A DNA stretch of 64,000 bases from the NCBI GenBank assembly GCA_044359815.1, contig JBIKLL010000002.1, positions 64,001 to 128,000 of the forward strand, in the 5' to 3' direction. The stretch comes from Pseudobdellovibrionaceae bacterium. Lineage in GTDB: Bacteria; Bdellovibrionota; Bdellovibrionia; Bdellovibrionales; Bdellovibrionaceae. Positions 1-64,000 of the stretch are shown here, one piece after another. The stretch's first letter is position 1. Every line of letters begins with the position of its first letter. The notes under the pieces are model-generated. The model was not told the DNA's origin, made no database searches, and saw nothing but the letters and a program-made list of their open reading frames with translations. Position numbers and translations under genes: made by a program.

Positions 1-685
1 TTTCCAGACAGAGTGCTGCATCGGTAACTGATGAAACCATCGGACCCGCTTGATCCAATGAAGAGGCATAAGCAATCACTCCGTACCTACTGACACGTCC
101 GTAAGTTGGTTTGATTCCGACCACTCCACAAAAATTTGATGGCTGTCTGATGCTACCACCTGTGTCGGTACCAATGGATCCCGCAACCAATCGGGCGGCT
201 TGAGCCGCAGCCGAACCACCGCTGGATCCACCAGGCACGTAGCCTGTGTTCCAAGGGTTTTTCACAATGCCAAAGGCAGAGGTCTCATTGCTGGATCCCA
301 TGGCAAATTCATCTTGATTTAGTTTTCCTAAAACTAATGCCCCTGATTTTTTCAATCTTGCCACTACAGTTGAATCATAGGGCGGTATAAAATTACCCAG
401 CATTTTAGAGCCAGCAGTTGTTTTGATGCCCTTTGTGCAGAGCATGTCTTTGATGCCAAAAGGAAGACCCACTAAAATTCCAGGCTCTTTCCCGCTAGAA
501 ATTTCCTGATCCAGTTTTTTTGCCTGATCAATTAGTTTTTCGTTATAAGTTATGATGGAATTTAATTGCTTATCCAGTTTCTGAGCTCGATTCAGAAAAA
601 ACTCAGCCACTTCTTGGCAAGAAATTTTTTTGTTTCGAATTGCTGAGTTGATTTGTGAAAAATCGGATTTAAGCAGATCCATCAT
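1..685 (-). CDS. gatA: Asp/Glu-tRNA amidotransferase subunit A (3' part runs off the window)
   Basis: Manual minus-strand translation gives MMDLLKSDF...GIKDML...GKLNQDEFAMGSS...NPWNTGYVPGGSSGGSAAA...GTDTGGSIRQP (amidase signature). Lies directly downstream of gatC. Confidence 0.95.
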   Translation of the reverse strand, partial: MMDLLKSDFSQINSAIRNKKISCQEVAEFFLNRAQKLDKQLNSIITYNEKLIDQAKKLDQEISSGKEPGILVGLPFGIKDMLCTKGIKTTAGSKMLGNFIPPYDSTVVARLKKSGALVLGKLNQDEFAMGSSNETSAFGIVKNPWNTGYVPGGSSGGSAAAQAARLVAGSIGTDTGGSIRQPSNFCGVVGIKPTYGRVSRYGVIAYASSLDQAGPMVSSVTDAALCLE

Positions 686-690
686 TTATC

Positions 691-972
691 CTAAACAACA
701 GGGGGAACAGTAAATAAATTGCCAGTTTTTTCAGGCGCGTTGGCCAACATTTCATCAGTCGAATAAGACTTTTTGTCTTCGTCGGGGCGCCAAAAGGCTT
801 CAATGTCAGTTGGTGTCACAAGAGGTTCAATGTTGTCTGTTTTAATTTCAGAAACTTGTTCAAAATATTTTAAAATGCTAGATAATTGGTCGGCATATTG
901 GCTGGATTCCTCATCGGTGATTTTGAGTCTGGCCAATTTTGCAATGTGTGAAACATCTTTTTTGTCGATCAC
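691..972 (-). CDS. gatC: Asp/Glu-tRNA amidotransferase subunit C
   Basis: IDKKDVSHIAKLARL...FTVPPVV; GTG start at 972 preceded by GGAGG. Confidence 0.93.
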   Translation of the reverse strand: MIDKKDVSHIAKLARLKITDEESSQYADQLSSILKYFEQVSEIKTDNIEPLVTPTDIEAFWRPDEDKKSYSTDEMLANAPEKTGNLFTVPPVV

Positions 973-1025
973 AATTGTCCTCCGTGTTGATATGGAATTT
1001 TGCAAAATCTATGGATAAAGGCTTG

Positions 1026-3071
1026 ATGAGTAAAAGTAAAGAGAAACCATCTGAAAAATCAATATCTTCAGATATCATAAATAAACACGAAGAATTAAAA
1101 AAACTTATTAGGGAACACGATTATAATTATCATGTCCTGGATAAGCCGATGATTTCTGATTATGCCTTTGATCAATTATTTCAAGAATTGCTGGAACTGG
1201 AAACCAATAATCCAGGATTAGGTTTAATGGATTCGCCTTCTCAAAGGATTGGTAGCCAACCATTGGAAGCCTTTAATAAGGTTGAACACCGCACCCCAAT
1301 GTTGAGTCTGTCAAACAGCTATTCCCCAGAGGAAATTTTAAAGTTTGATGAAAGGGTGAAAGCTTTTTTGAAATCCGAAGAGCCCCTTCAGTATTATTGT
1401 GAACCCAAGTTTGATGGTTTAGCTTTGGAACTGGTTTACGAAGAAGGCTTGCTGGTCAGAGCCCTTACCAGAGGTGATGGCAATGTTGGTGAGGACGTCA
1501 CTCTGAATGTAAAGACCATCAGAACTATCCCACTGGTACTGAATATGAAAACTGCACCGAAGCTTTTTGAAGTACGTGGTGAAGCTCTGATGTTCAAAGA
1601 AGATTTTAAAGAACTGAATGAGTCCCAAGAAGAGCTAGGTCTGCAAATATTTGCCAACCCCCGAAATGCAGCGGCTGGTACTATACGCCAATTAGATTCA
1701 GCCATCACTGCCAGCCGACCATTGAAGTTTTTTGCTTACGCTATTGGGGTTACTGATGATTTGAATTTTAAATCACAGATGGATTTAGGGGAATTTTTTC
1801 TGAAGGCTGGGCTTCCTGTTGTCGAGAAATTTAAAAATCAAAAGCTCAGAATGATTTGCAATGGGCCCACAGAAGTTATCGAATTCTATCACTCCATAGA
1901 AAAAATTCGTGAATCCCTGCCGTTTGAAATCGACGGAGTTGTTGTTAAGGTTAACAGTCTAAGGCTGCAAGACGACCTGGGGTTGGTAGCCAGAAGCCCC
2001 AGATGGGCAACAGCTGCAAAATACAAACCGGCTGAAGCCAGAACAGTGATTGAATCCATTGATGTTCAAGTCGGTCGTACAGGAACGCTAACACCCGTTG
2101 CCGTTATGAAGCCTGTGAAAGTTGGCGGGGTCACTATAACGAATGCGACTCTGCATAACCAAGAAGAAATTGATCGCAAAGATGTTAGGGTCGGGGACGC
2201 CGTTATTGTTCATCGAGCGGGTGATGTTATCCCAGAAGTTGTGTCTGTGATTTTGTCTGAACGTCCGAAAAATTCTACTCCCTTTAAGCTTCCCAACCAT
2301 TGCCCGGTTTGCGGCGAAAAGGCGGTGCGGTTCGAGGAAGAAGTGGCTCTTAGGTGCGTGAATTCAACCTGTCCTGCGATTTTAAAAGAATCGTTGAAAC
2401 ATTTTGTGTCCAGAAGGGCCATGAACATAGACAAGGTTGGAGACAGATTGATTGAAACTTTGGTTGATCAAAAACTGGTGAAATGTTTTTCTGATTTATA
2501 TAAATTAAAATCAGATCAACTGTTGGCCCTGGATCGTCAGGGTGAAAAATCCGTTCAGAATGTTTTGTCCAGCATCAAAAAAAGCCAGCAGACACAGTTA
2601 TCACGGTTTATCCATGCACTAGGTATACGTTTTGTTGGCGAACAAACTGCAAAATTATTGGCTGCACATTATGGGACCATGGATGAGTTTTTAGGATCTA
2701 CCGAGGAAGAATTATTGAAAGTTCCCGAGGTCGGACCAAAAGTTGCCAAGGCCATTTTGGATTGGATTAGAAATCCCAAAAATAAAAAAGAAGTTAACGA
2801 GCTTTTAATAAGCGGTGTTAAAATCATCACTGTTTCCAAAAAGCAGGATGGTCCTTTTAATGGAAAAAGTTTTTTGATCACTGGAACCTTACCCGTTAAA
2901 CGAGATGAAGCTCAGGATTGGATTGAAAAAAATGGTGGAAAAATCTTGAGCTCTGTTTCATCAAAGCTAGATTTCTTAGTGGTCGGAGACGATCCGGGCT
3001 CTAAGTTAATTAAAGCCCAGTCTTTAGGTTTAAAAATTATTTCTTGGGATGAACTGAAAAAAATGATCTAG
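1026..3071 (+). CDS. ligA: NAD-dependent DNA ligase
   Basis: KFDG adenylation motif, TRGDG, NPRNAAAG, zinc finger CPVC...C..C, HhH repeats and C-terminal BRCT. Start placed at ATG 1026. Confidence 0.97.
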   Translation: MSKSKEKPSEKSISSDIINKHEELKKLIREHDYNYHVLDKPMISDYAFDQLFQELLELETNNPGLGLMDSPSQRIGSQPLEAFNKVEHRTPMLSLSNSYSPEEILKFDERVKAFLKSEEPLQYYCEPKFDGLALELVYEEGLLVRALTRGDGNVGEDVTLNVKTIRTIPLVLNMKTAPKLFEVRGEALMFKEDFKELNESQEELGLQIFANPRNAAAGTIRQLDSAITASRPLKFFAYAIGVTDDLNFKSQMDLGEFFLKAGLPVVEKFKNQKLRMICNGPTEVIEFYHSIEKIRESLPFEIDGVVVKVNSLRLQDDLGLVARSPRWATAAKYKPAEARTVIESIDVQVGRTGTLTPVAVMKPVKVGGVTITNATLHNQEEIDRKDVRVGDAVIVHRAGDVIPEVVSVILSERPKNSTPFKLPNHCPVCGEKAVRFEEEVALRCVNSTCPAILKESLKHFVSRRAMNIDKVGDRLIETLVDQKLVKCFSDLYKLKSDQLLALDRQGEKSVQNVLSSIKKSQQTQLSRFIHALGIRFVGEQTAKLLAAHYGTMDEFLGSTEEELLKVPEVGPKVAKAILDWIRNPKNKKEVNELLISGVKIITVSKKQDGPFNGKSFLITGTLPVKRDEAQDWIEKNGGKILSSVSSKLDFLVVGDDPGSKLIKAQSLGLKIISWDELKKMI

Positions 3072-3262
3072 ATATGATCAATATTGATATCGCGAGCCAT
3101 AACGGTTTTACGTCCGTCTTCTTTGGCATTATCGATACCTTTTGAGCAAAGTGCTTCGATTGCTTTGCTGAGTACATCAATAGTCTCAGATGATGTATTC
3201 ATTGAGCCTTTTTCTTTGATGTATTTCTTAACTTTACTTGTCACAACTAATACGTCAGCCAT
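3068..3262 (-). CDS. Bacterial histone-fold DNA-binding protein (Bd0055/HBb type)
   Basis: 64 aa, MADVLVVTSKVKKYIKEKGSMNTS...GRKTVMARD, with the RKTV-x-x-x-D histone L2/alpha3 motif. Strong RBS AAGGAGGA. Confidence 0.92.
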   Translation of the reverse strand: MADVLVVTSKVKKYIKEKGSMNTSSETIDVLSKAIEALCSKGIDNAKEDGRKTVMARDINIDHI

Positions 3263-3354
3263 GTTTCCTCCTTATGTCCAGGCGCCTGATGGTTTTTAAA
3301 ACCATTTCCACAAAAGGTTGTCACAACACGCTTATATTTACAATGGGATTCAAT

Positions 3355-4824
3355 TTAACGGGTTTTGCGCTCTGAGCTAGACTTCTTTCTGGGCTTACCA
3401 AGAGACCCAAAAGACTTTTCTCCATCAAAAATTTGAAGCGACGCCCTGCGCTGATTGTTGTCGCCAGGCTCAATCCACACAAAAGTTTTTGAATCGATCA
3501 TTTTTGTGCATTCAACGTCAGTAAAAGCCGGCGACCAAGTGCCGCTGTTCAAATGTTCAACTGCCCCAATCATTTCATGTCGTGATTTATGTGTGTGCCC
3601 GTAAACAATTCTGTTCACTTTTGTGATCGTGCCAGCCATTGATAATATTCGTTCATCGGGCTCTTTGTATGAAGACACCATCGACACTACAGATTTCGAA
3701 TAAAACAGAAAAAACGGCAACAGTATAAACAATGGGATAAATGCCCAAAAAAATGGTAAATCAAAAAAATTCTGAGCAAAAAGCATCAACTGAAAGATCA
3801 CAAAAAATCCAATAAAAATCAAAAAAGCCCTATCAAGCCACAACTCCCGAGCAATCATAAAAGGATTGTTGGTGGCCGGTTCAACAAAGAGTTCCTTAAG
3901 TTCCCTAACCATTCTGGGCTCTGCATTTGATTTGTGAGCAATATAATTAATTTTATCTTCGATCTTCAATGGATCACGAATAGGGGAATTCCATTTCTCG
4001 GTGAAGCCTTTCATTAGGGTGACCACGGCTCCAAAAAACCAATCCCATATTAACAATGGCTGAGCCCGCCAAATATATTTAATAAAGAATGCGACGTATT
4101 CGCCCAAACTCATAATGTAATTTGAATCCACATGGGGATTAAAAAATCCCATGCCGTTTAAAATATACCTGCAAGCCAAATTTCCAAAGGGCAGTCTGAT
4201 AGATTTAAAATTATAGCCTCGTATAAAGGGATGCACTGGATCTTCGCAAATACAATAAGGGTCGTATTGATTGCCATGTTCAATCAAAGTGTCTTTGTTA
4301 CTAATATAAAACCATTCGCAAAATCTGACTCTGGATTTTTCTTTCTCTTTCAAATCCAATGCATTGACTATGGATTCCTGAACTTCTGAATAATGTAGCT
4401 CAAGATCGTGATTGCCAAAAACAAAGACCAGTTTATGGCCTCGTTTTACAAAATCACTAAGAGCTTTAAACCAAATCGGATGATCTTTGATAATTGCATC
4501 AATCTTGTATTTTGAGCGCTCAGGGCGTGGATACAGTCCACGAATTTGTTCAAGCCATGTTACCCTAAAGGTCGGATGTTCCGGTATTGTGGTAATGGAA
4601 TCAAAATCAAAAATGTCTCCATTTAATATTAGTTCGATGGGATCAGTGCCAGCGCGTTTTTCCAGATGAAATAAAAAATCGCTGAAGGCCTGATCAAAGA
4701 AAAAATCCGCGGATTTATATTTCTTCCACAATGGAAACTTAGGATTCAGAGGTTCTGCCTCACATAAATGCAGATCGCTGACTATTGCTGTGAAATCTGC
4801 CTTAAGAAATTCATTGTGGGCCAT
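3355..4824 (-). CDS. Calcineurin-like metallophosphoesterase with an inserted transmembrane hairpin
   Basis: Motifs SDLH, NGDIFD, GNHD, EHG and GHTH; two hydrophobic helices before the last motif. Start is uncertain (4824 or 4833). Confidence 0.8.
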   Translation of the reverse strand: MAHNEFLKADFTAIVSDLHLCEAEPLNPKFPLWKKYKSADFFFDQAFSDFLFHLEKRAGTDPIELILNGDIFDFDSITTIPEHPTFRVTWLEQIRGLYPRPERSKYKIDAIIKDHPIWFKALSDFVKRGHKLVFVFGNHDLELHYSEVQESIVNALDLKEKEKSRVRFCEWFYISNKDTLIEHGNQYDPYCICEDPVHPFIRGYNFKSIRLPFGNLACRYILNGMGFFNPHVDSNYIMSLGEYVAFFIKYIWRAQPLLIWDWFFGAVVTLMKGFTEKWNSPIRDPLKIEDKINYIAHKSNAEPRMVRELKELFVEPATNNPFMIARELWLDRAFLIFIGFFVIFQLMLFAQNFFDLPFFWAFIPLFILLPFFLFYSKSVVSMVSSYKEPDERILSMAGTITKVNRIVYGHTHKSRHEMIGAVEHLNSGTWSPAFTDVECTKMIDSKTFVWIEPGDNNQRRASLQIFDGEKSFGSLGKPRKKSSSERKTR

Positions 4825-4882
4825 ATCCTTCATTATATTTATGTTTGATGATAAATGAATACTTTTGTGATAATAATTTTCT

Positions 4883-6169
4883 ATGCTCAAATTGAATTCA
4901 ATACCAAGACCAATTGCCATAATAGGTATGGGCCTGTCGGGTGAAGCCAGTCTTAAATTTTTAATCGAATCTGGAGTTCCGAGGAATGAAATCATCACCT
5001 TTGATGATCGGGGAATTGGTGCAGATGTCTCGGATCGAAATCAAATGGCTGCAATTAAAATCGGATGCATAGTTTTATCCCCAGGCGTTGCAATAAAATC
5101 AGATTTTGTACAAGGCCTACTGAGTGCTGGTGCCAAACTACTGTCCGAAGTTCAACTAGCATATGATTTAATCACTTCAGAAAAACTGATTGCAGTTACT
5201 GGGTCGTTGGGAAAGAGCACGACCACCAGCATGATTGGACAGGCGGCCAAAACTCAGGACCCCAATTGTTTTGTGGGTGGAAACTTGGGCCTGCCATTTA
5301 TAGAATATTTTCGTCATCTGATAAAACATCCAGATAAAAAGGCTCGGTTTATTGTACTGGAGCTTTCAAGCTTTCAGATCGAAGCTCTGCAAAACTTCAG
5401 AACCGATTGTTTGGTTTATACTTATTTGAGTAAAAATCACTTAGATCGCTACACTTCTGTGCAAGAATACTATGATTCCAAGTGGGCACTGACCCAATGG
5501 AACAAGGGCAAGATTTTTGTTAACCAAAAGGGTGGCGATCTGTTGGAGTACATAAAAAATAGACCCGAGGCAGTTTCAATAGTAAACATGGATTCTGCCG
5601 AAGGATTGCAAAAGTTTGGAATCTCTAAATTAAATGTTTTTGGAAAACACAATCTACAAAACGCAGCCCTGGCGTGCGAAGTCGCAAAATTTTTCGGTTG
5701 GAGCAATCAAGCATTCGAAGCCATTGCCAATTACAAGGGATTGAAGCACAGGCTGGAAACGGTCGCCGAAATTGGCGGAAAATTATTTATTAACGACAGT
5801 AAAGCCACTTCAATTGAATCAGTGCTGGCGGCGATTCACAGTCTGCGCGAAACATCCAGGCCACTACGAGTTTTAGTGGGTGGCAAGGACAAGGGTCTTG
5901 ATTGGACCCTGCTGGCTCCATTTGCAAAAACGAAAATTCAGTTTTATTTTTTTGGAGCTGACGGTGAATTTGTGAAACAAAAGTCAGGACTGAATGGATT
6001 AGTTTATAAAAAACTTTCTGATTGCTTAAGCTCCATCAAACCCATGATTCAAAAAGGCGATGTGATATTACTGGCTCCCGGTGGGACCAGTTTAGACGAA
6101 TTTAAATCATTTGAAGACCGGGGAGATTTTTTTAAATCTTGGGTTTTTACATTTCAAAATGAGCCTTGA
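4883..6169 (+). CDS. murD: UDP-N-acetylmuramoyl-L-alanine--D-glutamate ligase
   Basis: GMGLSG, SPGV, TGSLGKSTT, GGNLG, ELSSFQ, HLDRY, NDSKAT, GGKDK and F.SFEDRG motifs. Confidence 0.93.
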   Translation: MLKLNSIPRPIAIIGMGLSGEASLKFLIESGVPRNEIITFDDRGIGADVSDRNQMAAIKIGCIVLSPGVAIKSDFVQGLLSAGAKLLSEVQLAYDLITSEKLIAVTGSLGKSTTTSMIGQAAKTQDPNCFVGGNLGLPFIEYFRHLIKHPDKKARFIVLELSSFQIEALQNFRTDCLVYTYLSKNHLDRYTSVQEYYDSKWALTQWNKGKIFVNQKGGDLLEYIKNRPEAVSIVNMDSAEGLQKFGISKLNVFGKHNLQNAALACEVAKFFGWSNQAFEAIANYKGLKHRLETVAEIGGKLFINDSKATSIESVLAAIHSLRETSRPLRVLVGGKDKGLDWTLLAPFAKTKIQFYFFGADGEFVKQKSGLNGLVYKKLSDCLSSIKPMIQKGDVILLAPGGTSLDEFKSFEDRGDFFKSWVFTFQNEP

Positions 6170-8162
6170 TGACATAAACTGTATTCACATCAACAATGGC
6201 TAATTGGGAATTTATAAATTCATTTTGGCTTGAAAGCATACTGACTGTATGCAGCCCGGTTGGAACATTGAACAAAATAAATCCACCACCAGGTACTGGC
6301 CGATCAACTGCCTCACCACTGGAGTCAAAGAACACAACATTATCCTGAATGTGCTCTTGCAATTGTGGTAAATAAAGTTCGTATTTATCCTGAGGTACAA
6401 ATCCAACAATCACACCAGTTTGCGGTATCTGGTTGATACGTCGGCTGGTGATCATTTTTTGCAACCAAGAATCTTTGATCAATGGAATATTGAAGCTATC
6501 GTGATTTTCCAGGTACGACATTCGAATCACATTGTAGGTCGGATCTTGAGGCGTTATTTCAGCAACACTCCATCGATGCAGATCTGGGAAAAATTGTTCA
6601 GACAATCCCTCGACAATCACTGGTTCTATAAAATTCTGAAACGTTACTTCTGCCACCTGACCAGAACCTTCAAAAGCATCAAAAACCTTAATGCTCATTT
6701 TGTTTTTAGTCAGCGTTCCCTTAAGCTCAACGGGTGAAACCGTATCAGCTTGCACAGGAATGTTTGCGTGCGAAAAATAATTGCCTGCTGTTTTTGCTAA
6801 CAACTGATAAACACCCTCAGGAAGATCTAAAACAGCAAAGTATCCTGAATCGCTAGTAGCTTTCAAAGTTGGATCCGGAAACAACATTTGATTAAAATAA
6901 ATTATTTTTGCTGAAGGATGTCCCTCTACTTCCACACTGATTCCAGAAACGATTTTACCGTCTTGTTTTACCTGTCCCCAGATGACAGAGCCATTGGGTT
7001 CATATTCAGATTGATAGCCAAAATCGGTGGCTATCATTTTTAATGAATCAATCATTTTTTTGCGAAACATAGGAACGTCAGCGTGTTCACCACTGGCAAA
7101 TATCGATAAGCTGGGTAAATAATCCGGTGCATTTTTACGCTTTACTTCATTAGCTTCAAAGTGTCCTACAGAAAAACTGTTGGGATGAATCCCAGGTAAA
7201 TTGAAAGTACCTAATTCATCTGAAACATCTTTACTGCCAGTGGCAGAGTAATAATGATTTGCTTTAACTTTTCTGTTGGGATTATCAAACTGTGAAATGG
7301 TTGTTGAATAGTCATTTTTGGCTTTTTTGATTGTGATTTTGTATTGCCCCTGATTGGATTCCGACAATCGCAACGTTCCTTCACCGACAGGAAATCCATT
7401 TTCGTTCAAAAGTTTTGCCACCAAGAATCCACTTTTGTTGTCTACATTGATCACAAATTGATTTGTCTTTCGGTCCCAAGAACCTAATTCTTTATAGACG
7501 TCATCTTCCTTGTGCCTGACTTCGATCGTCGAACCTTTAACAAAGGGCAGTCCTTCAGTTACAACTATATTACCAGTCAATGTCTGCTTACCCCGCCCCT
7601 GATCGTACTGTGGCTTGATTTGCTGGGGCTGCACAACTAATTGTTGAGCCACTGCTTCAGAAGCAGCTTGCTGGACCGATTCGGGTTCTTCAGAGGAAAT
7701 GGAAATCGATTTATTCATTCTTTGCAGTTCTTCGATTCTCATTTTCTGGGCTCTGTTCAGATTAAGGTCTGACAAATCGATTTGTCCTGCATTCACAATA
7801 TCCCTAGTAGATTCATAGGAAATTTTGACTTCTGGAATTTCTATTTTTCTGGAACGGATGTCAGTCACTGTTAGAGTCTGGTCAGAAAAACTTTGTAAAT
7901 CGATTTTTGATTCAGTGGATTTATCCAGATTTTCAAACTCTGGATTGATCGGTAAAGATTCTTTTTTTAAATGCTCAAACAATAGCCTTGGGGGATCATT
8001 TTTATTGGTCAAAATTTCCAGTGGTTTAGATATCCATTTGATTGTCAGATGGTTAGTCTTGGCTGGATAGGCTGCCGCCAACCCCAACAGACACAAGGCT
8101 AAGCCGTGACTATTAATATTATGATATTTGAACAAACGAATAACCATATGACTACCTTCCAT
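6147..8162 (-). CDS. Large exported hypothetical protein with probable carboxypeptidase-regulatory-like (transthyretin-like beta) domains
   Basis: N-terminal hydrophobic segment; beta-rich modules such as IWGQV...TSDSGYFAVLDLPEGVY and GGFILFNVPTGLH. Confidence 0.55.
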   Translation of the reverse strand: MEGSHMVIRLFKYHNINSHGLALCLLGLAAAYPAKTNHLTIKWISKPLEILTNKNDPPRLLFEHLKKESLPINPEFENLDKSTESKIDLQSFSDQTLTVTDIRSRKIEIPEVKISYESTRDIVNAGQIDLSDLNLNRAQKMRIEELQRMNKSISISSEEPESVQQAASEAVAQQLVVQPQQIKPQYDQGRGKQTLTGNIVVTEGLPFVKGSTIEVRHKEDDVYKELGSWDRKTNQFVINVDNKSGFLVAKLLNENGFPVGEGTLRLSESNQGQYKITIKKAKNDYSTTISQFDNPNRKVKANHYYSATGSKDVSDELGTFNLPGIHPNSFSVGHFEANEVKRKNAPDYLPSLSIFASGEHADVPMFRKKMIDSLKMIATDFGYQSEYEPNGSVIWGQVKQDGKIVSGISVEVEGHPSAKIIYFNQMLFPDPTLKATSDSGYFAVLDLPEGVYQLLAKTAGNYFSHANIPVQADTVSPVELKGTLTKNKMSIKVFDAFEGSGQVAEVTFQNFIEPVIVEGLSEQFFPDLHRWSVAEITPQDPTYNVIRMSYLENHDSFNIPLIKDSWLQKMITSRRINQIPQTGVIVGFVPQDKYELYLPQLQEHIQDNVVFFDSSGEAVDRPVPGGGFILFNVPTGLHTVSMLSSQNEFINSQLAIVDVNTVYVIKAHFEM

Positions 8163-8167
8163 GGTAT

Positions 8168-8605
8168 TTAGAAGGGTCGAAAATCGTCAATTACGTTCTT
8201 TTCTTCGCGACTTTGGGCAAGAGCGGCTTTGAACTCATTTATTAGTTTTTTTGTGATGTTAGCGTCTTCTCCAACTTCAACATATTGCCCCTGAGATCTT
8301 CTTTCAACTATGGTGACTATGCGAACTTCGTAGGGGCGACGTTCACCCAGTATAGTAAATATCGAATACAATCTTTCTGCAGATTTCTCTGGATTAAAGT
8401 TCGGGTCTGGCTTTCTGGAAAAATAGGGTGAATAGAATTCGCGCTGATTATCAGACATTTTACGAGGCTCGCCCCCCGAAACAATGTTGATAGATTTCCG
8501 GATAACTCCCACCGATCGATTAATGTCAGAGACCTTCATCCCGGTGGCGCATCCAATGATACTTAAGAAACTTATTAATATTAAAAACCTAAAAATAATC
8601 TTCAA
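8168..8605 (-). CDS. Hypothetical lipoprotein
   Basis: Signal peptide with lipobox LSIIGC; probable TTG start at 8605. Confidence 0.6.
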   Translation of the reverse strand: MKIIFRFLILISFLSIIGCATGMKVSDINRSVGVIRKSINIVSGGEPRKMSDNQREFYSPYFSRKPDPNFNPEKSAERLYSIFTILGERRPYEVRIVTIVERRSQGQYVEVGEDANITKKLINEFKAALAQSREEKNVIDDFRPF

Positions 8606-9263
8606 ATGTATAAAGTCGCCCTGGCTTTTGCTCATGCAACCATTTTGCTACCTTTACTGCGCCTTTTGCAAATACCTGTCGATTTAATGCCGTATGTGAA
8701 AACTCAATTATTTCGCTTTCCGACATGGCGTAAACATTGTGAATGCCAAAAATGCCTCCACCTCTAACGCCAACAGGTTGTTTTGATTTAGAACTCTTAG
8801 GTAGGGCTTTTTGCAACATCAGTGCAGTTCCTGATGGATTATCCTTTTTTTGATTATGGTGAAATTCCACAATCTGAAAATCAAAATCGCTCAGGTAGTT
8901 AAAAACTTGCATGGCTTTTCTGAGTGCAGCGACACCCAAGCTCATGTTGGCTGAATAAAAAACCCGCTTGGTTTTTGCAGCAGCCGATATTTTCTTAAGT
9001 TGGGTTTCGTTAAAACCTGTGGTTCCAATTACCAGTCCCACGTCTAGATCTTTTGTCTTTTGCAACAGCTGCATAGTGAACTGGGGATTACTAAAATCAA
9101 TGATCACATCAGCTTCAAACTGTCCCTTAAAAGTCTTTGCAAGATTAGTTCGTCCTATTTGATGGGTCACTTGAAACGAAAAATCTTTGGTTCTTGATAT
9201 AACATCCAGCTCGCGCCCCATTTTACCAGACGCACCTGAAATTGCGATTTTGATTCTACTCAT
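8589..9263 (-). CDS. dapB: 4-hydroxy-tetrahydrodipicolinate reductase
   Basis: GASGKMG, IDFS, GTTG, ANMSLG and EFHHNQKKDNPSGTA motifs. Confidence 0.95.
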   Translation of the reverse strand: MSRIKIAISGASGKMGRELDVISRTKDFSFQVTHQIGRTNLAKTFKGQFEADVIIDFSNPQFTMQLLQKTKDLDVGLVIGTTGFNETQLKKISAAAKTKRVFYSANMSLGVAALRKAMQVFNYLSDFDFQIVEFHHNQKKDNPSGTALMLQKALPKSSKSKQPVGVRGGGIFGIHNVYAMSESEIIEFSHTALNRQVFAKGAVKVAKWLHEQKPGRLYTFEDYF

Positions 9264-10105
9264 AACAGACCTCGCTTGTTCAGTTCTGCTTTAATTTTCA
9301 TCGCAGAGGTTTCGGTTGATTCAACCAATGGTAATCGCAATTCAGCGCTACTGATGATTCCCATAAGCTGAAGCATTTTTTTAACTGGTATAGGATTCCC
9401 CTCGCTAAACATCATTTCGATTAATTCGCGATTAGTTCTGATGCGCTGATTTTTGATTTCTTTAGGAATCACATGAGAAGCGACGCTGATACAGCCGTGT
9501 CCGCCAACTTGCATGAATTCCTCGTAAGTTAAATCATCACCTGACAGCAGAATAAAACTTTCTCCACATTGGGCAGAAATCTGTTTTGCAAATTCAATAT
9601 TTCCACTGGCTTCTTTGATTCCGATTATCTGAGGGTGCTCAGACAGTTTTTTGATTGTTTCAATTTCCAAGGCAGTGATTGTCCGACCAGGTACGTTGTA
9701 AAGTATGGATGGGATATTAACTGAACTGGCGATTGTTTTAAAATGTTCAAACAAGCCTCTTTGTGGTGGCTTATTGTAATAGGGAACCACTAACAGCAAA
9801 GCATCCGCCCCCCAGGCTTCGCATTCCTTAGAAAACAACACAGTATTTGCTGTGGAATTAGATCCTGATCCTAAAATTAAGGGAAAATTTTTGGGAACTT
9901 TTCCTTTGATAAAATCAAAAATTTCTTTAACTTCACGCTTATCCAAATTGGGACTTTCAGCAGTTGTTCCATTGACGACAAATCCATCGATTGAATTTTT
10001 AAGCTGAAAATCGATCAATTTTTCTAGCGATTGAAAATCAATTTTATTGTTTTTGAATGGCGTTATTAAGGCTGTAAAGACACCTTTAAATTTATTTAAA
10101 TCCAT
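9260..10105 (-). CDS. dapA: 4-hydroxy-tetrahydrodipicolinate synthase
   Basis: GTTAE, PYYNKP, LYNVPGRT, GIKEASG and LSGDD motifs. Confidence 0.96.
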   Translation of the reverse strand: MDLNKFKGVFTALITPFKNNKIDFQSLEKLIDFQLKNSIDGFVVNGTTAESPNLDKREVKEIFDFIKGKVPKNFPLILGSGSNSTANTVLFSKECEAWGADALLLVVPYYNKPPQRGLFEHFKTIASSVNIPSILYNVPGRTITALEIETIKKLSEHPQIIGIKEASGNIEFAKQISAQCGESFILLSGDDLTYEEFMQVGGHGCISVASHVIPKEIKNQRIRTNRELIEMMFSEGNPIPVKKMLQLMGIISSAELRLPLVESTETSAMKIKAELNKRGLL

Positions 10106-10844
10106 AATTTAAGCTTTTAACTATCCGCGCGGGTCCCTTCAAAACGGGTATATCACCTTTGCCAGTAAAGTGAACTGCTAAATTTCCGCCGGGCATTTGG
10201 ATTTTAATTTTTCGTTTCTGAGGATTTTTTAATTTGCAGGCGAACGCTGCTGCTATGGCTCCAGTCCCACAAGCTTGGGTAAAATCTTCAACCCCTCGTT
10301 CAAAAGTTACAGCAAAAACTTTTTTGCCCCTTACAGATATAAAAGTCACGTTTGCGTTCTCAGTCTTTCGAAGCTTTGCTGCCATTTTTTTATCTGGTTT
10401 AGCCCAAACCACACAATGGGGAACCCCTGAATTAATTTTCGCAAATAGATCGGTAGTTTTGATAAGCTTAACTGAATAAGGCATTTTGACCTTTGGATTG
10501 CGCTCATCTGATAGATTTGCCTGAACTAGCCCCAGTTGACTTCTGAATGTGATCTTTTGTTTTTTCTTTATTTTTTTGCTGAACAGGTGGGTTACCGCCC
10601 GCGAAGCATTTCCACACATTTCAGCCTTGGACCCATCAGAATTATAAAAGTCCCATTTGAAATCCGCAGTTTTGTCTGCCAACAGAAAAACGCAACCATC
10701 AGTCTTAAGTTTTTTGCAAATACTGATGATAAATTTCTGTTTGTTAAATTTCGGTATAAGGTTTTTTTCAAAAAAAGGTATTACTGAAAACGTATTGCCA
10801 CAAGCATCTGTTTTAAAAACCTCAATCTTCATTTTCTTCGTCAT
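10092..10844 (-). CDS. dapF: Diaminopimelate epimerase
   Basis: NSDGSKAEMCGN, GVPH and ERGV...TQACGTG (both catalytic Cys present). Confidence 0.93.
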   Translation of the reverse strand: MTKKMKIEVFKTDACGNTFSVIPFFEKNLIPKFNKQKFIISICKKLKTDGCVFLLADKTADFKWDFYNSDGSKAEMCGNASRAVTHLFSKKIKKKQKITFRSQLGLVQANLSDERNPKVKMPYSVKLIKTTDLFAKINSGVPHCVVWAKPDKKMAAKLRKTENANVTFISVRGKKVFAVTFERGVEDFTQACGTGAIAAAFACKLKNPQKRKIKIQMPGGNLAVHFTGKGDIPVLKGPARIVKSLNYGFK

Positions 10845-11031
10845 TATTTTCTTCAGCCTCCCAATCCTTGTTTTTATTCAAGGACCGCCTTTGTTCGGCT
10901 GGCTTTGCCAAGCTGGGTTTGCCTCGGCCAATAGTGGGTGGCTCCAATGGAGGTAAAGGATTGCCCTTAACCCCACAGGATAAATTTAATAACATGTACA
11001 GAGCTAAAAAAATTTGTATCAGCTTAATCAT
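10822..11031 (-). CDS. Small lipoprotein, LptM/YifL/LppL-like
   Basis: Lipobox followed by CGVKGNPLPP, similar to the CGxKGxL motif; directly upstream of dapF. Confidence 0.65.
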   Translation of the reverse strand: MIKLIQIFLALYMLLNLSCGVKGNPLPPLEPPTIGRGKPSLAKPAEQRRSLNKNKDWEAEENNDEENED

Positions 11032-11942
11032 TTTTTAATATTGTTATATTTTTTTAAAAAGGATTCAACCTCTGATACCCTCGTACACAAAAAGGGTTCG
11101 CTCAGATATTTTCTGAAATTCCTGGGTGTCATGGACTTGCAAAGCGAGACATATTTGAGAGCAGATCCTTCTGAAGGATCCTTTTTATCCAGTTGAGCCC
11201 GCCATTTCCAATAATGCACTTCGGGAAATCCGGGATCTAATTTAATGGCTAAGTCTGTGGTTTCAATGGCTTTGGAGAATGAGGAAGACTTAAACAAATA
11301 CTCAGTTTCCGCAGTCAGCCAAAATAAAGCCAGTTCAGATTTTTTATGATCGATGGGTTTTGACATCAAGTATTTATTAAAGTTGCCCATACACAGGGCT
11401 ACCTGCCCAACCAGCAGATTTACTTGGTCAGAAAAAACAGCATATTCAGATATTTTTTCAAGCTTTTCGTTGGCCCTGTCACATTCTGACATCAGAATCA
11501 ATGTTCTGGCCCATTGGATTTCAATGTCTAAATTATCAATTTCGGTTTTTTGAGACTCTGCGATTTTTTCAAGTGCACCTCGGGGGTCTGTCGCAATCAA
11601 AGCCAATCCAATTTCAAACTGTGACTGAGACTTATCGCTTAAAAAATGGGAAGCTATTTGTTGAAAAACTGTCTGCAGCTCTTTGTGCGCCCCAGATTTT
11701 TTGCCTTCCTTTTTTTGCGCCATCAACAAAATCCTAAGCGCTTGCCCACGAGCCCCCTGCAAAAACAGATTCTGAGCTTTTTCTATGACGTCTTTGTAGG
11801 TTTCAGTTTTGACTTCGCTATTAGCCCAAGCTGCATTGATCAGGATGTGATTTGCAAAGCCGGCTTGAGCTAAACTGCAGAAAATAAAAAGGGCCACAAT
11901 AAATGTGACCCTTTTAAAATTATTCAAATGACTGAAACGCAT
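11028..11942 (-). CDS. Exported TPR-repeat protein
   Basis: Signal peptide (SLAQA) and helical TPR-like repeats, e.g. AIKLDPGFPEVHY. Confidence 0.65.
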   Translation of the reverse strand: MRFSHLNNFKRVTFIVALFIFCSLAQAGFANHILINAAWANSEVKTETYKDVIEKAQNLFLQGARGQALRILLMAQKKEGKKSGAHKELQTVFQQIASHFLSDKSQSQFEIGLALIATDPRGALEKIAESQKTEIDNLDIEIQWARTLILMSECDRANEKLEKISEYAVFSDQVNLLVGQVALCMGNFNKYLMSKPIDHKKSELALFWLTAETEYLFKSSSFSKAIETTDLAIKLDPGFPEVHYWKWRAQLDKKDPSEGSALKYVSLCKSMTPRNFRKYLSEPFLCTRVSEVESFLKKYNNIKK

Positions 11943-11943
11943 C

Positions 11944-12519
11944 CTACTTTTTAACAAAAGATTTTAATTGCGCAACTACTTGTCCAATTTGTGAAGGAAT
12001 AACTGATTTAACCATGCCGCCAACAGGAATCAATTTAGGATTAATCCATTGTTCAACAATTGAATTATCAGATTTTTGCTTAACTTTGAAATAGATTGTC
12101 TGAAAGGTTCCCGCTGGAACTGTTACCGAAGCTTCTTTTGATTCGATAACTTCAATTTCGCCGCCCTCAGGTGGTTTTTGTTCTTGTCCATTGCAAACCA
12201 TTTTTTTAATGGCACCTGTGTTGGGATCCATAGAAACATCACAGCTTTGCTCCTGGCCTAAAATGTTTACTGTTTGGTTCAACACAACCTCTGCCGCAGT
12301 GACAGATTTAATCGACATCACCATAGTTGCAGGTATAAATCCCGCAATCGTCATGTCATAAGTTGCTGATTCGCCTTCCTTGAACATAGGCTCGCCAGCA
12401 GCAAGCGTTGATGAAAACTGTTGTGCAACAGCATCAACGACAGCCATTGATTCAAAGTTTGCATTTGCGGTCATTCCTATCACTAACGCTATAAGCGCAG
12501 TTGCTAATTTAGAAAACAT
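11944..12519 (-). CDS. Secreted beta-rich hypothetical protein
   Basis: Signal peptide ending ANA; contains VTVPAGTF; RBS GGAGG. Confidence 0.7.
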   Translation of the reverse strand: MFSKLATALIALVIGMTANANFESMAVVDAVAQQFSSTLAAGEPMFKEGESATYDMTIAGFIPATMVMSIKSVTAAEVVLNQTVNILGQEQSCDVSMDPNTGAIKKMVCNGQEQKPPEGGEIEVIESKEASVTVPAGTFQTIYFKVKQKSDNSIVEQWINPKLIPVGGMVKSVIPSQIGQVVAQLKSFVKK

Positions 12520-12599
12520 ATTCCCTCCTGTTTTGGTCCACTGAATGTGGTATTAGGGGAACATCATTTCATTGATAAAAAAAGTGTCAAAGAAAAAAT

Positions 12600-14888
12600 T
12601 TATTCCATCAGACGTGACAGATCATTAACCAAAACTTGACGCGGTTTGCTTCCGTTAGCCGGTCCAACCACACCCTCGCGTTCAAAAGTCTCTATCAGCC
12701 TGGCTGCGCGGGGATACCCTAGGCTAAATCGCCTTTGTATTAGGGAAGCGCTGATTTCCCGTTGGCTTGCTGCCCATTGTAAGATCTCATCATATCTTTC
12801 ATCGTATTCTTCCTCGGATGAGTCACCATCAAAACCCAGAGAATCAGATCCTGAGCTGCCTTGCTCCATTGCCTTGATTGCAGTCAGATCAAATTGCGGC
12901 TCGGCCTGATCTGACCAGAATTCAGTCACAGCTTTAATATCAGAGTCTTTTAAAAATGGTCCGTGGTGCCTGACTAACTGAGAATTTCCCGGGCTCTTAT
13001 AAAGCATATCCCCTTGGGCCAACAGTCTTTCCCCACCTGTTTCATCCAAAATAATTCTGGAATCCATACCCGAGTTAACTTTGAAACTGATCCTTCCAGG
13101 TATGTTGGTTTTGATCAATCCTGTTACGACTTCTTTACGAGGACTCTGCATAGCTAGTATCAAGTGTATGCCGCAAGCTCGAGCCATTTGGGCCAATCGG
13201 ACAACTGCAGATTCAACATTAGCTTTATCCACCGCCATCAGATCGCCAAATTCCTCAACCACAATCACTATGTAAGGCAATTGATTGAAATAATATTGTT
13301 CGCCTTTTTTGCCAGGAGTGTTTTCAAATTCTTCATTAGTAGCTTCGTGCTGTTTCAGTTCATCAGCAGTCAGTTTGGACACAGATTCATTAAAAGCTTC
13401 CAGACCGCGAGCCGAAAATCGACTCATAGATCGATAGCGTTTTTCCATTTCCTTAACGGCCCACTTAAGCGCAATAACAGCTTGTTTTGGATCTATCACA
13501 ATAGGCATGGCTAAATGGGGAACTTCTTCAAATGCCGCTAGGTCTACCTGTTTAGGGTCTACCAAAATTAATTTTAAGGTTTTTGGAGAATGCTTAAACA
13601 ACAAACCTGTTATTGCAGACACAGTGAACACTGATTTGCCAGAACCCGTAGTGCCCGCAACCATCAGATGAGGGATTTTTCTGAGATCAACAATTTTTGG
13701 ATCACCGTTAGCCTGTTTGCCCAAAGCCAACGGCAGCTTCATTTCGTCTTTCCAAAATTCTTCCTCTGCCAATAGGTCCTTCAGATAAACTGTTTCACGT
13801 TGCAGGTTAGAAGTTTCAATTCCAACCACGTCACGACCTGGGATCGGAGCAATTATTCTGAGCGATTCACTGCTTAGCGCCAGTGCTAAATCATCCTCAA
13901 GTTCAGTGATTTTGCTGACCCGAACATTGGCTTCTGGTTTGAATTCAAACATCGTCACTGCGGGACCTGGTTTTGCCGCAACGACTTCACCCATCACGGA
14001 AAACTGTGACAACTTGTCGGTTAACAGATCGGCTTTTTTGCGAATCTCGCGCTCGTCTAGCTTAATTCTGCTTGCGGGCGGGTCTTCGATCAAACCAAGC
14101 TTTGGCAGTTCCCAGTTTTCAATCTTAGTCTGTATTTTGGTTTTCAGAGTCACTTTGCGCCGCTGATTGGGTTCAATATTTATTGGCTCGACAAACTGTT
14201 CTTGAATATTTGGCTTAACGGTTTTCACTTCACTCAATGGAAAGTCTGGCTGTTTTTCCAGAGGTCTTTCGATCGGTTTAACTTGAGGGATATTGACGAT
14301 TGATTTAGCAGATTTTGGTTTTTGAATTTTTATAAATTTTATCGATTTAAATTTCCCAAAAACAGAGGCTAATAATCCAGAGAATGAACCCTCAAAAATC
14401 ATTAGCAAACATACTGAAAAAACGCCCCAAACAAATATTTGTGCTCCGATTTTATTTAAGAATAACACCAGAATCTTTGCAACAGCCCACCCAGTGACTC
14501 CACCAATTAAAATATGATCTTGCAGAATTCTTTGTTCAGGCAAATAAATCGAACTGGCTGTGCTGATTAAAACCGTGAATACCACAGTCCATCCCAGCTT
14601 GTTGCCAAGGTTTTCATTTTTGCTTTTCAATAATCCAATGACTCCAATCCAAAAAAACACACACACCGAGATCCAGGCAGAGGCACCAAAAAGCTGCAAC
14701 AGGGCATCACTTAAAAAGCTTCCCACATAGCCACAAAGGTTTTTGGGTGAGCTCATAATATTACCAATTGAGTTGATGGAAGGATCCTTGGGGTTGTAAC
14801 TGATCAATGAAGCTGAAACAAAAATAGTCGAAGCAATAATTACTAGGCTAAAAATATCGGACTTTACTCGGTTGAAAAGCTTACTCAT
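12600..14888 (-). CDS. ftsK: DNA translocase FtsK
   Basis: N-terminal TM domain, PHLMVAGTTGSGKS, RLAQMARACGIH, SRIILDE.G.E.LL..GDML, and gamma domain SASLIQRRFSLGYPRAARL. Confidence 0.95.
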   Translation of the reverse strand: MSKLFNRVKSDIFSLVIIASTIFVSASLISYNPKDPSINSIGNIMSSPKNLCGYVGSFLSDALLQLFGASAWISVCVFFWIGVIGLLKSKNENLGNKLGWTVVFTVLISTASSIYLPEQRILQDHILIGGVTGWAVAKILVLFLNKIGAQIFVWGVFSVCLLMIFEGSFSGLLASVFGKFKSIKFIKIQKPKSAKSIVNIPQVKPIERPLEKQPDFPLSEVKTVKPNIQEQFVEPINIEPNQRRKVTLKTKIQTKIENWELPKLGLIEDPPASRIKLDEREIRKKADLLTDKLSQFSVMGEVVAAKPGPAVTMFEFKPEANVRVSKITELEDDLALALSSESLRIIAPIPGRDVVGIETSNLQRETVYLKDLLAEEEFWKDEMKLPLALGKQANGDPKIVDLRKIPHLMVAGTTGSGKSVFTVSAITGLLFKHSPKTLKLILVDPKQVDLAAFEEVPHLAMPIVIDPKQAVIALKWAVKEMEKRYRSMSRFSARGLEAFNESVSKLTADELKQHEATNEEFENTPGKKGEQYYFNQLPYIVIVVEEFGDLMAVDKANVESAVVRLAQMARACGIHLILAMQSPRKEVVTGLIKTNIPGRISFKVNSGMDSRIILDETGGERLLAQGDMLYKSPGNSQLVRHHGPFLKDSDIKAVTEFWSDQAEPQFDLTAIKAMEQGSSGSDSLGFDGDSSEEEYDERYDEILQWAASQREISASLIQRRFSLGYPRAARLIETFEREGVVGPANGSKPRQVLVNDLSRLME

Positions 14889-15016
14889 CGTGTAATAGTT
14901 TATTAAGAATCCTAGGCGGTTGAGTAGCCCAGATCCTGCCCATGCTTGACTTTGGTCGTTAGATATCAAAAAACCAGGCCTCTGTAGGTGTGTAAGGTGA
15001 GTGGGTGCGTTCAATT

Positions 15017-15652
15017 ATGAAAATAAACGAAATGTTTTATTCAATTCAGGGCGAAAGCAGTTTTGTTGGCTACCCAACCTTTTTTGTCCGCACGACAGGC
15101 TGCAATCTCAGGTGCACTTATTGCGACACCCAGTACGCTTATTATGAAGGTTCAGATTTAGAAATCGACGCAATTGTTGATTCAGCCGTAAAGTCTGGCG
15201 CAAAACATGTGTGCTTAACGGGCGGCGAACCTTTGTTACAAAAAGATATTTATCAGCTGATGAAAGCTTTGTTGCAAAAGCAATTTGTGGTTTCACTAGA
15301 AACTTCGGGGTCAAAATCAATTGCTGAGGTTCCAGAAGATATAAAAATTATTTTGGATGTCAAAACTCCAGATAGTGGTGCCGCAGATTCTTTCTGGGCA
15401 GAGAACTTGAAGTTCATTCGGCCCAGTACCGAATTCAAATTTGTCGTCTGCAGTGAGAGGGATCTTGAATGGTCAGAAAACTTCTGTCGTCAACATCAAA
15501 TCTTCGGCAAAAACATGGTTTTATACAGCCCATCATACGGAAAAATGGACGCAAGGTGGTTGGCAGAAAAAATTTTGCAGCAAAAATCAGAAGCACGCTT
15601 GCAATTACAGCTACATAAATATATCTGGTGTTCTGAAACGCGCGGAGTTTGA
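15017..15652 (+). CDS. queE: 7-carboxy-7-deazaguanine synthase (radical SAM)
   Basis: EMFYSIQGE, CNLRCTYCDT, TGGEPLLQ and QLHKYIW motifs. Confidence 0.9.
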   Translation: MKINEMFYSIQGESSFVGYPTFFVRTTGCNLRCTYCDTQYAYYEGSDLEIDAIVDSAVKSGAKHVCLTGGEPLLQKDIYQLMKALLQKQFVVSLETSGSKSIAEVPEDIKIILDVKTPDSGAADSFWAENLKFIRPSTEFKFVVCSERDLEWSENFCRQHQIFGKNMVLYSPSYGKMDARWLAEKILQQKSEARLQLQLHKYIWCSETRGV

Positions 15653-15707
15653 AATAGTGTCGCGTGAATCAAAACCAAAAATATAAACAATCTGAAGCAG
15701 GAGAGCC

Positions 15708-16007
15708 ATGACACCAAATCTAAACCACTCTGAAAATCTTTTCGTAGCAAATCTTCAATCGGTCAGCTTGGAAAAGCTGGTAAAGAGTAAGTTAGAGGTT
15801 TTATTTCAACAACAACAAGAAGCTCAGGTTGAGCTTAATGGTTTGTACAACATAGTTCTTGAACAGGTTGAGCGCCCATTGCTGGAAATCGCTTTACGGG
15901 CTTACAATGGCAATCAGGTTAAGACAGCTCAAATGCTTGGTATCAATCGCAACACACTTAAGAAGAAAATTGACAACTACAAGATCCGCGTAAAGAAAAT
16001 GAATTAA
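15708..16007 (+). CDS. fis: Fis family nucleoid-associated protein
   Basis: LYNIVLEQVERPLL...GNQVKTAQMLGINRNTLKKK helix-turn-helix. Confidence 0.88.
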   Translation: MTPNLNHSENLFVANLQSVSLEKLVKSKLEVLFQQQQEAQVELNGLYNIVLEQVERPLLEIALRAYNGNQVKTAQMLGINRNTLKKKIDNYKIRVKKMN

Positions 16008-16112
16008 TTTATTAAGCGACTCCGGTTTTTACATCGGCGGGTGCTCCATGTGTTTTCAACTTGATTTGTCCCGCAAAAATTTGATTTTTGTTGCTATTGA
16101 TTAGAGGGGAAA

Positions 16113-17528
16113 ATGGCACAAAGGGTACCTCCACACAATCACGAGGCTGAACAAGCAATCTTGGGAAGCCTTCTCATTGAACAAAACGCTTGGGATCAAG
16201 TCTCTGACAGCATCACTGCTGAAGATTTTTATCGTCCTGGTCACAACAAATTATACGCCACAATCAAAGAGCTTCATAACAAAGGTGAACCTGTTGATTT
16301 AATCACGCTGACTAACCATTTGCAGTCTAAGGGTGAGTTGGATTCTGTGGGTGGGGCCGGTTATTTGGTTGAATTGGTCAACAAGACTATTTCATCAGCT
16401 AACATCATGTACTATGCAAAAATCGTCAAAAACAAATCCACTTTGCGAAGATTGATTTTCGAAAGCTCCAAATTGATCGAGAGGGCCTACAGCGAAGAGT
16501 TTGATGAAATCGATGTCTTCCTGGATGAAGCTGAAATGGCTTACTATAAGCTCAATGAGGGGCAACAAACACAGGGCCTAGTTGGCTCGATGGAAATCGT
16601 TAAAGCCAGTATCGTAAAAATCGAAGAACTTTATAAAAACAGATCCGAGATCACTGGAGTCCCAACGGGATTCGCTCAATTGGATCGAATGACTTCAGGA
16701 TTACAGGCTGGAGATTTTGTGATCGTAGCAGCCAGACCTTCCATGGGAAAAACCGCGTTCAGTTTGAATCTGGTGCAAAATATAATTGCCAATCCCAAGA
16801 TGACGGCAGCTTACTTTTCATTGGAAATGAGTCGTGAGGCCGTGATGATGAGGCTTCTGGCCGCTGAAGCCAATATTAATTTAAAAGACATTCGTTCAGG
16901 CAAGCTTAACGATTCTGCATGGCCAAAACTGATAGCTGGTGCCAGCAAGCTGAGCGAAGCAAAATTATTTATTGATGAATCGGCCGCGATCAGCCCTTTT
17001 GAAGTCCGATCAAAATGCCGCAGACTAAAGGCTCAACACGGTTTGGATATTATCATCATAGATTATTTGCAGATGATGGATTTGAAACAACGGGTGGAAA
17101 GCCGCGAAAGAGCAGTGTCTGAGATTTCCAGAACCCTGAAGGGCCTTGCTAAAGAACTTAAGATTCCTGTGGTGGCATTAGCCCAGCTTAATCGGGGAGT
17201 TGAAGGCCGTTCAGATCGCAGACCTATGCTTTCAGATTTACGGGAATCAGGATCGATTGAACAAGATGCTGACGTTATCATGATGCTCTATCGAGAAGAT
17301 TATTACGATAAAGAATCGGCAGAAAAACAAGGTTTAGCAGAAGTCATCATTGGCAAACAAAGAAACGGTCCTACCGGCACCGTGAAATTAAAATGGGAAG
17401 CTGAGTTTGGTCGATTCAGAGATGCTGACCCTGAGGGTTGGGCTCCGCCTCCGCCGCCTCCGCAACCACAATATGGTGGTGGCGGTGGATTCAAACCAAA
17501 AAACTTTGCCCCAGGCGCCGGCGCTTAA
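16113..17528 (+). CDS. dnaB: Replicative DNA helicase
   Basis: PPHNHEAEQ, ARPSMGKT, DYLQ, LAQLNR, SDLRESGSIEQDAD and KQRNGP motifs. Confidence 0.97.
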   Translation: MAQRVPPHNHEAEQAILGSLLIEQNAWDQVSDSITAEDFYRPGHNKLYATIKELHNKGEPVDLITLTNHLQSKGELDSVGGAGYLVELVNKTISSANIMYYAKIVKNKSTLRRLIFESSKLIERAYSEEFDEIDVFLDEAEMAYYKLNEGQQTQGLVGSMEIVKASIVKIEELYKNRSEITGVPTGFAQLDRMTSGLQAGDFVIVAARPSMGKTAFSLNLVQNIIANPKMTAAYFSLEMSREAVMMRLLAAEANINLKDIRSGKLNDSAWPKLIAGASKLSEAKLFIDESAAISPFEVRSKCRRLKAQHGLDIIIIDYLQMMDLKQRVESRERAVSEISRTLKGLAKELKIPVVALAQLNRGVEGRSDRRPMLSDLRESGSIEQDADVIMMLYREDYYDKESAEKQGLAEVIIGKQRNGPTGTVKLKWEAEFGRFRDADPEGWAPPPPPPQPQYGGGGGFKPKNFAPGAGA

Positions 17529-17539
17529 ATCTTTTTAAA

Positions 17540-17627
17540 TAGCTAGCCATTTTTTGTGTAGCCGAAAATAAATAATAAAATTCTAAATTCAATTTTTATT
17601 TTCAGCGGCACAGAAAAGGGCTAGCTA
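17540..17627. repeat. Long imperfect inverted repeat (hairpin) between convergent genes
   Basis: TAGCTAGCCATTTTTTGTG pairs with CACAGAAAAGGGCTAGCTA (17/19); inner GAAAATAAA pairs with TTTATTTTC. Confidence 0.75.
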
Positions 17628-17640
17628 GGATTTGTAGGTC

Positions 17641-18150
17641 CTATCGCATTGATAGGTTTTTACGATTTGATTTGATGCTGTCATCAGCCAATTCAACACC
17701 CAGATCCTTGAGTTTTTGTTTGATGGCTGTGTTTTTAGAACAAACACTTAAAATTGATTTTTTATTAATCTGAAATTGAGCTTCGTCGCCACCTTGAAAA
17801 GTAGTCGCAGCAGTCACGATATCAACCATAGCATCCAAATTGTTAATTGATTCATTTAATGTTGCATTGGCATCAGTAATATTTTTATTGGGCAGATAGT
17901 AGAAACCTTCTGATGAAAATATAGTTCTGGAGTTATCTTGCTTCATCAAATAGCCATCTACTGAAAACACAGGACCGTCTTTGCTGATCAAATTAATTTT
18001 ACCCTTCAAGTTTTCAGAATTTTCAGCGATAAAATTCAAACATTTAACCATGGACTTTTCATGGTCTTTTGCGGACTCTGTTGCCACTGCGAAAGCACTG
18101 GTTAATGAGGTCATTGCGAAAAGTGTGATTTTAAATATTTGTGTTTTCAT
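17641..18150 (-). CDS. Secreted hypothetical protein
   Basis: MKTQIFKITLFAMTSLTSAFA signal peptide. Confidence 0.65.
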   Translation of the reverse strand: MKTQIFKITLFAMTSLTSAFAVATESAKDHEKSMVKCLNFIAENSENLKGKINLISKDGPVFSVDGYLMKQDNSRTIFSSEGFYYLPNKNITDANATLNESINNLDAMVDIVTAATTFQGGDEAQFQINKKSILSVCSKNTAIKQKLKDLGVELADDSIKSNRKNLSMR

Positions 18151-18298
18151 ACCTTTTGTTAATGCAATCTGTTTGCCAGTCGAAATCAAAACCTTAGCCT
18201 AGGTTGATGTAAATATTGTTGCCAGATGTAGTTAAAAGACTGACACCTAGTCAATATGAGACAAACATTAAGTCCTGATTTTGACTGGGGATTAACCG

Positions 18299-18317
18299 AC
18301 GTCTCAGAATGAGACGT
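18299..18317. promoter_or_regulatory. Palindromic operator-like site ACGTCTCA-GAA-TGAGACGT
   Basis: Perfect 8-3-8 palindrome in a divergent intergenic region; a further TGAGAC half-site at 18257-18262. Confidence 0.5.
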
Positions 18318-18344
18318 TATTTTAGTATAACAAAGGAGCCATGG

Positions 18345-18536
18345 ATGGCTGGTAAAGAGTTGGTAGATAAACTGATTGCTGCTTCGGGATTGCCTGAAAA
18401 TACATTTAAAAAAATTCTGGCAGAGTATTTAAATAAAAAAGGTGTTCTTATGGAACACCTTACTTTGGATGATTTTAGAGAATTGGCAAAAGAACTGCTT
18501 GATGAGGTTCTTTTATCCAAAGAACAGGCTCACTGA
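18345..18536 (+). CDS. Small helical hypothetical protein
   Basis: AAGGAG RBS ahead of ATG 18345; 63 aa, MAGKELVDKLIAASGLP...LTLDDFRE. Confidence 0.7.
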   Translation: MAGKELVDKLIAASGLPENTFKKILAEYLNKKGVLMEHLTLDDFRELAKELLDEVLLSKEQAH

Positions 18537-18976
18537 GCCCGTTCAACCACAACCTGAACTGTAGCTGTTTGACCTTCGCCAAATTTCACAGTTGCCTTAT
18601 GAGTCCCTAAAACCTTGATCTGCTCATCTAAATGAATGTCTCTGCGATCAACAGAAAATCCAGCTTTTTCTAATTCCTTAGAAATATCAGCTGTTGTTAC
18701 TGATCCGAATAATTTATCTGAATCTCCAGCAGACAATTTAAATTTAACGCTGACACCACCCATTTTATTAAGCAGTTCTTGTCTTTCGGCTACGGCTTTT
18801 TTTCGTTTTGCTTCAGCAACGCGATTAAGGTGTTCATATTCCTTGACCCGTTTTTCTGTAGCTTCCACAGCCAATTTTCGAGGAAACAAAAAGTTTCTGG
18901 CAAACCCAGCTGCTACGGCAACCAAGTCTCCTACTTTTCCAACTTCCTTAACGTCCTTTTGTAAAATCACTTTCAT
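18530..18976 (-). CDS. rplI: 50S ribosomal protein L9
   Basis: MKVILQKDV..VGKVGD...GFARNFLFPR, KLFGSVT. Confidence 0.97.
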   Translation of the reverse strand: MKVILQKDVKEVGKVGDLVAVAAGFARNFLFPRKLAVEATEKRVKEYEHLNRVAEAKRKKAVAERQELLNKMGGVSVKFKLSAGDSDKLFGSVTTADISKELEKAGFSVDRRDIHLDEQIKVLGTHKATVKFGEGQTATVQVVVERAQ

Positions 18977-18979
18977 AAT

Positions 18980-19882
18980 TTACCTCTTACTTTCCGAATG
19001 CGAGGCTCTAATCACGCCCCAACGTTTTCTAAAATCAATCCAGTAATCAATGACACCGATCAAAGCAATCACTGGAAAAAAGTTTCCTACTATAAACACA
19101 TAAAACACTGCTCTAAAAAATCCGCCCGTTCTGAGCCATGCTAAAAACCACTCTGACACCGCAATGCCTTGAAAAAAATAAATCGCTGCCACGATGTTAA
19201 ATAAATTGGTCGCGGATATTGCCACATTAGGCGGAATGCCCTTAAAAAAGCTCAAGAAAAAACTGATTAACACCAGAAATATAAAAAAATCTGGCGCTTT
19301 AAATTGTATCAGTTGTTCCTTCATAATGTTTCTGGGATACAAAGTCCCCATAACCTTGCACAAACGCGGGGTCATAATTTCTGCTGTCACTAACGATATT
19401 CCAATCAAAATACATAAAAATGACCACAATTGCTGTGATAAAACAGTGATAGTCATTTCGATGCTCTCGATATTTTTGGGATTATTTGTTGGTAAAAATT
19501 GTTTTACCAATTCACCCACTGTTTGATGCAAATTGCTGCCAATGGATTTAACTCCCAAAAACAGTGACACATAAGCAATCGAACCTAAAACAAGACTGAC
19601 CAGTAATGTATTTATCAAAATACCCATTCTGAATCTAACACTCAGTTCACGGTGCAAATAAACCGCAGCCCACATTACAATCGTAACTCCAGCCAGTGGA
19701 TACAATTTCAAATACAGTAAAAAAGAAGAAATAATTGCGCCAGCAAACAAATATCCAGCGGAACCATAGGTTTCACGTAACAAACGTAAAAAAGGTGTTC
19801 CTAAAAACACAAATACGTTTGTTAAAAACGCTCCTAGTACGGATAAGGTAGCATAATTAAATGCTTCTTTGAGGCTCTTCAT
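18980..19882 (-). CDS. Membrane protein, DUF2232/YybS-like
   Basis: Multiple TM helices, YFFQGIAV and GVIDYWIDFR; typical position upstream of rplI. Confidence 0.75.
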   Translation of the reverse strand: MKSLKEAFNYATLSVLGAFLTNVFVFLGTPFLRLLRETYGSAGYLFAGAIISSFLLYLKLYPLAGVTIVMWAAVYLHRELSVRFRMGILINTLLVSLVLGSIAYVSLFLGVKSIGSNLHQTVGELVKQFLPTNNPKNIESIEMTITVLSQQLWSFLCILIGISLVTAEIMTPRLCKVMGTLYPRNIMKEQLIQFKAPDFFIFLVLISFFLSFFKGIPPNVAISATNLFNIVAAIYFFQGIAVSEWFLAWLRTGGFFRAVFYVFIVGNFFPVIALIGVIDYWIDFRKRWGVIRASHSESKR

Positions 19883-19888
19883 TAAATA

Positions 19889-20329
19889 TTACATTCCTGA
19901 ATGGGCAGCTGCCATTGCTTGTCGTTTAGCAAGAGCTTTAGCTTCACGTTCTTTTTCACGTTGAGCTGTGTCTTGAAGACCCTTTTTGTACGATTCAACA
20001 AATTTTGATAATGGAATCCTGTTGTCCAAGCGTGTGTGCATAAAGCGCAAAACCTTGTCGTTGATTCTCATGATCCTTTCAAGCTCGGTTACAGCGCCAG
20101 AAGAAGCCTGAAATGTAGAGTGAAAATAAATTCCCTTTTTGCTTTTTTCAATGGGGTTCATCAAATTTCTCTTACCCCAAGTTTCCAAAGTATTAATAGA
20201 CCCGCCAAAAGATTTGATAGTGTCTTGGTTTTTTCTGAAAATGTTTTTTTGCTCGTCCAAAGTTGCATCAGGGTGCAAGATCACTACAACTTCATAATTA
20301 TTTAAAACGACTTCGGCGTTTTTGCTCAT
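19889..20329 (-). CDS. rpsF: 30S ribosomal protein S6
   Basis: YEVVVILHP, WGKRNL..PI.K, ELER.MRINDKVLRF. Confidence 0.95.
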   Translation of the reverse strand: MSKNAEVVLNNYEVVVILHPDATLDEQKNIFRKNQDTIKSFGGSINTLETWGKRNLMNPIEKSKKGIYFHSTFQASSGAVTELERIMRINDKVLRFMHTRLDNRIPLSKFVESYKKGLQDTAQREKEREAKALAKRQAMAAAHSGM

Positions 20330-20335
20330 TAGGTT

Positions 20336-20381
20336 TCCTTTCGGTTAAAACCGGTCTTTGTATTGTAAGGCCAGTAAGGAT
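20336..20381 (-). promoter_or_regulatory. S6:S18 ribosomal protein leader (autogenous regulatory RNA structure)
   Basis: Minus strand reads ATCCTT-ACTGGCCTT...AAGACCGGT-TTTAACCG-AAAGGA. UCCUU pairs with the SD, there is an inner stem, and an unpaired CCG sits just 5' of the SD, as in rpsF leaders. Confidence 0.7.
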
Positions 20382-20456
20382 GGTTATTTAATTTGAGGCT
20401 AGTTACCATGGACCAGGACTATTCTCAAGGAACTAATCAGATTATTATTTGATAAT

Positions 20457-21155
20457 ATGGCACTTTTTTTAGAAATCGTAGAGGGCCCAAATAGGGGGTC
20501 ACAACACCGCCTGAAAAGGGGATTTAAGATAGGCAGGACACAGGGTGATATCCAAATCCCTGATCCAAAAATATCCAGTGTTCACGCCGAGATAAGGCAA
20601 TCCGCCGATGGCTTATTGGCCATTCATGACTTGCAGTCTTCCAATGGAATCAGGCTCAACGGTCGTAAAGTAGCCAGTTTAAATCTGATTCCAGGATCTG
20701 TGTTTTCAATAGGAAAAACTGTGGTCCTTGTAGTTGAAAAAGCCCCAACAGGGGCTCCAAAAGTCATCGAAAATACCGTACAAAAAACCTGGATTGAAGA
20801 CCTAAAGATTTTATTAAAAAAATCTAAAATCAGAAATGAAGAATCCAAAGAACGAGTCCATGCATTTAATCCGCCCCTTGTAGTGCAATTTGTGATGGGC
20901 CCACAGGCAGATCATAAAATGATGTTAGGGTTTGGCCCCAGAAAATTTGGATTTGGCTCAATGGATTGCGAATTGCTGGATCCTGCAGCGCCTTTTGAAA
21001 GCTTTGAAATCGTACCCACGGAAACAGGTGCCATGATCAAATCCAATGACAACGCCGTGCTTTTGAATGAAAAAAGTTTTCAACAGGAGTATCTTCGCCC
21101 TGGTGACGAAATTAAAGTTGGGCAAACCGTTATAAGGATACTTGAGCATAAATGA
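20457..21155 (+). CDS. Tandem FHA-domain protein
   Basis: N-terminal FHA with IGR, ISSVHA and DLQSSNG; degenerate C-terminal FHA ending LRPGDEIKVG. Confidence 0.85.
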   Translation: MALFLEIVEGPNRGSQHRLKRGFKIGRTQGDIQIPDPKISSVHAEIRQSADGLLAIHDLQSSNGIRLNGRKVASLNLIPGSVFSIGKTVVLVVEKAPTGAPKVIENTVQKTWIEDLKILLKKSKIRNEESKERVHAFNPPLVVQFVMGPQADHKMMLGFGPRKFGFGSMDCELLDPAAPFESFEIVPTETGAMIKSNDNAVLLNEKSFQQEYLRPGDEIKVGQTVIRILEHK

Positions 21156-22027
21156 CAAAAACAATTCCCGTCCAATCAGGACAATTTAAAAGTTTTGATG
21201 ATTGTTCCATTTTCTACGAAGTCCGCGGCGAAGGTGAACCTGTCGTGTTTATCTATGGTATCGCTTGTTTAATTAATCATTGGCATCATCAACTGGATTA
21301 TTTTTCCAAAGGATACCAAGCAATTTCTTATGATCTGAGGGGACACCACAAAAGTTTTAATAAAAACACCAAAGTTGATTACTCTTTGATGGCCTTGGCA
21401 CATGACCTGCCTTATTTGTTAAGAGAACTGGGATTGAAACAAGCACATTTTGTTGTTCATTCATTTGGTGGACAGATTGCACTGAGGGCCTACGATGAGT
21501 TTCCTGAAATTTTTAAGAGCTTAACTTTGATCAACGGATTTGCGTCAAATCCCATCAAGGGAATGTTTGGATTAAACCTTGCTGAACCATTGTTTCAAAT
21601 TATCAAAGAAATTCATTCTCTGAGTCCCAACGAAATTTCAAAGATTTGGAAAGGCGCTATCGACAATCCATTGTCTATGTGGCTGTCTGGGGTTTTAGGT
21701 GGCTTTAATCTGAAGCTGACTGATTTTAAAGACATTGAGATTTACGCAAAAGGTGTTTCAAATATTTCTCTGGATGTGTTGATTCCATTTTTTGAGGACA
21801 TGATGAAGTACGACGGCACTGCCGCTGCCAAGAAAGTTAATGTTCCCACACTGATAATCAGTGGAGATCGGGATTTAGTGACGCCCATAAAGTTTCAGCA
21901 CAATTTGCATAAAATGATTAAAAACTCGGAGCTGTTTATTGTTCCTTATGGCTCCCATTGCACTCAGCTGGATTTTCCTGAATATACAAATTTTAAAATT
22001 GATAATTTTATAAAAAAAGGCTCGTAG
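21152..22027 (+). CDS. Alpha/beta hydrolase
   Basis: YDLRGH, HSFGG nucleophile elbow, PTLIISGDRD and GSH; ATGA overlap with the FHA gene. Confidence 0.88.
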   Translation: MTKTIPVQSGQFKSFDDCSIFYEVRGEGEPVVFIYGIACLINHWHHQLDYFSKGYQAISYDLRGHHKSFNKNTKVDYSLMALAHDLPYLLRELGLKQAHFVVHSFGGQIALRAYDEFPEIFKSLTLINGFASNPIKGMFGLNLAEPLFQIIKEIHSLSPNEISKIWKGAIDNPLSMWLSGVLGGFNLKLTDFKDIEIYAKGVSNISLDVLIPFFEDMMKYDGTAAAKKVNVPTLIISGDRDLVTPIKFQHNLHKMIKNSELFIVPYGSHCTQLDFPEYTNFKIDNFIKKGS

Positions 22028-22044
22028 TTGTACGAGCCTTTTTT
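22013..22044. terminator. Bidirectional rho-independent terminator
   Basis: AAAAAAGGCTCGTA-GTTG-TACGAGCCTTTTTT between convergent genes. Confidence 0.9.
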
Positions 22045-22064
22045 GAATTGCTTATGATTTTTAT

Positions 22065-23711
22065 TTATCTGAAAGCTATTTTGCTGACATCAAAACCATA
22101 ACCCTGGATTGAATCATCTGAAGTGAAAACTATCTTAACATAGCTTCCTTTAAAAACTGGTGAAAAACTATCATCATTTTCGCCGTGCATTTGTCCTAAT
22201 AAATTTCCGGCCTCGTCATAGAAGCTTACGAAATCATAATTTTTTTCAGTCTGAAATCTGGAAAAATAAATTGAAATTTCAGTAGCTCCTGGTACCGACA
22301 GCTCAAATGTCTGACTGGTTTTAGCTAAGTAAGGATGGGCCGTAGAGGCAACCTGTTCAACGGTTTGCCAGTTGGCTGGATCATTAAGATCAGGCTGTGG
22401 TGCTTGATTCATCAAAGCCGCATAGGCATCAACAATTCCGCCAGACAGTACACGTCTTTTGATTGTGCTGAGGGGCCTAGCTGTGCTGACGATTCTGTTT
22501 TTAATATCAACTGCTGTTAAAGCTGAATCATAGGCCAACATCAACGCTGCTACACCAGAAACATGTGGAGTCGCCATCGAAGTCCCTGACCATGAATCAT
22601 ATTTGCCTTCGTTTACTGAAGAAAACACTTTCACCCCAGGTGCTGCCACGTGAACTGATCTTTTACCGAAGTTGGAAAAATTGGCCAGATCACCTTTGTT
22701 ATCAATAGCTGCTACTGAAATGACGTTTGCAACATCGTAGGACGCTGGATAACCAGGAATAATATCGTTGTTAGATGAATTATTTCCGGCTGCAGCGACA
22801 AACAACGTTCCTGCGGCGTTTGATCGTTCAATGGCTTCTTTCAGTAACTGCGATTCACCGCCACCGCCCCATGAGTTGCTCAAGACCTTTGCGTTCATTT
22901 TGACGGCATAATCAATTGCTTTGATTGCGCCCTCCAAGGTTCCGCTGCCATCACCATTTAAAAATTTAACACCCATGATTTTTACGTTCCAATTAACTCC
23001 TACGATGCCAGCGGCGTCTCCACCTTTTGCACCAATAGTACCTGAACAATGCGATCCATGTCCGTGATCATCAAATGGATCCCCGTCACCGGTGTCGCTT
23101 GAAAAATCATATCCGTGAATGTCATCAACAAAACCATTTCCGTCGTCATCAACACCAGGTTGACCAACAAGTTCAGCAGAATTGGTCCAAACGTTTTCCC
23201 TCAGGTCAGGGTGGTTGTAATCAATCCCTGTATCGATCACTGCTACCAAGACATCGCTTGAACCTGTAGTCAGATCCCAGGCTTTTTCAACATTGATATC
23301 CACACCTTCGGTACCGTTTTGGACTCCATCGGTCTGGCCAACATTTTTTAATCCCCACAATTTTGAATAATCAGGATCATTAGGTACAGCGTTGGTTCTG
23401 TATATATAGTTTGGTTCAACCAGCAAAACATTTTTATTTTGCTTGAGTGCACTCATCGCATAACTGGACAATTCAATCTTAGGTCGCTGAACCACCAAAA
23501 TATTTCTGCCAGGAATGACTGATTTAATCATCGAATTAATTTCAGGTGCAAAAGCCCCAGAAGTTACATTTGTGATTGGCCCCTTAAGCTTCACCAAGTA
23601 TTCACCGGGAACTGCTTCGGGCTCATATTTCGCTATTGCATTTAAAGAAAACAAAACTAAAGCATAGCTCCCCAGTCTTGTCCATTTGATACGTCCTTGT
23701 TGTTTCATCAA
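22065..23711 (-). CDS. Secreted S8 subtilisin-like serine protease with C-terminal CUB-like domain
   Basis: Signal peptide and propeptide; catalytic VIDTG, HGSHCSG, AAAGN and GTSMATPH; C-terminal FQTEKNYD...FTSDDSIQGYGF. Confidence 0.92.
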   Translation of the reverse strand: MMKQQGRIKWTRLGSYALVLFSLNAIAKYEPEAVPGEYLVKLKGPITNVTSGAFAPEINSMIKSVIPGRNILVVQRPKIELSSYAMSALKQNKNVLLVEPNYIYRTNAVPNDPDYSKLWGLKNVGQTDGVQNGTEGVDINVEKAWDLTTGSSDVLVAVIDTGIDYNHPDLRENVWTNSAELVGQPGVDDDGNGFVDDIHGYDFSSDTGDGDPFDDHGHGSHCSGTIGAKGGDAAGIVGVNWNVKIMGVKFLNGDGSGTLEGAIKAIDYAVKMNAKVLSNSWGGGGESQLLKEAIERSNAAGTLFVAAAGNNSSNNDIIPGYPASYDVANVISVAAIDNKGDLANFSNFGKRSVHVAAPGVKVFSSVNEGKYDSWSGTSMATPHVSGVAALMLAYDSALTAVDIKNRIVSTARPLSTIKRRVLSGGIVDAYAALMNQAPQPDLNDPANWQTVEQVASTAHPYLAKTSQTFELSVPGATEISIYFSRFQTEKNYDFVSFYDEAGNLLGQMHGENDDSFSPVFKGSYVKIVFTSDDSIQGYGFDVSKIAFR

Positions 23712-23825
23712 TTCCCTCCATTGGAATTACCTCAAAATCGTATCAACCAAAATTATTCAGGGGCACTAATTAAAGGTCTAGATCAATTCTATTTTTTAAT
23801 AGTAGAAATGATTTTTTAAAATGAA

Positions 23826-24023
23826 CTATGAGACTTTTTTTGACTGTTCAAAGTTAAATGACAGTTGTTCGGGACTTGAGTGTTCTTTTAATTTTTCAGA
23901 AGGGGTCTTTACCTCAACACCATAGGCTTGTTTGATTAAGTATTTGATAAAAGCTTCTTGGGTCGCAGTACTGGATCCAGGTTTAAACCCAGCTTCGCTC
24001 ATAATTTCACCGACTTTTTTCAT
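23826..24023 (-). CDS. Small hypothetical protein with C-terminal QLSFNF motif
   Basis: 65 aa with an AAGGA RBS. Confidence 0.7.
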   Translation of the reverse strand: MKKVGEIMSEAGFKPGSSTATQEAFIKYLIKQAYGVEVKTPSEKLKEHSSPEQLSFNFEQSKKVS

Positions 24024-24199
24024 AACAAGTTCCTTTTTTGTGTATGAAGTTGTCGGATTAATTAGATGAATTCTTGATGAAGAACCAATGAGGACTACTG
24101 TTAAGTAAACCTTAAATGCTGCGTTTAAAGGTTAAAAAAAATTAATATGTTTCAAATCTTTTGCTCCCTAGGTCTGAGCTCTGGTCCTGCTTGCAATGG

Positions 24200-27100
24200 T
24201 TAAAGGGTGTGCTCGGGTGCTCGGCCGTTTGAAAGGTGATCGACTTTTTCGAAAGCCATTTTGATTTCTTTATTTAATTTATGGGTTTTCCTGAATCGCT
24301 CTGTCATCAAGTAAAAACACGGAACTACAAACAAGGTCAAAACTGTAGACAGTAAAACTCCCCCAATGATGGTGATTGCCATGGGTTTAAAAACTTCTGA
24401 TCCATCACCTGTCGCCACAGCTGAGGGAATAGCCGCTGCAATGGTTGCCAGTGAGGTCATTAGGATCGGACGCAATCTGATAGGACAGGCTGTCAACAAG
24501 GCTTCTTTGACAGGCAGATCCTGTTTTTCCCTGACCTGGTTTGTGAATTCCACCAACATAATGGAATTCTTTTTAACAATTCCCATTAAAAGCAAGATTC
24601 CAATCATTGAATAAATATTTAAACTTTGGAAAGTTCCGGCCAGCGCAAACAAAGCCCCCGAGATTGCAAAAGGCAAAGCCATCAAAACCGTGACTGGATC
24701 GATAAATGAATTAAATTGTGAAGCTAAAACCATATAAGAAATAATAAATCCCAAAACTAGAGCTAATAATAAATTACTAAAGGTAGCCTGCATTTCTTTG
24801 GAGCTGCCTTGATTTTTAAAAACATAGCCCTCAGGCAGAATGGCTTTGGCTTTTGTTTCAACAAAGCTCAAAGCATCTTGTTGGGAAACCTTAGGGGCTA
24901 AATTAGCATAAACAGAAATGGCTCTAGATCTATCGACTCTTGAGATCTGTTGCAAACTGTCGCCTTGATCGACTTTTACAACTCTGGATAAAGGCACCAA
25001 GTTCCCTCTGGCATTGCTGATTAATAATTTGTTGATTTCGTCAGTTCTGACGTTTTCTTTTTCCAATTGCAGTCTGATATCATATCGTCGTCCACCGGAT
25101 TCATAATCTCCAACTTTAACCCCACCAATCAGTGAATTAATTGTTTGCCCAATGGATTCAATACTAACCCCATGCATGGCTGCAGAAATTCGATCAGGTT
25201 TTACCTGAACCTCGGGCATACCCATCAGATAATTGGAATCCACATCCACCATCATTTTGCTGTTTTTCATTTCCTCCATGATTTTTTGAGTGCTATCCCA
25301 CAGTGTACCCCAGTCTGCTCCGGTTATCAGAAACTCAATGGGCATGCCTCGCCCCTGGGAAAATCCTCGCATCGATAAATCCTGCATGCGCGCTTTTGCG
25401 TCTTTGATCTTAGAAATTTCTGTGCGCGCATAATTCATAAAGCTTTGCTGTGACATTTTTCTGTCCGCCTTGGGAACTAAGGTCACAAAAAACATTGATG
25501 TATTGCCTTCACCAGCGCCGCCACCAAAACCACCCACAGCCGCGTAGACTTGCTTGATTTCTTTCTGCGAATAAAGCCAGTCCTCAACATCCTTTGTGAC
25601 TTTGTCGGTGTACTGAATGCTGGATCCAACTGGAGTCTGCATGCGAATCAAAAACAAACTTTGATCCTGTGCCGGAGTGAATTCTTTGTTTACAAATTTA
25701 ACCGTAAAAAATGAAAGGACCATAAACACAATAGAGCCAATGACAACTTTGCCTCGGTGGGGCAGCAAAAAAACCAGCCATTTTTTGTATGAAACTTCCA
25801 TGGCACGCATAGAAGCCTCAATCCATCTGCCCAAACGAGTTGTGCGTTCGTGTGAAGCCGTGAAGGATGACGCCCTCATTGGCGTTATCGTCAAAGCTTC
25901 AAGCAACGAAAACAATACAGCCAAGGAAATTGTAACTCCAAATTGTAAAAAGAATTTGCCAATAATGCCCTTCATAAATGCAACTGGTAAAAAGATCGCG
26001 ATAACGGCAACAGTTGCTGCCAATGCCGCGAAGGCAATTTCACGAGTGCCCATAATTGCTGATTCAACCTTGCCCTTTTTTAATTGCTGGTATCTGAAAA
26101 TATTTTCCAAAACCATGATCGCATCATCAACCACGATGCCAATTGCCAGAGTCAAACCCAGCAGTGAAAAAGTATTCAGCGTAAAATTAAAAACATACAT
26201 CCCAATAAAAGCACCCATGATTGAAGTCGGGATGGACAGCAACACATTAAAAGTAGCGCTCCAGCTTCCCAGAAAAAGCAAACACACAATGCTGGTTAAT
26301 AAAATTGCTAACAGTAAATGTTTTTCCAGTTCTTTGATTGAATATTTAATAAATCGGGTTGAATCAAAATTCACTTTCAGTGAAACGCCTTCAGGCAAGC
26401 TCTTTTGAAATTCATTAACAACCTTTGTGACGTTTTCTGCGACTTCGACTGCGTTTGAGCCTCTTTGCTTGACGATTCCCAATCCAATGGCTGATTCACG
26501 GTTAAACCTGGAAATTCTGCGAATGTCATTCAGACCTTCTTCTATGCGAGCGACATCTGAAAGCTTTAACATATTGGTGGGATCTTGAACGGCTAGGCCT
26601 GCACGTTTTGAAATATTGATGGTCCCAAATTCTTGAATTGATTTGGCCTCTCCCATTGTTCGCACATTGTAGGCCTCTTTGCCTTGTTCGATCAATCCAC
26701 CGGGCAGTTCACGGTGTTCGCTCTGAATGGCCGATATAATATCGTTAACAGCAATATTATATCTGTCCAATTTTTCAGGCTGCACCCAAACCCTCAATGC
26801 GGGGTCTACATACCCACCTAAAAAAATCTGTCCTACGCCAGGAACTGTAGTGAATTTATCACGAACAGAATTTCTGGCGTATTTCATTAAAAATTCCGGA
26901 TCATTTTTATTGTAACTGAGCGCTAGCCACATTATCGGCTGATCTTCCGGATTGAATTTTGTAATCACAGCAGGATCAATGTCTTTGGGTAAGCGCCGCT
27001 GAGCTTGAGCCACTTTTGTTTGAACTTCTTGCAGAGCCACATCGATATTTTTATCTAAGTCAAACTCAAGAGTTATCGAAGCTGAACTTTGTTTTGCACT

Positions 27101-27346
27101 AGAGCTGATTGATTTCAAACCTTCAACAGTCATCACTGCGTCTTCAATAGGATCTATCACAGAGGTTTCCATGACTTCTGGTGCGGCTCCTTCCAATGAA
27201 ACTGTCACAGTTAAAACCGGAAAGTCCACATCTGGCATTTGGCTTACGCCCAATCTGGTAAAGCTGATCCAACCAAACAAAATTATAGATGCCATTAGCA
27301 TCCAAGCCAGTACGGGATTTTTAATTGATACGTCTGAAATTCTCAT
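24200..27346 (-). CDS. RND efflux transporter permease (AcrB/AcrD/AcrF family)
   Basis: PDVDFP, GIVVDDAI (TM4), GIVKKNSI (TM10) and RLRPILMTS (TM11). Start at ATG 27346. Confidence 0.95.
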   Translation of the reverse strand: MRISDVSIKNPVLAWMLMASIILFGWISFTRLGVSQMPDVDFPVLTVTVSLEGAAPEVMETSVIDPIEDAVMTVEGLKSISSSAKQSSASITLEFDLDKNIDVALQEVQTKVAQAQRRLPKDIDPAVITKFNPEDQPIMWLALSYNKNDPEFLMKYARNSVRDKFTTVPGVGQIFLGGYVDPALRVWVQPEKLDRYNIAVNDIISAIQSEHRELPGGLIEQGKEAYNVRTMGEAKSIQEFGTINISKRAGLAVQDPTNMLKLSDVARIEEGLNDIRRISRFNRESAIGLGIVKQRGSNAVEVAENVTKVVNEFQKSLPEGVSLKVNFDSTRFIKYSIKELEKHLLLAILLTSIVCLLFLGSWSATFNVLLSIPTSIMGAFIGMYVFNFTLNTFSLLGLTLAIGIVVDDAIMVLENIFRYQQLKKGKVESAIMGTREIAFAALAATVAVIAIFLPVAFMKGIIGKFFLQFGVTISLAVLFSLLEALTITPMRASSFTASHERTTRLGRWIEASMRAMEVSYKKWLVFLLPHRGKVVIGSIVFMVLSFFTVKFVNKEFTPAQDQSLFLIRMQTPVGSSIQYTDKVTKDVEDWLYSQKEIKQVYAAVGGFGGGAGEGNTSMFFVTLVPKADRKMSQQSFMNYARTEISKIKDAKARMQDLSMRGFSQGRGMPIEFLITGADWGTLWDSTQKIMEEMKNSKMMVDVDSNYLMGMPEVQVKPDRISAAMHGVSIESIGQTINSLIGGVKVGDYESGGRRYDIRLQLEKENVRTDEINKLLISNARGNLVPLSRVVKVDQGDSLQQISRVDRSRAISVYANLAPKVSQQDALSFVETKAKAILPEGYVFKNQGSSKEMQATFSNLLLALVLGFIISYMVLASQFNSFIDPVTVLMALPFAISGALFALAGTFQSLNIYSMIGILLLMGIVKKNSIMLVEFTNQVREKQDLPVKEALLTACPIRLRPILMTSLATIAAAIPSAVATGDGSEVFKPMAITIIGGVLLSTVLTLFVVPCFYLMTERFRKTHKLNKEIKMAFEKVDHLSNGRAPEHTL

Positions 27347-27413
27347 AGAAGAATGCTTCCTTGAATTAGCTTTGTTGACAAGCTCTAACACCAAAATTAA
27401 TCTTCAGAGCTGG

Positions 27414-28217
27414 ATGAAAAATCTGCTTTCGGTATCATTATTTTGTTTTTCAATTATCAGCTTCGCTTTCGATTTAAATGCAAGAACTGCAGATTCAGTT
27501 TCAATTAAAGTGAATGATTTGAAATCTGCCGGTTCCAGTGCATTGAAAGCCAGTGCCATTAACGAACTTTCCACTCAGAAAATTAACAGCCGACTGGAGT
27601 CCGCCAGTGTAACCCAAGCTGATCTGTTGGTTTTGCAGGATCCTGGGGCAAAACTGAATGAAAATTCCTGGAAGGTTTCAGCCTCAGTTCTGTTACAGAA
27701 AATGAAACCACTAGGTGTTTTTAAGTCTAAAACAGATTTGGTTTTTAATTTTGATTCTTTGGATTCCACCCCAATGCCGGCAATTGAACTGGGTGTCGGC
27801 AGAAATTTAAAATTTAAAAACTATCCTTTTAAAATTTCTGCCTCAGCTCAAGCGGCCTATGCTGTCCAATCAACTCAGACTTATTTTAAAACAGGGTTGT
27901 TGGTTGATAACTCAAGACTGATCATGCAATCAGGGACTGCGGGATTAAATCTGTTACTCAGTAACCCCTGGTTAAACAAAGTTGAATTAGAATTGGGATG
28001 TGGACAGGGAAATTTTAATTATTCCCACCAGGCCAAACAAGATTATGCCAGTTTTAGCGAAGACCTTAAATATACGTTCACTAGTTTGGGCCTGGTTTAT
28101 TCTGTAACAAATTCTTGGGGAGCCTTTTTACGTTTAGAAAATAAAGATCAAACTTCTTCTAGCTCTCTGGCAATCCAGCAGCAAACACAGTCTTTGGGAA
28201 CCAGATTTATATGGTAA
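27414..28217 (+). CDS. Probable outer-membrane beta-barrel protein
   Basis: Signal peptide ending SFA; alternating amphipathic strands; C-terminal aromatic beta-signal SLGTRFIW. Confidence 0.6.
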   Translation: MKNLLSVSLFCFSIISFAFDLNARTADSVSIKVNDLKSAGSSALKASAINELSTQKINSRLESASVTQADLLVLQDPGAKLNENSWKVSASVLLQKMKPLGVFKSKTDLVFNFDSLDSTPMPAIELGVGRNLKFKNYPFKISASAQAAYAVQSTQTYFKTGLLVDNSRLIMQSGTAGLNLLLSNPWLNKVELELGCGQGNFNYSHQAKQDYASFSEDLKYTFTSLGLVYSVTNSWGAFLRLENKDQTSSSSLAIQQQTQSLGTRFIW

Positions 28218-29644
28218 AGTTATTTCTGTTGCTAGTAATGACTTTGACTGCGGCCGAACCAGCGAAAGACGCTTCTGTTAAATCAAAAGCAACTATGTCA
28301 TTGAGCCAGAAAAAAGTTGCCGAGATGGTTATTGCCCAAGGCCCAAGGGCTAAAGAGATAGAAAACAAATATCAGCAAAGCAGATTACCATATATTGAAT
28401 CATTGGCTACCTGGGATTGGACCTTGAAAGCTGATTCGGGTTTTGAAAAAGACAATACAGAAACTTTAGCCAGTCCCGCCCTGAATTATCAAAGGTACAA
28501 ATCAAATCTGAGTCTGGGTAAAAGTTTTTTTACTGGCACTAATGCGCAATTAATTTTTTCAAGAACTTCGCAAAAATCCGATCAATTAACGACTAACCCA
28601 CAGCTGACAGCTGATTTGATGACTTTGGAAATCACTCAAAAACTTTGGAATAACGGCTTTGGATATGGTGATCGTGCAAGGGTTGAAAGTGCCGAAATGA
28701 ATTTCAAGGCTCAACAGATATTGAGGGCAAATGAATTGCAGGATTTAGTATTGGAAGCTGTAAAGTTGTTTTGGAAAACCTATGTTTCACAGGAACAAAT
28801 GCGTCAGGCACTGGGTGCTCGGGACAGATATGAAAAACTGGTCACAGCGGTCAAAAGAAAAAGTGGCCTGGGTTACACCAGCCCCGGCGAATTATTTCAA
28901 GTTCAGGCTGAGTTGCAAATTCGCATCCAGAAAGTCAAAGCAACTTCACAAGATTATTTAAAAAATCTTGATCAATTAAATACTTTGTTGGGTTTACCCA
29001 CATCCACTGAAATCGATTTCGAAATACCCAAAGAAATTCCTGCCATTCCTAAACTGAAGGATGTCGCCATTGATGAGCTCAGATCAATAAAGTCTCAGAA
29101 ACTAAAACTTGAGGCTTCAAAAGCTGACTTAAGTTTAGCCGAGAGCCAATCAAGACCTAGTATAGATTTAGTCGTTAAATCCAGCAGCACTGGAGTTGAC
29201 GAAAGCTCAACGGCTTCTTATGCCGAAATGACGGATGCTCAAAAAAACAAACTTTATACTGGCGTGGCCTTTGAGTACAAATTTGGATCTGGGCTAAATT
29301 CTGAAAAACCTTTTGCAAAAAAAGCAGCTGTCAGCCTGGAGGAATCCAAATTGAATCGTTTTAAACAAGAGGCCATTGATAGTTTGCTCAATATTGAACG
29401 TAAAGTTTCTGCTCAGTATGCTGAGGCTTTGTCGTTTCAGGAACAAAAATCCCTCAGGCAAAAAGCTTATCAAGAGCTGAATAGATCATACAATCAGGGT
29501 CGAACGGATATTTCACGATTGATTGAATCAATGAATGCTTTGTTTGATTCCGAGGTCTCGGCAGTGACTTCATTGGGGAACTACGAAATTTCATTGAATG
29601 AATGGGCAGCTGCCAGAGATGAGTTGATTCCGAATATTAATTAG
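28211..29644 (+). CDS. TolC family outer-membrane efflux protein
   Basis: Two repeats of helix-strand-strand-helix architecture, e.g. ITQKLWNNGFG, SRPSIDL and YNQGRTDISRLIE. Confidence 0.82.
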   Translation: MVKLFLLLVMTLTAAEPAKDASVKSKATMSLSQKKVAEMVIAQGPRAKEIENKYQQSRLPYIESLATWDWTLKADSGFEKDNTETLASPALNYQRYKSNLSLGKSFFTGTNAQLIFSRTSQKSDQLTTNPQLTADLMTLEITQKLWNNGFGYGDRARVESAEMNFKAQQILRANELQDLVLEAVKLFWKTYVSQEQMRQALGARDRYEKLVTAVKRKSGLGYTSPGELFQVQAELQIRIQKVKATSQDYLKNLDQLNTLLGLPTSTEIDFEIPKEIPAIPKLKDVAIDELRSIKSQKLKLEASKADLSLAESQSRPSIDLVVKSSSTGVDESSTASYAEMTDAQKNKLYTGVAFEYKFGSGLNSEKPFAKKAAVSLEESKLNRFKQEAIDSLLNIERKVSAQYAEALSFQEQKSLRQKAYQELNRSYNQGRTDISRLIESMNALFDSEVSAVTSLGNYEISLNEWAAARDELIPNIN

Positions 29645-29671
29645 TTCTAGGGGATTGTGCGAGGGGAAAAA

Positions 29672-30634
29672 ATGAAAACAGTCAGCGTAATACTGAGTTT
29701 GTTACTGATAGCCAGTTGTGCATTTAAGGACAATGAGGGTAAAGATGAAGCCAACAGAGAAGACCTGGAAAGGCTTCAAGATTCCAGGGCAAAGCTTGAG
29801 CCCATCAAGGGCACTTGGATTGGTACATTGTCTCGTTCTGGCAAAAGAATTTCAGTCTCTTTGCGGATTGAAGAGTATTTATCCCAAGACCGACGAAATG
29901 ACAGCGGTAATATCGTTTTTAATGCTGACCCCAGTGCCACATTTTATTCAACCAAGGACGCCAGCTACGCACCTGAAACCTTGCTAGGACAATACAGTCC
30001 TGAAAACGGCGAATTGATTTTTATTAAAGCACCTACAACAAATCCCAATGCTGACGATATTGAATCGATGAACTTAGTTTTTGATGGAACTAAGCTTTCT
30101 GGAAACTTGAAAGCCCGGGGATATGTGGTTGGGACTTTGGAATTTTCAAACAGAATCACCACCAATGATTCAGCTGAAGATTTATTTGATGAATACAACA
30201 GATTACTCAAGCTTCAGTACAAGCCTTTGTTAGGATCATTCAGAGGACTGATCAAAGAAACAAACAATCCCCGAGCTAAACAGTATTTTGTATGTGTTGA
30301 GCTTTACACTTATGAAGTTCCAACATCTAACGGCAAGACCCAAGCTGCGTTAGGAGCTTCCTATGTTCGCGAAGACGACAGAAATGGTGGATTTTTTAAA
30401 ATATTAAAAGCTAACTATAATATCAGAACTGTTATTCCACAATTGAGCATGACTTCGCAGTTTCAAGATCAACCAAGGCCTAACCAGTACCAGGTTGAAA
30501 TGAATCTAGTTCCAACCTTTAGATCTGAAAATAAAATTCAATCTTTGGAAGGCACACATATTAATAAATTGTATGGGATTGTTTCAAAAATAAAACTGGA
30601 GCCCTTTAATCGACCTTGCCCACGCCCGAACTAA
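29672..30634 (+). CDS. Hypothetical lipoprotein
   Basis: MKTVSVILSLLLIASC lipobox. Confidence 0.75.
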   Translation: MKTVSVILSLLLIASCAFKDNEGKDEANREDLERLQDSRAKLEPIKGTWIGTLSRSGKRISVSLRIEEYLSQDRRNDSGNIVFNADPSATFYSTKDASYAPETLLGQYSPENGELIFIKAPTTNPNADDIESMNLVFDGTKLSGNLKARGYVVGTLEFSNRITTNDSAEDLFDEYNRLLKLQYKPLLGSFRGLIKETNNPRAKQYFVCVELYTYEVPTSNGKTQAALGASYVREDDRNGGFFKILKANYNIRTVIPQLSMTSQFQDQPRPNQYQVEMNLVPTFRSENKIQSLEGTHINKLYGIVSKIKLEPFNRPCPRPN

Positions 30635-30643
30635 AATTAGGGT

Positions 30644-30853
30644 GACGGAATTTAATTAATTAATAGAAGAGTTATTTTTCCTGCATATTATTTTTAAAAA
30701 TTCACATATTTATTTTTATTAAAAAGGGTTCTCCGCGGAGCCAGGATGGCGGGGGCAAAGCCCGAGCGGATGAAGCACGAGCTGTAACCCTTTTTAATAA
30801 AAATAAATATGTGAATTTTTAAAAAATAATTATTCTATTAATTAAATTCCGTC
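30644..30853. repeat. Foldback element: 40-bp perfect inverted arms, 17-bp outer inverted arms and a 55-bp GC-rich core
   Basis: 30691-30730 is the exact reverse complement of 30786-30825; 30644-30660 is the exact reverse complement of 30837-30853. Confidence 0.92.
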
Positions 30854-31633
30854 GCCTTGGACAGCTTCGCGCTTGAAGATCGCAGAGGACAGTCTTTCGC
30901 GATTCATTTTTGCTATGTTGGCCAGTGAAATCCCCTTGGGGCAGGCCGCTGAGCAAGATCCGGTCGAAGTGCATGCACCAAAGCCCTCTTGGTCCATGGT
31001 GGCAACCATGTTTTCTACTCTTTCAAATCTTTCAACCTGACCTTGAGGAAGCAAAGCCAGATGGGAAACCTTGGCTGATACAAACAACATTGCAGAAGCA
31101 TTTTTGCAACTGGCCACACAGGCTCCGCATCCAATGCATTCTGCCGCTGAAAACGCTGCATCGGCATCGGGTTTTGGTATGGGCAAGCTATTGGCATCTT
31201 TTGCATTACCTGTATCAACAGAAATAAATCCGCCCGAAGTAATGATTCTGTCAAAAGCTGATCGGTCTACCATCAGATCTTTGATTACTGGAAAGGACTG
31301 AGCCCTCCAAGGTTCCAAGGTCAGGGTTTCACCGTCTTTAAAAACTCTCATATGCAGCTGACAGACAGTGGTGTGTTTTTGTGGGCCATGAGCGTTTCCA
31401 TTGATCATAAATCCGCAACTTCCGCATATTCCTTCGCGGCAATCATGATCAAAAGCAATCGGTTCTTCACCCTTTAAAACCAAGCCTTCGTTGACCTGAT
31501 CAAGCATTTCTAAAAAACTGGAGTCTTCTGAAACCCCCTTAGCATCATAATTAACAAACTTGCCTTCTGATTTGCCGGTTTGTCGCCAAACTTTCAAAAC
31601 TAGATTTAATAATTTTCCGCCAGTTCCACCCAT
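30842..31633 (-). CDS. sdhB: Succinate dehydrogenase/fumarate reductase Fe-S subunit
   Basis: [21 protein letters not shown] and [13 protein letters not shown] motifs. Confidence 0.95.
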
Positions 31634-31641
31634 TCAATTCC

Positions 31642-33558
31642 TCACTTATAGCTTCTGGTAGCCAGTTTAACATTTTCAAATTTTAATTCTTCTTTGTGCA
31701 GTTTCGCCTTTTGATTTCCTTGATTCTCCCAGGCGGCAACATAACAGAAATTTTGGTCATCACGCTTAGCTTCATTATCTGGTGTTTGGTATTCTTCCCT
31801 AAAATGTCCACCGCAAGATTCTTTACGCTCAAGAGCATCCAAACACATCAGCTCACCCAATTCTAAAAAGTCCGCAACACGACCCGCTTTCTCAAGCTCA
31901 GGATTGACACCCTTTGCAGTGCCTGGAATTTTAATATCATTCCAGAATTGCTCTTTCAGTTTCGGAATGATTTCCAGCGCTTTTTTCAACCCAACTTCGC
32001 TTCTGGACATCCCACAGTATTCCCACATGATGTGTCCTAATTTTTTATGAATGCTGTCGACTGTTTGTGATCCCTTAATTGACATCATTTTATCAATTTC
32101 TTTTTGAGCGGTATCTTGGCCGGCTTTAAAGGCATCGCTGTCTTTTGAAACTTTATCCAGTTGTGCGTTGGCCAAGTAATTTCCAATCGTGTAGGGCAGT
32201 ACAAAATAACCGTCTGCCAATCCTTGCATTAATGCCGAAGCACCCAATCTGTTGGCACCATGATCAGAAAAATTAGCTTCGCCGGCTACAAACAATCCCG
32301 GAATTGTGCTCATCAAATTATAATCGACCCACAAACCACCCATAGTGTAATGCGGAGCTGGGAAAATTCTCATCGGCATTTTGTAGGGATTTTCACCTGT
32401 GATTTTGTCGTACATTTCAAATAAATTTCCATATTTTTCAGACACGGCTTTTTCTCCCTGTCTGCCAATGGCATCCTTGAAATCCAGATAAACTGCGACA
32501 CCCGTGCCACCCACACCATGTCCTTCGTCAACTCTGAATTTGGCCTGCCTGGATGCCACGTCTCGCGGGGCTAAATTTCCAAAACTGGGATAAATTCTTT
32601 CTAAAAAATAATCTCTTTCGTCTTCTGGGATTTCGTGCGGAGGTCTTTTGTCGCCCTTTTTCTTGGGAACCCAAACCCTACCGTCATTTCGCAAAGACTC
32701 AGACATCAAAGTCAGCTTTGACTGAATTTCCCCTGCCACTGGGATACATGTTGGATGAATTTGTGTGAAACAAGGATTTGCAAAAAAAGCTCCTTTTTTA
32801 TGAGCCTTCCAAGCCGCCGTCACAGCGCAAGCCATGGCATTAGTCGACAGGAAAAACACATTCGAATAACCGCCTGTAGCCAGCACAACACAATCTGCTT
32901 CATGTCTTTCAAGCTCACCCGTCAGTAAATTTCTGGTGATAATTCCACGAGCCTTGCCATTAACCATGATCAATTCTAGCATTTCACGTCTGTAATACAG
33001 ATCTACCTGTTTTTTATTTACCTGTCTCATCATTGCCGAATAGGCTCCCAGCAATAATTGTTGTCCTGTTTGCCCTCTGGCATAAAAAGTTCTGGACACC
33101 TGAGCCCCGCCAAAAGATCTATTAGATAACAAACCACCGTATTCGCGGGCTAGTGGCACGCCCTGGGCCACACACTGATCAATAATTTGTGTTGAAACTT
33201 GAGCCAGTCTGTAAACATTAGCTTCACGCGCTCTAAAGTCGCCGCCTTTGACAGTGTCGTAAAACAATCTGTAAACACTGTCGCCATCGTTTTTATAATT
33301 TTTTGCAGCGTTGATTCCACCTTGGGCGGCAACCGAATGTGCGCGACGAGGACTTTCGTGCACACAAAAAGCTTTGACCTTATAACCGAGCTCGCCCAAC
33401 GAAGCCGCAGCACTGCCGCCCGCCAAACCAGTTCCCACAACAATCACTGTGAATTTTCTTTTATTGGCAGGGCTCACCAGTTTCATGTGAAACTTGTGAT
33501 CTTCCCATTTGTCCTCAATTGCTCCTTCAGGAATTTTTGAATCTAAAATTGATGACAT
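31642..33558 (-). CDS. sdhA: Succinate dehydrogenase/fumarate reductase flavoprotein subunit
   Basis: [16 protein letters not shown] (covalent FAD His), QIHPT, HYTMGG and HGANRLG motifs. Confidence 0.96.
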
Positions 33559-34239
33559 CTATGACCCCACAATAAAATAAACGTAAATAGGTTGAATGAT
33601 AAATCCTCCGGCCACGACAATTCCATAAATCAGTCCGATCTTTTTAAAAAGACCTGCGTATTTGTCCTCGCGAAAACCAAAAGATTGAAATATTGAATTC
33701 ACTCCATGCTTTAAGTGAAAACCTAAAACCAAAAGTGCCACCACATAAAAAATCAAAAACCCAGGTTGCTTAAAACATTCAACGACGAGTCTGTGCAGAT
33801 CCCTCATAACCACACCATTGACCGTGGTTTCGTAATAGGTTCCGTATTTAAAGGTAGCTAGGTGTGAAATTATAAAAAACAAAATCAAACTGCCCTGCAC
33901 GGCCATTGTTTGACTGGCAAACGACACGGCTTTACCACCGCTGGCCTTTGCTGCGTATCGCTGGGCACCCCGAGCTTTTCGATTTTCCATCGTTAATCTG
34001 ACAGCAAGGGTGACATGTACAATTAAGCTTAAGACCAAAATGACTTCTACGGGATACAACAAGGGCCCCGTGACTATTGCATGACCGTACTTGTTAAAAG
34101 CATCAGCCCCAACCAGGATTAATAAATTACCAGCCATGTGAACAAAAACAAATCCAGCCCACACCAATCCTGTAATTCCCATTATATATTTTTTGCCGAC
34201 AGAAGACGTCGCGAAACTTTTCAATGCATTCGTACTCAA
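33559..34239 (-). CDS. sdhC: Succinate dehydrogenase cytochrome b subunit (b558 type)
   Basis: Five TM helices with heme-ligand His (HMAGNL, VHV, SHL, HLKHG); first gene of the operon. Confidence 0.9.
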   Translation of the reverse strand: MSTNALKSFATSSVGKKYIMGITGLVWAGFVFVHMAGNLLILVGADAFNKYGHAIVTGPLLYPVEVILVLSLIVHVTLAVRLTMENRKARGAQRYAAKASGGKAVSFASQTMAVQGSLILFFIISHLATFKYGTYYETTVNGVVMRDLHRLVVECFKQPGFLIFYVVALLVLGFHLKHGVNSIFQSFGFREDKYAGLFKKIGLIYGIVVAGGFIIQPIYVYFIVGS

Positions 34240-34361
34240 GTTGTCACCACCTGTTGATATACTATTTGTATGGTGCAGATAAAATTTTGTCTAGCTGAAG
34301 CAATGAGTTAACTATACACTCTGATGCAATATCGATTAATAGCTTTCATTCGAGGTAGAAA

Positions 34362-35135
34362 ATGAAAATTTTTGTTTTAATCAAACAGGTGCCCGACACT
34401 GAAACCAAGATCAAAATCAGCGCCGATGGGACAGCCATCGATCAAGCTGGTGTAAAATGGGTCATGAATCCCTATGATGAATTTGCCGTGGAAGAAGCCG
34501 TTAAAACCCGCGACCAGATGGCAGGATCCCAGGTTTGGGTCATGACATGTGGGCCAACCAAAAGAACCGTCGAAAGCTTGCGAACAGCCCTGGCCATGGG
34601 TGCTGATGAAGCCATCAGTATTGATGTCCCGGAAAATTTTGATAATTTGCAAACCGCGGCTGTTTTAGCCGAAGCCATCAAAAAAGAAGGCGGTGCAAAA
34701 ATTATTTTTTCAGGAAAGCTAGCAATCGATGACAATCAAGGGGCCGTTCCACAAATGGTTGCAACTATTTTAGGCATTCCATCCCTTTCAGTTGTATCTA
34801 AATTAAGCATTCAGGGGGAAAAGGTCACAGCAGAGCGAGATATTGAAGGCGGATCAAAAGAAATTTTTGAAATCAAACTGCCTGCTATGATTTCTGCCAA
34901 TAAGGGACTTAATACGCCCAGGTACGCAAGCCTTCCAGGTATTATGAAAGCCAAAAAGAAAGTCATCAAAGAGCTCAATCTGGCAGGACTTGCAATTAAT
35001 CCAGAAGCTAAAACAAAGGTTTTAAAAATCGAACTGCCTGCCGAAAAGCCAGCCGTAAAATTGTTATCAGGTGACTCTGTGGCGCAGGCCACTGCCTTGG
35101 TAAAAGCCCTCAGAGATGAAGCAAAAGTCTTATAA
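34362..35135 (+). CDS. etfB: Electron transfer flavoprotein beta subunit
   Basis: KQVPDT, MNPYDEFAVEEA, ALAMGAD and PRYASL motifs. Confidence 0.95.
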   Translation: MKIFVLIKQVPDTETKIKISADGTAIDQAGVKWVMNPYDEFAVEEAVKTRDQMAGSQVWVMTCGPTKRTVESLRTALAMGADEAISIDVPENFDNLQTAAVLAEAIKKEGGAKIIFSGKLAIDDNQGAVPQMVATILGIPSLSVVSKLSIQGEKVTAERDIEGGSKEIFEIKLPAMISANKGLNTPRYASLPGIMKAKKKVIKELNLAGLAINPEAKTKVLKIELPAEKPAVKLLSGDSVAQATALVKALRDEAKVL

Positions 35136-35150
35136 TTTTTAAGGAGACCC

Positions 35151-36113
35151 ATGGGAAAAATCTTAGTTTATATAGAAAGCAGCAATGGAAAACTGAAACG
35201 CTCATCACAGGAGCTTTTGTCGTTTGCTAAATCTACAGGATCTACTGTTGAAGCAGTCGCTCTGGGAACTTCGGCAAAAGCGTTGGCTACAGAAGCCGGT
35301 GGATTCGGCGCCACTGCATTGCACGTTTATGGCGATGCCACCTTAGACAAATACAATCCCGAAATCTTTACAGCCTTATTTGCTGCCCTGATTGGCGAAT
35401 CAAAACCTCAGCTTTTTTTAGCATCATCAAATGCTTTAGGCAGGGATTTATTTGCCAGAGTTTCAGCTAAACTGGGATTTGGCTTACTGACAGATTGCAC
35501 AGAGGTTTCATTAAACGGAAGTTCTGTGAAGGTTAAAAAGCCTTTGTATTCTGGCAAATGCGTTTCTCAACAAGAAATATCTGGATCAACAGCACTGGTT
35601 TTAATGCGCGCAAATCAAATGCCGGTTGCTACAGCTTCTGGATCAGCCGCTACGGTAAATGAAAAATCTTTTGTAGGGCCTGATGTCTCGGCAATTTTAA
35701 AAGAAGTGGTAAAAGGGTCTTCCAGCAAACTAGATCTAACCGAGGCAAATATTATTGTTTCAGGTGGAAGAGGCCTCAAAGAAGCCGCAAATTTTAGTCT
35801 GTTAAATGATTTGGCTGATGTTTTGGGCGCAACTGTAGGTGCATCAAGAGCCGTTGTTGATGCTGGTTGGGTTTCTCATTCAATGCAAGTCGGTCAAACT
35901 GGAAAAACAGTGGCTCCGTCGCTGTATATTGCAGTGGGAATTTCTGGAGCCATTCAACATTTGGCTGGGATGAGCAGTAGCCGAGTGATTGTTGCAATCA
36001 ACAATGATGCTAATGCCCCCATTTTTCAGAAAGCCACTTACGGTATAGTGGGAGATTTATTTGATGTTGTTCCTAAATTAACCGCAGAATTTAAAAGGGC
36101 CTTAGCGGGTTAA
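35151..36113 (+). CDS. etfA: Electron transfer flavoprotein alpha subunit
   Basis: IVSGGRG, GASRAVVDAGW, QVGQTGK and GISGAIQHLAGM motifs. Confidence 0.96.
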   Translation: MGKILVYIESSNGKLKRSSQELLSFAKSTGSTVEAVALGTSAKALATEAGGFGATALHVYGDATLDKYNPEIFTALFAALIGESKPQLFLASSNALGRDLFARVSAKLGFGLLTDCTEVSLNGSSVKVKKPLYSGKCVSQQEISGSTALVLMRANQMPVATASGSAATVNEKSFVGPDVSAILKEVVKGSSSKLDLTEANIIVSGGRGLKEAANFSLLNDLADVLGATVGASRAVVDAGWVSHSMQVGQTGKTVAPSLYIAVGISGAIQHLAGMSSSRVIVAINNDANAPIFQKATYGIVGDLFDVVPKLTAEFKRALAG

Positions 36114-36117
36114 TTTA

Positions 36118-36774
36118 TTGGAGCGTTTTCTTAAAAAATATATCCTGAGCTATGTGATTTGGTTTTTATATGAGCTCCTATGGCGCACATGGCGAATCAC
36201 CTACGATGAACCAACGGACTTTAAGAATCTTATAAAAAATAAATCGCCAATTATTTTGTCTCACTGGCATGGGGATGAGTTAGTTTTGATTTCCACTGTC
36301 AGAAGGTACAATGTTGCCACCATGTCATCAAAAAGCGATGACGGCGAAATGATGAGCATAGTTATAAACTTATTGGGTGGAAAAACTTCCCGGGGCTCTA
36401 GTTCCAAAGGAGCTGTGGCAGGCTTGAAAGGATTAATCAAAATTGTCAAAGACGGTCATAGTATTAGCTTTGCTGTGGATGGCCCCAAGGGACCTTTGCA
36501 CATAGTTAAACCAGGTGTTTTTGAATTTAGCCGGCTGGTCAGTGCACCTATTTACGCAGCAGGAGTCCATGCCGGCACAAGCTGGAAATTCCCTAAAGCC
36601 TGGAACAAAACATTCCTGCCAAAACCCTTTGCGAGAATCACCATCGTTTGGCGGAAAGTTTTTGATCCTATTTCGCGGGATTTGGATCCACGTGACCAAG
36701 CTTTAGCTGATAAACTTGCGGATGCACTGCGAAACGCGCAAGGGCAAGCTCTCCAAAAAAATTGCGACGCATGA
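36118..36774 (+). CDS. DUF374/lysophospholipid acyltransferase family protein
   Basis: WHG, S.S.DGE, RGSS.KG, DGPKGP and LPKPF motifs. Confidence 0.82.
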   Translation: MERFLKKYILSYVIWFLYELLWRTWRITYDEPTDFKNLIKNKSPIILSHWHGDELVLISTVRRYNVATMSSKSDDGEMMSIVINLLGGKTSRGSSSKGAVAGLKGLIKIVKDGHSISFAVDGPKGPLHIVKPGVFEFSRLVSAPIYAAGVHAGTSWKFPKAWNKTFLPKPFARITIVWRKVFDPISRDLDPRDQALADKLADALRNAQGQALQKNCDA

Positions 36775-36806
36775 GTTGCTTTGTTAGCCTTTAAATAGAG
36801 GTAACT

Positions 36807-37643
36807 ATGCAAAAATATTTATTCATCTTAATTTTAACATCCTGCTTTGTTTTCAGTTTGGGATTTGCTCCTGATGTGAGCGCCCAGGCAAAAGACGCCG
36901 TTGTTGCCAGCGTCAATGGCAAAAAAATCACCGTGGATGAATTTAACAAAAAATTTAATGCCGTTAAATCACAGACCATTAATCCACCCACAAAACAGCA
37001 GTTTCTAGAAGATTTAGTCCGGTATGAAGTTGGTTTACAGGAAGCCCAGAAGAAAAAACTAAACCAAGACCCCACTGTTCAGGATCGTATGCAGCAAGAG
37101 CTGTACAAATCACTGTTGGAAAAAGAGCTAGCTGATAAAGTTCAAAAAATTTCAGTTACCGAAAAAGAATTACAGGATTTTTACAAGAAAAATCCCGAGA
37201 TTCGAAGCTCACATATTTTGATTGAGCTTAAGCAAGGAGCCACACCAGAACAACGCGCTGAAGCTAAAAAACGTGCCGAGGAAATCTTGTCTGAAGTTAA
37301 ATCCAGCAAGAGACCTTTTGAAGAATTGGTTAAGTTGTATTCTGATGATACTTTGAGTAAAACTTATGGTGGTGATATTGGGTTTCAAACACGGCTGACA
37401 CTAGTTCCTAATTATTACGACACTATTTTGGGAATGAAGGTTAATGATGTTAAGGGATTAATTGAAACTTTGTATGGGTTTCACATAGTTAAAGTAACCG
37501 GAAGAAGAAATTTTGAAAACGCTGACAGAAAACAAATTCGAATGTCACTGTTTAATGAAAAACGAAAAGACGTTTTTAACGAATATTTTGATAAACTTAA
37601 AAAATCTTATCAAATCGAAACCAATCAAAAACTTTTGCAGTAG
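36807..37643 (+). CDS. Parvulin-type peptidylprolyl isomerase
   Basis: Signal peptide, SSHILI, FEELVKLYSDD, GGDIG and YGFHIVKV. Confidence 0.9.
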   Translation: MQKYLFILILTSCFVFSLGFAPDVSAQAKDAVVASVNGKKITVDEFNKKFNAVKSQTINPPTKQQFLEDLVRYEVGLQEAQKKKLNQDPTVQDRMQQELYKSLLEKELADKVQKISVTEKELQDFYKKNPEIRSSHILIELKQGATPEQRAEAKKRAEEILSEVKSSKRPFEELVKLYSDDTLSKTYGGDIGFQTRLTLVPNYYDTILGMKVNDVKGLIETLYGFHIVKVTGRRNFENADRKQIRMSLFNEKRKDVFNEYFDKLKKSYQIETNQKLLQ

Positions 37644-38574
37644 TTTCGTAATTGCATTGGTAATTGCTGGCTGCACAGACTCAGCCAGCATGATTTCCAG
37701 AAAACCTGTCGTAAAAGTCAACGAGAGCACCCTAACGGTTAAAGACTTTTCAGACCGCTTGGTTTTTGAGTTGAAGGACTTCGATGCCTTGTCCGCCAAA
37801 GATCCTGCCATCCTTAGAAGGGTCAAAGAAAAAATTATCCGTGATTTTGTTATGCGTTCACTAATTAATGATTTTGCAAAACAAAACTCAATTACCGTTT
37901 CGGATGCTGAACTCGAAAATGAAACTAATTCTATCAGATCCAGCTACCCTGATGATTTATCTTTTCGTGAGGTTCTGGCTGAAAACAATATGTCATTTTC
38001 TGATTGGCAAAAAAGCATGAAGGAAGCGCTTATTGAACGAAAGGTTTTTAAAAAAATTAATGAAAAGTCTGCTCCGGTTACCGACGATGATATGCGAAAA
38101 TACTATGCTACCAACAAAGACTTCTTTAAACGGGGAGAATCCATTGATCTGAGGCAAATTGTTGTCGATGACCTGAATAAAGCCGAAGTTATCAAAACGG
38201 AACTCCGAAAAAATTCATTTGAAAAACTGGCAAAGGAATATTCTGTAGCTCCCGAGGCCAGAACTGGGGGCAAAGTCGGCACTTTTGAAAAAGGCACTGT
38301 GGATATTTTTGACAAAGCTTTCACCTTGCCTGTCGGCGGAGTCAGCCAAGTCTTGGAATCCAGTTATGGCTTTCATATTTTCAAAGTAGACAAAAAAAAT
38401 CCTGCAGGATTTTCAGCCTTTGAGAACAATAAGAAATTAATCAAAAACATGGTTGAGGCTCAGAAAGAACAAGCTGAGTTTGTAAATTGGCTGGACAGAC
38501 AAATCAGATCCAGTAGGGTGCTCAGAGATAGGGCCCTGGTCGATGCAATCAGTATAGAAACCAGAATGAGGTAG
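37588..38574 (+). CDS. Parvulin-type peptidylprolyl isomerase (lipoprotein)
   Basis: LVIAGC lipobox, FEKLAKEYS, GGKVG and YGFHIFKV. Start codon uncertain. Confidence 0.85.
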   Translation: MINLKNLIKSKPIKNFCSSFVIALVIAGCTDSASMISRKPVVKVNESTLTVKDFSDRLVFELKDFDALSAKDPAILRRVKEKIIRDFVMRSLINDFAKQNSITVSDAELENETNSIRSSYPDDLSFREVLAENNMSFSDWQKSMKEALIERKVFKKINEKSAPVTDDDMRKYYATNKDFFKRGESIDLRQIVVDDLNKAEVIKTELRKNSFEKLAKEYSVAPEARTGGKVGTFEKGTVDIFDKAFTLPVGGVSQVLESSYGFHIFKVDKKNPAGFSAFENNKKLIKNMVEAQKEQAEFVNWLDRQIRSSRVLRDRALVDAISIETRMR

Positions 38575-38576
38575 TT

Positions 38577-39521
38577 ATGTTAAGTGTGATATTGAGTCTT
38601 TTAATTTCTGTCGGAAACGCCGCGGAATTGGTCGATAAAATTGTTGCCGTTGTGAACAACGAAATCATCACAGAATCGGATTTAAGCCAATTTTCCTCTG
38701 GCCTCAGAAAATCAGGAATGATTGATGACATGCTTCTGTTGGGTAAGTCGATTGATTCAATAAAAAGCGACAGAACAGAATTGTTAAATTATTTAATCAG
38801 TGAAAAATTGCTGGATTCTGAAGTCAAAAAAAACAATATGTCGGTAACAATTGAACGGGTTGAACAAGAAATCCGATCCATTGCCAAAAGAAATGGTGCA
38901 ACCAGAAATGATTTGTTGGCGGCAATTAAAAATCAGGGAATGTCTGCGGCCGAATATCAGAACTTTTTAAAAACTCGTATTGAAAGGCAGTCCGTCATCG
39001 AGCAAGAAATTTCATCTAAAATCAGGGTTTCCGAGGAAGATATTGCCTCTGAGTATCAAAAACGAAATCCAAATCTTAATTTAGGTTCCCATGAATTCAC
39101 CTTGGCCCATATTTTGTTTAGACCCCAAAAAGGTGGATGGGAAGCAGCCATGAGCCGTGCAGAATCTGTATCGAAGCTAGTGGGCTCAGGTCAGTCATTT
39201 GAAAATCTGGCCGAACAGCACAGTGAAGATCCTAATTTTAACACGGGCGGAATGCTGGGGACATTTAAAGCAGGCGAATTTTTGCCTGAAATCGAAAAGG
39301 TAATTTCTGGATTGAGTGCAAATGAAATCAGTAAACCTATTCGGTCCAAATCAGGAATTCATATTGTTAGAGTGATATCTAAGAAGGTTATTTCAGACCC
39401 GAAGTTTGAAAAAGAGAAAGAAAAAATCCGGGCCGAACTGTTTGAAAAATCATTTCAAAAGCATCTGAAGATTTGGATTGAAAACAAAAAAGAAGATGCC
39501 TTTGTTCGCATAAATTTATGA
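38577..39521 (+). CDS. surA: SurA-like chaperone/PPIase
   Basis: VDKIVAVVNNEIIT SurA N-terminus plus one parvulin domain; upstream of pdxA. Confidence 0.82.
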   Translation: MLSVILSLLISVGNAAELVDKIVAVVNNEIITESDLSQFSSGLRKSGMIDDMLLLGKSIDSIKSDRTELLNYLISEKLLDSEVKKNNMSVTIERVEQEIRSIAKRNGATRNDLLAAIKNQGMSAAEYQNFLKTRIERQSVIEQEISSKIRVSEEDIASEYQKRNPNLNLGSHEFTLAHILFRPQKGGWEAAMSRAESVSKLVGSGQSFENLAEQHSEDPNFNTGGMLGTFKAGEFLPEIEKVISGLSANEISKPIRSKSGIHIVRVISKKVISDPKFEKEKEKIRAELFEKSFQKHLKIWIENKKEDAFVRINL

Positions 39522-40408
39522 GCACTTATTTGATCACTACGGGTGACGCGGACGGCATTGGTCTGGAAGTCACTCTAAAAGCACTTAAAAAAATCAAACC
39601 TAAAAAATCCGAAAAGTTTGTTTTCTTTTCAGAGCGGCCAGCCAAAAAGTCTGCGAAATTAAGTAAACACAGCTATCCGATTGAGGATTCGATTCACCAA
39701 GCTCTGGGCAACCCTGCACCAATCATAAATTTTCAGTCTACTGAAAGCCCTGTTGATTGGGTTTTAACTGCTGGAAGCCTTTGCCAACAGCACGGGTACG
39801 CAATGATTACGGGACCCTTATCAAAACAATTGATAAGCCAATCTGGACACAGTTCTGTTGGTCACACAGGACTTTTGAAAAGCCTTACTGATTCAACTGA
39901 AGTATTTATGTATTTTATCGGCAAATATTTTAATGTGGCATTGTTGACAGGGCACTGTCAGATCAACGAAGTAACTGAACAAATTAATCGAAGTAAAATT
40001 GAATTGTTGGTTCAATATTTGAAACAGTTTAACTATAAAAAAATTGCTCTATTGGGTTTAAATCCTCATGCTGGCGATGACGGCGTGATTTCTAAATTTG
40101 ATTCTGAGGTGCTAAAACCGATTGTATCAAAGTTAGGTATAGCTGGACCCTTGGTGCCTGATGTTGCGTTTATGAAACCAAACTGGAAAAAGTACGATGC
40201 CTATATCGCTTGTTATCACGATCAGGGATTAATACCTTTTAAAATGATTCATGGGTTTGAATCAGGAGTTCATATCAGTTTGGGTTTGCCCTTTGTCAGA
40301 ACTTCAGTGGATCACGGAACTGCAAAAGATATTTTTGGTAAAAACAAAGCTCAATATAATTCTATGCTTCTTGCCATTAAAACTGCGCAGAGGTTAAGTA
40401 ATAAATAA
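39518..40408 (+). CDS. pdxA: 4-hydroxythreonine-4-phosphate dehydrogenase
   Basis: TGDADGIGLE, GHT, GLNPHAG, YHDQGL and GLPFVRTSVDHGTA motifs. Confidence 0.92.
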   Translation: MSTYLITTGDADGIGLEVTLKALKKIKPKKSEKFVFFSERPAKKSAKLSKHSYPIEDSIHQALGNPAPIINFQSTESPVDWVLTAGSLCQQHGYAMITGPLSKQLISQSGHSSVGHTGLLKSLTDSTEVFMYFIGKYFNVALLTGHCQINEVTEQINRSKIELLVQYLKQFNYKKIALLGLNPHAGDDGVISKFDSEVLKPIVSKLGIAGPLVPDVAFMKPNWKKYDAYIACYHDQGLIPFKMIHGFESGVHISLGLPFVRTSVDHGTAKDIFGKNKAQYNSMLLAIKTAQRLSNK

Positions 40409-40412
40409 GGAA

Positions 40413-41789
40413 GTGTTTATGTATCAGAAGGTGATTTTTAGAGAATACGATATCAGAGGCGTTTACAATGGTCAGTTTGATGCAGATTTTGCCTATCACC
40501 TGGGCCGCGCCTATTGTCAGTATTTACTGAAGGAAAAAGGTATTAAGAATCCTGTCGTGACCTTGGGTTACGATGCCAGATTATCAGGACCAGAAATAAA
40601 AACAGCAATGTCCAAGGGTTTGCAAGAATGCGGCGCCAAAGTTATTTTCTTGGGATTAATAACGTCCCCAATCAGTTATTTTTCGACATTTAATATCAAG
40701 GAAGCTGTCGGCGGGATTATGATAACCGGCAGTCACAATCCACCTGAATACAACGGGTTTAAAATCAGTGTCGATAAAACAACTATTTTTGGTGCTGAAA
40801 TTCAAAAACTTTTGGGTTTTATTGAAAGACAAGAATATCCCACGGGAAAAGGCAGCGAGGTCAGTTATGATATTTTTCCTGAGTACGTCGAACGGTACAA
40901 AAAGGAATTCGGCAATCTGAAGGACCTTCCTGTCGTACTAGATTGCGGCAACGGAGCCGCAGGTTGCATCGTCAGGAAACTATTTGAATCAGTTGGTCTT
41001 AAACCAACAATTTTGTTTGAAAAACCAGATGGTAAATTTCCTAATCATCACCCAGATCCCACTGTCGAAAAAAATTTGGTGGATTTAATAGCTGCAGTTA
41101 GAACCAACAAGGCTCGGGTAGGAATAGGATTTGATGGCGACGCTGATCGTATTGGTGTCGTAGATCACTTAGGTAATATGATTTATGGCGATGAATTAAT
41201 GGTATTGATCAGTCGACAAATTTTGTCTGAAACTCCGGGTAAAAAAATTATCGGGGATGTTAAGTGTTCTGACCGAATGTACGCCGATGTTAAAAAATTT
41301 GGTGGCATTCCTATTATGTGGAAGACCGGACATTCGTTGATCAAAGAGAAAATTAAATCAGAAAAATCACCTTTTGGCGGCGAAATGTCTGGTCACATAT
41401 TTTTTGCTGATCGAAATTATGGATACGATGATGCCCTTTATGCAGGGCTAAGGGTTTGCGAGATTTTGGCCAAAACTGGGAAAACCATTCCTGAATTGTT
41501 AGAAGGTTTGCCAAAAGCCTACAATACTCCCGAAATTAGAATTGACACAACTGAGGAGAAAAAAGTTTTGATCGTTCAAAAACTTATTGAATCATTAAAA
41601 TCTGAAGATCCTAAAGACGTCCGTTTAGACTTCACCGATGGTGTTAGAGCCAGTTTTAATGACGGGTGGGCCTTAGCCAGGGCTTCAAATACTCAACCGG
41701 TATTGGTGTTGAGATTTGAATCCTCAACACCAAACGGATTAGACAGAATCAGATCACGATTTGAAAAAATCGTGACCCAATATTTATAG
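40413..41789 (+). CDS. Phosphomannomutase/phosphoglucomutase
   Basis: FREYDIRG, TGSHNP, FDGDADR, GEMSGH and RASNT motifs. Confidence 0.95.
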   Translation: MFMYQKVIFREYDIRGVYNGQFDADFAYHLGRAYCQYLLKEKGIKNPVVTLGYDARLSGPEIKTAMSKGLQECGAKVIFLGLITSPISYFSTFNIKEAVGGIMITGSHNPPEYNGFKISVDKTTIFGAEIQKLLGFIERQEYPTGKGSEVSYDIFPEYVERYKKEFGNLKDLPVVLDCGNGAAGCIVRKLFESVGLKPTILFEKPDGKFPNHHPDPTVEKNLVDLIAAVRTNKARVGIGFDGDADRIGVVDHLGNMIYGDELMVLISRQILSETPGKKIIGDVKCSDRMYADVKKFGGIPIMWKTGHSLIKEKIKSEKSPFGGEMSGHIFFADRNYGYDDALYAGLRVCEILAKTGKTIPELLEGLPKAYNTPEIRIDTTEEKKVLIVQKLIESLKSEDPKDVRLDFTDGVRASFNDGWALARASNTQPVLVLRFESSTPNGLDRIRSRFEKIVTQYL

Positions 41790-42110
41790 TTTACCTGATA
41801 AATTGAAAGCAATAACTAGGGCGTAGATCACCAGAGACTCGATCAACGCCAAACCGATGATCATTGGAGTGAAGATTTTTCCGGAAGCACCTGGATTTCT
41901 GGCGATACCTTCAAGTGCAGAAGTTGCGGCCATACCTTGACCTATACTGCCCCCCAATACTGCAACACCAATTGCAATACTAGCACTAATGGCTATCAAC
42001 CCTCTGTCACTGCCTGTGCTGGCTTGAGCGACTGCTTCTTGAGCAAAAGCTGGTGATGTCACTAAGTAAGTCGACACTGCTGCGAACGTTCCCTTTAAGA
42101 TGTTTTTCAT
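41784..42110 (-). CDS. atpE: ATP synthase F0 subunit c
   Basis: GQG...GIARNP...IESLVIY; N-terminal signal-like extension. Confidence 0.96.
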   Translation of the reverse strand: MKNILKGTFAAVSTYLVTSPAFAQEAVAQASTGSDRGLIAISASIAIGVAVLGGSIGQGMAATSALEGIARNPGASGKIFTPMIIGLALIESLVIYALVIAFNLSGKL

Positions 42111-42135
42111 ATTTTTCTCCTTTGATTAAATTAAA

Positions 42136-42816
42136 TTAATGATCGTGTGCAGTCGCCAATGCAACGTAAACCATTGAAAGCAACGTAAACACAAATGCTT
42201 GAACAACACTTACGAAAATACCCATCATATAAAATGGCAGTGGCAAGAAAACAGGGAAAAGACCCAAAAACAGTCCCACTACAGTATGATCACCAGCCAG
42301 AACATTAGCTAGTCTCAGACCTAGGCTCATTGGACGAACAAGATGTGAAATCACTTCGATGATTAACATCATTGGTGCAAGCCAGATAACTGGGCCCAAA
42401 AAATGTTTCAAATAGCCAACTCCATTTTCTTTGAAACCCATGAAGTTATAGACAAGGAACATCAAAATACCCATAGCTAAAGTCGTGTTCAAATTTTGAG
42501 TCGCAGGCATCATTCCCGGTAACAGTCCGACTAAATTATTAAATAACACCCAAGTAAAAATAGCAGCGAACATCGGTACGAACTTGCGTCCATGTTCACC
42601 AATTACCATTTTTGTCATGTCATCAATATATTCCGTAAAAAACTCAAAAATTCCTCTGATCGAAAACTTTCCAGCAGGAACAGCAACCTGATCACCAGTT
42701 CCTAATGCTCTTTTTGCGGCCAAAGCTGTTGCTACCAAAGTTCCACCAACAACAGCTCCAGTTACTACATGGGCATAATGTTCGCCTGCTACCAGTGAGG
42801 ACCAAGAGAATGTCAT
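42136..42816 (-). CDS. atpB: ATP synthase F0 subunit a
   Basis: NLVGLLPG, RPMSLGLRLAN and QAFVFTLLS. Start at ATG 42816 (MTFSW). Confidence 0.95.
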   Translation of the reverse strand: MTFSWSSLVAGEHYAHVVTGAVVGGTLVATALAAKRALGTGDQVAVPAGKFSIRGIFEFFTEYIDDMTKMVIGEHGRKFVPMFAAIFTWVLFNNLVGLLPGMMPATQNLNTTLAMGILMFLVYNFMGFKENGVGYLKHFLGPVIWLAPMMLIIEVISHLVRPMSLGLRLANVLAGDHTVVGLFLGLFPVFLPLPFYMMGIFVSVVQAFVFTLLSMVYVALATAHDH

Positions 42817-43148
42817 TTGTTGGCTTCCTTTAATGCTAAAACTAAAGCGGTCGGAATTAATGATGTCGTTCCAAAAATAAACCAAAGCGTTTCGATTTGG
42901 TAAACTTGGACGAGCCAATACAAACTAACCGCGAAAATTGCGTATTTAGATACAATAAATAGAAGAACAAGGGCAATGAATTTCTTATGTTTGAGCGGAG
43001 ACCATACAATCATCCATCCACCCAAAATTATGAACGCAAACACAGTACCAATAGCAAATGATGTGATGTGTTGGCTCCAAAGAAGCTTAATAATTAAGCA
43101 CATTATGGCAGACACAACTGCATTGGTTCCTAAGATTGAAGCGGCCAC
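42813..43148 (-). CDS. AtpI-like membrane protein
   Basis: Four hydrophobic helices, located between the atpZ-like gene and atpB. Confidence 0.65.
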   Translation of the reverse strand: MAASILGTNAVVSAIMCLIIKLLWSQHITSFAIGTVFAFIILGGWMIVWSPLKHKKFIALVLLFIVSKYAIFAVSLYWLVQVYQIETLWFIFGTTSLIPTALVLALKEANK

Positions 43149-43351
43149 TACTGGTCATCTTTCTCAAAATGTCTAAGCATCTTCAATACATGAATCAGCC
43201 AGCCAGTTAATCCCAAGACTGAAAAGCCTATCAGAAACATTCCTTTTCCATGATATTTTTCATCCAATTTTTGACCTATAAAAATACAGGTCAAAATAAT
43301 AGCAACCAGTTCAAATCCAATTCCTATGAAAACTAAATATTTTTTATCCAT
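43148..43351 (-). CDS. AtpZ/AtpI family small membrane protein
   Basis: IGFELVA...IGQKLD pattern with two TM helices. Confidence 0.78.
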   Translation of the reverse strand: MDKKYLVFIGIGFELVAIILTCIFIGQKLDEKYHGKGMFLIGFSVLGLTGWLIHVLKMLRHFEKDDQ

Positions 43352-44172
43352 TATTTTCTCATGCCTTTGGCTCCGGGGGCATTTTTTTGTTTTTCCATTA
43401 ATTTCTGGATTTTGCTTTCAATATATTCTGGTGTTGGATGATATGTTTTCAAATTATTTAAAACTGCTATCGCATTTTTAAAATCTTTAAGTTCTTCATA
43501 ACAAACCGCCAACGTAAGTGCCACGTTTTCTGCTTTTGAAAAGTCAGGAAATTCCTTTAGTACTTTTAAAAAAACCTGTGCTGCGGATGCCATGTCCTTT
43601 TTTGCCAGAAAAATGCTTCCTTTCAGAACCAACAAATCAAATTGCTTCTTAGGATCTAAATCTTTTTGCAACAGAAATTCATCAACTTCATTAGCGGCTT
43701 GATTGAAGTCATTTAAATAAAAATATGTTTTTGCCAGTTTCATTTTATAGTCTGCGATTTCTGATTTATTTTTTAACTGCACTATTAGTTTGTTTATCTC
43801 GATCACAGCATTTTTATAATCACTCATTTGTTCGATCAAAATATTAATCAACTGTTTCTGAGCATTGATTCTGTCTTCTACAGATTTTGAATACAAAATT
43901 ATATGTTTTAAGAAGCTAATAGCCTTAGGATAATCCTTGGTTTCCACCTTGCAGATTTTGGCGGCTTCAAAAGCACCTTCGATTGATTCTTTTGATTCCG
44001 GAAACCGAGCGACCAGAAATTCCAAGCCATCGACAGCCTTTTGAAAATTCGAGATTTCAATATTGTTCTTTGCTTTTTCTAAAATTGTTTTAGCAGATTC
44101 TTGGCATCCAGATCCCAAGATCACAAAAATCAAAAGGACGAGCCTTTTTAAATTAATGAGTAACAACTCCAT
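43351..44172 (-). CDS. TPR lipoprotein (BamD/CpoB-like)
   Basis: ILGSGC lipobox; TPRs with ARFPES and KEFPD. Start uncertain. Confidence 0.7.
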
Positions 44173-46629
44173 CACCACCGCTAGCTGTATCTTCATCTTC
44201 AACAACGGCCAAGCTGGTTACCTTTTCGTCCTTTTCACTCAGATTGATTAATCTTACACCTTGAGTGTTTCGACCTAACACCGAGATATCCGAAACTTTC
44301 ATTCGGATATTTTGGCCTTTATCGGTGCTCAAAATAACTTCCTGTCCGTTTTTCACCTTTTTGGCTCCGACAACGTTTCCTACTTTATCAGTCGTTTTCT
44401 GAGTGATAATTCCCACGCCGCCACGTCCTTGGATTCTGTATTCCTCTGCCTCTGATCGCTTACCGTAGCCGCTTTCAGTGACCATTAATACTGTGTCTTT
44501 GCTATCTTTCTCAAAGACTTCCATACTGATAACAATGTCTTTTTCACCCAGATTGATGCCACGTACGCCTCTGGCAGTTCTTCCCATGGCACGAACTTCC
44601 TCTTCTTCAAATCGGATCGACATGCCTTCTTTTGTTGCAATAAAAATTGTACTAGTACCATTGCTTAGTTTTGCATCAATTACGACGTCATCTAAATCCG
44701 TCGTGAGTGCAATAATCCCAGCAGTTCTTTGATTGGTAAACGCATCCAGGCTGGTTTTTTTGATAATACCCTTCTGGGTAACCATAACTACAAATTGATC
44801 TTCTCTGAACTCATTTACGGGCAAAACAGCCATAACCTTTTCATTTGGTGACAGCTGAACGACATTGGCAATTGCTTTGCCTTTTGATGTTCTGTTTCCC
44901 AATGGCAATCTGTGAACTTTGCTCCAATACAATTTCCCTTTATCAGAAAAAATTAACAGAGTTGTTTTTGTACTGGCTGTAAAGATATCACGGACATAGT
45001 CTTCTTCGCGAGTCTCCATACCCTTCAAGCCTTTGCCACCACGTTTTTGCAAACGGTACTGGTCCGTTGGAATTCGCTTAATATAACCTGTATTGGTAAT
45101 GGTCACGACCATTGGCTCTTCTGCGATCAAATCTTCGTCTTCGATGTCCTCTGTGGAACCAGTGATTTGCGTCTTACGTTTATCACCATACTTAGCTTGA
45201 ATTTCTTTAAGCTCGGCCACGATGATTTTAAAAATTTCTTTCACATCACCCAAAACCATTTTCAGCCATTCAATTTGCTTTTGTAATTCTGCAAGCTCTT
45301 GTTCAATCTTGCCACGCTCAAGACCTGTCAGTCTTTGCAATCGCATTTCCAAAATAGCGACAGCTTGTTTTTCTGAAAAACCAAATTTTTCAATCAGATT
45401 TGCTTTTGCTACATTGGCTTCGCTTGAAGCTTTAATTGTTTGAATAACTTGATCAATGATTTCGAGTGCTTTTTTAAGACCTTCTAAAATATGAGCTCTG
45501 TCTTGTGCTTTCTTAAGATCAAACAAACACCGCTTTGTGACCACGTCTCTGCGATGATCCACAAAAGCCTGCAGCATGCCTTTTAGATCAAAAGTCACAG
45601 GCTGATTTTTGGCATCCAGAGCCAGCATGATAATACCGAAACTGATTTGCATTTGTGTGAATTTATACAAACGATTCAAAATCACATTTGCGTTTTCACC
45701 ACGTTTACAAACAATAACTATCCTCATGCCTTCGCGTGAAGATTCATCGCGGATATCTGAAATACCTTCGATTTGTTTTTCATGAACCAAATCAGCAATT
45801 GATTCGATCAATTTCGCTTTATTCACCTGATAGGGAATTTCGTTAACTATGATTTCTTCGTGGTCTTTCAAAGTTGTTATTTCTGTAACAGCTTTTAGGG
45901 TGATGATTCCTTTACCTTTTTTGTACGCTTGTAAAATTCCTTCTTTGCCAGAAATCACACCAGCTGATGGAAAATCAGGACCAGGAATTCTCTCGATCAA
46001 CTCATCGATAGGACACTCAGGATTTCCAATCAAGTGAATGCAGCCATCGATTACTTCAGTCAAATTGTGAGGAGGAATATTGGTCGCCATACCCACTGCA
46101 ATTCCAGCGCTACCGTTAACCAATAAATTTGGAAACTTAGCTGGCAAGACATGGGGTATTACTAATGAATCGTCATAGTTGGGACCAAAAGGAACTGTTT
46201 CTTTGTCGATATCTTCCAGCAGCTCTTCTGCCAATCTGGTCATTCGAACTTCTGTGTAACGTTGAGCGGCTGGGCTGTCGCCATCGATAGATCCAAAATT
46301 TCCCTGTCCATCCACAAGCGGATATCGCAGTGAAAAATCCTGAGCCATTCTGACCATGGTATCGTAAACTGCGTTGTCACCATGAGGATGGTATTTACCG
46401 ATCACATCACCCACAACCCTGGCAGATTTTTTATAAGGTTTATCATGAGTGTTGCTCATCTCATGCATTGCAAACAACACACGTCTATGAACAGGCTTCA
46501 ATCCATCCCGAACGTCTGGCAAAGCTCTGCCTACAATAACGCTCATCGAATACTGCAAATAAGCTTCACGCATTTCTTTGTTGATATCGACTAAGGTTAT
46601 TCCGCGTTCTGGTGGAGGTGCTTGATCCA

Positions 46630-46630
<1 letters not shown>
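44153..46630 (-). CDS. gyrA: DNA gyrase subunit A
   Basis: YHPHGD, AAQRYTE and GyrA-box QKRGGKG. Confidence 0.97.
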
Positions 46631-50198
<3,568 letters not shown>

Positions 50199-50199
50199 C

Positions 50200-51306
50200 T
50201 CAAATTCTCATTGGCATAACGACACAGGTATAATTTTTATCGTTATGGGGCCTGACAAGACCAGGGGACAGTTGATCATTGATTTCAAAATCAACTTCTT
50301 CGTCCTGAATCACAGTCAAAACATCAGTGATGTATTTAGCATTAAAACCAATTTTTAAATCTTTTCCTGAGTATTCAATTTCCAGTTCTTCTTTAGCGTC
50401 GCCTAGTTCTGGATTGTTTGAAGCGATCTCCATTTTTCCCTTAACAATCGACAGCGTAACAGCTTTGGATTTGTAGTTTGCCAGCAAGCTAACCCTCTTG
50501 AGTGAACTCAGAAAAGCCTCTCGGTTGATCGTTAACTTTTCTGTAAACTTTTGTGGAATAAACTGTTGATAATTTGGGTACTTTCCCTCGATCAGTCGAA
50601 CCATTAAAACCGTGTCTTCATTTTTTAAAATTAGCTGTGATCCATCAACTGCCAGATGGATTGAGCCGTCTTCGGCATCTACCAATTTTTTAATTTCATT
50701 CAAACCTTTTCTGGGAATAATAACTCCACCAGATGGAAGCTTAATTGGATTTTCAGATTCTTTAACAATCAAACTCAGCCGATGTCCGTCAGTGGCTACC
50801 ATCGAATAAGCGTTATCGTCTTTCTGCTCAAAATAAACTCCGTTCAAATGATATCTGGTTTCATCATTCGAAACTGAATAAATTGTTTTTTCAATCATTT
50901 CTCTTAAGGCTTCAGATTTGAGTTTTAAAAAATTTCCGTTTTCGTAAACTGGAAACACCGGATATTCCTCAGCGCTGATTCCCACCAGTTTTGAAGTGTA
51001 CTTGCCTTGTTTTATTTCTAGCCAATTATTTTCTTTTTTAATTAAATTAATTGGACCTTCAGAAAGTTCACGAGTGATATCAAATAAATTTCTGGCGTTA
51101 ACAGCAACTCGACCTTCTTGAGATATTTCTGCTGCACATGAATCTTTCAAACTGACTTCAAGATCTGTTGCAAAAACGGTTAGCTTTTTATTTTCTGCCT
51201 GTAACAGAACATTTACCAACACTGGCATTGCATTTCGTTTTTCAACGATGTTTTGCGTCCTGCTGAGTATTTGAACTAAATCCTTTTTTAGTACAGTTAT
51301 CTTCAT
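50200..51306 (-). CDS. dnaN: DNA polymerase III beta clamp
   Basis: ATDLE, ATDGHRL, GFNAKY and VVMPMR motifs. Confidence 0.97.
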   Translation of the reverse strand: MKITVLKKDLVQILSRTQNIVEKRNAMPVLVNVLLQAENKKLTVFATDLEVSLKDSCAAEISQEGRVAVNARNLFDITRELSEGPINLIKKENNWLEIKQGKYTSKLVGISAEEYPVFPVYENGNFLKLKSEALREMIEKTIYSVSNDETRYHLNGVYFEQKDDNAYSMVATDGHRLSLIVKESENPIKLPSGGVIIPRKGLNEIKKLVDAEDGSIHLAVDGSQLILKNEDTVLMVRLIEGKYPNYQQFIPQKFTEKLTINREAFLSSLKRVSLLANYKSKAVTLSIVKGKMEIASNNPELGDAKEELEIEYSGKDLKIGFNAKYITDVLTVIQDEEVDFEINDQLSPGLVRPHNDKNYTCVVMPMRI

Positions 51307-51314
51307 CTTCTTAA

Positions 51315-51500
51315 ACTCCTATACTATATTATATAAATATCTAGTAGTTGTAGTAGGAGCGTGGAAAACCTGTCAAACAACTTAAATACCTGAAAACAGT
51401 TCCTTTTAATTGTGGAATAACCTCTTAGATCTGGTGATCAGTTATCCACATTTTTTCTGTTAAAAGTTATCCCCTTTTTTATACCCCGGTTATCCACGCC
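51315..51500. other. Chromosomal replication origin oriC (dnaA-dnaN intergenic)
   Basis: Perfect DnaA box TTATCCACA at 51442-51450; variants at 51490, 51467, 51411(-) and 51360(-). DnaA-trio run TAGTAGTTGTAGTAG at 51342-51356; AT-rich tract at 51321-51340. Confidence 0.88.
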
Positions 51501-51518
51501 GAAAGACACAATCCCAAT

Positions 51519-52928
51519 TCACACCCCTGTGATATTGTGGATTCTGGTCACTAACTCTTCGATATCATTCTTAATACTTAAATCTTTTGCCTGTAGATGT
51601 TCGACCCGCTCAATGGCATTCATAACAGTCGTGTGGTCTTTGCCCCCAAAGGCTTTACCTATATCTACCAGGGATTTATCTAAATGCCGCTTAATCAAGT
51701 ACATAGCAATTTGTCTTGGTACCACTATTTGCTTTGCCCTGGCTGTTGATTTTAAATCCATGACTCGAATTTTAAAGTGGTCAGACACCAGTTTTTGGAT
51801 ATCCTCCAAAGAAATGGTCGTTTGAGTATCATGGTGAGCGAGTACTCGCCTAGTCAACTCAATATCAATGGTTAAACCTTGAAGTTCACTGAACATTTTC
51901 ACTTTTTTAATATTGCCTTCAAGCTCTCGGATTGATCTTTTGGATATCCTGGCTATGTAGTGAGCAACCTCATCAGGTAGCTTTAAGCCGACTTTTTCTG
52001 ATTTGTAACGTAATATGGCTAGTCTGGTTTCAATGTCGGGCATTGAAATATCTGCGATCAAACCCCATTCCAAACGACTTCTGCTGCGGTCCTCAAGACC
52101 GTTGATGTCTTTTGGCATTCGATCACTGGCAACCACTACTTGTTTTTTATGTTCAAAAAATGAATTTAAAGTATGGAAAAACTCTTCCTGAGTGGCTTCT
52201 CCGCGTCCAATATACTGCACATCGTCAACTAAAAGGATGTCAGAATTCTCTCTATATCTTGATCTGAATTTATCCATTTCATGGCGACGTATTGCGGAAA
52301 CACATTCGTTCAGAAAATCAGCAGCCAAAATGTAGTTGATCCTTAGATGAGGAAAATTTGACTTAATGTGATTACCCACCGCATGCAAAAGATGGGTTTT
52401 ACCCATTCCAACAGGACCGCAAATAAACAAGGGATTATAGCCCTCAGACCCAGGGTTTTGAGCAACATTAAATGAGGCTGCATGTGCAAACTCAGTGTTT
52501 TTACCCACTACAAATGTTGAAAAAGTATAGTCTGAGTTCAGTTCTTTTGCGTTTTTTATTACCTGATAGGAGGGCATTGCTTGTTGTTGAACAACGGGTT
52601 GAGAAGGCCTCAAATCAATGGTTTGTTCAAAACTGATCTGTGGATCATTGGAAATCAGGTTTTTAAGCTGAGAAACTACGATATCGACTTCAAAATCTTT
52701 GCGATAAATATCTGAAATTTCTCCATAAATTTTATCCAGAAGGTTTTCCACAACAAAATATTGGTGTAGCGAACTGGGTACCCCAAGAATCATTTTAGAT
52801 GATTGTTGATTCTGAACCGTTTCTAAAAATTTAATCGGTTCAATCCAAGTTTCGACTAACTTGTTGTCTTTATTTCTGTTTTTGATCCGATCTTTGATTT
52901 GTCCCCAAAGATCAGCGTTGAGCTCCAC
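51519..52928 (-). CDS. dnaA: Chromosomal replication initiator DnaA
   Basis: YNPLFICGPVGMGKTHL, LLVDDVQ, QEEFFHTLN, RELEG and GGKDHTTV motifs. Confidence 0.98.
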   Translation of the reverse strand: MELNADLWGQIKDRIKNRNKDNKLVETWIEPIKFLETVQNQQSSKMILGVPSSLHQYFVVENLLDKIYGEISDIYRKDFEVDIVVSQLKNLISNDPQISFEQTIDLRPSQPVVQQQAMPSYQVIKNAKELNSDYTFSTFVVGKNTEFAHAASFNVAQNPGSEGYNPLFICGPVGMGKTHLLHAVGNHIKSNFPHLRINYILAADFLNECVSAIRRHEMDKFRSRYRENSDILLVDDVQYIGRGEATQEEFFHTLNSFFEHKKQVVVASDRMPKDINGLEDRSRSRLEWGLIADISMPDIETRLAILRYKSEKVGLKLPDEVAHYIARISKRSIRELEGNIKKVKMFSELQGLTIDIELTRRVLAHHDTQTTISLEDIQKLVSDHFKIRVMDLKSTARAKQIVVPRQIAMYLIKRHLDKSLVDIGKAFGGKDHTTVMNAIERVEHLQAKDLSIKNDIEELVTRIHNITGV

Positions 52929-53105
52929 TTAATTACCCCCTCTAAGACCTGATAACTTTTTAATCAGGCCCTGGATATCAGGCCCTAGCAGGCTTTTCAA
53001 TAGTTGACCTGAATGATGCAATATGATTTTATCTGCCTCCAAGTTTCAATAACCATAAGTGTTATTACAAATGACGGTACAACTAGTCGTAAAGATGGAG
53101 AAAAT

Positions 53106-53255
53106 ATGAAAAGAACATACCAACCAAGCAAAAAACGCAGAAAAACTACTCATGGTTTTAGAGCCCGTATGGCCACTAAAAAAGGCAGAGCAGTGCTTTC
53201 AAGAAGACGCGCTAAGGGTCGCAAAAGACTTGTAGTCGAAGTTAGTGGTAAATAA
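53106..53255 (+). CDS. rpmH: 50S ribosomal protein L34
   Basis: MKRTYQPS...HGFRARM; GGAG RBS. Confidence 0.97.
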
Positions 53256-53589
53256 GAAGTCTAAATCTACCCAAAAAACATCTCGCTTTTTTGACAATGA
53301 TAAACAGACAAAACGCTTTTTTCCGGAACCTTGGTTAATGGCGCTTTATCAAAAATCAAAAGCAACAGATTTTGAATTTGCAGTTTCAATCAACCGAACA
53401 CTAGCAAATGCTGTTATACGAAACAGAGTCAAAAGATGGACACGAGAGTTTTTTAGAAAGTGCGAAGGAATCAATGGGTTTAAACTTTTATTGGTCTTTA
53501 AAAAATCAGAACAAAAATTATCACAATTGCAATCAAAACAATATTTCGATGTCTGTCGCAAAATTGCCACCAAAATTGAACCTAAATAG
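53245..53589 (+). CDS. rnpA: Ribonuclease P protein component
   Basis: RNR motif [14 protein letters not shown]; position after rpmH. Confidence 0.85.
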
Positions 53590-53812
53590 TCTGGGAATTT
53601 TTTTGATAAGAGTTTATCAAAATATTTTTTCAGTGTTTTTTGGTGGTAACTGCAAATTCTATCCATCGTGTTCAAACTATGCTTTAGAGAGTTTTGAAAA
53701 ACACAATTTTTTAAATGCCAGCAAACTTACAGCATTGAGACTAAGCAAATGTCATCCCTTCAGCACAGCAAGCGGTATTGATCTGGTACCAGAAAGCAAT
53801 AATGGAAAATAA
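53549..53812 (+). CDS. yidD: Membrane protein insertion efficiency factor
   Basis: IRVYQ...CKFYPSCSNY...RLSKCHPF. Start uncertain. Confidence 0.9.
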   Translation: MSVAKLPPKLNLNSLGIFLIRVYQNIFSVFFGGNCKFYPSCSNYALESFEKHNFLNASKLTALRLSKCHPFSTASGIDLVPESNNGK

Positions 53813-55424
53813 CAATTCAAACTTTCTAGATTCAAAAACGATCGTTGCGATTTTTATCATGGCTGCGATTTTTATCGGTTGGCAGTACTACATTAAAACT
53901 AAGTATCCTGAAATGTATGTTAAAAAAGACCCAGCAGTTAGTGCTCAGGTAAATACTAACGAAACGCCTGCGACGGCTCAGCCGGCAAATTTAGAAAATC
54001 AAAAACCCACACTAGCGATTGATTCTAAATTACCAGCAAAAGAAGATATAAAAACAATTGAAGGTAAAAACCTTACCTTAAATGTATCAACAATTGGCTT
54101 AGGAATTAAAAACCTTAAGATCAAAAACTACACGGATCGTGACCAGAAAACTATTCAGATGGCAGAGGAAGGAACTGGGGCTCTATTTGAATTGACTGTG
54201 AATAAACCTGAGGAAAAGTTGGCTTTTAAAATTATTGAGTCTTCAGAAAACAAGATTGTAGGGGTTGCTGATTATAAGGGTGCTAAGATTGAACGAACGA
54301 TAACATTTGATGATGCTACCTACAGTTTCAATAACCAGGTAAAGATTGTTAACAACAATAAAGCCATTCTTACTGTGAATTTTAATATAACTGACAAGCT
54401 TGAGGACTTTCCTGCGGGCAGTTTTTTTGCACCAGCACTGGATCATCAAGAGGTAACAGTTAATCATACAGACGTGACAGACAGATTTGCGATTTCAAAT
54501 ATAACTGACCCTGTTATAAAAAACCTACCTACTGCCAGATTACTGGGTGTGGGTACCAGATATTTTGCGGCTGCGATGATCGATAACTCAGAGATATTTC
54601 CAGAAGCTGTAGTGGTGACAGATCTGAAAAATAAAACAGTTCATTCTGCTATGGTGTATTCAATCAATTCAGCAGATGGTGTTGAGTCCGTTTTGAATTT
54701 TAAAACTTTCGCTGGGCCTAAACATCTAGACACACTACAAAAAGATCCTCATTTGCCATTGCTTATTGATCTGGGATTTTTCAGCAGTATTGCAAAATAT
54801 CTGTTGGGACTTTTGAAATGGTTAAATACCTTTGTCAGCAATTGGGGCGTTTCGATTATTTTATTAACCCTGATTGTTCGTTTTATCGTGATGCCATTTA
54901 ATATATTCAGCTATAAATCTATGAAACGCATGCAGTTGGTTCAGCCCCAAATACAACAACTGCGCGAAAGATACAAAGATGATGCAAAAACGTTGAACCA
55001 AGAAATTATGGTTTTAATGAAAGAGCACAAGGTAAATCCACTAGGCGGTTGTTTACCTATGTTGTTACAAATGCCAGTATTTTTTGCTCTTTACCAGGTG
55101 CTTGGGCTCTCAGTGGACTTGTATCATGCACCTTTTATTTTTTGGATCAAAGATCTTAGCACCAAAGATCCCTATTTTGTGTTGCCCATTTTGATGGGTA
55201 TTGCCATGTTTATTCAGCAAAAAATCACACCCCATACAATGGATCCACAGCAAGCTAGAATTATGCAGTTTTTGCCGATTTTATTTTCGTTAATGACCTT
55301 TGGATTACCCAGCGGACTGACGCTGTATATTTTTATCAGTACATTGTTTGGAGTGATTCAACAGCAGATATTTATGAGAGACAGTAGCACACCAGTAAAA
55401 ATTGAAAACAAAGCTCGAGCTTGA
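53802..55424 (+). CDS. yidC: Membrane protein insertase YidC
   Basis: NWGVSII, NPLGGCLPMLLQMPVF, WIKDLS.KDPY and PSGLTLY motifs. Confidence 0.96.
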   Translation: MENNNSNFLDSKTIVAIFIMAAIFIGWQYYIKTKYPEMYVKKDPAVSAQVNTNETPATAQPANLENQKPTLAIDSKLPAKEDIKTIEGKNLTLNVSTIGLGIKNLKIKNYTDRDQKTIQMAEEGTGALFELTVNKPEEKLAFKIIESSENKIVGVADYKGAKIERTITFDDATYSFNNQVKIVNNNKAILTVNFNITDKLEDFPAGSFFAPALDHQEVTVNHTDVTDRFAISNITDPVIKNLPTARLLGVGTRYFAAAMIDNSEIFPEAVVVTDLKNKTVHSAMVYSINSADGVESVLNFKTFAGPKHLDTLQKDPHLPLLIDLGFFSSIAKYLLGLLKWLNTFVSNWGVSIILLTLIVRFIVMPFNIFSYKSMKRMQLVQPQIQQLRERYKDDAKTLNQEIMVLMKEHKVNPLGGCLPMLLQMPVFFALYQVLGLSVDLYHAPFIFWIKDLSTKDPYFVLPILMGIAMFIQQKITPHTMDPQQARIMQFLPILFSLMTFGLPSGLTLYIFISTLFGVIQQQIFMRDSSTPVKIENKARA

Positions 55425-55437
55425 AAGAGAGGAAGAT

Positions 55438-55974
55438 ATGAATTTTTTAAGTAAAATATTTGGAGGAAAAAAGGAAGGGTCAGCAACTGTAGAGCAGTTG
55501 GTTGAGGACACTTTAAACGGAATCATCAATGCTGGGCATTTTGATTTAAAATTTACCCTAGATACTGATGCTGATGGAAATATTAAAATTGAATTAGCTG
55601 GAGATGATGAAGAATTGGTAACCAGTAAAGACGGTCAGATCTTGGAATCAATTCAGCTATTTTTGAAACGTGTTTGTCAGCACAGGTTTCCCGAGGACAA
55701 CACAGAAATAACAATTGATTGTGGTGGTTTTTGGGAAGAATCGAATCAGGCGCTGATCGAATTGGCCGAAAAACTTAAAAACGTTGCTATCGATAAAGGC
55801 CGATCTGTTTATTTTAGAGCGCTTCCGCCAAAGGACAGAAAAGTGATTCATCAATATTTGGCAACTGATGAAAGAGTGAAAAGTCGCTCTGTGGGTGAAG
55901 GATTGTTTAAAAAAATTAAGATTTATCCTGCAAAGGCTCAGCAACAAGAACGTGAAGATGAAGTGCAAGCTTAG
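55438..55974 (+). CDS. jag: Jag/EloR/KhpB RNA-binding protein (KH + R3H)
   Basis: KH-like segment G..LESIQ; R3H DRKVIH and SRSVGEG; located between yidC and mnmE. Confidence 0.85.
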   Translation: MNFLSKIFGGKKEGSATVEQLVEDTLNGIINAGHFDLKFTLDTDADGNIKIELAGDDEELVTSKDGQILESIQLFLKRVCQHRFPEDNTEITIDCGGFWEESNQALIELAEKLKNVAIDKGRSVYFRALPPKDRKVIHQYLATDERVKSRSVGEGLFKKIKIYPAKAQQQEREDEVQA

Positions 55975-55979
55975 TTCCT

Positions 55980-57368
55980 ATGATTTTATTTGGCAAAGAT
56001 CGAACAAACACTACTATCTGTGCCTTAGCGTCTGCTGAGGGTGCTGCGGGAATTTCGGTTATCCGGATTTCCGGTAGTGATTGTTTATCAATTGTCAGAA
56101 AGTCAGCCCGGTTTTTACCTGAAAATTTAGCCAGCCATACAATTTATTTTGGAACTTTTATTGACCCCTCATCAGATGAACTTGTTGATGAAGTTTTGAT
56201 AAGTTTTTTTGCTAACAAGAAATCTTATACTGGTGAAGAAACGATTGAAATTTCCTGTCATGGAAGTCCCATCATTGTTGATAAGATTTTAGAGATTCTG
56301 TGCAGAGCTGGTTGTAAAGTGGCCTTGAATGGCGAATTTACTTACAGAGCTTTTCTGAATGGTAAAATTGATTTGGTAAAGGCCGAAAGTATTTTGGGAC
56401 TGATTCACAGTTCTACTGAGGCTTCAGCAAAAGCAAATTTGAATCTGCTTAAGGGATCTCTATCCAACAGAATCAAGCATCTTGAAAATTCTGTGTTAGA
56501 AGTTTTGGCTCATATAGAAGCTGATATTGATTTTTCCACCGAGAATTTAAATACTTTTGAACCACAACAGATTGTTGAGAGGCTTCAGAATATAATCGAC
56601 GAGATTACAAAAATTTGTTTCAGTTTTGAACAAGGTAAAGTTGTAACAAAAGGCATATCGGTGGCGATTTGTGGTAAACCCAATGTAGGTAAATCATCAT
56701 TGTTTAATTGTTTGTTGGATGAAGACAGGGCATTGGTTTCTGAGTTTGCCGGAACAACCAGGGACTCAATTGACAGTTCAATAATCATAAATGGTATTCA
56801 AGTTAGGTTAATAGACACAGCTGGAGTCAGGGACACAGATGATTTTGTTGAGTCTATGGGTATTGAGAAGACCAAAGAAGTAGCAGCAAAAGCTGATTAC
56901 ATTTTCTATGTGGTTTCACCAGAGTTGGAAAGTTTTGAAGCTGATGTAAAGTATCTGGAAGGTTATTCAGATAAAAAAATTGTGTTGATTCTGAATAAAG
57001 CAGATTTAATGGATTCAGCGGGAGATTTTGCGAAAAATGTTTTAAAGCAACAGTTTCGTAACGATGTCTTGATTGCTAGCTCTAAGAATCGCGATGTTTT
57101 TTCTGTGATTGAATTTTTAAAAAATGAACTTGGCCAAGAAACTGTTCAAAAAGATGTTGTTATAACAAATCATCGTCAGTTTGAATCATTGGATAGCGCA
57201 TTGAGGGCGGTCGCCAAAGCGACTGAGAATTTGAAGGACGGTTACGGTGCCGAAGTTGCTTCACTGGATTTAAAGGACGCTTATCTGCATTTACAGAATG
57301 TTGTGGGTTCGTCTTACGATGACCAAGTTATCGATAAGATTTTCAAGGAGTTTTGCCTTGGAAAATAA
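55980..57368 (+). CDS. mnmE: tRNA modification GTPase MnmE
   Basis: [22 protein letters not shown] and C-terminal FCLGK. Confidence 0.96.
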
Positions 57369-59241
57369 TTTTGATGTTGTAGTTATTGGTTTAGGTCATG
57401 CAGGTATTGAGGCAGCAAATTCATGCGCTAAACTGGGAATGAATGTTTTAGCGGTGACGTCGAATATTAATCGTATTGGATATATGAGTTGCAATCCTTC
57501 AATAGGTGGATTGGCAAAGGGTCACATGGTCAGGGAAGTCGATGTTTTAGGTGGAGTGATGGGGCAGATAGCTGACGCCACCTGCATTCAGTTTAAAAGA
57601 TTAAATTCCAGAAAGGGTCCGGCTGTCAGAGGATCACGGGCTCAATGTGATAAGGTTCAGTACGCTAAGACAGCTCAGGAAAAATTAGGTAAATTAGAAA
57701 AGTTAAAAATCATCGAAGGTGAAGTTACAAAACTGTTGATTGAAACAAACAGAATCTATGGCATCGAACTCAAGGATGGCAGTCGGATTTTAGCTTCTGC
57801 CGTTGTTGTCACCACGGGAACGTTTATGAACGGTGTTATGCATATGGGTTTGAATGCTGTTTCAGGTGGTCGCGCGGGTGATAAAGCAACTAAAGGAATT
57901 TCTGATCAATTAGTATCAATGGGGTTTAATGTTCGACGTTTGAAAACTGGAACTCCTGCGCGATTGCGATCAGGCAGTATCGATTTTTCAAAAACTGTTG
58001 CTCAGTATGGAGATAATAAATTTTTTCCTTTCAGCGCCAGTTCAAACGATAAGCTGATTTTGCCTCAGATTGCTTGTTATTTATCCAGAACAACAGAACA
58101 GACCCATGATATTATTCGTAAAAATATTCATTTATCCCCGATGTATTGCGGGATTATTGAGGGTACAGGTCCTCGTTACTGCCCATCAATCGAAGATAAG
58201 ATCAGTCGTTTTAAAGATCGTGATTCACATCAAACGTTTTTGGAACCTGAGAGCCTATCCACAGATCAGATATATTTGCAGGGCATTTCAACCAGTTTGC
58301 CTGAAGATGTTCAGCTACAGTTTTTAAAAACTATTCCGGGCTTAGAAAACGTAGAAGTTATTAGATACGGTTACGCTGTCGAATATGATTTTATTGAACC
58401 CACTCAAATAAAGCATTCTTTGGAAACCCGAGGTATTGCAGGTTTATTTTTGGCGGGACAAATTAACGGGACTTCTGGATATGAAGAGGCCGCTGCTCAG
58501 GGTTTGATTGCTGGAATAAACGCAGTTCATTTTATTAAGCAGATTGATCCTTTGATCTTGTCTAGATCGCAAGCTTACATTGGAGTATTAATAGATGACT
58601 TGGTTACAAAGGGAACTTTGGAACCTTATCGAATGTTTACATCCAGAGCAGAACATAGACTAGTTTTACGAGAAGATAATACATTTAGTAGGTTAAGTGA
58701 TATTAGCACCTCGCTTGGTTTATTGGAAAATCAAGTTTTAGATAGGCTAAGGAAGCAAGATTCTGACAAAATTGCAGCATTGAAGACAATGAACGAAAAC
58801 AGTGTATACCCGGTTAAGGAAACTCAAGATAAATTAGTCCAGATGGGGTCTACAGTTTTACTAAAACCTTTTAAATTAAATGAGTTATTACGAAGACCTG
58901 AGATTAATTGTTTTGATTTAAATGAGCTTGGATTTGATTTTTCCAAGTTTGATCCTTGGGCTCTGGAAGCTGCTGAAGTAGAGGTCAAATATCAGGGTTA
59001 CATAAAAAAGCAGTACGAGTTGATTAAGTTAATGGAAAGTTTTGAAGAGTTTCTGATTCCTGTAGAGTTTGATTTTGATTCCGTAAAAGGATTGTCAAAT
59101 GAAGAGAAAGAGAAATTGAAGTCTAAAAAGCCTAGGACTATTGGGCAGGCTCAACGCATAAGTGGTGTAAATCCATCTGGAATTCAGGCAATAATAATAA
59201 GGTTAAAGGGATCAAAAAGTTTCGCACAAAATTATTGTTGA
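57358..59241 (+). CDS. mnmG: tRNA uridine-5-carboxymethylaminomethyl synthesis enzyme MnmG (GidA)
   Basis: [28 protein letters not shown] and [15 protein letters not shown] start at 57358 after AAGGAG. Confidence 0.96.
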
Positions 59242-59253
59242 TAGGATTGCACA

Positions 59254-59922
59254 ATGCCTGCAGAAGCAGATGCCAGTTTAGGCAACGGTATTCATTGGAG
59301 ATTGCCTGAGTGGTTTCCTAGTTTAAATTCGACACAATTGGGATTATTGAAGCAATATTTTCAGGAGCTGATTAAATTTAATAAGACGATAAATTTAGTG
59401 AGTTCTAAAACAATTCCATTTGCTGATGTGATTCATTTTGCGGACTGTATTGAAGCGTCGAAGTTAATATTTGAGAAATATCAACCGACTGAAGTCTGGG
59501 ATTTTGGCTCAGGCAATGGATTTCCTGGAATTGTATTTGCGATTTTGCAACCTAATATAAGATTTGTGTTACTGGACAGTGATGTTCGAAAAACTGAGTT
59601 TCTAAAAACTGTGGTTCAGAACCTTGGGTTAAAGAATGTCGAGGTTAAAGCCGGTTCAATTGAAAATCTAAAAGATGGTACCGTTAAGTTTTGTGTATCA
59701 AGAGGTTTGTCTGTTTTATCAAAAGCAATATTGCAAGCACGTAAGGTAGTTCCAAAGGGCGGAATATATTGTCACCTGAAAAGTGAAGAGTGGGGAAAAG
59801 AGATTGCTGATATACCTACTCAGCTTTGTTCATTCTGGTCACCAGGATTACTTGGTGAGTATCGACTACCCATTGGTGAAGTTAAGTTTTCTGTAGTGAT
59901 TACAGAGAGATTGAGTAATTGA
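59254..59922 (+). CDS. rsmG: 16S rRNA G527 methyltransferase RsmG (GidB)
   Basis: NKTINL, HFADC and DFGSGNGFPG motifs. Confidence 0.93.
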   Translation: MPAEADASLGNGIHWRLPEWFPSLNSTQLGLLKQYFQELIKFNKTINLVSSKTIPFADVIHFADCIEASKLIFEKYQPTEVWDFGSGNGFPGIVFAILQPNIRFVLLDSDVRKTEFLKTVVQNLGLKNVEVKAGSIENLKDGTVKFCVSRGLSVLSKAILQARKVVPKGGIYCHLKSEEWGKEIADIPTQLCSFWSPGLLGEYRLPIGEVKFSVVITERLSN

Positions 59923-60048
59923 GTATCCATGACTACTCAATATTTGAGTAGGGAAAAAATACCTATTCAAAAGCTTATTTAAAGTATTCAAACGAGAATA
60001 ATCATAGATATCCATGATGAGAATTTAGTTATTCAATAGAGTATTCAG
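59911..60048. repeat. Cluster of TAYTCAA heptamers including palindrome CTACTCAA-TAT-TTGAGTAG
   Basis: Copies start at 59911, 59919, 59934, 59944, 59964, 59985 and 60030; near-copies at 59976 and 60042. Confidence 0.6.
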
Positions 60049-60075
60049 AGTTTGTTTTCAGTTAATTTGGAATTC

Positions 60076-60558
60076 TTAGCGACTCTTTGATTTGGTATCT
60101 TTTGATTCTGAAAGTTCTTGAATTCTTTTTTTAACATTCCAGCTTCTGGATGTATTTTCAAGTTTCTGCTGATTTTTATACATTACGTATTCATTGGGAT
60201 CTGGCCATGGCTTTCCCGATGCAAATGCTTTCATATACTCTGTTCTAGCGTGAATTTTTCTGCTTTCCTTTCTAACTTCCCAGTATTTTTTAAGTTGATT
60301 CAACTTTTCTATTCTGTTTTTTGATTCCCATATTCTTTTTTGTGCAAATTTAATTTGCCCTGTTTGGGGAACCACATTCTCAAAACTGGTTTGATTCTCT
60401 GTTAGTTTTGCCTTTTCAGCTGTTATTTCTGCATCAACACTAGCTACTTGAGATTGGATGTTGGCATAGATCGGATCTAATGTTTCAGGATTTGGGTTTG
60501 GCTTGTTACAGCCAACTGCCGATACTATAATAAGTAAGAATAAAATTTTATGCGCCAT
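60076..60558 (-). CDS. Hypothetical coiled-coil lipoprotein
   Basis: MAHKILFLLIIVSAVGC lipobox; ATG at 60558. Confidence 0.75.
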   Translation of the reverse strand: MAHKILFLLIIVSAVGCNKPNPNPETLDPIYANIQSQVASVDAEITAEKAKLTENQTSFENVVPQTGQIKFAQKRIWESKNRIEKLNQLKKYWEVRKESRKIHARTEYMKAFASGKPWPDPNEYVMYKNQQKLENTSRSWNVKKRIQELSESKDTKSKSR

Positions 60559-60573
60559 GTTCCACGTGGAACA
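60558..60573. promoter_or_regulatory. parS centromere site (ParB binding)
   Basis: TGTTCCACGTGGAACA, a perfect match to the parS consensus, 73 bp upstream of parA. Confidence 0.95.
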
Positions 60574-60646
60574 TCGGAATTTTCCAATAAAAACTTGAAT
60601 TATAAATTTTATAGAGCCATACATATATGAAGAAGGAAAAATCATC

Positions 60647-61465
60647 ATGGCAAAAACAATATGTATAGCCAACCAGAAAGGTGGAGTCGGAAAAACGACT
60701 ACATCTGTAAACTTAGCAGCTGCTCTTTCTGAAAATGGCAAAAAAGTTTTATTGGTCGATATGGATCCCCAGGGCAACGCATCCAGCGGACTTGGGATCA
60801 AAAGACATGTAGTTCAAGAATCCAATGTCTATCATGTTCTTATTGGCGAAAGATCAATAGATGAAATCTTGCAAAAACCCACTGAAAATGAATTATATGT
60901 TGCTCCAGCGAATCCAGACTTAGTAGGCGCAGAGATTGAATTAGTAGAAATGTCACAGAGAGAATACAGATTAAGAGCTGCGATTGAATCGATATCAGAC
61001 AGATTTGACTATATATTGATAGATTGTCCGCCATCTTTAGGTCTTTTGACACTTAATTCACTTTCGGCAGCAGATTCTTTCCTAGTTCCTTTGCAATGCG
61101 AGTACTTTGCCTTGGAAGGACTGTCTCAACTATTAAATACTGCTGGATTAGTTAAAAAGAATTTTAATCCAAAACTGCACATTGAGGGAATCGTTCTAAC
61201 AATGTTTGATTCCAGAAATAATTTAAGCCATCAAGTGGTAGAGGAAATCCGAAGTCATTTTAAAGAAAAAGTCTTTACCTCTATTATCCCCAGGAACGTC
61301 AGATTGTCAGAAGCCCCAAGTCACGGACTATCAATATTAGCTTATGATCCTAAATCAATTGGAGCGGTTAAGTATCTGGAATTGGCTAAAGAGCTGTTGG
61401 AAAGAGATTCTGCACTGCAAAACAAGGAAAACAATATTTTAACAGAGGACAATTTAAATGTCTGA
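60647..61465 (+). CDS. parA: Chromosome partitioning ATPase ParA/Soj
   Basis: NQKGGVGKTT, DMDPQGN, DCPPSLG and PRNVRLSEAPSHG motifs. Confidence 0.96.
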   Translation: MAKTICIANQKGGVGKTTTSVNLAAALSENGKKVLLVDMDPQGNASSGLGIKRHVVQESNVYHVLIGERSIDEILQKPTENELYVAPANPDLVGAEIELVEMSQREYRLRAAIESISDRFDYILIDCPPSLGLLTLNSLSAADSFLVPLQCEYFALEGLSQLLNTAGLVKKNFNPKLHIEGIVLTMFDSRNNLSHQVVEEIRSHFKEKVFTSIIPRNVRLSEAPSHGLSILAYDPKSIGAVKYLELAKELLERDSALQNKENNILTEDNLNV

Positions 61466-62414
61466 ATTATCTAAAGAATTATCAAACAAAAAATCAAGAC
61501 TTGGCAGAGGGTTAGGATCTTTGCTGGGAGCAAACGCTGAAATTGAAGAAACCAATACTGTTTCAGCACCACAACCTAAAACAACTTTGCCTGAGCCACA
61601 ACCAACTAAGGTCGCAGAAATCAAAGATGACAGCAAAGTTTGGCAAGTAGCCATAGAAAAGCTGATCCCTGGAAAAAGCCAGCCAAGGACTAATTTTGAT
61701 AAAGAAGCACTGACAGAGTTAGCGGATTCAATAAAACAACAAGGTATTTTGCAGCCCATTTTAGTCAAAAAAAATTCAGAAGGAAAATTTGAAATTATCG
61801 CTGGTGAAAGGCGATGGAGAGCTGCTCAATTAGCAGGATTGTTTGAAGTTCCAGTCTTGGTAAAAGAACTGACAGACAAGCAAAGTCTTGAAATAGCAGT
61901 CATCGAAAACATCCAAAGGGAAGATCTTAATCCGATAGAAGAAGCATTAGCCTATCAAAGGTTAATTCAGGAGTTTACCCTGACTCAGGCTGAGGTTTCT
62001 GAACGAGTAGGTAAAGACAGAGTTACAATAACAAATGCCCTAAGGCTTTTAAATTTATCACCTTTGTCTAAACAAATGCTGATTGAAAAGCAACTTTCAG
62101 CAGGTCACGCTAAGGTTTTATTGGCTCTAGAAGATCATGATTTACTGGATAATTTAGCAAAACAAACAGTGAAAAATGGCTGGAGTGTGAGAAAACTGGA
62201 AAATGAAGTTAAATCAGCTAAAGCACCGAAATCAATAGAGTCTATAAAAACAAATACAACGACAACAATCCTGATTGATAAAATAAAAGACGATTTACAA
62301 AAAACTGCCGGCACCAAAGTAGATATTGAATACAAAGACGGCAAAGGCAGTATAAAAATACACTTTTATAACAATGAAGAACTTAACAAGATCGTCGAAT
62401 TGATTAAAAGGTAA
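61458..62414 (+). CDS. parB: Chromosome partitioning protein ParB/Spo0J
   Basis: LGRGL, QPR, AGERRWRA, ENIQREDL and HTH. Confidence 0.96.
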   Translation: MSELSKELSNKKSRLGRGLGSLLGANAEIEETNTVSAPQPKTTLPEPQPTKVAEIKDDSKVWQVAIEKLIPGKSQPRTNFDKEALTELADSIKQQGILQPILVKKNSEGKFEIIAGERRWRAAQLAGLFEVPVLVKELTDKQSLEIAVIENIQREDLNPIEEALAYQRLIQEFTLTQAEVSERVGKDRVTITNALRLLNLSPLSKQMLIEKQLSAGHAKVLLALEDHDLLDNLAKQTVKNGWSVRKLENEVKSAKAPKSIESIKTNTTTTILIDKIKDDLQKTAGTKVDIEYKDGKGSIKIHFYNNEELNKIVELIKR

Positions 62415-62416
62415 AA

Positions 62417-62773
62417 ATGGAACTACTAAAACCAGAAGAATCCAAAACATCAAATGCGGTAACAATTATCCTAGACAAAGGTTCAAGTTTCGAAGGCAAG
62501 CTGACCTTTGAAGGAACGGCGCAAATCGGTGGAGAATTTCGTGGTGAGATATTTACTAAAGATACTTTAGTTATAAATCGAGATTCAGTGGTTCAAGCTC
62601 AGATTGAAGCAGACACAATCATTCTAAGTGGAAATGTTGAGGGAAACCTTTTTGCGAGGTCGCGCGTCATCATGCATCCACCTGCTATTTTTAAAGGCAC
62701 AGTTACTACGCCCAGTTTGAAAATTGAAGAAGGCGTAGTTTTTGAAGGTGCTTCATACATGCCAAAGGGTTAA
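62417..62773 (+). CDS. Bactofilin (polymer-forming cytoskeletal protein)
   Basis: Beta-helix repeats FEGKL...GEF.GEI...GNVEGNL...L.IEEGVVFEG. Confidence 0.88.
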   Translation: MELLKPEESKTSNAVTIILDKGSSFEGKLTFEGTAQIGGEFRGEIFTKDTLVINRDSVVQAQIEADTIILSGNVEGNLFARSRVIMHPPAIFKGTVTTPSLKIEEGVVFEGASYMPKG

Positions 62774-62843
62774 AAATCTTGACCTGTTTTTATTTTCAAT
62801 GGTACCCAAGCCGAAATAAATCAATCAGCTGGGACATTTTCAA

Positions 62844-63278
62844 ATGGATACTCTACAGTCTCTTGGTGTTAACGAGACCATAATATATCAGTTCGTAATT
62901 TTCGCGTTTTCGCTAATTGGATTGTCATCAATTGCGTTCAAACCTTACGTTGAAGCCCTGAAATTAAGAGAATCAAAAACAAAGGGCATGGAAGAACTGG
63001 CAGAAGAAATTCAAAAACAAGCAGCTGATCTAAAACATCAATATGAACAAGAAGCTCGACGTGTTTCAGGAACGGTAAAAACAATTTTTGATGATTACCG
63101 AGATCAAGCCAACAAGGAAGCTCAATCCATTTTAATGCAAGCAAGAGAACAAGCGCAAAAATTGATTTCGCAAAATAAAGAAAAAGTCAGTATCGAAATT
63201 TCCGAAGCAACTAAGAAACTAAAAGCTGAAGTTCCTCAAATGGCACAACTGATAACACAGAAATTGTTAATGAAATGA
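62844..63278 (+). CDS. ATP synthase F0 subunit b'
   Basis: N-terminal TM helix, FKPY, then coiled coil; upstream of atpF. Confidence 0.85.
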   Translation: MDTLQSLGVNETIIYQFVIFAFSLIGLSSIAFKPYVEALKLRESKTKGMEELAEEIQKQAADLKHQYEQEARRVSGTVKTIFDDYRDQANKEAQSILMQAREQAQKLISQNKEKVSIEISEATKKLKAEVPQMAQLITQKLLMK

Positions 63279-63859
63279 AAAAAGAAATCAAAATTTTATT
63301 CTATTTATTTTTAATACTTTTTGGAATGATTGCGGTCACTGAAAATGTATTCGCAGCAGGTGGAGCCCATTCAGAAGGAATTCCATATAAAACAATAATG
63401 TTTCAAGCTATCAATTTATCAATGCTGGTAGGTTTGTTGGTTTACTTACTTAAAAAACCTTTGAAACTGTTTTTTACCGAAAAAAAGCAAAACTTTTTAA
63501 AAGCGGCAGAAAAAGCAGAACAAATTCAAAAAATAGCTGAGCAAGAACATCTGCAGATAAAAGTAAGATTGACCAAATTACAAAGTACCTCTGATGAATC
63601 CATTGCTAAAGCCAGAGCAGAAGCCAGTGATTTAAAAAAACAATTAATAGCAGAGGCACAGGCTACTGCTAAACGTGTAGAACTAGAAACGAAAACTACC
63701 ATTGAATTAGAATTAACAAAAGCGAAGCAGCAGCTAAGGGAACAATTAATCCAAGAAGCTATTTTGCTTTCAAGATCCAGCATCTCATCAAAAGTCAGCG
63801 TAGAAGATCACAAAAGACTTGAAGGTGATTTCATTAAAAATATTGGAGTGTTAAACTGA
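63275..63859 (+). CDS. atpF: ATP synthase F0 subunit b
   Basis: Signal-like extension, FQAINL TM helix, KKPL and coiled coil. Confidence 0.88.
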   Translation: MKKEIKILFYLFLILFGMIAVTENVFAAGGAHSEGIPYKTIMFQAINLSMLVGLLVYLLKKPLKLFFTEKKQNFLKAAEKAEQIQKIAEQEHLQIKVRLTKLQSTSDESIAKARAEASDLKKQLIAEAQATAKRVELETKTTIELELTKAKQQLREQLIQEAILLSRSSISSKVSVEDHKRLEGDFIKNIGVLN

Positions 63860-64000
63860 TGAAATTTTCAGAGGTTTCTCGCAGATACGCTAAAGCACTT
63901 TATGAGATTACTAAGGCGAACAACTCGTCAAATAAAGTTTTTGACGAGCTCAGAGCATTTAGAAATGCTATTGAAAGTGATAGAACAATTAGGGAATTTA
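63859..64000 (+). CDS. atpH: ATP synthase F1 subunit delta (5' part)
   Basis: Manual translation MKFSEVSRRYAKALYE...; runs off the window end. Confidence 0.88.
   Translation, partial: MKFSEVSRRYAKALYEITKANNSSNKVFDELRAFRNAIESDRTIREF

Follow-up and report, generated by a model that had tools for sequence, protein, structure and literature searches.

A probable positional ortholog of the Bdellovibrio bacteriovorus histone HBb (Bd0055) beside ligA in an uncultured relative of Bdellovibrio

The histone gene and its surroundings

The window, by which we mean the whole analysed stretch of 64,000 nt with a G+C content of 39.5%, derives from an uncultured freshwater relative of Bdellovibrio (about 40% G+C) and carries a short histone-fold gene that converges on ligA (Table 1). 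An earlier note on this DNA had described an open reading frame for a tail-less protein of 64 aa at this place, preceded by a very strong ribosome-binding site and ending with the residues GRKTVMARD. The reading frame and the Shine-Dalgarno sequence ahead of its ATG were confirmed, but the protein does not end there: six more residues, INIDHI, follow. GGAGG-type sites occupy the corresponding position in the majority of the related loci inspected, which come from the best 80 of 282 relatives. The described convergence with overlapping stop codons was found as well. The TAG of ligA (3069-3071, plus strand) and the TAG of the histone gene (3070-3068, minus strand) have two bases in common, inside the CTAG at 3068-3071. 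The ligA reading frame opens at 939, and the family match starts from residue 49 of the frame. The phosphoesterase gene lies directly upstream of the histone gene on the same strand with a gap of 92 nt, and murD lies beyond it.

Table 1. Coordinates of the histone gene, its neighbours, candidate signals and origin markers in the window
Feature	Position	Strand	Remarks
HBb/Bd0055-type histone gene, stop codon included	3068..3262	-	ATG start, 64 codons, 64 aa
Shine-Dalgarno sequence AAGGAGGA	3273-3266	-	followed by AAC, then the histone ATG
ligA (NAD-dependent DNA ligase)	1026..3071	+	NF005932, 841.6 bits vs cut-off 369; putative start
Calcineurin-like phosphoesterase gene	3355..4998	-	547 aa; PF00149, 29 bits vs cut-off 21.5
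Promoter-like element TTGTAA-N17-CAACCT	3343-3315	-	extended -10 TG present; 52 nt before the histone ATG
Perfect 8+8 inverted repeat ATGGTTTT-A-AAAACCAT	3305-3289	-	in the presumed 5' leader of the histone gene
Weak terminator-like hairpin with T-run	2968-2949	-	consensus match; 1 site found vs 0.5 expected
dnaA	51519-52928	-	TIGR00362, 466 bits; marks the origin region
Perfect DnaA box TTATCCACA	51442-51450		in the dnaA-dnaN spacer

A -35 box, then a TG-extended spacer, then a -10 box with A2 and T6 retained can be read in the promoter-like element, and from this arrangement we infer a putative promoter function, by which transcripts would start about 45 nt upstream of the ATG, just past 3315. 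A scan with the standard consensus found no sigma-70 site between 2800 and 3600, against 1.4 expected. A related arrangement, TTGTCA-N12-TATGCAAACCTTTT or a variant, was recognised by eye and then by pattern in 41 of 81 histone upstream regions, the pattern being the core T[AG]TGNNA[ACT][CG][CG]T; across 200 shuffles the matches averaged 1.08 and peaked at 5. The count is descriptive only because the pattern was written after the same sequences had been viewed, and by this pattern the motif was absent in 40 of the 81 loci. Downstream, the terminator-like hairpin is located about 100 nt past the histone stop within the 3' end of ligA and is a possible terminator of the histone gene.

Contigs of small share from three RNA libraries, which show neither transcription nor its level or strand and were not counted as evidence of expression, cover parts of this locus: a 156-nt contig at 3121-3276 with 0 differences (library X23), a 164-nt contig at 3084-3244 with 2 differences (X24) and a 259-nt contig over 3295-3543 (X22).

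Sequence identity and annotation

Alignment of the window protein with HBb (Bd0055) of B. bacteriovorus gave 52 identical positions over the full 64 residues (81%), which bears out the closeness that the earlier note had proposed. A phmmer search against all PDB chains returned E values of 1.4e-28 for 8FVX and 8FW7 and of 1.6e-28 for 8CMP, 9EZZ and 9F0E; according to the Foldseek titles, the matched entries are histone HBb of Bdellovibrio bacteriovorus. The 12 substitutions (D3, Y14, S20, S25, A37, S40, I43, D44, N45, E48, N60 and I64) were read against locus L063, titled B. bacteriovorus strain Bd5, whose product equals the PDB chain matched. Three of them, E48, S40 and S20, were seen in none of the 80 genome loci (best 80 of 282 relatives). 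The idea that these residues are peculiar to the window protein was dropped, since database relatives carry them as ordinary variation (E48 in 6, S40 in 9 and S20 in 5 of 112). The net charge of the window protein is +1; the commonest in the family is +2.

The family had been described as easily missed by annotation, and the profile scores agree with this. Pfam PF00808 (CBFD_NFYB_HMF) passes narrowly, with 21.7 bits against a cut-off of 21.4, a margin of 0.3 bits. The NCBIfam histone model remains below its cut-off (29.8 bits vs 50), and therefore the NCBI names shown for the relatives are 'hypothetical protein'.

Conservation of the gene and its neighbours

The relatives scan, with one genome per species, yielded 282 relatives; only the best 80 went into the analysis, and all counts of loci in this section refer to these best 80 of 282. 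Nearly all bear titles of the kind Bdellovibrio, Pseudobdellovibrionaceae or Bdellovibrionales. The protein has exactly 64 aa in all 80 loci, is 78-86% identical to the window protein and holds 32 positions that are invariant in the 80. The median pN was 0.119 and the median pS 0.731, and the median dN/dS was about 0.075 over the 46 of 80 pairs that were unsaturated, dS being saturated in 34.

These values bear on the reading that the stretch is a chance ORF, or non-coding DNA antisense to the end of ligA. The frame is indeed short and touches ligA, yet the overlap comprises only 3 bases. An E value of 1.4e-28 to a solved protein, the constant 64 codons and the low dN/dS together refute this reading, to which we assign a vanishingly small probability.

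The neighbourhood is conserved along with the protein. A convergent ligA follows downstream in 72 of the 80 loci, and some of the other 8 have little downstream DNA. In the relatives, the two stop codons are separated by 87 nt in the median and by 1 nt at least; with its overlapping stops, the pair in the window is the tightest case of a conserved convergent arrangement and differs in this from the relatives. The phosphoesterase gene is found upstream on the same strand in 63 loci, in 60 of them at a distance of no more than 400 nt.

Predicted fold and dimer

The AF2 model, built from a 114-row alignment, had a mean pLDDT of 85.9. DSSP assigned helices to residues 8-19 and 25-48 and a one-turn helix to residues 56-58, so that the three helices and the lack of tails given in the earlier note were both recovered; alpha2 is short, and alpha3 is a single turn. 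The Foldseek search proposed there as a check returned the histone fold. HBb entries took the first five places in the PDB (TM 0.79-0.88, rmsd 1.4-1.7 A); HTkC and HLp came next, at a TM of about 0.72 (0.71-0.72), and then archaeal and eukaryotic histones (TM 0.45-0.63).

A two-copy prediction, another check proposed there, gave a handshake dimer with a score of 0.88 against 0.00 for the best of 3 controls, a pass that may be recall because the HBb dimer has already been solved. Of the 30 proteins solved as one-chain pairs, 20 reached the mark for a dimer, and of the 23 solved as single chains 1 did; these counts hold only roughly because an alignment of our own was used. The runs agreed in 100% of contacts, and the pLDDT of the partner was at least 91. 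In the model, residues 22-24 of L1 meet residues 53-54 of the partner's L2, and residues 31, 35 and 38 face each other across alpha2. The predicted pairing of the window protein is an antiparallel handshake of the alpha2 helices.

According to the list in the passages of PMC11317129, all DNA-contact residues of HBb are present (K12, T23, S24, K52, T53, R57, T8, S9 and K10), as are the RD clamp R51/D58 with D49 and the dimer-core residues V11, L31, I35, L38 and I59. A25 of HBb is replaced by S25, a residue also found in 10 of the 80 loci (best 80 of 282). The RKTV-x-x-x-D motif of L2/alpha3 named in the earlier note is present as R51, K52, T53, V54 and D58; together with D49 and G50 these positions are invariant among the best 80 of 282 loci, and T8, S9, K10, K12, K13 and K16 likewise occur in 80 of 80.

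A histone fold might also serve outside chromatin, as a specific regulator or an NF-Y/TAF-type adaptor. The best Pfam family of the window protein, CBFD_NFYB_HMF, takes in transcription factors, and Schwab et al. state in the passages of PMC11390915 that prokaryotic histone folds need not all be genome organisers. Such a role is nevertheless very improbable here. The residues by which HBb contacts the DNA backbone are all retained, HBb itself binds genome-wide without a motif (passages of PMC11317129) and is enriched in the nucleoid (passages of PMC10627809), and among the ORFs of the window no histone-fold partner gene adjoins the histone gene.

Comparison with wrapping histones

Histones that wrap DNA assemble beyond the dimer, and the positions concerned were compared. 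The sites of the Bd0055 triple mutant A48H, S45F and I61L (passages of PMC10627809) are occupied by E48, N45 and I61 in the window protein. The two FtF tetramer positions, which precede the R of the RKT loop by 6 and 2 residues (passages of PMC11390915), carry N45 and D49 in it. Neither His49 of the archaeal histones nor R48 and N52 of the FtF histones is found in the window protein, where E48, N45 and D49 stand instead. Taken with the fold match, these residues put the window protein, as far as sequence and model go, among the alpha3-truncated histones of the 'bacterial dimer' category on every sequence and fold criterion, and outside the wrapping histones on theirs. The category was itself defined by sequence clustering, as described in the passages of PMC11390915, and its members have a shortened alpha2 and an alpha3 of no more than 3-4 residues.

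The FtF histones HLp (Leptospira perolatii, 9QT0-2) and HTkC (Thermococcus kodakarensis, 9F2C) have the alpha3-truncated fold and the RKT-type L2 loop in common with the window protein, at 39% identity in the Foldseek comparison. They differ in that they tetramerise via R48 and N52 of the HMM logo (passages of PMC11390915). The archaeal nucleosomal histones HMfA and HMfB are more distant (E 0.03-0.1; TM only 0.50-0.54): both sides have the RD clamp, the KT loop and the handshake dimer (a prediction for the window protein), whereas HMfA/HMfB possess a longer alpha2, a three-turn alpha3, a four-helix bundle based on His49 and hypernucleosome wrapping.

Could the window protein still wrap DNA as tetramers or hypernucleosome-like particles and form nucleosome-type chromatin? 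Its fold and RKT...D loop are those of HMfA/B, and the step to wrapping appears small, as the triple mutant of Bd0055 brings DNA ends together and gains wrapping in vitro (passages of PMC10627809). That gain, however, required H, F and L at positions where the window protein has E, N and I; the residues of the FtF histones are missing as well, alpha3 is a single turn in the model, and wild-type Bd0055 gave neither a FRET signal from one DNA end to the other nor an MNase ladder according to the same passages. We therefore regard wrapping by this protein as highly unlikely.

Position relative to the replication origin

The histone gene lies 48.8 kb from the AAA+ domain of dnaA, which is followed by dnaN, recF and gyrB, all on the minus strand. 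Matches to the DnaA box with no more than one mismatch numbered 30 in the window against a shuffle mean of 17.7, and 30 was also attained in 1 of 100 shuffles; of these matches, the analysis drew on the perfect box at 51442 and the adjacent one at 51490 only. The cumulative GC skew has its minimum at 52-54 kb. The position of dnaA, the DnaA box and the skew minimum thus place the histone gene about 48-49 kb from the origin region, in keeping with the earlier description of the gene as near the origin, and it is transcribed away from the origin. Makowski et al. (2016) reportedly mapped the origin of B. bacteriovorus to the vicinity of dnaA. The distance between the histone gene and dnaA was 47.5, 47.5, 51.2, 48.9 and 38.9 kb in the five complete chromosomes checked.

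An origin-proximal place, co-oriented with replication, would raise the dosage of the histone gene as these predators go through multi-round replication. The strong ribosome-binding site and the conserved promoter-like element would likewise point to a high supply of histone. A statement that such a place raises the dosage of Bd0055 was not found in the passages of PMC10627809, PMC11318664 and 10.1101/2025.09.24.678257.

Proposed function and significance

The gene is very probably the positional ortholog of the B. bacteriovorus histone HBb (Bd0055), and its product would be a dimeric nucleoid protein acting beside HU/IHF. It shares with HBb of strain HD100 (8FVX, 8FW7, 8CMP, 9EZZ, 9F0E) the length of 64 aa, the functional residues, the fold, the neighbours and the distance to dnaA. 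The window gene is an ordinary member of a known family, and nothing in it departs from that family.

The DNA binding, abundance and essentiality of the window protein would be those of the 81% identical relative. Bd0055 ranked 12th among 2,125 proteins, exceeded all others in abundance within the nucleoid fraction and could not be deleted in B. bacteriovorus (passages of PMC10627809). DAP-seq of HBb revealed binding across the genome without a motif and without sequence specificity (passages of PMC11317129). By analogy, the window histone would bind DNA non-sequence-specifically, with the first turn of alpha1 (T8, S9, K10) giving a central DNA site. Two modes of action come into question: single dimers would bend the DNA, or dimers at high density would cover straight DNA as a filament. 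Stacking into nucleosome-like particles would not be expected, since the residues of the archaeal tetramer are missing. Published in vitro work on HBb is divided in the same manner between a filament (PMC10627809) and bending (PMC11317129), two modes that are not reconciled in vivo, and the passages of a 2025 preprint state the in vivo function of Bd0055 as unknown (10.1101/2025.09.24.678257).

In the passages of PMC10627809 and PMC11390915, HBb appears as one abundant nucleoid protein among several in B. bacteriovorus. The window histone would similarly be one abundant nucleoid protein beside HU/IHF and not the sole basis of chromatin. The claim of 'histone-based chromatin' made in the earlier note overreaches: four genes of the HU/IHF family (PF00216) are present in the genome as well. 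HU/IHF proteins are small basic dimers that bend DNA without sequence preference (passages of PMC11390915) and resemble the proposed action of the window histone in this respect, although their fold is unrelated to the histone fold.

The same note called the family described but rare. It is described: HBb already has crystal structures of the free and the DNA-bound protein, proteomics data, attempted deletions and a published survey of its phyletic distribution. It is not rare within the phylum, where a histone match (E<=1e-10) occurred in 323 of 401 sampled genomes, some of which, in distant families, may be other histone types, and in 53 of 53 genomes of the same family. Hocher et al. give a homologue in 67% of Bdellovibrionota genomes (passages of PMC10627809), and the protein database held 752 clusters at E<=0.001.

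The value of the window gene lies in its correct annotation, as the NCBIfam model stays below its cut-off and the relatives are named hypothetical. As a discovery it carries little weight, because it is the ortholog, at the same locus and in the same bacterial family, of the well-studied HBb. It adds a further data point to the rigid conservation of length, sequence, neighbours and origin distance.

Further histone-fold genes in the genome

Two more histone-fold genes were found in the genome of the window, on contigs C51 and C99, the latter being a putative part of the genome. The C51 protein comprises 158 aa; its N-terminal half is rich in Cys and His, and the histone fold at its C-terminus is 56% identical to the window histone. 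Over its full length it is 53-55% identical to genes of three complete genomes of a Bdellovibrio-like genus (g4). It is taken to be a 'ZZ histone' of the Bd3044 type, a label that rests on this full-length identity and on the description in the passages of PMC11390915, because Pfam recognises no ZZ domain in it (best matches zf-FLZ, E 0.03, and IBR_1, E 0.34).

The C99 histone is a singlet of 65-73 aa with 37% identity to the window histone. Among solved proteins, HLp of Leptospira perolatii is closest to it (E 1.1e-8). The two FtF tetramer positions are R and N, and the protein is part of a large separate family (640 clusters at E<=1e-5).

One might suppose that the lineage runs a mixed histone system of an HBb dimer, a ZZ histone and an FtF-like histone, in which bending or coating is combined with wrapping, and, separately, that the fixed place of the HBb gene, its co-orientation and the promoter-like motif tie histone supply to gene dosage. 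We consider this proposal rather unlikely. If the mixed system were true, bending/coating and wrapping histones could act on one bacterial chromosome. The three histone types in one genome are the only part of this analysis that might repay further work, and the supplements of PMC10627809 and PMC11390915 may already list the lineage and the co-occurrence of histone types.

The C99 histone is rare in its bacterial family: a search of the 60 other genomes gave a close relative (59% identity) in only 1, the other matches being cross-matches to HBb or ZZ histones. No synteny was found around this third histone gene between its locus (L089) and that of its one close relative (L090). The G+C content of contig C99 is 38.2%, compared with that of the window given above.

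Additional histone-fold genes in the genome

Besides the ortholog of the histone HBb (Bd0055) in the window, two further contigs of the genome, C51 and C99, carry genes with a histone fold. In the product of the C51 gene, a Cys/His-rich N-terminal half is joined to a histone fold resembling HBb, with 56% identity to the window ortholog. The Bdellovibrio-like genus g4 has full-length orthologs in three of its complete genomes, with identities of 53-55%. The C51 protein is taken to be a 'ZZ histone' of the Bd3044 type; Pfam found no ZZ domain in it.

The C99 protein shares 37% identity with the HBb ortholog, and its best solved relative was HLp of Leptospira (E 1.1e-8). At the two face-to-face tetramer positions (R48 and N52 of the HMM logo in PMC11390915), it carries R and N. 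A search of 60 other genomes of the family yielded a close relative of the gene in only one, yet the protein is a member of a metagenomic family of 640 clusters. C99 has a G+C content of 38.2% compared with 39.5% for the window and is a putative contig of the same organism.

Features in the window and on contigs C51 and C99 (loci L002 and L003)
Feature	Location	Strand	Basis
Cys/His-rich and histone-fold protein gene, 158 aa	L002:1198-1674 = C51:1927-2403, outside the window	+	
Third histone-fold gene, 65-73 aa	L003:1456-1677 = C99:38489-38710, outside the window	+	
Perfect inverted repeat ATGGTTTT-A-AAAACCAT	3289-3305	-	
Promoter-like motif, window copy	3315-3343	-	pattern match
Calcineurin-like phosphoesterase gene, 547 aa	3355-4998	-	

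Surroundings of the window histone gene

Upstream of the histone gene, the phosphoesterase gene is a conserved neighbour (63 of the best 80 loci from 282 relatives). Its product is hydrophobic in the C-terminal part and had no NCBIfam name.

A conserved promoter-like motif, TTGTCA-N12-TATGCAAACCTTTT and variants, occurred 20-72 nt 5' of the histone ATG in 41 of 81 upstream regions (the window and the 80 related loci), a descriptive count since the pattern was defined post hoc. Its -10-like hexamer differs from TATAAT save for A2 and T6. The inverted repeat is placed between the ribosome-binding site and this element.

Histone locus in a lake metagenome

The lake metagenome X4 contains the histone locus of the window. 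Record 7 of this run, a 151-nt contig over the 5' end of the histone gene (window 3198-3263), showed six differences and unlike flanks, which suggests that the same water is home to two related Bdellovibrio-like populations, each with a separate HBb gene.
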